The notes under the pieces were generated by a model. That model was not told the origin of the DNA, did no database searches, and was given only the letters and a program-made list of their open reading frames with translations. A stretch of 22,297 bases of DNA from Chthoniobacteraceae bacterium (lineage in GTDB: Bacteria; Verrucomicrobiota; Verrucomicrobiia; Chthoniobacterales; Chthoniobacteraceae): assembly GCA_037190965.1 (NCBI GenBank), contig JBBCKI010000038.1, forward strand, positions 1 through 22,297, given 5' to 3'. The position numbers were made by a program, and so were the translations under genes. Numbering within the stretch: position 1 is the stretch's first letter; the number at the start of each line of letters is the position of its first letter. Shown here in pieces: positions 1 to 22,297 of this stretch.

Positions 1-1085
1 TTGGCCCCACGAATAAAAACGACTGAGGAGAAAATCCGGTACCGAACGCCGAGAGCTACGAGGTTGCTTTCCAATTGCTTGAGATCGGCTTCGAAATTTT
101 CGGCCTGGGCAAATTCGACTCTCCCCCCTTGACTGCCCCCCGCAAAAAAATCCGGCATTGTCCCCTCATACCGCGCCTCAAGTTTCTGGGCCGAAACCTC
201 GGAGATTGCCACCATCGTCACACGCATCAGAGGCGGAAGCTGGTGTAGAGTATTCCCCTTGATCCCGGAAGCCGGATCCTCGAAGCTCCTTTGAAGGCGC
301 GAGTTGTAGAGATAATCGGGCGCAAGCAACGCTCCTCTGGAAGTATCCAAACGCGAAAACGCGGGTTGCATGATCAACGCGACGATATTGTCCGCCAATG
401 GCCGCGCCTTGCCGAGATCGATTGGCGCGCGAAACCACGAATAATCCCCGGAACCCGAGGTCTTATACACATCCAACTCCTCCGACGCCTGCACCAGCTC
501 CATTAATCGAAACCTCGATTTTCCCGTGAAGCTTGCAAACAGCCCGGTTGTGGGGCGAAAGGCCGCATCGTTGTTGAACTGCACGAAGAAGCCACAGGTA
601 TTGAGAAGGTTAGGCATTCCCTTCAAGTCGTCATTGCGCGTTACCCCCAACGGCGCCTGGAAGAAGATTGCCTGGGAGCGAGGAACAACTTGAGTCAAAT
701 TAGGGAGAAGAGTAGCGGCGGGACCGGAAATAAAATGAAGGCTCGAATGCCGTCCATAGCTAGCCGGGGCGATAGCCGGATCGGTCAGGCTGCCGATCAG
801 GTTTCCCGACTTATCGTAGTATGCCCACGTCGTGTTAAGCGCGGCCAGGCTGAGGCGCCGCGTCAACGCTTCGAAGCCGAGGCGCGCCGATTGCCACTCC
901 CTGATTGCCCCCTTCGTATCCTGCCAGATCCGGAAAACATTGTTGCTGAGACTCAGGATCATGATGAGCACGCCGGCCAGGACCGACATTGCGACAAGCA
1001 ACTCGGTCAATGTAAAACCAGGCTCCCGTCTTGTACCGGGAGCGGCGGCCTTAGGCATTTTTAGCACCTTAAGCATTGCTTTCAT
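1..1085 (-). CDS. vccC: Verru_Chthon cassette protein C (prepilin-type N-terminal cleavage/methylation motif), 3'-partial
   Basis: Absent from the ORF track, consistent with running off the window edge. Hand translation from ATG 1085 (ATGA overlap with the upstream stop) gives MKAMLKVLKMPKAAAPGTRREPG|FTLTELLVAMSVLAGVLIMIL...ARLGFEALTRRLSLAALNTTWAYYD...AIFFQAPLG...LLNTCGFFVQF...RFRLMEL...HQLPPLMRVTMVAISE...YRIFSSVVFIRGA. These blocks match my recollection of the family. The start and the edge read in the same frame. Confidence 0.88.
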   Translation of the reverse strand, partial: MKAMLKVLKMPKAAAPGTRREPGFTLTELLVAMSVLAGVLIMILSLSNNVFRIWQDTKGAIREWQSARLGFEALTRRLSLAALNTTWAYYDKSGNLIGSLTDPAIAPASYGRHSSLHFISGPAATLLPNLTQVVPRSQAIFFQAPLGVTRNDDLKGMPNLLNTCGFFVQFNNDAAFRPTTGLFASFTGKSRFRLMELVQASEELDVYKTSGSGDYSWFRAPIDLGKARPLADNIVALIMQPAFSRLDTSRGALLAPDYLYNSRLQRSFEDPASGIKGNTLHQLPPLMRVTMVAISEVSAQKLEARYEGTMPDFFAGGSQGGRVEFAQAENFEADLKQLESNLVALGVRYRIFSSVVFIRGA

Positions 1086-1609
1086 GGTGTGTCCTCACCC
1101 TGTCTGGCGATAAAAAAGCTATAGACCTTCTCCAAAGACGGGCGCGTCGGACTCGTGACGGTGATCCGGATGGAAAGCAGCTTATCCCGATCAATCCCCA
1201 GAACGCTGGAGTTCAGGACCTTTGAAACACATCGATAGATTGCCGATTCGGAATGGGATGCATCCAGGGCGAGCCCCCTCTCGTCGTAGAAGGTCGTTCT
1301 CTCGAGCCCGGACTGACCGCCTTCAGAGCTCTGAGCGACGAGTTTGCCAAAATCGGCAAGGAGATAGTCCGACATAACCTCCTGCGCGATCGCGCTAGTG
1401 ATGCTTGAGTTCATGGCGTCTTCGTACGTCTTGAACCCGGACTGTATCACGACAAAAACGGAAACAAGGGCAACGGCGGCCACGCCAATGGCCAGGGCCA
1501 CTTCAACCAGCGTAAAGGCGTTTCTGAACGAAAACCGCCCACCTCTCCTCCCTGCACAAAAGCCGAGGGCGGCACAAACCATCCATTTGGGAGGGGACGA
1601 TGAGATCAT
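1082..1609 (-). CDS. vccB: Verru_Chthon cassette protein B (type IV pilin-like, ~175 aa)
   Basis: Prepilin motif NA|FTLVEVALAIGVAAVALVSVF with Glu at +5, internal FYDERG motif, small size, directly upstream of and translationally coupled to cassette protein C. The start codon is uncertain. Confidence 0.85.
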   Translation of the reverse strand: MISSSPPKWMVCAALGFCAGRRGGRFSFRNAFTLVEVALAIGVAAVALVSVFVVIQSGFKTYEDAMNSSITSAIAQEVMSDYLLADFGKLVAQSSEGGQSGLERTTFYDERGLALDASHSESAIYRCVSKVLNSSVLGIDRDKLLSIRITVTSPTRPSLEKVYSFFIARQGEDTP

Positions 1610-1662
1610 GAGTAAAGTCTGGGGGGGACCACTTTCAGATAAAAGTGAAGTTTAGGACCTGA

Positions 1663-1690
1663 AATATAATAGAAAATTAAAAGATGTCAA
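1663..1690 (-). promoter_or_regulatory. sigma70-like promoter for the vccB-vccC operon
   Basis: Minus strand TTGACA (1690-1685), 16-nt AT-rich spacer, TATATT (1668-1663), about 55 nt upstream of the vccB start. Confidence 0.6.
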
Positions 1691-2289
1691 GTATCAGAAA
1701 CTCGTCAAAACGTCCCGAGGGGTTCCAGAAAAACGGGACACCATCGGCTCCTCAAAACCCAGACTTTCACTGCCATTCTGGTCCTGCCAGTGGCTTTGTG
1801 AGTCCGAATGTGAAGAGGTGATCCGTTCGTGGACCCGAATTTTCGCTACCGGGTTTTCCAATACGGACTTCACCCGCCTCAACGTCACCTCGGCTGGGGC
1901 CCCTACTCCACCCAGTTCCGCTTCCAGCTTTGGTCGAAATCGGCGAGAGCGGGGCGTAAGCAGCGATGGTGTCGCCGAGTTGCTTCATCTTCCGGAACAT
2001 CTTCTTGCGGCCCCTTTTGCTATCAGCCTATTTAAGGCCGTATCTGTGGATCAATGCGGCAAGCTTCAATGACCTCCGCGCGCCCGTCCAGCCGATTACT
2101 TCAATGCATAACCCACGGAGCTATAGCTATAGCGATCCGTTCCCGAAATCTTTGGAGCACGAACAATGACTCTCTCGTCGTCGCGCACGAGATCGATTCA
2201 ATCCCTGATCCCACGGGCGGTTGAGAACAAAGATAACCGCTCCTGGCTCCCCCGGAGCCCGTTTGAAATGACTGCTTTAGCATGGGGCG

Positions 2290-2318
2290 GTTTTACGCCT
2301 GCAATCTCTATCAGTCAA
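2290..2318 (-). promoter_or_regulatory. second sigma70-like promoter
   Basis: Minus strand TTGACT (2318-2313), N17, TAAAAC (2295-2290), with an AT-rich UP-element-like tract at 2319-2335. Confidence 0.4.
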
Positions 2319-2529
2319 GTATATATTATAATATTCCTGAGTACTGTTTCAAGAAGGGAAAGCTGGCTATCCATCCATCCAGAAGAGATCGAGTTCGCCA
2401 TGTTCGGCGAGTCCAAAGGGGGGGAATGTCCCTCCTGTTTTTCGTGGGACAGGCTCTATTCAACGGCAAACGTTCCAAAACCCCTCATCCCCCCCTTCGG
2501 AAGACTCCAGAGAGGAAGAGCTGAATGGC

Positions 2530-4608
2530 TCAAACCGCGCCCGCTCCCTCCAGGATCCGCCGTACCGCTGGACGGCGATAAGTGACAACCAGGCGGGCTC
2601 CCGCCCGGGTCAACGCCGAATAAACCAGGCGCGTATTGTCCCGTCGTTGTTCAAGGCGATCCTCGGGTGCCACCCCGAGCGTATCCTCCTTCTCGAAAAT
2701 CGTATCGAGCCCACAAATGAACACCACCGGCCGTTCAACCCCCGGAACCGCATGGATGGAACAGACCCCGACGCATTCATCCGCGCTTCGGGGGTCTCCG
2801 AGGTCCTTCAAATTACGCCCGACCTTGCTCTTCATCACGGCATCGAGCGTCGTGATAAATTCGTTAACGGAGGACCCGTCCGGCAGGATCACAAGGAAAT
2901 GCGCCGGGCGTCTGCCTTTGCGGATGGCCGCAGCGATTTCATTGGCCACCCGGCCCCGCTCGGCCTGCTGGCTGTCGACATGGAGCAACTGCGGAGACTC
3001 GCCGGGAGCCATCGCCGCAAGCACCTCCGGCTCGGGGAGGTTGATCTCTTCGTCATCCTCCGGAAGGCGGCTCCGGTAAAACCGGGCAGCGAAGTGGAGA
3101 ATCGCCTGCGTGTTGCGATAAGCATGGCGGAGCCGCACCGAGTGCCCCCGCATCTCCAGCCCCGAGTACGCCCATGACTGACGCCGCTTCAGGAATCCCT
3201 GTGTGGGGTCCGCGGCGAGGAAAAGCCCTCCATGCCCCGGAGCGAGACACCGGTTCACCAGTCGCAGCCAGACCGGCGCAAAAAACTGAGCCTCATCGAC
3301 GAGAATCAGATCGTAGCTCGGCGGCTGAACCCGCCCCTGCTCCACGCTTCGCCAGACAGAGAGCGCAACGCCTGGCCAGTCATTGAGGCCCTGGCGGTTC
3401 AGGGCGTCCTGATATGTCCGCAGCAAGGCGAAAACCGTGCGCCGCTGCTCCTCGTTTAACGGGCGCACCCGTCCCGCCCTCGCGGCGGCAAGGTATTGCG
3501 CCTCGCGATAGAAGCCCTGATCCCGAATCCAATCGAGTTCATCGAGGAGGAACGGGATCGTCAGCCGTTTCAATGCCTCGCTTCCGGCGATCAGCCTTTG
3601 CACGAGTTCCACGCGTTTCCAGCCCTCGATAATCTTCCACCCCCTCCCCGACACCTTTTGACACCATTGATAAAAGGTAAGCGCCGGATGCCGGTTCCCA
3701 CGGCAGAGCCGGTTAAACCGGTCACGCAGTTCACCCGTGAGTGGGCGGTTATGGGTCAGAATCACGATTCGCGCACTGGGGTGGAGCATGGTGCAGAGCA
3801 TCGCCCTGTAGAGGAGCACTAGGCTCTTTCCGCTTCCAGCCACGCCGGTCACCAGCTTGAGGCGGCGTTCGCCCACTACACCGGCGGCTTCCACAGGGAG
3901 CGCAAGGTCCTCTTTCGCCAGCCACTCCTGGTCGAGGTCGAGCAGGTAGCTCCCGAGGCGCGCGCTCCAGTCTCGATCAGGCTTCTCCTCGCGGGCCACG
4001 AAGGAAGGTGGGATTGTGACCTCGGGGTTAAACCGCTCCCGCAACGTGCGAAGGAGCGCCGGCGGCAACTCCCCGGGACCATTTTCCGGGGCAGCAAGGA
4101 CGCTTGCAAGGGTTTCGGCGCGTAACGCTTCCCTTCCCCATAGCTCATACTCAGCGCACCCCGCCTTTTCTGCCGCTCGCATTCTTTGGGCCACCTGATC
4201 GAGGAGCTCCTGCGGCATGAGGGGGAACGCAACCACGCAACGCAGCGCCAAGCTCGCCGCGACCTGCCGTGCATCCACCCCATCAAGAACCTCCTGACGA
4301 AATTGCCGCAGTTGATCGCGCTCCTTGGCGGCGATCTCTTTTGCGGAAATGGTGCCCCCCGGCGAGGCGAAAAGATCGCCGTGGAGAGCCGTTTCCACCT
4401 CGGCTTCGGTAAGAGGCGATACGGCGAAGAGATGAGCGCTCCGGCCGGAATGAACCGCCATCAGATCGGGCCGCCACTTCTCTGGGGCGATCGGCAGCTT
4501 CAGCCAGACATGGAGGTCGTCGCCGGGAATTCGCCGCAACGCGTGCAGCACCTTCGCCACTTCGGGCGAGATGGTTCCCACCGGCTTGTTTGGATAAAGA
4601 CGCGCCAT
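2530..4608 (-). CDS. UvrD/Rep-like SF1 helicase with an N-terminal degenerate NERD-like domain (692 aa)
   Basis: Motifs: Q (LDLDQ), I (GVAGSGKS), Ia (LTHNRPL), II (DEAQ), III (ADPTQ), IV (YRNT), V (SIHAVPGVE), VI (YSALTRA). The N-terminus MARLYP...SPE..V...L...WRPDLMAVH resembles NERD-helicase fusions. Confidence 0.85.
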   Translation of the reverse strand: MARLYPNKPVGTISPEVAKVLHALRRIPGDDLHVWLKLPIAPEKWRPDLMAVHSGRSAHLFAVSPLTEAEVETALHGDLFASPGGTISAKEIAAKERDQLRQFRQEVLDGVDARQVAASLALRCVVAFPLMPQELLDQVAQRMRAAEKAGCAEYELWGREALRAETLASVLAAPENGPGELPPALLRTLRERFNPEVTIPPSFVAREEKPDRDWSARLGSYLLDLDQEWLAKEDLALPVEAAGVVGERRLKLVTGVAGSGKSLVLLYRAMLCTMLHPSARIVILTHNRPLTGELRDRFNRLCRGNRHPALTFYQWCQKVSGRGWKIIEGWKRVELVQRLIAGSEALKRLTIPFLLDELDWIRDQGFYREAQYLAAARAGRVRPLNEEQRRTVFALLRTYQDALNRQGLNDWPGVALSVWRSVEQGRVQPPSYDLILVDEAQFFAPVWLRLVNRCLAPGHGGLFLAADPTQGFLKRRQSWAYSGLEMRGHSVRLRHAYRNTQAILHFAARFYRSRLPEDDEEINLPEPEVLAAMAPGESPQLLHVDSQQAERGRVANEIAAAIRKGRRPAHFLVILPDGSSVNEFITTLDAVMKSKVGRNLKDLGDPRSADECVGVCSIHAVPGVERPVVFICGLDTIFEKEDTLGVAPEDRLEQRRDNTRLVYSALTRAGARLVVTYRRPAVRRILEGAGAV

Positions 4609-4614
4609 TACCGC

Positions 4615-6375
4615 CTACATCGTGACGAGATGGCATTCCCTGCGCAATGTTTTCCAGAGATCGAGCAGTTCGGCGTGCTCGGGGTCGAACGATTCGAGCC
4701 GGTCGATCTCCGCGCTGGCAAGGAGGATGGTTTTGCTGCGGGCGCGGGTAACGGCAACGTTCAGGCGTTGCGGCTGCAACAGAAACTTCAGCACCATCCG
4801 CAGATAATCAGGCTCCGACGCGGTCATCGAGACAATCACCACCTCCCGTTCCTGCCCCTGCATCCGCTCGACGGTGTCGATGACACATTCAGTAAGATCA
4901 CATAGCTGAATCTCCGTCCGGGCCTTGAGCGAGCGGCGAATCTGCCGCGCCTGCCGCCGGAATGGAACTACGACCGCGACCGAGGAAAGCCCGATGCCGG
5001 AGCGCTTCAGCGCGACCAGGAGATGGGTGGCAACATCGGCCTCATCGCGCGAGGAGCGGCGGGCGGCTCGATGCTCCAGCTCGACCCGCACCAGCGGCGT
5101 CTCCGGGGCGAGCACCTCCCGGAAATCTTCGGGCGACGCCTGGGGGAATGCGAGTCGCCTTCCGGCGTTCCCTTGCGCGGCTTGGAGCCTTCCGCTATAG
5201 AACGCCTCCGCAGGCCATCGGATCAATTCCCGGTTCATTCGGTAGGTTGTATCGAGCATGGTCCGGAAACCGCCGCCCTCCAGCCGCCCAAACACCGATA
5301 TCCCAGGCGCGTCGGCGGGGTCAAATGTCATTGTCACCGGCGGGAGCTGGCGATGGTCACCGATGAATACATAGGCATCCCCGGCGAGCATTGCCATCAC
5401 CGCGAGCGGGAGTGTTACCTGGCTGGCTTCGTCGATGATCACCGCGTCGAACTCCACCCCTTTGAGCCGCTTGCTCCGCGCCGTGAATGGCGTCGCGCCC
5501 ACCACGTAGCCTCCCTGTTCAGAAGCCAGCGGGGAATCGGCAAAGGAATGATACCACGGCACACGGAGATCGGTGTCATGCACCTCCCGCCCGATCTTCA
5601 CGACGCTGCCGATTTCGGGACCCACCCGTACGATCATGTTGAGGGCGTTATGGATGGCGCGGTGCGTCAGCGACGTCACCAGCACCCGTTCGCCCCGGGC
5701 CACGCGCTGCCGCACGATCTGCGCGAGAACATAAGTTTTTCCGGTTCCCGGCGGTCCCTGCACAAGGTGGCAAAGCCGGGTGGCCACTCCCTGCGCGATG
5801 GCCTCACTCTGACTCTCGTTGACCCCCTCTTTTTCAGCGGCTTCCATCGCCTGCTCGAAGGCGGCGATATCAATCGACGGCGTCGACTGCCCGCTCAGGA
5901 GGGGCAGAATCCGCTCCCTACCGCGCGCCGTGGCGCTCAAATCGGCAATCGCCTTTTGGTAGAACGATTCTAGGTCGATGTACGAAGGATCGAGCGCTCG
6001 TTCCCCGATCGCCAATTCTCCCAGGAGGGAGGATACCTCCCGCGTCGGCTCGATCCAGACTTCCTCGTCGTCCACCCGGTAAAGCGTGCCATCAAACTCC
6101 GGCAACCGGGGATCCCCCCGGCTGATCCTCACAAGATCGCCTTCCCGAAGGTCCGAGGAATTCCCGCCCATACACCGGAAATGGAGAAAACGGTCCTTCT
6201 CGCGGGCGACAAACTTCAAACGGGCGATGCACCGGCCCTTGTCCAGCCGCTGGGCCACAGGAAGTTCCCAAAGCGATTCGAACGCCCGCCGCAAGGCCTC
6301 CGACTCGCGCCGCTGCATTTCCGCCAGTTCCTTCTGGAAAACAAGAAGCGTTTCTTCGCTCATGCGGTTCTTCAA
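4615..6375 (-). CDS. Dna2/Upf1-like SF1B helicase (AAA_11/AAA_12 type, 586 aa)
   Basis: Motifs: NESQSEAI, QGPPGTGKT, TSLTHRAIHN, IIDEASQ, GDHRQLPP, YRMN, DTVERMQGQERE, RLNVAVTRAR. The N-terminal stalk/barrel-like segment LW....R...GRCI...LREGD resembles the region preceding the Dna2 helicase core. Confidence 0.9.
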   Translation of the reverse strand: MKNRMSEETLLVFQKELAEMQRRESEALRRAFESLWELPVAQRLDKGRCIARLKFVAREKDRFLHFRCMGGNSSDLREGDLVRISRGDPRLPEFDGTLYRVDDEEVWIEPTREVSSLLGELAIGERALDPSYIDLESFYQKAIADLSATARGRERILPLLSGQSTPSIDIAAFEQAMEAAEKEGVNESQSEAIAQGVATRLCHLVQGPPGTGKTYVLAQIVRQRVARGERVLVTSLTHRAIHNALNMIVRVGPEIGSVVKIGREVHDTDLRVPWYHSFADSPLASEQGGYVVGATPFTARSKRLKGVEFDAVIIDEASQVTLPLAVMAMLAGDAYVFIGDHRQLPPVTMTFDPADAPGISVFGRLEGGGFRTMLDTTYRMNRELIRWPAEAFYSGRLQAAQGNAGRRLAFPQASPEDFREVLAPETPLVRVELEHRAARRSSRDEADVATHLLVALKRSGIGLSSVAVVVPFRRQARQIRRSLKARTEIQLCDLTECVIDTVERMQGQEREVVIVSMTASEPDYLRMVLKFLLQPQRLNVAVTRARSKTILLASAEIDRLESFDPEHAELLDLWKTLRRECHLVTM

Positions 6376-6551
6376 TATCTGGATACGGCGGCAAAATCAA
6401 CGGGAAGCCGCCTGGACTTCTGCGTGCGGATTGATTCCAGCCCACCCACCTATATCTACCAGCCGCGCGCTCCTTCCCGCCGAGGTTAGCACAAAAGATT
6501 CGGAAGGGATTTACCAAGCTCTCCGATGGCATTAATCTCGGGAGATATCCG

Positions 6552-7508
6552 ATGCACACCACGACGCCCTCCCCCTGCTGTCTGCCGAGTGCGCAGGCAT
6601 TCTCCTCCAACCCTATTGACGTTCCGGCCTTCCGGCGCGTCACCTCCGGCTGCACCGGGGGAATGGTCCGCCTGGAGGGGGGAACGTTCCTGATGGGGAC
6701 CGACTATGCGCAAGGGTTTCCGGCCGATGGCGAGGGACCCATACGCGAGATCGCCGTCTCGCCGTTCTGGATCGACGCCTGCGCGGTTACCAACGCGCAA
6801 TTCGCGGAGTTCATCGAAGCCACGGGCTATCGCACCGACGCGGACCGCTACGGATGGTCATTTGTATTTCACCTGCACGTTCCCGCCAAAATCCCATTCG
6901 AGGGAAACCCGGTTAATATTCCATGGTGGCGGAATGTCAGCCGCGCCAACTGGCGCCGCCCCGAAGGGCCTGGCACCCAACTGCGCGGGCGAAAGGATCA
7001 CCCGGTGGCCCATGTTTCCTGGAACGATGCGATGGCATATTGCCAATGGGCGGGCAAGCGGCTCCCCACGGAAGCGGAATGGGAATTCGCGGCCCGGGGC
7101 GGCCTGGCACAGAAACTCTACCCTTGGGGGGACGAACTGACGCCGGGAGGAAAACACCGTTGCAATATCTGGCAGGGCGACTTCCCCCGCCACGACACCG
7201 CCGAGGATGGGTGGTCGGGCACCTGCCCGACGAAAAACTATCCGCCCAATGGTTACGACCTCTACTGCATGACGGGGAACGTCTGGGAATGGTGTTACGA
7301 CCGCTTTTCCGCAACCTGGCACCGCGACCCAGGGGCCGCGAAAACCGACCCGCTCGGCCCGGAGACCGGCGACCGGCGGGTTCAGAAGGGTGGCTCATTC
7401 CTTTGCCATCACTCCTATTGCAACCGCTACCGCGTCGCCGCCCGGACTTCCAACACGCCGGACACCTCCGCCGCCAATTCCGGCTTCCGGTGTGTTCGCG
7501 ACATTTGA
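6552..7508 (+). CDS. Formylglycine-generating enzyme (SUMF1/FGE-sulfatase family)
   Basis: FLMG, VTNAQF, HPVAHVSWNDA, RLPTEAEWEFAARGG, GNVWEW, KGGSFLCHHSYCNRYRVAAR (both active-site Cys) and GFRC; N-terminal PCCLP motif. Confidence 0.93.
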   Translation: MHTTTPSPCCLPSAQAFSSNPIDVPAFRRVTSGCTGGMVRLEGGTFLMGTDYAQGFPADGEGPIREIAVSPFWIDACAVTNAQFAEFIEATGYRTDADRYGWSFVFHLHVPAKIPFEGNPVNIPWWRNVSRANWRRPEGPGTQLRGRKDHPVAHVSWNDAMAYCQWAGKRLPTEAEWEFAARGGLAQKLYPWGDELTPGGKHRCNIWQGDFPRHDTAEDGWSGTCPTKNYPPNGYDLYCMTGNVWEWCYDRFSATWHRDPGAAKTDPLGPETGDRRVQKGGSFLCHHSYCNRYRVAARTSNTPDTSAANSGFRCVRDI

Positions 7509-7536
7509 TGTTTTTACAAAGTCGCTGAAGTTTAGT

Positions 7537-8196
7537 TCAAAAGTGCGCGAAAACTTGTTCCTTCGGGAAGCGCACCTTGGGTGCTGTCGCATATTTGTCC
7601 GATGAGGTTCGGTAGCCGAGCGTTGCAATAACAGCGCTCGCAAATCCTTGCTTGTTCAGGCCGAGGATCTCATCGTATTGCGCGCGATCGAAACCTTCCA
7701 TTGGGCAGGCATCAATACCGAGCAAAGCGGCACTGGTCAGGAGATTGCCCAACGCAATATAGGCCTGGTTGCGCGCCCAAGCGTTCCTGGCCTGTTCGTC
7801 CATGCGATTTACGATTCCGCCCACCATCATTTCGCGAAAAGGGGCCAGGGATTCGACTGAAACGCCGCGCACGATAGCTGTGCGATGGACCAACGCGTCC
7901 ACATCCGCTTCGCCAAAATTCTGCTTAGCCGCGAACACCATCAGATGGGACGCATTCGTGATCTGAAGTTGCCCATACGAAACAGGCAACAGCCTGGCGC
8001 GCACGGCGGGATCAGTTACAACGATGAATTTCCAAGGCTGCAACCCGCTACTGGATGGCGTAAGAAGCAGCGCCTCTTCCAGGGCAGCCCAGTCCTGGGA
8101 GCTGATCTTGCAACTGGGATCGAACTCCTTGGTGGCGTAACGCCAGTTTAGCCGATCCAGCAGTTGTCGAGAGGTAACCGTAGAATTGTTGTCCAT
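7537..8196 (-). CDS. NAD(P)H-dependent nitroreductase (NfsB-like flavoprotein)
   Basis: LNWRYATKEFD, PSSSGLQPWKF, QAYIALG, GIDACPMEGFD, LGYR and KVRF motifs. I moved the start from 8226 to ATG 8196. Confidence 0.92.
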   Translation of the reverse strand: MDNNSTVTSRQLLDRLNWRYATKEFDPSCKISSQDWAALEEALLLTPSSSGLQPWKFIVVTDPAVRARLLPVSYGQLQITNASHLMVFAAKQNFGEADVDALVHRTAIVRGVSVESLAPFREMMVGGIVNRMDEQARNAWARNQAYIALGNLLTSAALLGIDACPMEGFDRAQYDEILGLNKQGFASAVIATLGYRTSSDKYATAPKVRFPKEQVFAHF

Positions 8197-8250
8197 AGGC
8201 CGAATCTTACGGTATCCATTCGACACCGGATAATGCCGATTGGAGATTGC

Positions 8251-8273
8251 GGTGATGCAAATTTTGCATCACC
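8251..8273. promoter_or_regulatory. LysR-type operator (perfect inverted repeat containing T-N11-A)
   Basis: GGTGATGCAAA-T-TTTGCATCACC with 11-bp perfect arms and T8256-N11-A8268, between the divergent nitroreductase and LysR genes. Confidence 0.75.
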
Positions 8274-8282
8274 TTTGCAATC

Positions 8283-9188
8283 GTGATCGAAAAACTGCGT
8301 CTATTCTTGGCCGTTCTTGAAGAAGGCAGTCTTCGCCGGGCCGCCGAGCGCCTGCACATTTCCCAATCGGCAATTACCCGGCAGATACAGCTGCTTGAGC
8401 ACGATTTGGGAGGACGAGTTCTGGAACGCACTTCGGCAGGAGTTCGCCCCACGAGCGGCGGACATACTCTGGCCGAAAAGGCAAAAAACCTGTTGTCCAA
8501 TTACGATTCGGCCATGGCCGAAGTTCGCCGTCTGGTCCGTGGAGAAAGTGATCGCTTGCGTATTGGCTATGTGGCGTCAGCCGTGCAGGAGTATCTTGGA
8601 CCCGCTCTTGCCATGCTCCGGCGCACGGATCCAAATCTTAAAGTCAAAATGCTCGATCAAACGCCGGGGGAGATGATCACTGCATTGCGCCGAGGCGAAA
8701 TTGATTTTGCGTTGACCGGCCACGGTGTCGATCTTCTCTCGCGCGATTTTTATACCCACAAATTGGCGAGCGTCCCAAGTCTGGTTGCTCTTCCACTCGA
8801 TCATCCGCTGGCCTCTCGAAAGCAGATTTCAATTTCACAATTGAAGAAAGAGTCCTTCGTTGGAGCGCCGGATAGTGTCGTGCCGGGATATAATCAAAAG
8901 ATCGTTCAATTCTGCCGGCAGTTCGGAAAATTCCGCCCGCGATTTGTGATCATAGGAGAGCCTACGAGCCTGGCGGAAGGCCTCGTGATGGCGGCGAATG
9001 AAGGCGCCGTTTCGCTGAATCCAAGTTTCATTTCTCACCTGCGCATCCCGAATGTCGTCATGATTCCGATTGCCGACAAGCAAGCAACCTGGGATTTATT
9101 TGTCGTCTGGCAACGCGGTAAAACGTCCACCCCTGTGCGCGCCTTGCTGGACAGCCTTCAACTCAAGCCCAAGCCCCACAAGGGGTGA
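8283..9188 (+). CDS. LysR-family transcriptional regulator
   Basis: N-terminal HTH LRLFLAVLEEGSLRRAAERLHISQSAITRQIQLLE, LRIGY substrate-binding domain, 301 aa, divergent from the nitroreductase. Confidence 0.95.
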   Translation: MIEKLRLFLAVLEEGSLRRAAERLHISQSAITRQIQLLEHDLGGRVLERTSAGVRPTSGGHTLAEKAKNLLSNYDSAMAEVRRLVRGESDRLRIGYVASAVQEYLGPALAMLRRTDPNLKVKMLDQTPGEMITALRRGEIDFALTGHGVDLLSRDFYTHKLASVPSLVALPLDHPLASRKQISISQLKKESFVGAPDSVVPGYNQKIVQFCRQFGKFRPRFVIIGEPTSLAEGLVMAANEGAVSLNPSFISHLRIPNVVMIPIADKQATWDLFVVWQRGKTSTPVRALLDSLQLKPKPHKG

Positions 9189-9228
9189 GGTTTCAGTGAG
9201 ATCGATCGCTGTTGGCTCGCAACACCGA

Positions 9229-9642
9229 TCACGTTCCAAATTTCACACCCGCATTCTGAACTTCGCGATAAGGCAGCAGCCAGACGAGCGACTCGTCATG
9301 CAGGTCGACGACTTGAACCCGGTTCCCCCATGGATCGCGGAAGTCACAACGAAATCCTTCGATCAACTTCAGCCCATATTTGCGGGTGAGCTTCTCTCGC
9401 ACCTCCGCGAGTTGGCTCTCGTCTCGCACCATGATGCCGAAGTGCCACTTACCCTCCATGGTTTTCATCCCCTTCCGTTCGAACATCGCCAGAAACTGAT
9501 GCTCCCCCAGTTTGAAGAATGCATCGCCCTCTCCCCGGTCGAGCTTTTCCAATCCGAAAACATCGGTGTAAAACGCGACCGCTTTCTCAAGGTCGCCGAC
9601 CTCGATTGCTACATGGTTGCAGCCATAGACTTGCACGCTCAT
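9229..9642 (-). CDS. VOC/glyoxalase superfamily protein
   Basis: MSVQVYGCNHVAIEVGDLEKAVAFYTDVFGL...HFG...DFRDPWGNRVQVV. The start is ATG 9642 after a GGAGGAGAGG purine-rich RBS, not 9744. Confidence 0.9.
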   Translation of the reverse strand: MSVQVYGCNHVAIEVGDLEKAVAFYTDVFGLEKLDRGEGDAFFKLGEHQFLAMFERKGMKTMEGKWHFGIMVRDESQLAEVREKLTRKYGLKLIEGFRCDFRDPWGNRVQVVDLHDESLVWLLPYREVQNAGVKFGT

Positions 9643-9833
9643 AACCTCTCCTCCTTCCACTTCTCGGCCGTTTCGCGGGCGAACAGCAAGCCGCCGACGA
9701 CAATCTCCGCGCAGGGCGGCGCCTTCGAGATGCTTTTCTGGCACCCCAGCAGCACATCAACCTGACGCTTGCGGAGCTCCTCGAGCACCCGCAAACCGAC
9801 GTTGCCCGTGCTGCCTGTCACAAGAATTTTCAC
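9639..9833 (-). pseudogene. Internally deleted NmrA/atypical SDR oxidoreductase remnant (64 aa)
   Basis: GTG start, then KILVTGSTGNVGLRVLEELRKRQVDV (Rossmann GxxGxxG), ending after about 64 aa in FARETAEKWKEERL. Its stop overlaps the VOC gene ATG (ATGA). Confidence 0.7.
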
Positions 9834-10013
9834 GCATCTTCGATTCGACCAGAAGTGCACCGCTGGTCGTGACGAAGTTGCATGTCTAAAATTGAGCGTT
9901 AATCATTGTTTTACCAGCCCGGCAACGCGGCAACGACAGGGATGATTTCACCTGGCCGGTTCACTTCCGGTCATGACGCGGATGCGTTGGATGAACTCCT
10001 GAGCAAAAAGCCT

Positions 10014-11531
10014 TCAAAGGCACAACGTCGACGAGTTTAACGAAGACGTATCGAAGGGAAACAAGGGGTGGCGGCGATTTTGATAAGGAAGAGATTCCAT
10101 ATCGGCGGTAGTCACACCGGGGGTATTTACACGGATAAGGGTGGGACACACTTCGGCATAGCCGCCTACCGGCGCGTGGACACCTTTAAGAATGATGATG
10201 TCGAAGTCGTCCGGTCTCACCCCACATGAAAGCAACGGCTGGGCGCTCGAAGAGGTGCCGGCTCGGTTTGAAATGAGCATGACGGTAAGGCCGCGATCAG
10301 TTCTGACAATGACCGTAGGGCCCATGTCACCTCCGGTCTTTCCCCCATGCCGAGGTTGTGTCTCCGTAAATCTACCCTCATGAAAACTAAGCACTGTTAC
10401 CTCGGTTTCCAAGGGTTGAGCAGGGGTCATCGGCAGCTTGCCGCCGATCTTCAATCGCACTCGCGCGCCGATGCCCGCAGCCCGTGCGGCCTGTACACTT
10501 TCCGGATCCGGGATGCAAAGAATGGCACGGAAGCGGCCGGACTCCTCGCAAAGGTGGGCCAAAAGCGTGGAATCACCCGGGGCGCCACCGCCGAGATTAT
10601 CGCCCATGTCGAGCAAACCTACCGGCTTGGGGGCAAGCTCAACCCGGGCCAGCGCTTCCTGCGGCGAGATCATCTCCCCCCGAAAACGCTCCCGTTCCGC
10701 GAACAGCCATTTGCCAAGCCGTTCAGCCTCCCGCCGGGCCAACTCCGGTTGATCATCGGTCACCACAATAAAAGACGAGCCCATATCGTGGATGTCTGCA
10801 TAAGGAAACCCGAAAATGACGCTGGCGGAGAGGACGCCCGGAATCGCACGCACCGCCTCCAGTTCGCGTTCGATGCCAAGCATCGGCTCCACCCGGGTAA
10901 GCTGGCGTTCGATATTGATCGCGACGGGCGGAATAGCGCTGGCCATTGTCGGCCGGATTTCGCCTCGCAACGTCCGCACCATGAGGCTCGCTGCCTCGAT
11001 TCCACGCTGTCGTTGGTCCAGATGCGGGTTCTCGCGATAAGCAACCAGCGCGTCGCAAGCCTCCACCATCGCGTCCGAAAGATTCCCATGTGGATCCATG
11101 GTCGCGATAATCGGCATTGAAAAGCCCACTCTCTGGCGCAGCTTTCCGAGCCACCAACCATCCATGTCTGGCCGGGACTCATTGACGGCCGCCCCGTGGG
11201 GCGCAGCGAGAATACCGTCAATTTTGCCGGCCTTTTCGAGCCCTTCGTTCACCAACCGCCAGAGGGTGTCCAGCGTCTCGTCGCTGACCTTTCCCCAAGG
11301 CATCGCGTGAGCGAAAATGATTGGCACCGCCTCGATTTCCGCGTTTGCAAGTGTCTGGAAGAAGCCACTGATCTCATGGTGCGCATTGCTGTAGCGATTC
11401 CGGACTTCCTCCCCGAGAAGAAAAACAGACGCGCGATAATGCTCCAGCGTCGTCAACTCGGGAATAAAGGTATTACTCTCATGATTAATCCCGATGATTG
11501 CGACGCGCAGTTTTCTCTGGTTTGAAGCCAT
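10014..11531 (-). CDS. M81-family metallopeptidase (MlrC-like)
   Basis: HESNTF, HGA, DPHGN, YRENPHLD, GFPYAD, DMGDNLGGGAPGDST and KGVH motifs; 505 aa. Confidence 0.9.
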   Translation of the reverse strand: MASNQRKLRVAIIGINHESNTFIPELTTLEHYRASVFLLGEEVRNRYSNAHHEISGFFQTLANAEIEAVPIIFAHAMPWGKVSDETLDTLWRLVNEGLEKAGKIDGILAAPHGAAVNESRPDMDGWWLGKLRQRVGFSMPIIATMDPHGNLSDAMVEACDALVAYRENPHLDQRQRGIEAASLMVRTLRGEIRPTMASAIPPVAINIERQLTRVEPMLGIERELEAVRAIPGVLSASVIFGFPYADIHDMGSSFIVVTDDQPELARREAERLGKWLFAERERFRGEMISPQEALARVELAPKPVGLLDMGDNLGGGAPGDSTLLAHLCEESGRFRAILCIPDPESVQAARAAGIGARVRLKIGGKLPMTPAQPLETEVTVLSFHEGRFTETQPRHGGKTGGDMGPTVIVRTDRGLTVMLISNRAGTSSSAQPLLSCGVRPDDFDIIILKGVHAPVGGYAEVCPTLIRVNTPGVTTADMESLPYQNRRHPLFPFDTSSLNSSTLCL

Positions 11532-11714
11532 ATGATAAAATAAACGGAAGCCGTATTCGAGGGATAGTGTCTATTTCAGTTCTCCGCAAGGCTTCATTGC
11601 CTTCGCCGCGCGGGAACGGCCAACCTGAGGCGTCAGCGCCCTCCGCCTCTCACCATTGTTGGACAAAATCGCCTTTCAGCGTGACGATTGCTCCCTCCCA
11701 AGTCATAAGAGCTC

Positions 11715-12947
11715 ATGATCTCTCCCGATGTTCATCCACTGGAATCGATCTTAAATGGGTGCCTTCCCGAGGCGCTTCGCTTTTTGGAGGAGCTTGTGGC
11801 AATCAATAGCTTCACTCAAAACAGAGCAGGAGTGGACGAAAATGCCGAACGTATTGTTCGGCACTTTGCTCCGCTTGGACTGAAACCCCGGCTTGTTCCA
11901 TGCTCTGTTTCAGGCACGGGGAGCCATCTGATTCTGGACTCGGGGGGAGACGCTCCGGCCATTGCCTGCATCTCCCATCTCGACACCGTTTACCCTCTGG
12001 AGGAGGAAACAAAGAACGGGTTCACCTGGAAACGGGAGGGGAGCCGCGCTTTTGGCCCTGGCGTCTATGACATCAAGGGCGGCACCGCGCTCCTTTGGAT
12101 GACCCTCCAGGCTCTTGCCTCCAGCGATCCTGAAACATTCCGCGCGACGCGATGGATTCTGCTCTGGAACGCTGCCGAAGAAGTGCTCGCCGAAGATTTT
12201 GGCAAGGTATGCCTGGAGACGCTGCCCTCCAATACCCTCGCATGCCTCGTTTTCGAAGGTGACGGCCAAAGTGAATCATTCTTCAAGCTGGTAAGCCATC
12301 GAAAAGGAAGCGGTAAGTTCCGCATCTCCACGACGGGGCGCGGCGCCCACTCCGGAAGTAGCTATAAGGACGGGGCCAATGCAATTCATCAACTCGCCAG
12401 GGTAATCGATAAAGCCATGGCGTTGACCGATCTTTCGAAGGAAACGACCGTCAACGTCGGGACTGTACGCGGCGGCTCGGTGACTAACCGCGTCCCGCAT
12501 GAGGCGGAAGCACATATGGAGCTTCGGGCCTTCGACCAGGAACACTACATGGAGGTACGGCAACAATTAGTGGCCTTAAGCGGGCGGGGAGAGATCGCCG
12601 CGGTCTCCGATGGTTTCCCGTGCCAGGTGCAAATCACGATCCAGAAAGAAACACCGCCGTGGCAGAAAAACGACGCAACGGATTGTCTTGCTGCTCGCTG
12701 GCAAGATGCAGCAGCCTGCTGCGGCGAGCCGCTCGAGGCGATGCCTCGCGGCGGCTTGAGCGACGGCAACCGGTTGTGGAATCACTTCCCCACACTTGAT
12801 GGCCTCGGGCCCCGAGGAGGAAATGCGCATTGCTCCGAGCGTTCGGCCGATGGCACCAAAATCCCGGAATTTGTTGATCTCACCTCTTTCGTGCCGAAGG
12901 CACTCATAAACTGTATCGCCATAAGGAAACTCACATCGGAAGGATAG
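11715..12947 (+). CDS. M20-family metallo-amidohydrolase (glutamate carboxypeptidase G2-like)
   Basis: SHLDTV, GPGVYDIKGG, AAEE, FEG, GRGAHSG, NVG..RGG...NRVP, GGLSDGN and DGLGPRGGNAH. Confidence 0.9.
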   Translation: MISPDVHPLESILNGCLPEALRFLEELVAINSFTQNRAGVDENAERIVRHFAPLGLKPRLVPCSVSGTGSHLILDSGGDAPAIACISHLDTVYPLEEETKNGFTWKREGSRAFGPGVYDIKGGTALLWMTLQALASSDPETFRATRWILLWNAAEEVLAEDFGKVCLETLPSNTLACLVFEGDGQSESFFKLVSHRKGSGKFRISTTGRGAHSGSSYKDGANAIHQLARVIDKAMALTDLSKETTVNVGTVRGGSVTNRVPHEAEAHMELRAFDQEHYMEVRQQLVALSGRGEIAAVSDGFPCQVQITIQKETPPWQKNDATDCLAARWQDAAACCGEPLEAMPRGGLSDGNRLWNHFPTLDGLGPRGGNAHCSERSADGTKIPEFVDLTSFVPKALINCIAIRKLTSEG

Positions 12948-13097
12948 CTCTCCGTCCGACAAGATGCGCTGCATTGGCTCGCATTCCTCGGCGATCAGGA
13001 CTTTCGCTTTCATCGGCTCCCTCCTTCGTGCGTCGCACCGTTGCCGCTAAGATGGTTGAAGTCGATGGTTTCCTTGAGGTAGAGTCCTTCGTCAGAA

Positions 13098-13964
13098 ATG
13101 ACCGATACCCCTCCCGATGTTTCGCTCCCCCCGGCACGCGCGGCAGTCAGCGAAGGTGATCTCCGCCCAGCTCTTCGCATTCGCTCCGTGCTCGAAGCCT
13201 ATGCCGTGGGACATTTGCGAAACTCGTCTCAGGAAGATTGGTTGGCCTCGCTTCGCGCATTCCTCCCTGCTCTTAAGGTTTGCGCCCTTCAAGGAGACCA
13301 TGAGGTATTCCACCGGACAGACATGGCGCTCCATGGAAAACTGATCGAGCTAACCGGAATTCCGACTCTTCTATCCTGCTGGAAGGTGGCGGCCGCTCCA
13401 ACCGAATGGTGGGTGGCCCATGTCAAAAAGGCCTACTGGCCAAGCTTGATGGCGCTTTATCATGAGCACTGCTTTCTCCTCAATGCCTGGGCGTCGCCCT
13501 ATGATGAGATTGCGGAGAAAGCAACGCATCTCCATATCGAAGCGGGCTGGCATCGGGTCAAGGCGGCCAGCGGGATTGCCGTCCCCGGGGATGGCGGCGA
13601 CCCTGTCGAACGTGCTGCGGCATTTATCTCCACTCACTTTGGAAACCAACTCAGCGTTTCGTGGATTGCAGCGCATGTCAGCTACGTAAGCACACGGCAT
13701 CTGACGCGCCTTTTCAAAGAGCAAAAGGGGATTTCACCTCAAAGCATGATCCGGCAGGTGCGAATGGAGCATGCTGCTGAAATTCTGCTAACGAAAGCCA
13801 TGTCGCTGGCGATGATTGCCCGGCATTGCGGCTACAAAAATCAATCCCATTTCATCACTGATTTTCGCAAATATTTCGGAATGACTCCCAACCATTACCG
13901 ACAGACAAAGCACCTGGACAATACTGCGGGCGATGAAAAAGCCATTCTGTTTGGGACGAGGTGA
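13098..13964 (+). CDS. AraC-family regulator with an N-terminal FCD (GntR/FadR C-terminal)-like ligand domain
   Basis: C-terminal AraC double HTH: VSTRHLTRLFKEQKGISP...RMEHAAEIL...IARHCGYKNQSHFITDFRKYFGMTPNHYR. The N-terminus IRSVLEAYA...DMALHGKL...EH..LL.A...THLH follows the FCD pattern. Confidence 0.85.
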   Translation: MTDTPPDVSLPPARAAVSEGDLRPALRIRSVLEAYAVGHLRNSSQEDWLASLRAFLPALKVCALQGDHEVFHRTDMALHGKLIELTGIPTLLSCWKVAAAPTEWWVAHVKKAYWPSLMALYHEHCFLLNAWASPYDEIAEKATHLHIEAGWHRVKAASGIAVPGDGGDPVERAAAFISTHFGNQLSVSWIAAHVSYVSTRHLTRLFKEQKGISPQSMIRQVRMEHAAEILLTKAMSLAMIARHCGYKNQSHFITDFRKYFGMTPNHYRQTKHLDNTAGDEKAILFGTR

Positions 13965-14013
13965 TTTTGTATTCCGGACATTCTTCGCTCTCCTCCGTTA
14001 GCAAGGTTGATTG
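13934..14013 (+). repeat. Upstream element, copy 1 (putative operator/promoter)
   Basis: CCATTCTGTTTGGGACGAGGTGATTTTGTATTCCGGACATTCTTC-N14-GCAAGGTTGATTG aligns with 15412-15493, colinear at an offset of 1480 from 13951 onward. Confidence 0.85.
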
Positions 14014-14050
14014 CCGCTCACGAGTAATGGACCTTTTGGAAACCGGCTTC

Positions 14051-14072
14051 CCTGCGCTTCCCGCAGGTTTTT
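14051..14072 (+). terminator. Putative intrinsic terminator
   Basis: CCTGCG-CTTCC-CGCAGG stem-loop followed by TTTTT. Confidence 0.55.
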
Positions 14073-14114
14073 GAACTTTTGAACCCGGTAAACAATCGCT
14101 CTTCACCCTCTCCA

Positions 14115-15290
14115 ATGAAAAAGTTACTCTTCCCATTTCTCATTGAGTTTTTGGTTAGCCCAGTGATCGGACTGAGTCGAACGCCACCCAGTAACACGCA
14201 GTTTTTTTCAATGATCGGAAAGTCAGAGGACGATGCCATCGAATCGCAGGGGCAACATACGAATGTTGTGTTGGCACGAGAAGGCGATAATCCGCACTTC
14301 GATCCCGCTTATCTCAGCGCGCTCGGAGCCCTCTATGCAGCAGCTTTCCTGGAGGCACAATCCTGGGAGACCGCTGTGCGAGTCGCGCCCTATCGAGGTG
14401 ACCGCGAAGGAGCGATCAGCTACACCTTCGACGATGGATTGCGGAACCACCATCTCGTAGCCGCTCCGATGCTCAACGAACTTGGGCTTCGTGCTACCTT
14501 TTTCATTGTAGCCGGGTCGGTCACCAATACCAAGGAAGAGGCAGAATTGAAAAAACCAGGTGCCAAAGGCGCACTTAGCTGGGACGAAGTCAGGGAGATG
14601 GCGGCCCAAGGCCACGAGATAAGAAACCACACCTGGACTCATGCGGGGCTCACCAAGCTCGACGATGCCATGGCAGAGGAGGAAATTTCCAAGGCTTACG
14701 AAAAAATCCAAAAGGAAACAGGCATCTTTCCCTTCAGCTTTTGCTATCCCGGAAATGGACGAAACGCTCGTCTGGAAGCTATCGTCATGCGTCAACATTT
14801 CACTGCCCGCGTTTATCAAAAGGGAATGGGAGAAAGGAACACCACTCCGGACGAATTAAATGCTTGGGCAGATCGTCAGGCTAACGAACGAAAATGGGGA
14901 GTGGCCATGCTTCATGGGCTCATTGACGGATACGATCCTATCGATCCTGCGGTGTTTCGGGCTCACTTAAGCTACGTTAAGGAGCGCCAGAATGTCCTCT
15001 GGGTGGATACTTTCGGTGCTATCAGCCGCTATAGACGTGAGTACGACTCCGCCAAATTGCAGGTGATCAGCAAAACGGCGGAGAGCGTCACCTTTGTTTT
15101 GGACTCGCCGCTGCCTCGCCCGCCTTTTGATACTCCGCTCACCACGGTCATTGCCGCTCCGGGAGCGATTCACGCGGAAGCGAGAACTCGCGATGGACGC
15201 ACTCTGCCCACTACCGTTTTCCAAAACTTCTTGCATGTGGAATGCGTACCTGGACCGGAACCGGTTACAGTGACGTGGAAGACGCTTTGA
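14115..15290 (+). CDS. Polysaccharide deacetylase (CE4/NodB family), probably exported
   Basis: TFDDG, ATFF, GHEIRNHTWTH, FCYPG and MLHG motifs, plus a C-terminal beta-rich extension. ATG 14115 (MKKLLFPFL...) was chosen over TTG 14079, and the start remains uncertain. Confidence 0.85.
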   Translation: MKKLLFPFLIEFLVSPVIGLSRTPPSNTQFFSMIGKSEDDAIESQGQHTNVVLAREGDNPHFDPAYLSALGALYAAAFLEAQSWETAVRVAPYRGDREGAISYTFDDGLRNHHLVAAPMLNELGLRATFFIVAGSVTNTKEEAELKKPGAKGALSWDEVREMAAQGHEIRNHTWTHAGLTKLDDAMAEEEISKAYEKIQKETGIFPFSFCYPGNGRNARLEAIVMRQHFTARVYQKGMGERNTTPDELNAWADRQANERKWGVAMLHGLIDGYDPIDPAVFRAHLSYVKERQNVLWVDTFGAISRYRREYDSAKLQVISKTAESVTFVLDSPLPRPPFDTPLTTVIAAPGAIHAEARTRDGRTLPTTVFQNFLHVECVPGPEPVTVTWKTL

Positions 15291-15411
15291 GTGCTAGCCA
15301 CGCCGGATCTACGAACCATCAAACAGGTTTCAGACGCACGTCTCCTTGGCGCGTCAGATAACCATCTTCCGGTTGAAAATGGGGTCTCCCCTAAAAACCG
15401 AGACTGCACAT

Positions 15412-15493
15412 TGAAGAAAACCATTTTGTTTTGAGACAACGCGATTTTGTATTTCGGACATTCTTCTTCCGACACCAAGAGTAGGGTTGATTG
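15412..15493 (+). repeat. Upstream element, copy 2 (putative operator/promoter)
   Basis: CCATTTTGTTTTGAGACAACGCGATTTTGTATTTCGGACATTCTTC-N14-GTAGGGTTGATTG, ending 27 nt before the sialidase-like ATG. AAGGAG follows. Confidence 0.85.
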
Positions 15494-15520
15494 TCTTCAA
15501 GGAGCGACTAAGCAAGAGCC

Positions 15521-16696
15521 ATGACAACCCCGGCGACAATTTCAACCCTGGCTGACTTGGCACTTGAGCCCCCTCTGCTTAATACCCAACCTCTCCCGGA
15601 TTACGATGCCGCTCGCCTCGATTATGGGATGACCATCGGAATCGAACGCACTCCCGGCGGACGGCTTTGGGCTTGCTGGGTGGGCGGCGGCGACAATGAC
15701 AAAGCTTTCTTCATCCTGGCCACCAGCGACGATGGAGGCGACACTTGGTCGAAGCCTCGTCTTGTCATCGATCCTCACAGCGCCAGCCTGCCATATCCCC
15801 GCCGTAGCCTCGTCGGCAATCTCTGGACAGATCCACGTGGGCGGCTCTGGCTTTTCTTTGATCAGGCAATGACCTACTTCGATGGTCGGGGGGGATTATG
15901 GGCAACGCTTTGCGAAAACCCGGATGCCGATACGCCCGAATGGTCTTCGCCGCGTCGCATCTGGCATGGCTGCGCCCTCAACAAACCGGTCATCCTGAGC
16001 AACGGTGAGTGGTTGCTTCCTGCTTCGTTGTGGGATCGCGGGCGGAACAAAGCGCCCTTCGAAGATGCCTTTCCTGAACTCGACCCCTTCCGGGGCGCCA
16101 ATGTGCTGGTCTCTGCGGATGAAGGAGCCACTTGGAGTCGGCGGGCCACGGTTCAGTTTCCAAAGCCCAGCTTCGACGAACACCATTTCATCGAACGCCG
16201 CGATGGGTCCCTCTGGATGACGGCCCGTACAAGGACCGGCATGTGGGAGTGCCACTCAAAGGACAATGGCAGGACATGGACTGACCCACAACCGGCAGCC
16301 ATTGCACAACCGGCAGCCCGTCATCATCTACAGCGCCTCAGTTCGGGGCGGCTCCTGCTCATCAAGCACGGCCGACGAATTGACGAGCTTCCTGAAGACG
16401 ATGGCGGCCCCGGGCTTCGTTCTTTTCTGACAGCCTTCCTCTCCGATGATGAGGGCGCAAGCTGGTACGGCGGTCTTGTCCTGGATGAACGCAAGGCGAT
16501 TAGCTATCCGGACGGCTTCGAGGCTCCGGATGGAACGATCCATATTTCCTATGACTGGGAGCGCGATCGCGAAGGCGAGGTACTCCTTGCCCAATTCAGG
16601 GAGGCGGATGTCGTGGCAGGGTGTCTCGTCACTTCCGGTTCCCGGTTAAAACAACGAATCAGCAAGCCACTGGGGATTCGCGCTGACGGGCGGTAG
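15521..16696 (+). CDS. BNR/Asp-box sialidase-family beta-propeller protein
   Basis: Asp boxes SDDGGDTW, SADEGATW, SKDNGRTW and SDDEGASW; FDEH, MTAR and SYPD motifs; no signal peptide. Confidence 0.88.
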   Translation: MTTPATISTLADLALEPPLLNTQPLPDYDAARLDYGMTIGIERTPGGRLWACWVGGGDNDKAFFILATSDDGGDTWSKPRLVIDPHSASLPYPRRSLVGNLWTDPRGRLWLFFDQAMTYFDGRGGLWATLCENPDADTPEWSSPRRIWHGCALNKPVILSNGEWLLPASLWDRGRNKAPFEDAFPELDPFRGANVLVSADEGATWSRRATVQFPKPSFDEHHFIERRDGSLWMTARTRTGMWECHSKDNGRTWTDPQPAAIAQPAARHHLQRLSSGRLLLIKHGRRIDELPEDDGGPGLRSFLTAFLSDDEGASWYGGLVLDERKAISYPDGFEAPDGTIHISYDWERDREGEVLLAQFREADVVAGCLVTSGSRLKQRISKPLGIRADGR

Positions 16697-16720
16697 ACGC
16701 GGAAGAGCACTGATTACTCA

Positions 16721-17827
16721 ATGAGCGCTCGAAACGGCCCGGATCGAGGACGAAGGGCTATCTACTATTGGAAATGCGATCGCCCATCGGCGTTTGACCA
16801 CGTAACGCCACGGAATAGCCCTGGCGAGATCCTTTCCCTGCTTGGGAAATGGTTGGAACCGACATTCCCGGGGCATGCTCTCGCCCCTGCGGGTGGACAA
16901 GGCAATCACAAGACATTTCTTCTGCATCACGATGAAACAACCCACTTTGTCCGCATGGAGGATAGCCTCGACGGAGACGGACATCTGGCCGTTGAATCCT
17001 CCGTTCTTCAGCAAGTTGCGCAAAGTGGCGTCAGGGTGCCGGAGGTACGATTGGTGGACGCCTCGCGAAAGAAGCTCCCGTTTGCGGTTCAGGTCATCGA
17101 ACATTTTCCGATCCCTGATCTTAACACCTGGCATAAAATGGGCGGCCTCGACCTTCTTGGCGTTGCGAGGCAGATCGGCGAAGCCATAGGACACTGGCAA
17201 CGCACGCCCATTTCCAATTTTGGGCATTTCCAGCCCGAAGCTGCTACCGGAAAACCCGCACGACTCGTTGGGTTCTATGATGATTATGTCTCCTACTTCC
17301 ACCTCAATCTGGAGACTCACCTCGGCATCCTGCGTGATGGAGGCTTCTTATCCCTTCGGGAGACGCACGACATCGGGCACCTGATCGACCGGCATGAAGG
17401 CCTGCTTCGGTTGACCACCCGGCCCACACTGGTTCACAAAGACCTCGCCCTCTGGAATATCCTGGGAGAACCGAACCGTTGCCACGTTTTCATCGATTGG
17501 GACGATGCCGTCGGAGGCGATCCGCTGGATGATCTCTCGTTGATCGCCTGCTTTCACCCAGGCCCGGTCGTTGAGATGACGCTTGAAGGGTATCGCACCG
17601 TAGCGGCCCTTCCGCAAGAGCATGAGGCCCGATTCTGGCTTCACTTGTTACGCAACATGATCGTCAAGTCCGTCATTCGCCTCAAAGGCGGCTACTTTGA
17701 CCGGAACGATACCTTCTTTCTGATCCCACATGGAGAATCGGGAAGTAATTTCAGAGTGACCACGCGGGAGCGCCTCATGAAAGCGGCGGACGGATTACGC
17801 CATGGCAAGAAAATCAGTTCCTTATGA
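16721..17827 (+). CDS. Aminoglycoside-phosphotransferase/choline-kinase-fold small-molecule kinase
   Basis: Brenner motif LVHKDLALWNIL, IDWDDAVGGDPLDDL and a glycine-rich GGQGNH loop. Confidence 0.85.
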   Translation: MSARNGPDRGRRAIYYWKCDRPSAFDHVTPRNSPGEILSLLGKWLEPTFPGHALAPAGGQGNHKTFLLHHDETTHFVRMEDSLDGDGHLAVESSVLQQVAQSGVRVPEVRLVDASRKKLPFAVQVIEHFPIPDLNTWHKMGGLDLLGVARQIGEAIGHWQRTPISNFGHFQPEAATGKPARLVGFYDDYVSYFHLNLETHLGILRDGGFLSLRETHDIGHLIDRHEGLLRLTTRPTLVHKDLALWNILGEPNRCHVFIDWDDAVGGDPLDDLSLIACFHPGPVVEMTLEGYRTVAALPQEHEARFWLHLLRNMIVKSVIRLKGGYFDRNDTFFLIPHGESGSNFRVTTRERLMKAADGLRHGKKISSL

Positions 17828-18582
17828 AACATCGCTTCTGTACCGAAATTATCAGCCGGGGAACTTTCCTTTCTCTCGGTTCCCCGTGGATCGCCGACAT
17901 GGCCAGTCAATCCGGCTTCGACTGGGTGCTTATTGATTGCGAACACGGCCTTTTCACTGAAGCCACCTTGCAAGCCACCCTGTTGACGCTACGTTCCAGC
18001 CGTACGCTTGCCATTGTCCGGGTGGCCTCCCCGGATGATACCCACGCCATTGCTCGTGCCCTCGATTGGGGCGCCGATGGAGTAATGATTCCCCAGATCG
18101 AAACCGCGGAACAAGCCCGGCGGGCCATTTCAGCCGCCCGGCATCTACCCGATGGCAATCGGGGCTATTCCCGTTCCGTCCCGAGGTTCATCTATGGATT
18201 GCAAACCTCGGAAGAAACTGCGCCTCCCATCGTCATGCTGCAGATTGAGACTCTCGGAGCGGCCATGGAGATTGACGCCATTGCAGCGATTGAGGGCGGC
18301 GATGTCCTTTTCATTGGACCTGCGGACATGCAACGAGCCCTGCGCTATTCCACCGGAAACGTAAACCTCGTTTACGAAGACATTCTCCGAAAGGTGACTC
18401 ATGCAGCCGCGACTCTTCACAAAAAGACGGGCATCCTGATCCGCGATCCCGATAGCGTGACCGATCTTCGATCCCTTGGTTTCACCGTCCTTGCAATCCA
18501 CTCGGACACAAACCTTCTTCGCGATGCCTTTGCCGATTCGTTCAAAACTCTAAGCCAAAGTGGCGATGGATCGGTTCATTAG
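17824..18582 (+). CDS. HpcH/HpaI-family class II pyruvate aldolase (2-keto-3-deoxy sugar-acid aldolase-like)
   Basis: GFDWVLIDCEHG, IVRV, ALDWGADGVMIP, GNRG, QIET and FIGPAD; ATGA overlap with the kinase gene. Confidence 0.92.
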   Translation: MKHRFCTEIISRGTFLSLGSPWIADMASQSGFDWVLIDCEHGLFTEATLQATLLTLRSSRTLAIVRVASPDDTHAIARALDWGADGVMIPQIETAEQARRAISAARHLPDGNRGYSRSVPRFIYGLQTSEETAPPIVMLQIETLGAAMEIDAIAAIEGGDVLFIGPADMQRALRYSTGNVNLVYEDILRKVTHAAATLHKKTGILIRDPDSVTDLRSLGFTVLAIHSDTNLLRDAFADSFKTLSQSGDGSVH

Positions 18583-18720
18583 TAAATCGATACTATCCAT
18601 TTTGATCTTCGAGGAAGAAATCAAGGGCGATATCTGAAGACACCGCCTTGTGAGCCGAAGATAGAATCGAAAATGAGGCCGAGGTTATGGCACGAACTTA
18701 CCTCTGCCCACACCATCTCC

Positions 18721-18749
18721 CCTCCCGCAATCCTCCCGCAATCCTCCCG
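18721..18749. repeat. Short tandem repeat, 11-bp unit x2.6
   Basis: CCTCCCGCAAT CCTCCCGCAAT CCTCCCG. Confidence 0.85.
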
Positions 18750-18763
18750 GCATCTGAACGGGC

Positions 18764-19036
18764 TGAAGCGGGCACTCCGAAGCGCGTCGCCGGCACAGGA
18801 TTAAACAGCAATGTCTGCCAAGGAGGCCTGGATTTCACACCAGTGGGCAGCGAGCCGAGAATGCCTGCGGAAGGCACTTGCCTGCTGGGAGATGAGAAGG
18901 CTTCACCTGCATTGGAATATTTGAAAGAGGCACCCAATTCGGAGATATATGAGTAATCGCCGGACACTGTCGAATTCACCCCCATACCGTCATCGGCCTC
19001 GTTGATGAACGGCCCCTTCCACCCTGCACCCGCACC
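18764..19036 (-). pseudogene. Internal fragment of Verru_Chthon cassette protein A
   Basis: GPFINEADDG...FSSPSRQVPSAGILGSLPTGVKSRPPWQTLLFNP resembles the conserved GPYINKPDEG...SPNRQ.PS...FGSLPTG.....PW.TLLFRP block that I recall from the large cassette A proteins. Only about 90 aa are present. Confidence 0.75.
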
Positions 19037-19119
19037 GTAATGCATGGCTGGAAGCAACCGCTTCACTCCTCGGATGATATGCGAAGCATTGACTATGCCC
19101 ACTATCAACGAATGAGGCT

Positions 19120-20196
19120 TTACATGTTCTGGCGGTATTCGAGCAGCACGCCCAAGGCGGCGGTGCCGGGAGTTTCCAGCAGGTCGTAGGCTTTGTGAGC
19201 GTCAGTGAACGAGAAACGATGGGTGATCAAGCGATCAAGATCGCCCAACTGCTTGTTGCGGATCAGGGAGAGGAGCGTCTCGACGTTCCGCCGGACGGTC
19301 TTTGGAACATACGCCGCAGGATAGTCTCCGCCCGCTTCATACACGGGGTCACGATATCCCGGCCCCGCCTTGGCTGAACTGATCAACTGGATATTGCCCA
19401 TATTGGATGCCATCAAGACCGTCAGCCGGGCACCGCCAGGGAAAATAATGCGGCCGTGGGGGACTCCATCCGGCGAACGACTCATCAATGGCTTGATCAG
19501 TTCCACCGATTCCGTGGCATCACCGCCGAAGCAGACGCTGACAATCTCGATGCCATACGGGCGAGTCGATTTGGCCAGCCCCTCCCAACCCTCTTCCGTC
19601 GTCGGGTAGCCTTCGATCCCCGGCGGCAGGAGTTCCAACCGGTTGAGGTTGGAATCAAGGACCGCAACGTGGCAACCGCTGAGCTGAAAAAGACGCGCCG
19701 TGATTTGCCCCATCATCCCCGCGCCGAGGACCGCCACGTTATCGCCGATGCGCGAGCCCGCCTTGTAAACACCTTCCAGCGCAAAGCAGAGCATCGCCAT
19801 CATGGACGCCTCCTCGGGGCTCACCGATTCCGGCACCGGCAGGACCAGGTTTTTCGCCACCACGGTTCTGTTGGCATGATAAGCCCCCGCGCCGATGGCA
19901 ACCACCTTGTCTCCCGGGTGAAGCCCCTCCACGAGGCGTCCCGTGCGGCAGACGATCCCGGACTGACTGTAACCCAACGGAGCAGAGAGGGTTTCCTCGG
20001 GGGTCTGCTTGAGGTGATAGCGAATGGTGGTGAGTTCCGTTCCCGCGCTGATGAAGCTGAACTGAGGCGCGATCTCCACCTCATGATCGCCGAGAGATTT
20101 GAGCGCCTTGCGCGAGATCCTGACGCCATTACCCGCAACCGCCTCCAGGCGTGAAATGGCGTTATCTGTCGGTGGGGTAACTGGCGCGTATTGCAT
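19120..20196 (-). CDS. Medium-chain dehydrogenase/reductase (zinc-binding ADH-like fold)
   Basis: ISAGTE, PLGYSQSG.V...G..V.GL.PGDKV, Rossmann VAVLGAGMMG and LITHRFSF. The canonical catalytic-Zn GHE motif is replaced by GYS. Confidence 0.88.
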   Translation of the reverse strand: MQYAPVTPPTDNAISRLEAVAGNGVRISRKALKSLGDHEVEIAPQFSFISAGTELTTIRYHLKQTPEETLSAPLGYSQSGIVCRTGRLVEGLHPGDKVVAIGAGAYHANRTVVAKNLVLPVPESVSPEEASMMAMLCFALEGVYKAGSRIGDNVAVLGAGMMGQITARLFQLSGCHVAVLDSNLNRLELLPPGIEGYPTTEEGWEGLAKSTRPYGIEIVSVCFGGDATESVELIKPLMSRSPDGVPHGRIIFPGGARLTVLMASNMGNIQLISSAKAGPGYRDPVYEAGGDYPAAYVPKTVRRNVETLLSLIRNKQLGDLDRLITHRFSFTDAHKAYDLLETPGTAALGVLLEYRQNM

Positions 20197-20228
20197 AGGC
20201 TGAATCGGATAATCAATGGGACTTCTTC

Positions 20229-22297
20229 TTATGGCTCCGGCGTTAGCGTGGCCTCTCCGGGCCGAAACGAGATGGGCATACGAGGCCCGAAAGGAGCAGT
20301 GATTTGAACCTCGGCAGTGGTGCGGAGGAAATAGCTTCCATCCTCACGCGCAGTAATGCTTGCCGTGACAGGCATGATAACCCGATCGCCCGCTTTAGCC
20401 ACGACGACACGGAGCTGCCCGCCGGGCTGGATGCCATCCGTCCCGGTGATTTCGAATACCTTCCTGGTGTGGTCTTTAATCACCGCGAGCGCTTTGTCGG
20501 AATCGGAATGAACGGCGCGTCCTTGTAAATAATGGACACCCTGCATTCCGGCGTTTTCACTCGGCCACCGGCTTTCGATCGTCCGAGCCTCGGCATCGAT
20601 CTTTTCGATCTGAAAACGCGTCATCACCAGCGATTGCTTTTTAAAGATGAGAACGCTTTCGCCAGTCCGCGCTCCCTTCGCCACCTCTTCCACAGCATAA
20701 TATTCGTCATGGGTGTAGGGGATCTCCGCATCGGCAGCCCCCCGGATCAACAGCGTCGCGCCCGCCAGGGCTGTCCCTTCGGGAAGGTCGCCCTCAATAA
20801 CGATCTCCCCGCCTTCCTCAGCCGGGTTGACCGAAAGAATTCGCGCCTCAAACCGAGGCTGGGTTGCCTCGATTTTCCAACTTGCAGCCTCCAGCAAGGT
20901 CGACTCCGACATCATCATGTGCCAGATCTTCCCGTCCGCATCCACGCGGACAAAACCATTCCGCCCGGTCAATTTCATGGCGGGGTTGCGCAAGGATTGA
21001 TCGATCCGGCTGCTAATCAGATAGTCGGTTTTCCCATTCTGCAGGCGCACCTCGACTCCCGCGGCGCTCCTGGCCTCCTGCGACGCATCGAGAGGTAGTG
21101 GAGCGACTTTGGAAATCGCCCATTCGTTCGGGGCTCCCACTTCGATGACATTCACAAAACGGCTTGTCAGGGGGGAAGAATTGTCAGCCGTACGGCTCCG
21201 CCGGGCCACGACAACGTTGAAGTGGTTATCGGTGAATAGACTCGGCGAGCGACCGGTGATCGCCGTCAACCCATCGTAATTCAAAAAGCTCGCGCGCAGG
21301 AAGTGCTGACGATCCTGCAGCTTCCAAACCGCCTGCCAATGATCGGCCGTCTCCGCTGACCTGACATCCCAGATCATGCCATAACCATTGCCGGGAGCCA
21401 CCGGCGGCTTCTTTTGGCCCGAAAGAATATCCTTGTTACGCTCTTTGGGAAGGGGCCGGATCACCCCGGCCTTACCATCCAAACGCTCGCCCCAGCTCTT
21501 TTTGGGGGCATTCCAGTAGGCAGACTGAAAACTCCCCGACACACTGGCGAGTGTCCAGACACCCTCCCGAGCAACCGGTGTGACACCGTTGATCGAGAAA
21601 GCCTCTTTGTCGGAAGCTTCGCCGTACGGCGCGTTCCACGGATAGTCATGCGTTTCGCCTCCGGCGATCTGGAAGACGTCGACGAAATAATACTGTGCTT
21701 CGTCCACGTCGATCAGCCACGCCGTTCGGCGATAGTCTTCCATGGGGACACCGGTCGTCTTTGCCCAGAGATCGGGGTTACGCATTTCAACGAACTGCGC
21801 AGGTACGGATGACACAAAGCCGGTCACACTGCCCGCCGGGGCATCGGGAGCTTTGCGGAAACCTTTGTACAAGTATGAACCCGGCAAGTCTTCATTAACC
21901 GTCGCTGTAAGATGGCTGATCGCCCGCGATCCCCAACCGAGGTGATCGGGAGTCTCCGAGGAAGCATAGCCATAGACCCCCGCGAGGACCATGCCGTGCC
22001 CGTAAGGGACGATGGCCATTTGATCGTCATGTCCATGCGGACCGTTGCCTCCTCCCCGCATGAAGAGCGCGCGGCGGCGCTCCCCTTCCCCACTCCGCAG
22101 GATGGCAATCGCCTTGCCTCCCATCAGTTCGGAAACCTCCGGGGCTTTCGCCACAGGCACATCCGCTTCAACAGGCTCGCCGAGATCCGCCCACTGACTG
22201 ATTCCGAAGAGTAGCAGATCCTCGATCTCCACGCGGCTTGCCTTATTCTCCGGCAGCGCCCGGTAAAGCTCTTCAATCTCGCGTTTCCATTCGGCGC
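20229..22297 (-). CDS. Heparinase II/III-like (oligosaccharide/polysaccharide lyase-like) large protein, 5'-partial
   Basis: PHGHDDQM, SHLTATVNE and YRRTAWLI....YFVDVFQIAGG.THDY motifs. The frame stays open upstream of 22232 to the window edge (AEWKREIEELYRALPENKASRV). Confidence 0.75.
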   Translation of the reverse strand, partial: AEWKREIEELYRALPENKASRVEIEDLLLFGISQWADLGEPVEADVPVAKAPEVSELMGGKAIAILRSGEGERRRALFMRGGGNGPHGHDDQMAIVPYGHGMVLAGVYGYASSETPDHLGWGSRAISHLTATVNEDLPGSYLYKGFRKAPDAPAGSVTGFVSSVPAQFVEMRNPDLWAKTTGVPMEDYRRTAWLIDVDEAQYYFVDVFQIAGGETHDYPWNAPYGEASDKEAFSINGVTPVAREGVWTLASVSGSFQSAYWNAPKKSWGERLDGKAGVIRPLPKERNKDILSGQKKPPVAPGNGYGMIWDVRSAETADHWQAVWKLQDRQHFLRASFLNYDGLTAITGRSPSLFTDNHFNVVVARRSRTADNSSPLTSRFVNVIEVGAPNEWAISKVAPLPLDASQEARSAAGVEVRLQNGKTDYLISSRIDQSLRNPAMKLTGRNGFVRVDADGKIWHMMMSESTLLEAASWKIEATQPRFEARILSVNPAEEGGEIVIEGDLPEGTALAGATLLIRGAADAEIPYTHDEYYAVEEVAKGARTGESVLIFKKQSLVMTRFQIEKIDAEARTIESRWPSENAGMQGVHYLQGRAVHSDSDKALAVIKDHTRKVFEITGTDGIQPGGQLRVVVAKAGDRVIMPVTASITAREDGSYFLRTTAEVQITAPFGPRMPISFRPGEATLTPEP

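Follow-up and report, generated by a model that had tools for sequence, protein, structure and literature searches.

What could two adjacent SF1 helicase genes do that stand alone between unrelated neighbours in the genome of a Chthoniobacteraceae bacterium? A sequence-only reading of this DNA had suggested that they may be an undescribed pair of motors of opposite polarity acting in antiphage defence or DNA repair. We followed up this proposal computationally in the window, i.e. the whole stretch of 22,297 nt, and at related loci.

A two-gene unit in several phyla and on plasmids

Both open reading frames were found on the minus strand as proposed, co-oriented and 6 nt apart (junction TAG-GCGGTA-ATG), and HelA and HelB each have Walker A, Walker B and motif VI (Table 1). 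The two genes together span 3.8 kb; helA encodes 586 aa from a TTG start (582 aa from the ATG at 6363) and helB 692 aa. In most related loci the gap between the genes measures -4 to +8 nt (16 nt in one), and the two are probably translationally coupled. The flanks are indeed unrelated: upstream of helA lies, on the opposite strand, an FGE-sulfatase gene (Pfam E 3e-84), and the gene that follows helB is pilin-like (N_methyl E 0.017, below the cut-off). As the GC3 values of the two genes (0.75 and 0.72) match the genome median of 0.73, the window copy is no recent arrival. Around the window pair, repeats and terminal structures occur at chance level only, and no sigma-70 consensus was found upstream of helA. 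Sequencing reads compared with the window gave no listed difference within helA or helB, the best run possibly being the source itself.

Table 1 Features of the helA-helB locus (window coordinates)
Feature	Position	Strand	Description
helA	4615-6375	-	DNA2/Upf1-family SF1B helicase: stalk helix, OB barrel, two RecA domains
HelA residues 165-203	5767..5883	-	Predicted HelB-docking surface (interface list); acidic in paired HelAs
helA-helB spacer	4609..4614	-	6 nt, helA stop to helB start
helB	2530-4608	-	UvrD-family SF1A-type ATPase with N-terminal, putatively nuclease-dead NERD-like domain; Pfam UvrD-helicase/UvrD_C
HelB NERD-like domain, about residues 1-200	4009..4608	-	Nearest Atlas clusters are NERD; putatively catalytically inactivated
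HelB residues 1-26	4531..4608	-	Predicted HelA-docking surface, basic helix (interface list); net charge median +2
HelB residues 61-65 (FAVSP)	4414..4428	-	Position of E-V-K in active NERDs
HelB loop HGDLF (family [QH]-G-[SD]-L-F)	4369..4383	-	Resembles beta-clamp-binding motif; His here, not Gln
HelB motif V, altered	2734..2760	-	Family (N/D)-x-x-T-G-L-E vs UvrD H-x-x-K-G-L-E

A genome scan with HelB provided a sample of HelB loci. Among the matches listed, HelA lies directly upstream of HelB in 27 of the 29 assessable loci outside the window and is absent at two. Paired loci occur in Verrucomicrobiota, Chloroflexota and Proteobacteria and on Vibrio plasmids, so that the adjacency extends, far beyond chance, over at least three phyla and plasmids; a fortuitous neighbourhood of helA and helB was rejected on this count. 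Among the loci listed, no third gene is conserved and no neighbour is common beyond close kin, in line with the stand-alone unit that had been proposed. A metagenome scan with the HelA profile listed at least 80 loci, among which only L034 and L035 are close relatives. In one record (P0382), HelA and HelB are fused.

The pair is thus a conserved but patchily spread unit. Within its own phylum it occurs in 4 of 301 genomes and in none of five congeners, and broken copies were found in four other genomes or plasmids. None of 600 pattern matches in viral contigs was a HelB relative, phage records gave one distant HelA-like match, and E. coli genomes gave no match to a Vibrio copy as DNA query, a search of low sensitivity. 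Three Massilia loci have housekeeping flanks in common, which fits vertical descent. The host genome carries two ordinary genes of UvrD/PcrA size in addition to other UvrD-family genes. The pair as a replacement for the housekeeping UvrD was rejected.

Motor domains and predicted docking of HelA and HelB

HelA is matched by Pfam AAA_11/AAA_12 and contains the stalk, OB barrel and SF1B motor of DNA2 and Bad. Its family profile aligns, from position 21 onwards, to residues 451-1020 of the 1056 residues of mouse DNA2 (E 6e-62). The AF2 model (pLDDT 94.9) has DNA2 (5ean, TMq 0.72) as its best Foldseek match, with IGHMBP2 and Upf1 about as close (TMq 0.70-0.78). The N-terminal Fe-S PD-(D/E)xK nuclease of DNA2 and Bad is absent from the HelA chain (586 aa), and the window copy shows no deviation across 123 conserved columns. 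By its sequence, HelA is a DNA2-type helicase which has kept all motor motifs and has no nuclease domain; as a member of this family it would translocate 5'-3' on ssDNA. Bad is reported to be sporadic among bacteria and to move 5'-3' (PMC7430649).

HelB has UvrD, PcrA and Rep as best Foldseek matches and keeps the ATP-binding motifs Q, I, II, IV and VI of active SF1A helicases: the Walker A Lys and Walker B Asp are present in all 123 clade members, the Walker B Glu in 120, the motif IV Arg in 122 and the motif VI Arg in 121. The equivalents of UvrD D224, Y254, H560 and K563, which we take to be DNA-coupling residues, are changed family-wide in the HelB clade and kept in its sister clade. Among the 123 members, F replaces D in 114, L or M replaces Y in 119, and T replaces K in 110, while the motif V His does not rank among the five residues most common in its column; the window copy has H and P at the two changed places of motif V. 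The DEXQD box, the motif III Tyr/Trp and the motif V His and Lys of UvrD, PcrA and Rep are accordingly not kept in the clade. New invariant aromatics (F442, F472 and W479) are present, and the window copy differs at 5 of the 114 conserved columns (median 1). Family membership would give HelB a 3'-5' polarity. As its DNA-coupling motifs are changed, with the ATP-binding residues kept, the proposed twin motors of opposite direction are unsupported.

Ahead of the UvrD-type motor, HelB carries an N-terminal domain of NERD-like fold (Atlas score 0.95, 194 of 256 features), to which Pfam gave no NERD match. A direct BLASTP comparison with one solo NERD aligned just 37 residues, and the NERD call therefore rests on the Atlas, the clade relation and the motif table; fold searches were run on whole HelB, in which this domain was not isolated. 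The HelB clade is the sister of Pfam-NERD-positive proteins, and 17 of 22 sister proteins carry the NERD E-x-K motif, which no member of the paired clade (n = 123) has; the catalytic loss coincides exactly with this clade. As judged from these motifs, the domain is catalytically dead throughout the paired clade. Of the earlier 'NERD-UvrD-like' label, the fold thus stands and the implied nuclease falls.

The same domain contains a clamp-binding-like loop which is specific to the paired HelB clade. In 136 aligned sequences, its L is conserved in 89% and its F in 86%, and Gln accounts for 38% and His for 36% of the residues at the first position. The strict Gln form, with a background of 0.002, is carried by 21 of 121 clade members and by none of the 22 sister proteins. 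The beta-clamp motif follows the consensus Q-phi-x-[LM]-[FL] or is hexameric (PMC11139829). The Phe of the loop may be an inherited structural residue.

Co-folding, as had been suggested, predicted a HelA-HelB heterodimer with a score of 0.84, against 0.00 for the best control. Among solved pairs, 116 of 157 attain the mark set for this score, as do 2 of 215 among mismatched pairs. The runs have at least 34% of contacts in common, with a partner pLDDT of at least 66. In the models, the putatively dead NERD domain of HelB docks on the first RecA domain of HelA. The median net charge of the HelA patch is -5 in 23 paired HelAs, compared with 0 among the 3 solo and 13 distant HelAs. What is new here is the apparent loss of NERD activity in all 123 proteins of the paired clade, together with this predicted docking.

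Comparison with named systems

No system in PADLOC 2.0 or NCBIfam (June 2026; no match over the cut-off) describes the pair, and the literature searched yielded no description of it, though supplements may list it as a candidate. This agrees with the earlier reading, which had not recognised the pairing as a named system, and we regard it as an undescribed, nuclease-free helicase pair, predicted to form a heterodimer. HelA has the same stalk-OB-SF1B motor as DNA2 and Bad but lacks the Fe-S nuclease, and it is HelB that carries a seemingly dead PD-(D/E)xK-fold domain predicted to dock. A split Dna2 with a neighbouring nuclease was rejected, being seen at 1 of 19 loci among those listed. Solo NERD-UvrD helicases (PADLOC C3a187 model, the best PADLOC match of HelB with 101 bits; Tiamat type I-G NERD-helicase) have the domain order of HelB and form its sister clade; however, they keep E-x-K, DEAQD and H-x-x-K, all three of which HelB has lost, and no HelA was present at the five loci seen. 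Tiamat type I-G itself was rejected, with no GHL ATPase conserved and a Sacsin/TmtA-like gene close by at just 1 of 19 listed loci.

Like the predicted heterodimer, RecBCD, AddAB and AdnAB are built from several SF1 motor or motor-like subunits; all are housekeeping enzymes with active nucleases, and we know of none that couples a UvrD-type to an Upf1/DNA2-type subunit. Their RecB-family C-terminal nuclease is absent from the pair, as HelA and HelB both end with the second RecA domain. The HelB fold is as close to AddB (Z 25.8, rmsd 4.9, 398 aligned) as it is to Rep and SLFN11. For RecB, binding to the beta clamp is reported (10.1101/2025.08.20.671105). Gabija, a defence system, likewise consists of two genes, one of which encodes a UvrD-like subunit with a regulatory role (PMC10781630); the partner of this subunit, however, is an OLD-family nuclease, whereas that of the pair is a second helicase. 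Membership was rejected, since neither HelA nor HelB matched GajA, no neighbour is conserved and GajB models reach at most 32 bits on HelB. Nhi and Mokosh likewise use SF1 helicases in anti-phage defence, and Nhi is proposed to attack replication intermediates (10.1101/776245). Nhi is a single protein with an active nuclease and a DUF2075 helicase, which HelA and HelB do not fit. MkoA models (1112-1607 positions) match only the C-terminal helicase stretch of HelA (profile 772-1078 of 1112); the long MkoA with further domains is absent, no PLD is found among the neighbours, and Mokosh was rejected, as were Nhi and PLuB.

Defence context and possible modes of action

Defence genes lie within three genes of the pair at 8 of 19 loci among those listed, as compared with 2 of the 20 stretches used as controls (Fisher p 0.03; 8 of 20 and p 0.065 with the window added), the labels having been given after the matches were seen and the controls stemming from only five genomes. 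A link to defence islands is thus supported, while the window itself is not such an island. On one Vibrio plasmid the pair is flanked by Gabija and Septu; other Vibrio plasmid settings are an integrase-HTH-VapE element that also carries an Abi gene and a type IV REase-like HNH, and the vicinity of RelE/ParE and HipA. No LexA-type box, presumably the SOS motif, was detected upstream of helA in the host genome, which has six perfect ones, and none of 26 loci has a perfect box near helA. The pair is probably linked to defence; of the alternative 'defence or repair', the genomic evidence leans to the former.

We tentatively favour, at somewhat less than even confidence, that the predicted HelA-HelB heterodimer defends against phages or invading DNA without a nuclease of its own. 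HelA would be the working 5'-3' motor, and HelB an ATP-dependent sensor and loader which brings HelA to replication intermediates, possibly recruited through the sliding clamp. At the forks of the invader, the complex might separate nascent strands or remove bound proteins, so that replication would stall; as no effector is visible, we infer this mode of arrest. The helicases of Gabija, Nhi, Tiamat I-G and Mokosh serve a nuclease, whereas the pair has lost those of DNA2 and NERD and yet remains a tight pair in several phyla and within defence islands. Should it protect, motor activity alone would be an effector. The NERD, as a predicted adaptor, also offers a clean natural case of a repurposed enzyme domain, for which the intact sister clade serves as a control. 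The full version, a new anti-phage machine without nuclease or toxin, in which a DNA2-type motor and a UvrD-type ATPase with a docking module and clamp hook mechanically dismantle clamp-loaded invader forks, is unlikely to hold in every part.

The pair could instead serve accessory genome maintenance, riding the beta clamp and remodelling stalled forks, flaps or R-loops of the host chromosome as a non-essential reserve for UvrD and RecBCD, which we consider rather unlikely. DNA2 as the closest solved relative of HelA would suit this role, and so would the clade-specific loop, which as a genuine clamp-binding motif would fit host repair equally well. Moreover, a clear defence neighbour is lacking at 11 of the 19 listed loci, genes for RNase H and RecD2 each adjoin single loci, and the HelA and HelB trees agree (Mantel r 0.84, 0 of 2000 permutations), as linked genes do anyway. 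On the other hand, the pair is rare, patchy, often broken and found on plasmids amid defence systems, it has no LexA-type box, and the host has ordinary UvrD-family genes. A true bipolar motor as first proposed, resembling RecB plus RecD minus the nuclease, in which the two subunits would translocate on opposite strands and unwind phage DNA from an end in defence, is less probable still: the changed DNA-coupling residues, intact in the sister clade, speak against it, as does the need for a downstream effector where unwinding occurs without cutting. In AdnB, losing one motif III aromatic is reported to abolish translocation and leave the ATPase intact (PMC8789073). Retained Walker A/B, motif IV and motif VI residues, the predicted heterodimer and F442, F472 and W479, which could rebuild a DNA channel, would be compatible with such a motor.

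That the pair merely feeds ssDNA to a nearby nuclease (HNH, McrBC, type I RM, Cas4-like, host RecJ or RecBCD) and protects only with it appears quite improbable. HNH genes adjoin it at L034, L132 and L219, a DUF2779/Cas4-like gene at L017 and type I RM at L031, solo HelA relatives adjoin RecJ or PD-(D/E)XK nucleases, and Tiamat I-G is predicted to use its NERD-helicase in this way (10.64898/2026.09.30.754977). However, the loci listed have no nuclease family in common next to the pair, and no nuclease is nearby at the window, L019, L023, L025, L131 and others. We give least credence to an RNA-directed machine, in which an Upf1/IGHMBP2/Sen1-like HelA would act on transcripts or ribosomes and a HelD-like HelB on RNA polymerase, aborting transcription or translation. 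The HelA sequence follows DNA2 over its full length, including stalk and OB, and no RNase neighbour is conserved among the loci listed. In favour of this reading, CoCoNuT combines UPF1-like helicases and inactivated PD-(D/E)xK folds with predicted RNA targeting (PMC11090510), the HelA fold is about equally close to IGHMBP2, Upf1 and DNA2, and the HelB fold matches HelD with Z 20-22.

Conservation of the helA-helB pair

The two genes share one orientation across a 6-nt gap, and both products carry Walker A, Walker B and motif VI, as the sequence-only reading had described; each gene is present once in the host genome. Its account of the flanks also held, as Pfam placed an FGE-family gene on the opposite strand upstream and a pilin-like gene downstream. 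The nearest named homologues belong to Chthoniobacteraceae and other Verrucomicrobiota, where the host would accordingly be placed. The 920-nt gap behind helB (1610-2529) is AT-richer and has no convincing ORF; its minus strand carries two near-consensus sigma-70 sites, at 2352-2325 and 1690-1663.

Genes of the pair in the window
Gene	Position	Strand	Product
helA	4615-6375	minus	586 aa
helB	2530-4608	minus	692 aa

That reading had proposed checking whether adjacency is conserved, and it is: among the matches listed, helA lies directly upstream of helB in 27 of the 29 non-window loci with upstream DNA (three HelB loci at contig starts stand outside this count), in identical order and mostly with a spacing of -4 to +8 nt. 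In one of the 27, genome G007, helA is split over two frames. The exceptions are G006, with a truncated helB, and G026, in 710 contigs; helA was looked for in both genomes and not found. Genome G027 holds remnants of both genes side by side, a deletion remnant of the two. Damaged copies are common (loci L129, L130, L136 and L221, in G007, G006, G027 and the Vibrio plasmid with a shortened helB).

Separate lineages were also sampled evenly. Strong matches to both genes occurred in 4 of 301 genomes of the window's phylum, always adjacent, and in 2 of 201 of the Massilia family, both paired and one being the sample's centre. The class of an Anaerolineales genome gave a strong HelA in 6 of 251 genomes, with HelB beside it in three, two of these known beforehand. 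None of five congeners of the host has the pair. In the HelA tree, three solo HelAs branch outside the clade of 23 paired ones (support 0.905). HelA and HelB trees resemble each other (Mantel r 0.84; 11/15 and 10/12 supported splits in common), as is expected of linked genes anyway. No flanking gene is common to the loci beyond close kin, in line with the earlier statement that a third partner is missing. One protein record from a single contig, P0382, has a full HelA fused to HelB (1263 aa; n = 1), which could be an assembly error.

Further arrangements were seen among relatives. HelB fusions in records P0381, P0383 and P0025 carry a region of ~670 aa ahead (two records), a SAM-dependent methyltransferase according to one source, or an S24 peptidase domain behind (one); at L034:7658-9979, a methyltransferase-S24 gene lies ahead of the pair. 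Of three solo HelA relatives in Anaerolineae (L177:4383-6143, L178:3001-4875, L179:1134-2864), one has RecJ on one side and a PD-(D/E)XK nuclease gene on the other, one follows a PDDEXK_3 gene, and one stands ahead of a 725-aa gene without a Pfam or PADLOC match. Nuclease-less DNA2-like helicases of another, distinct clade (L051:6475-11752, L052:5213-9101, L058:989-4675) form a second pairing of such a motor with a different SF1 helicase: a DUF2075/SLFN-g3 helicase stands directly ahead at two loci, and at the remaining one the gene lies one gene behind such a helicase, with a MazG-like gene next.

Helicase motifs, predicted docking and a clamp-like loop

HelA matches Pfam AAA_11/AAA_12, and its family profile aligned to residues 451-1020 of mouse DNA2 (E 6e-62), a stretch comprising the stalk helix, OB barrel and both RecA domains. 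Its AF2 model (pLDDT 94.9) best matched DNA2 in Foldseek, followed by IGHMBP2 and Upf1. In the profile alignment, HelA lacks a counterpart of DNA2's first 450 residues, within which the nuclease of DNA2 sits. The window HelA departs from the consensus at none of the 123 columns conserved among 120 homologues. By family membership HelA would move 5'-3', a polarity measured for Bad according to the accessible part of PMC7430649.

The last 450 residues of HelB resemble UvrD; residues 1-200 group with NERD clusters (Atlas), although Pfam gave no NERD match. The earlier NERD-UvrD-like label fits in outline, but the nuclease motif is gone. From the helicase columns of 150 proteins between 600 and 900 aa long (shorter and longer matches left out), a tree was built in which the window copy and each of the 21 paired loci taken in fall within a 123-protein clade (FastTree support 0.844), and all five solo loci in a sister group of 22. 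The NERD E-x-K motif occurs in 0/123 of the former versus 17/22 of the latter, and is also absent from the Vibrio plasmid copies examined. The clade retains Walker A Lys and Walker B Asp (both 123/123), Walker B Glu (120/123), motif III Gln and motif IV Arg (both 122/123), and motif V Glu and motif VI Arg (both 121/123). Four residues kept by the sister group are altered: the last Asp of DEXQD is Phe in 114/123, motif III Tyr is Leu or Met in 119/123, motif V His is mostly Asn, Asp or Glu, and motif V Lys is Thr in 110/123. They align with E. coli UvrD D224, Y254, H560 and K563, which we take to act in DNA contact and coupling. Of 114 conserved columns, five are changed in the window HelB (median 1). 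In AdnB, as far as the accessible part of PMC8789073 goes, loss of a motif III aromatic leaves ATPase activity intact and abolishes translocation. Since the sister group likewise lacks AdnB's motif III Trp and the HelB clade has new invariant aromatics, the DNA channel appears remodelled rather than proven dead. Judged by their motifs, the pair joins two SF1 proteins that should be ATPase-competent, lack an intact nuclease and are kept together.

Co-folding, also suggested earlier, predicted a HelA-HelB heterodimer formed via the dead NERD domain. HelA 8-586 and HelB 1-245, each entered as an alignment, scored 0.84 versus 0.00 for the best control; the mark was reached by 116/157 solved and 2/215 mismatched pairs, counts that are rough for our own alignments. 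Runs had at least 34% of contacts in common, with a partner pLDDT of at least 66. The predicted interface joins HelB 1-26 (plus 36, 65-69, 130-132 and 163-164) to HelA 165-203 and 367-372. Structure and profile matches contained no solved complex of the two families; as DNA2 packs a same-superfamily nuclease on such a motor, some memory in the prediction is possible. The HelA patch has a median charge of -5 in 23 paired proteins and of 0 in the solo (3) and distant (13) ones, whereas the predicted docking helix of HelB is basic whether the protein is paired or solo; the charges were compared once the model had been seen.

HelB residues 76-80 read HGDLF in the window copy. Across the family this loop, between variable flanks, opens with Gln (38%) or His (36%) and closes with Leu in 89% and Phe in 86% of sequences; a strict Gln-type motif occurs in 21/121 clade members versus 0/22 of the sister group (background 0.002 per window). 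The beta-clamp consensus is Q-phi-x-[LM]-[FL], in which Gln increases affinity and is not essential (PMC11139829, accessible part). As host MutS ends in the canonical form, the His variant of the window would be weak, and the loop Phe may simply have been inherited for a structural role. From these sequences, real clamp binding by HelB seems possible, if somewhat doubtful. Elsewhere in the host, a UvrD-family protein of 1050 aa (G000:C28:3024-6173) ends in a canonical clamp-binding pentapeptide.

Genomic context and possible function

Among the matches listed, 19 loci, two of them congeners, were scored for neighbours up to three genes away from the pair: eight have clear defence or toxin-antitoxin families (DUF5615; Cas1/2/6; AbiEii; PDC-S37/Hhe-like helicase; MazE-PIN; type I RM; YhcG and HNH; McrBC and HNH), and three further loci have ambiguous ones. 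Twenty control stretches, drawn from five genomes, half from the host, with three positions hand-moved against overlap, gave two clear cases and one ambiguous (Fisher p 0.03; 0.008 with ambiguous cases; labels fixed after the scan). All eight clear cases also pass the stricter E-value under which the controls were scanned. By tblastn, the pair was found on 4 Vibrio plasmid records of 72,556, three of which were examined. It is flanked in V. coralliilyticus by Gabija (GajA 721, GajB 884 bits) and Septu (PtuA 493, PtuB 311 bits), with HelB shortened to 596 aa. In V. parahaemolyticus, an integrase, HTH, VapE-like gene and type IV REase-like HNH precede it and an Abi gene lies farther along; in V. 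nigripulchritudo, RelE/ParE and HipA genes are near. The proposed link to defence islands is seen at part of the loci and on Vibrio plasmids, but not in the window, where no defence gene lies beside the pair and whose inclusion moves p to 0.065. The integrase-HTH-VapE-like start of a 57-kb V. parahaemolyticus record (L219:1-15156) looks like a phage-satellite-type element with defence cargo.

We tentatively favour, at a little short of even confidence, a reading in which HelA would be the motor and HelB the sensor and loader, and replicating invader DNA would be stalled through unwinding or protein displacement. Against any role in defence stand the window's lack of defence neighbours and the codon GC3 of the two genes, equal to the genome median. 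The true bipolar motor of the sequence-only reading, placed in defence, would have both proteins translocating; with the equivalents of D224, Y254, H560 and K563 replaced in the HelB clade, we consider it distinctly improbable. Genome maintenance is unlikely, though less so: the host has two ordinary UvrD/PcrA-size genes and, by size and adjacency, a likely RecB-RecD pair, and none of its six perfect LexA boxes (reversed control 0), of what we presume to be the Verrucomicrobia type, lies at helA. That the pair, itself nuclease-free, helps other nucleases is very improbable, and action on an RNA target the least probable of all. The pair matched no named system among the profiles of PADLOC 2.0 and NCBIfam, which gave just partial helicase-domain matches, all below NCBIfam cut-offs, and no description of the pair was found in the accessible parts of the literature, supplements aside. 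The component families are already known; their nuclease-free union is undescribed as far as our searches reach.

At L132:3-18598, the pair lies within a long co-oriented run with a Sacsin/TmtA-like ATPase, an SNF2 helicase and a UvrD-like helicase with a different N-terminal domain, then HNH and McrBC.
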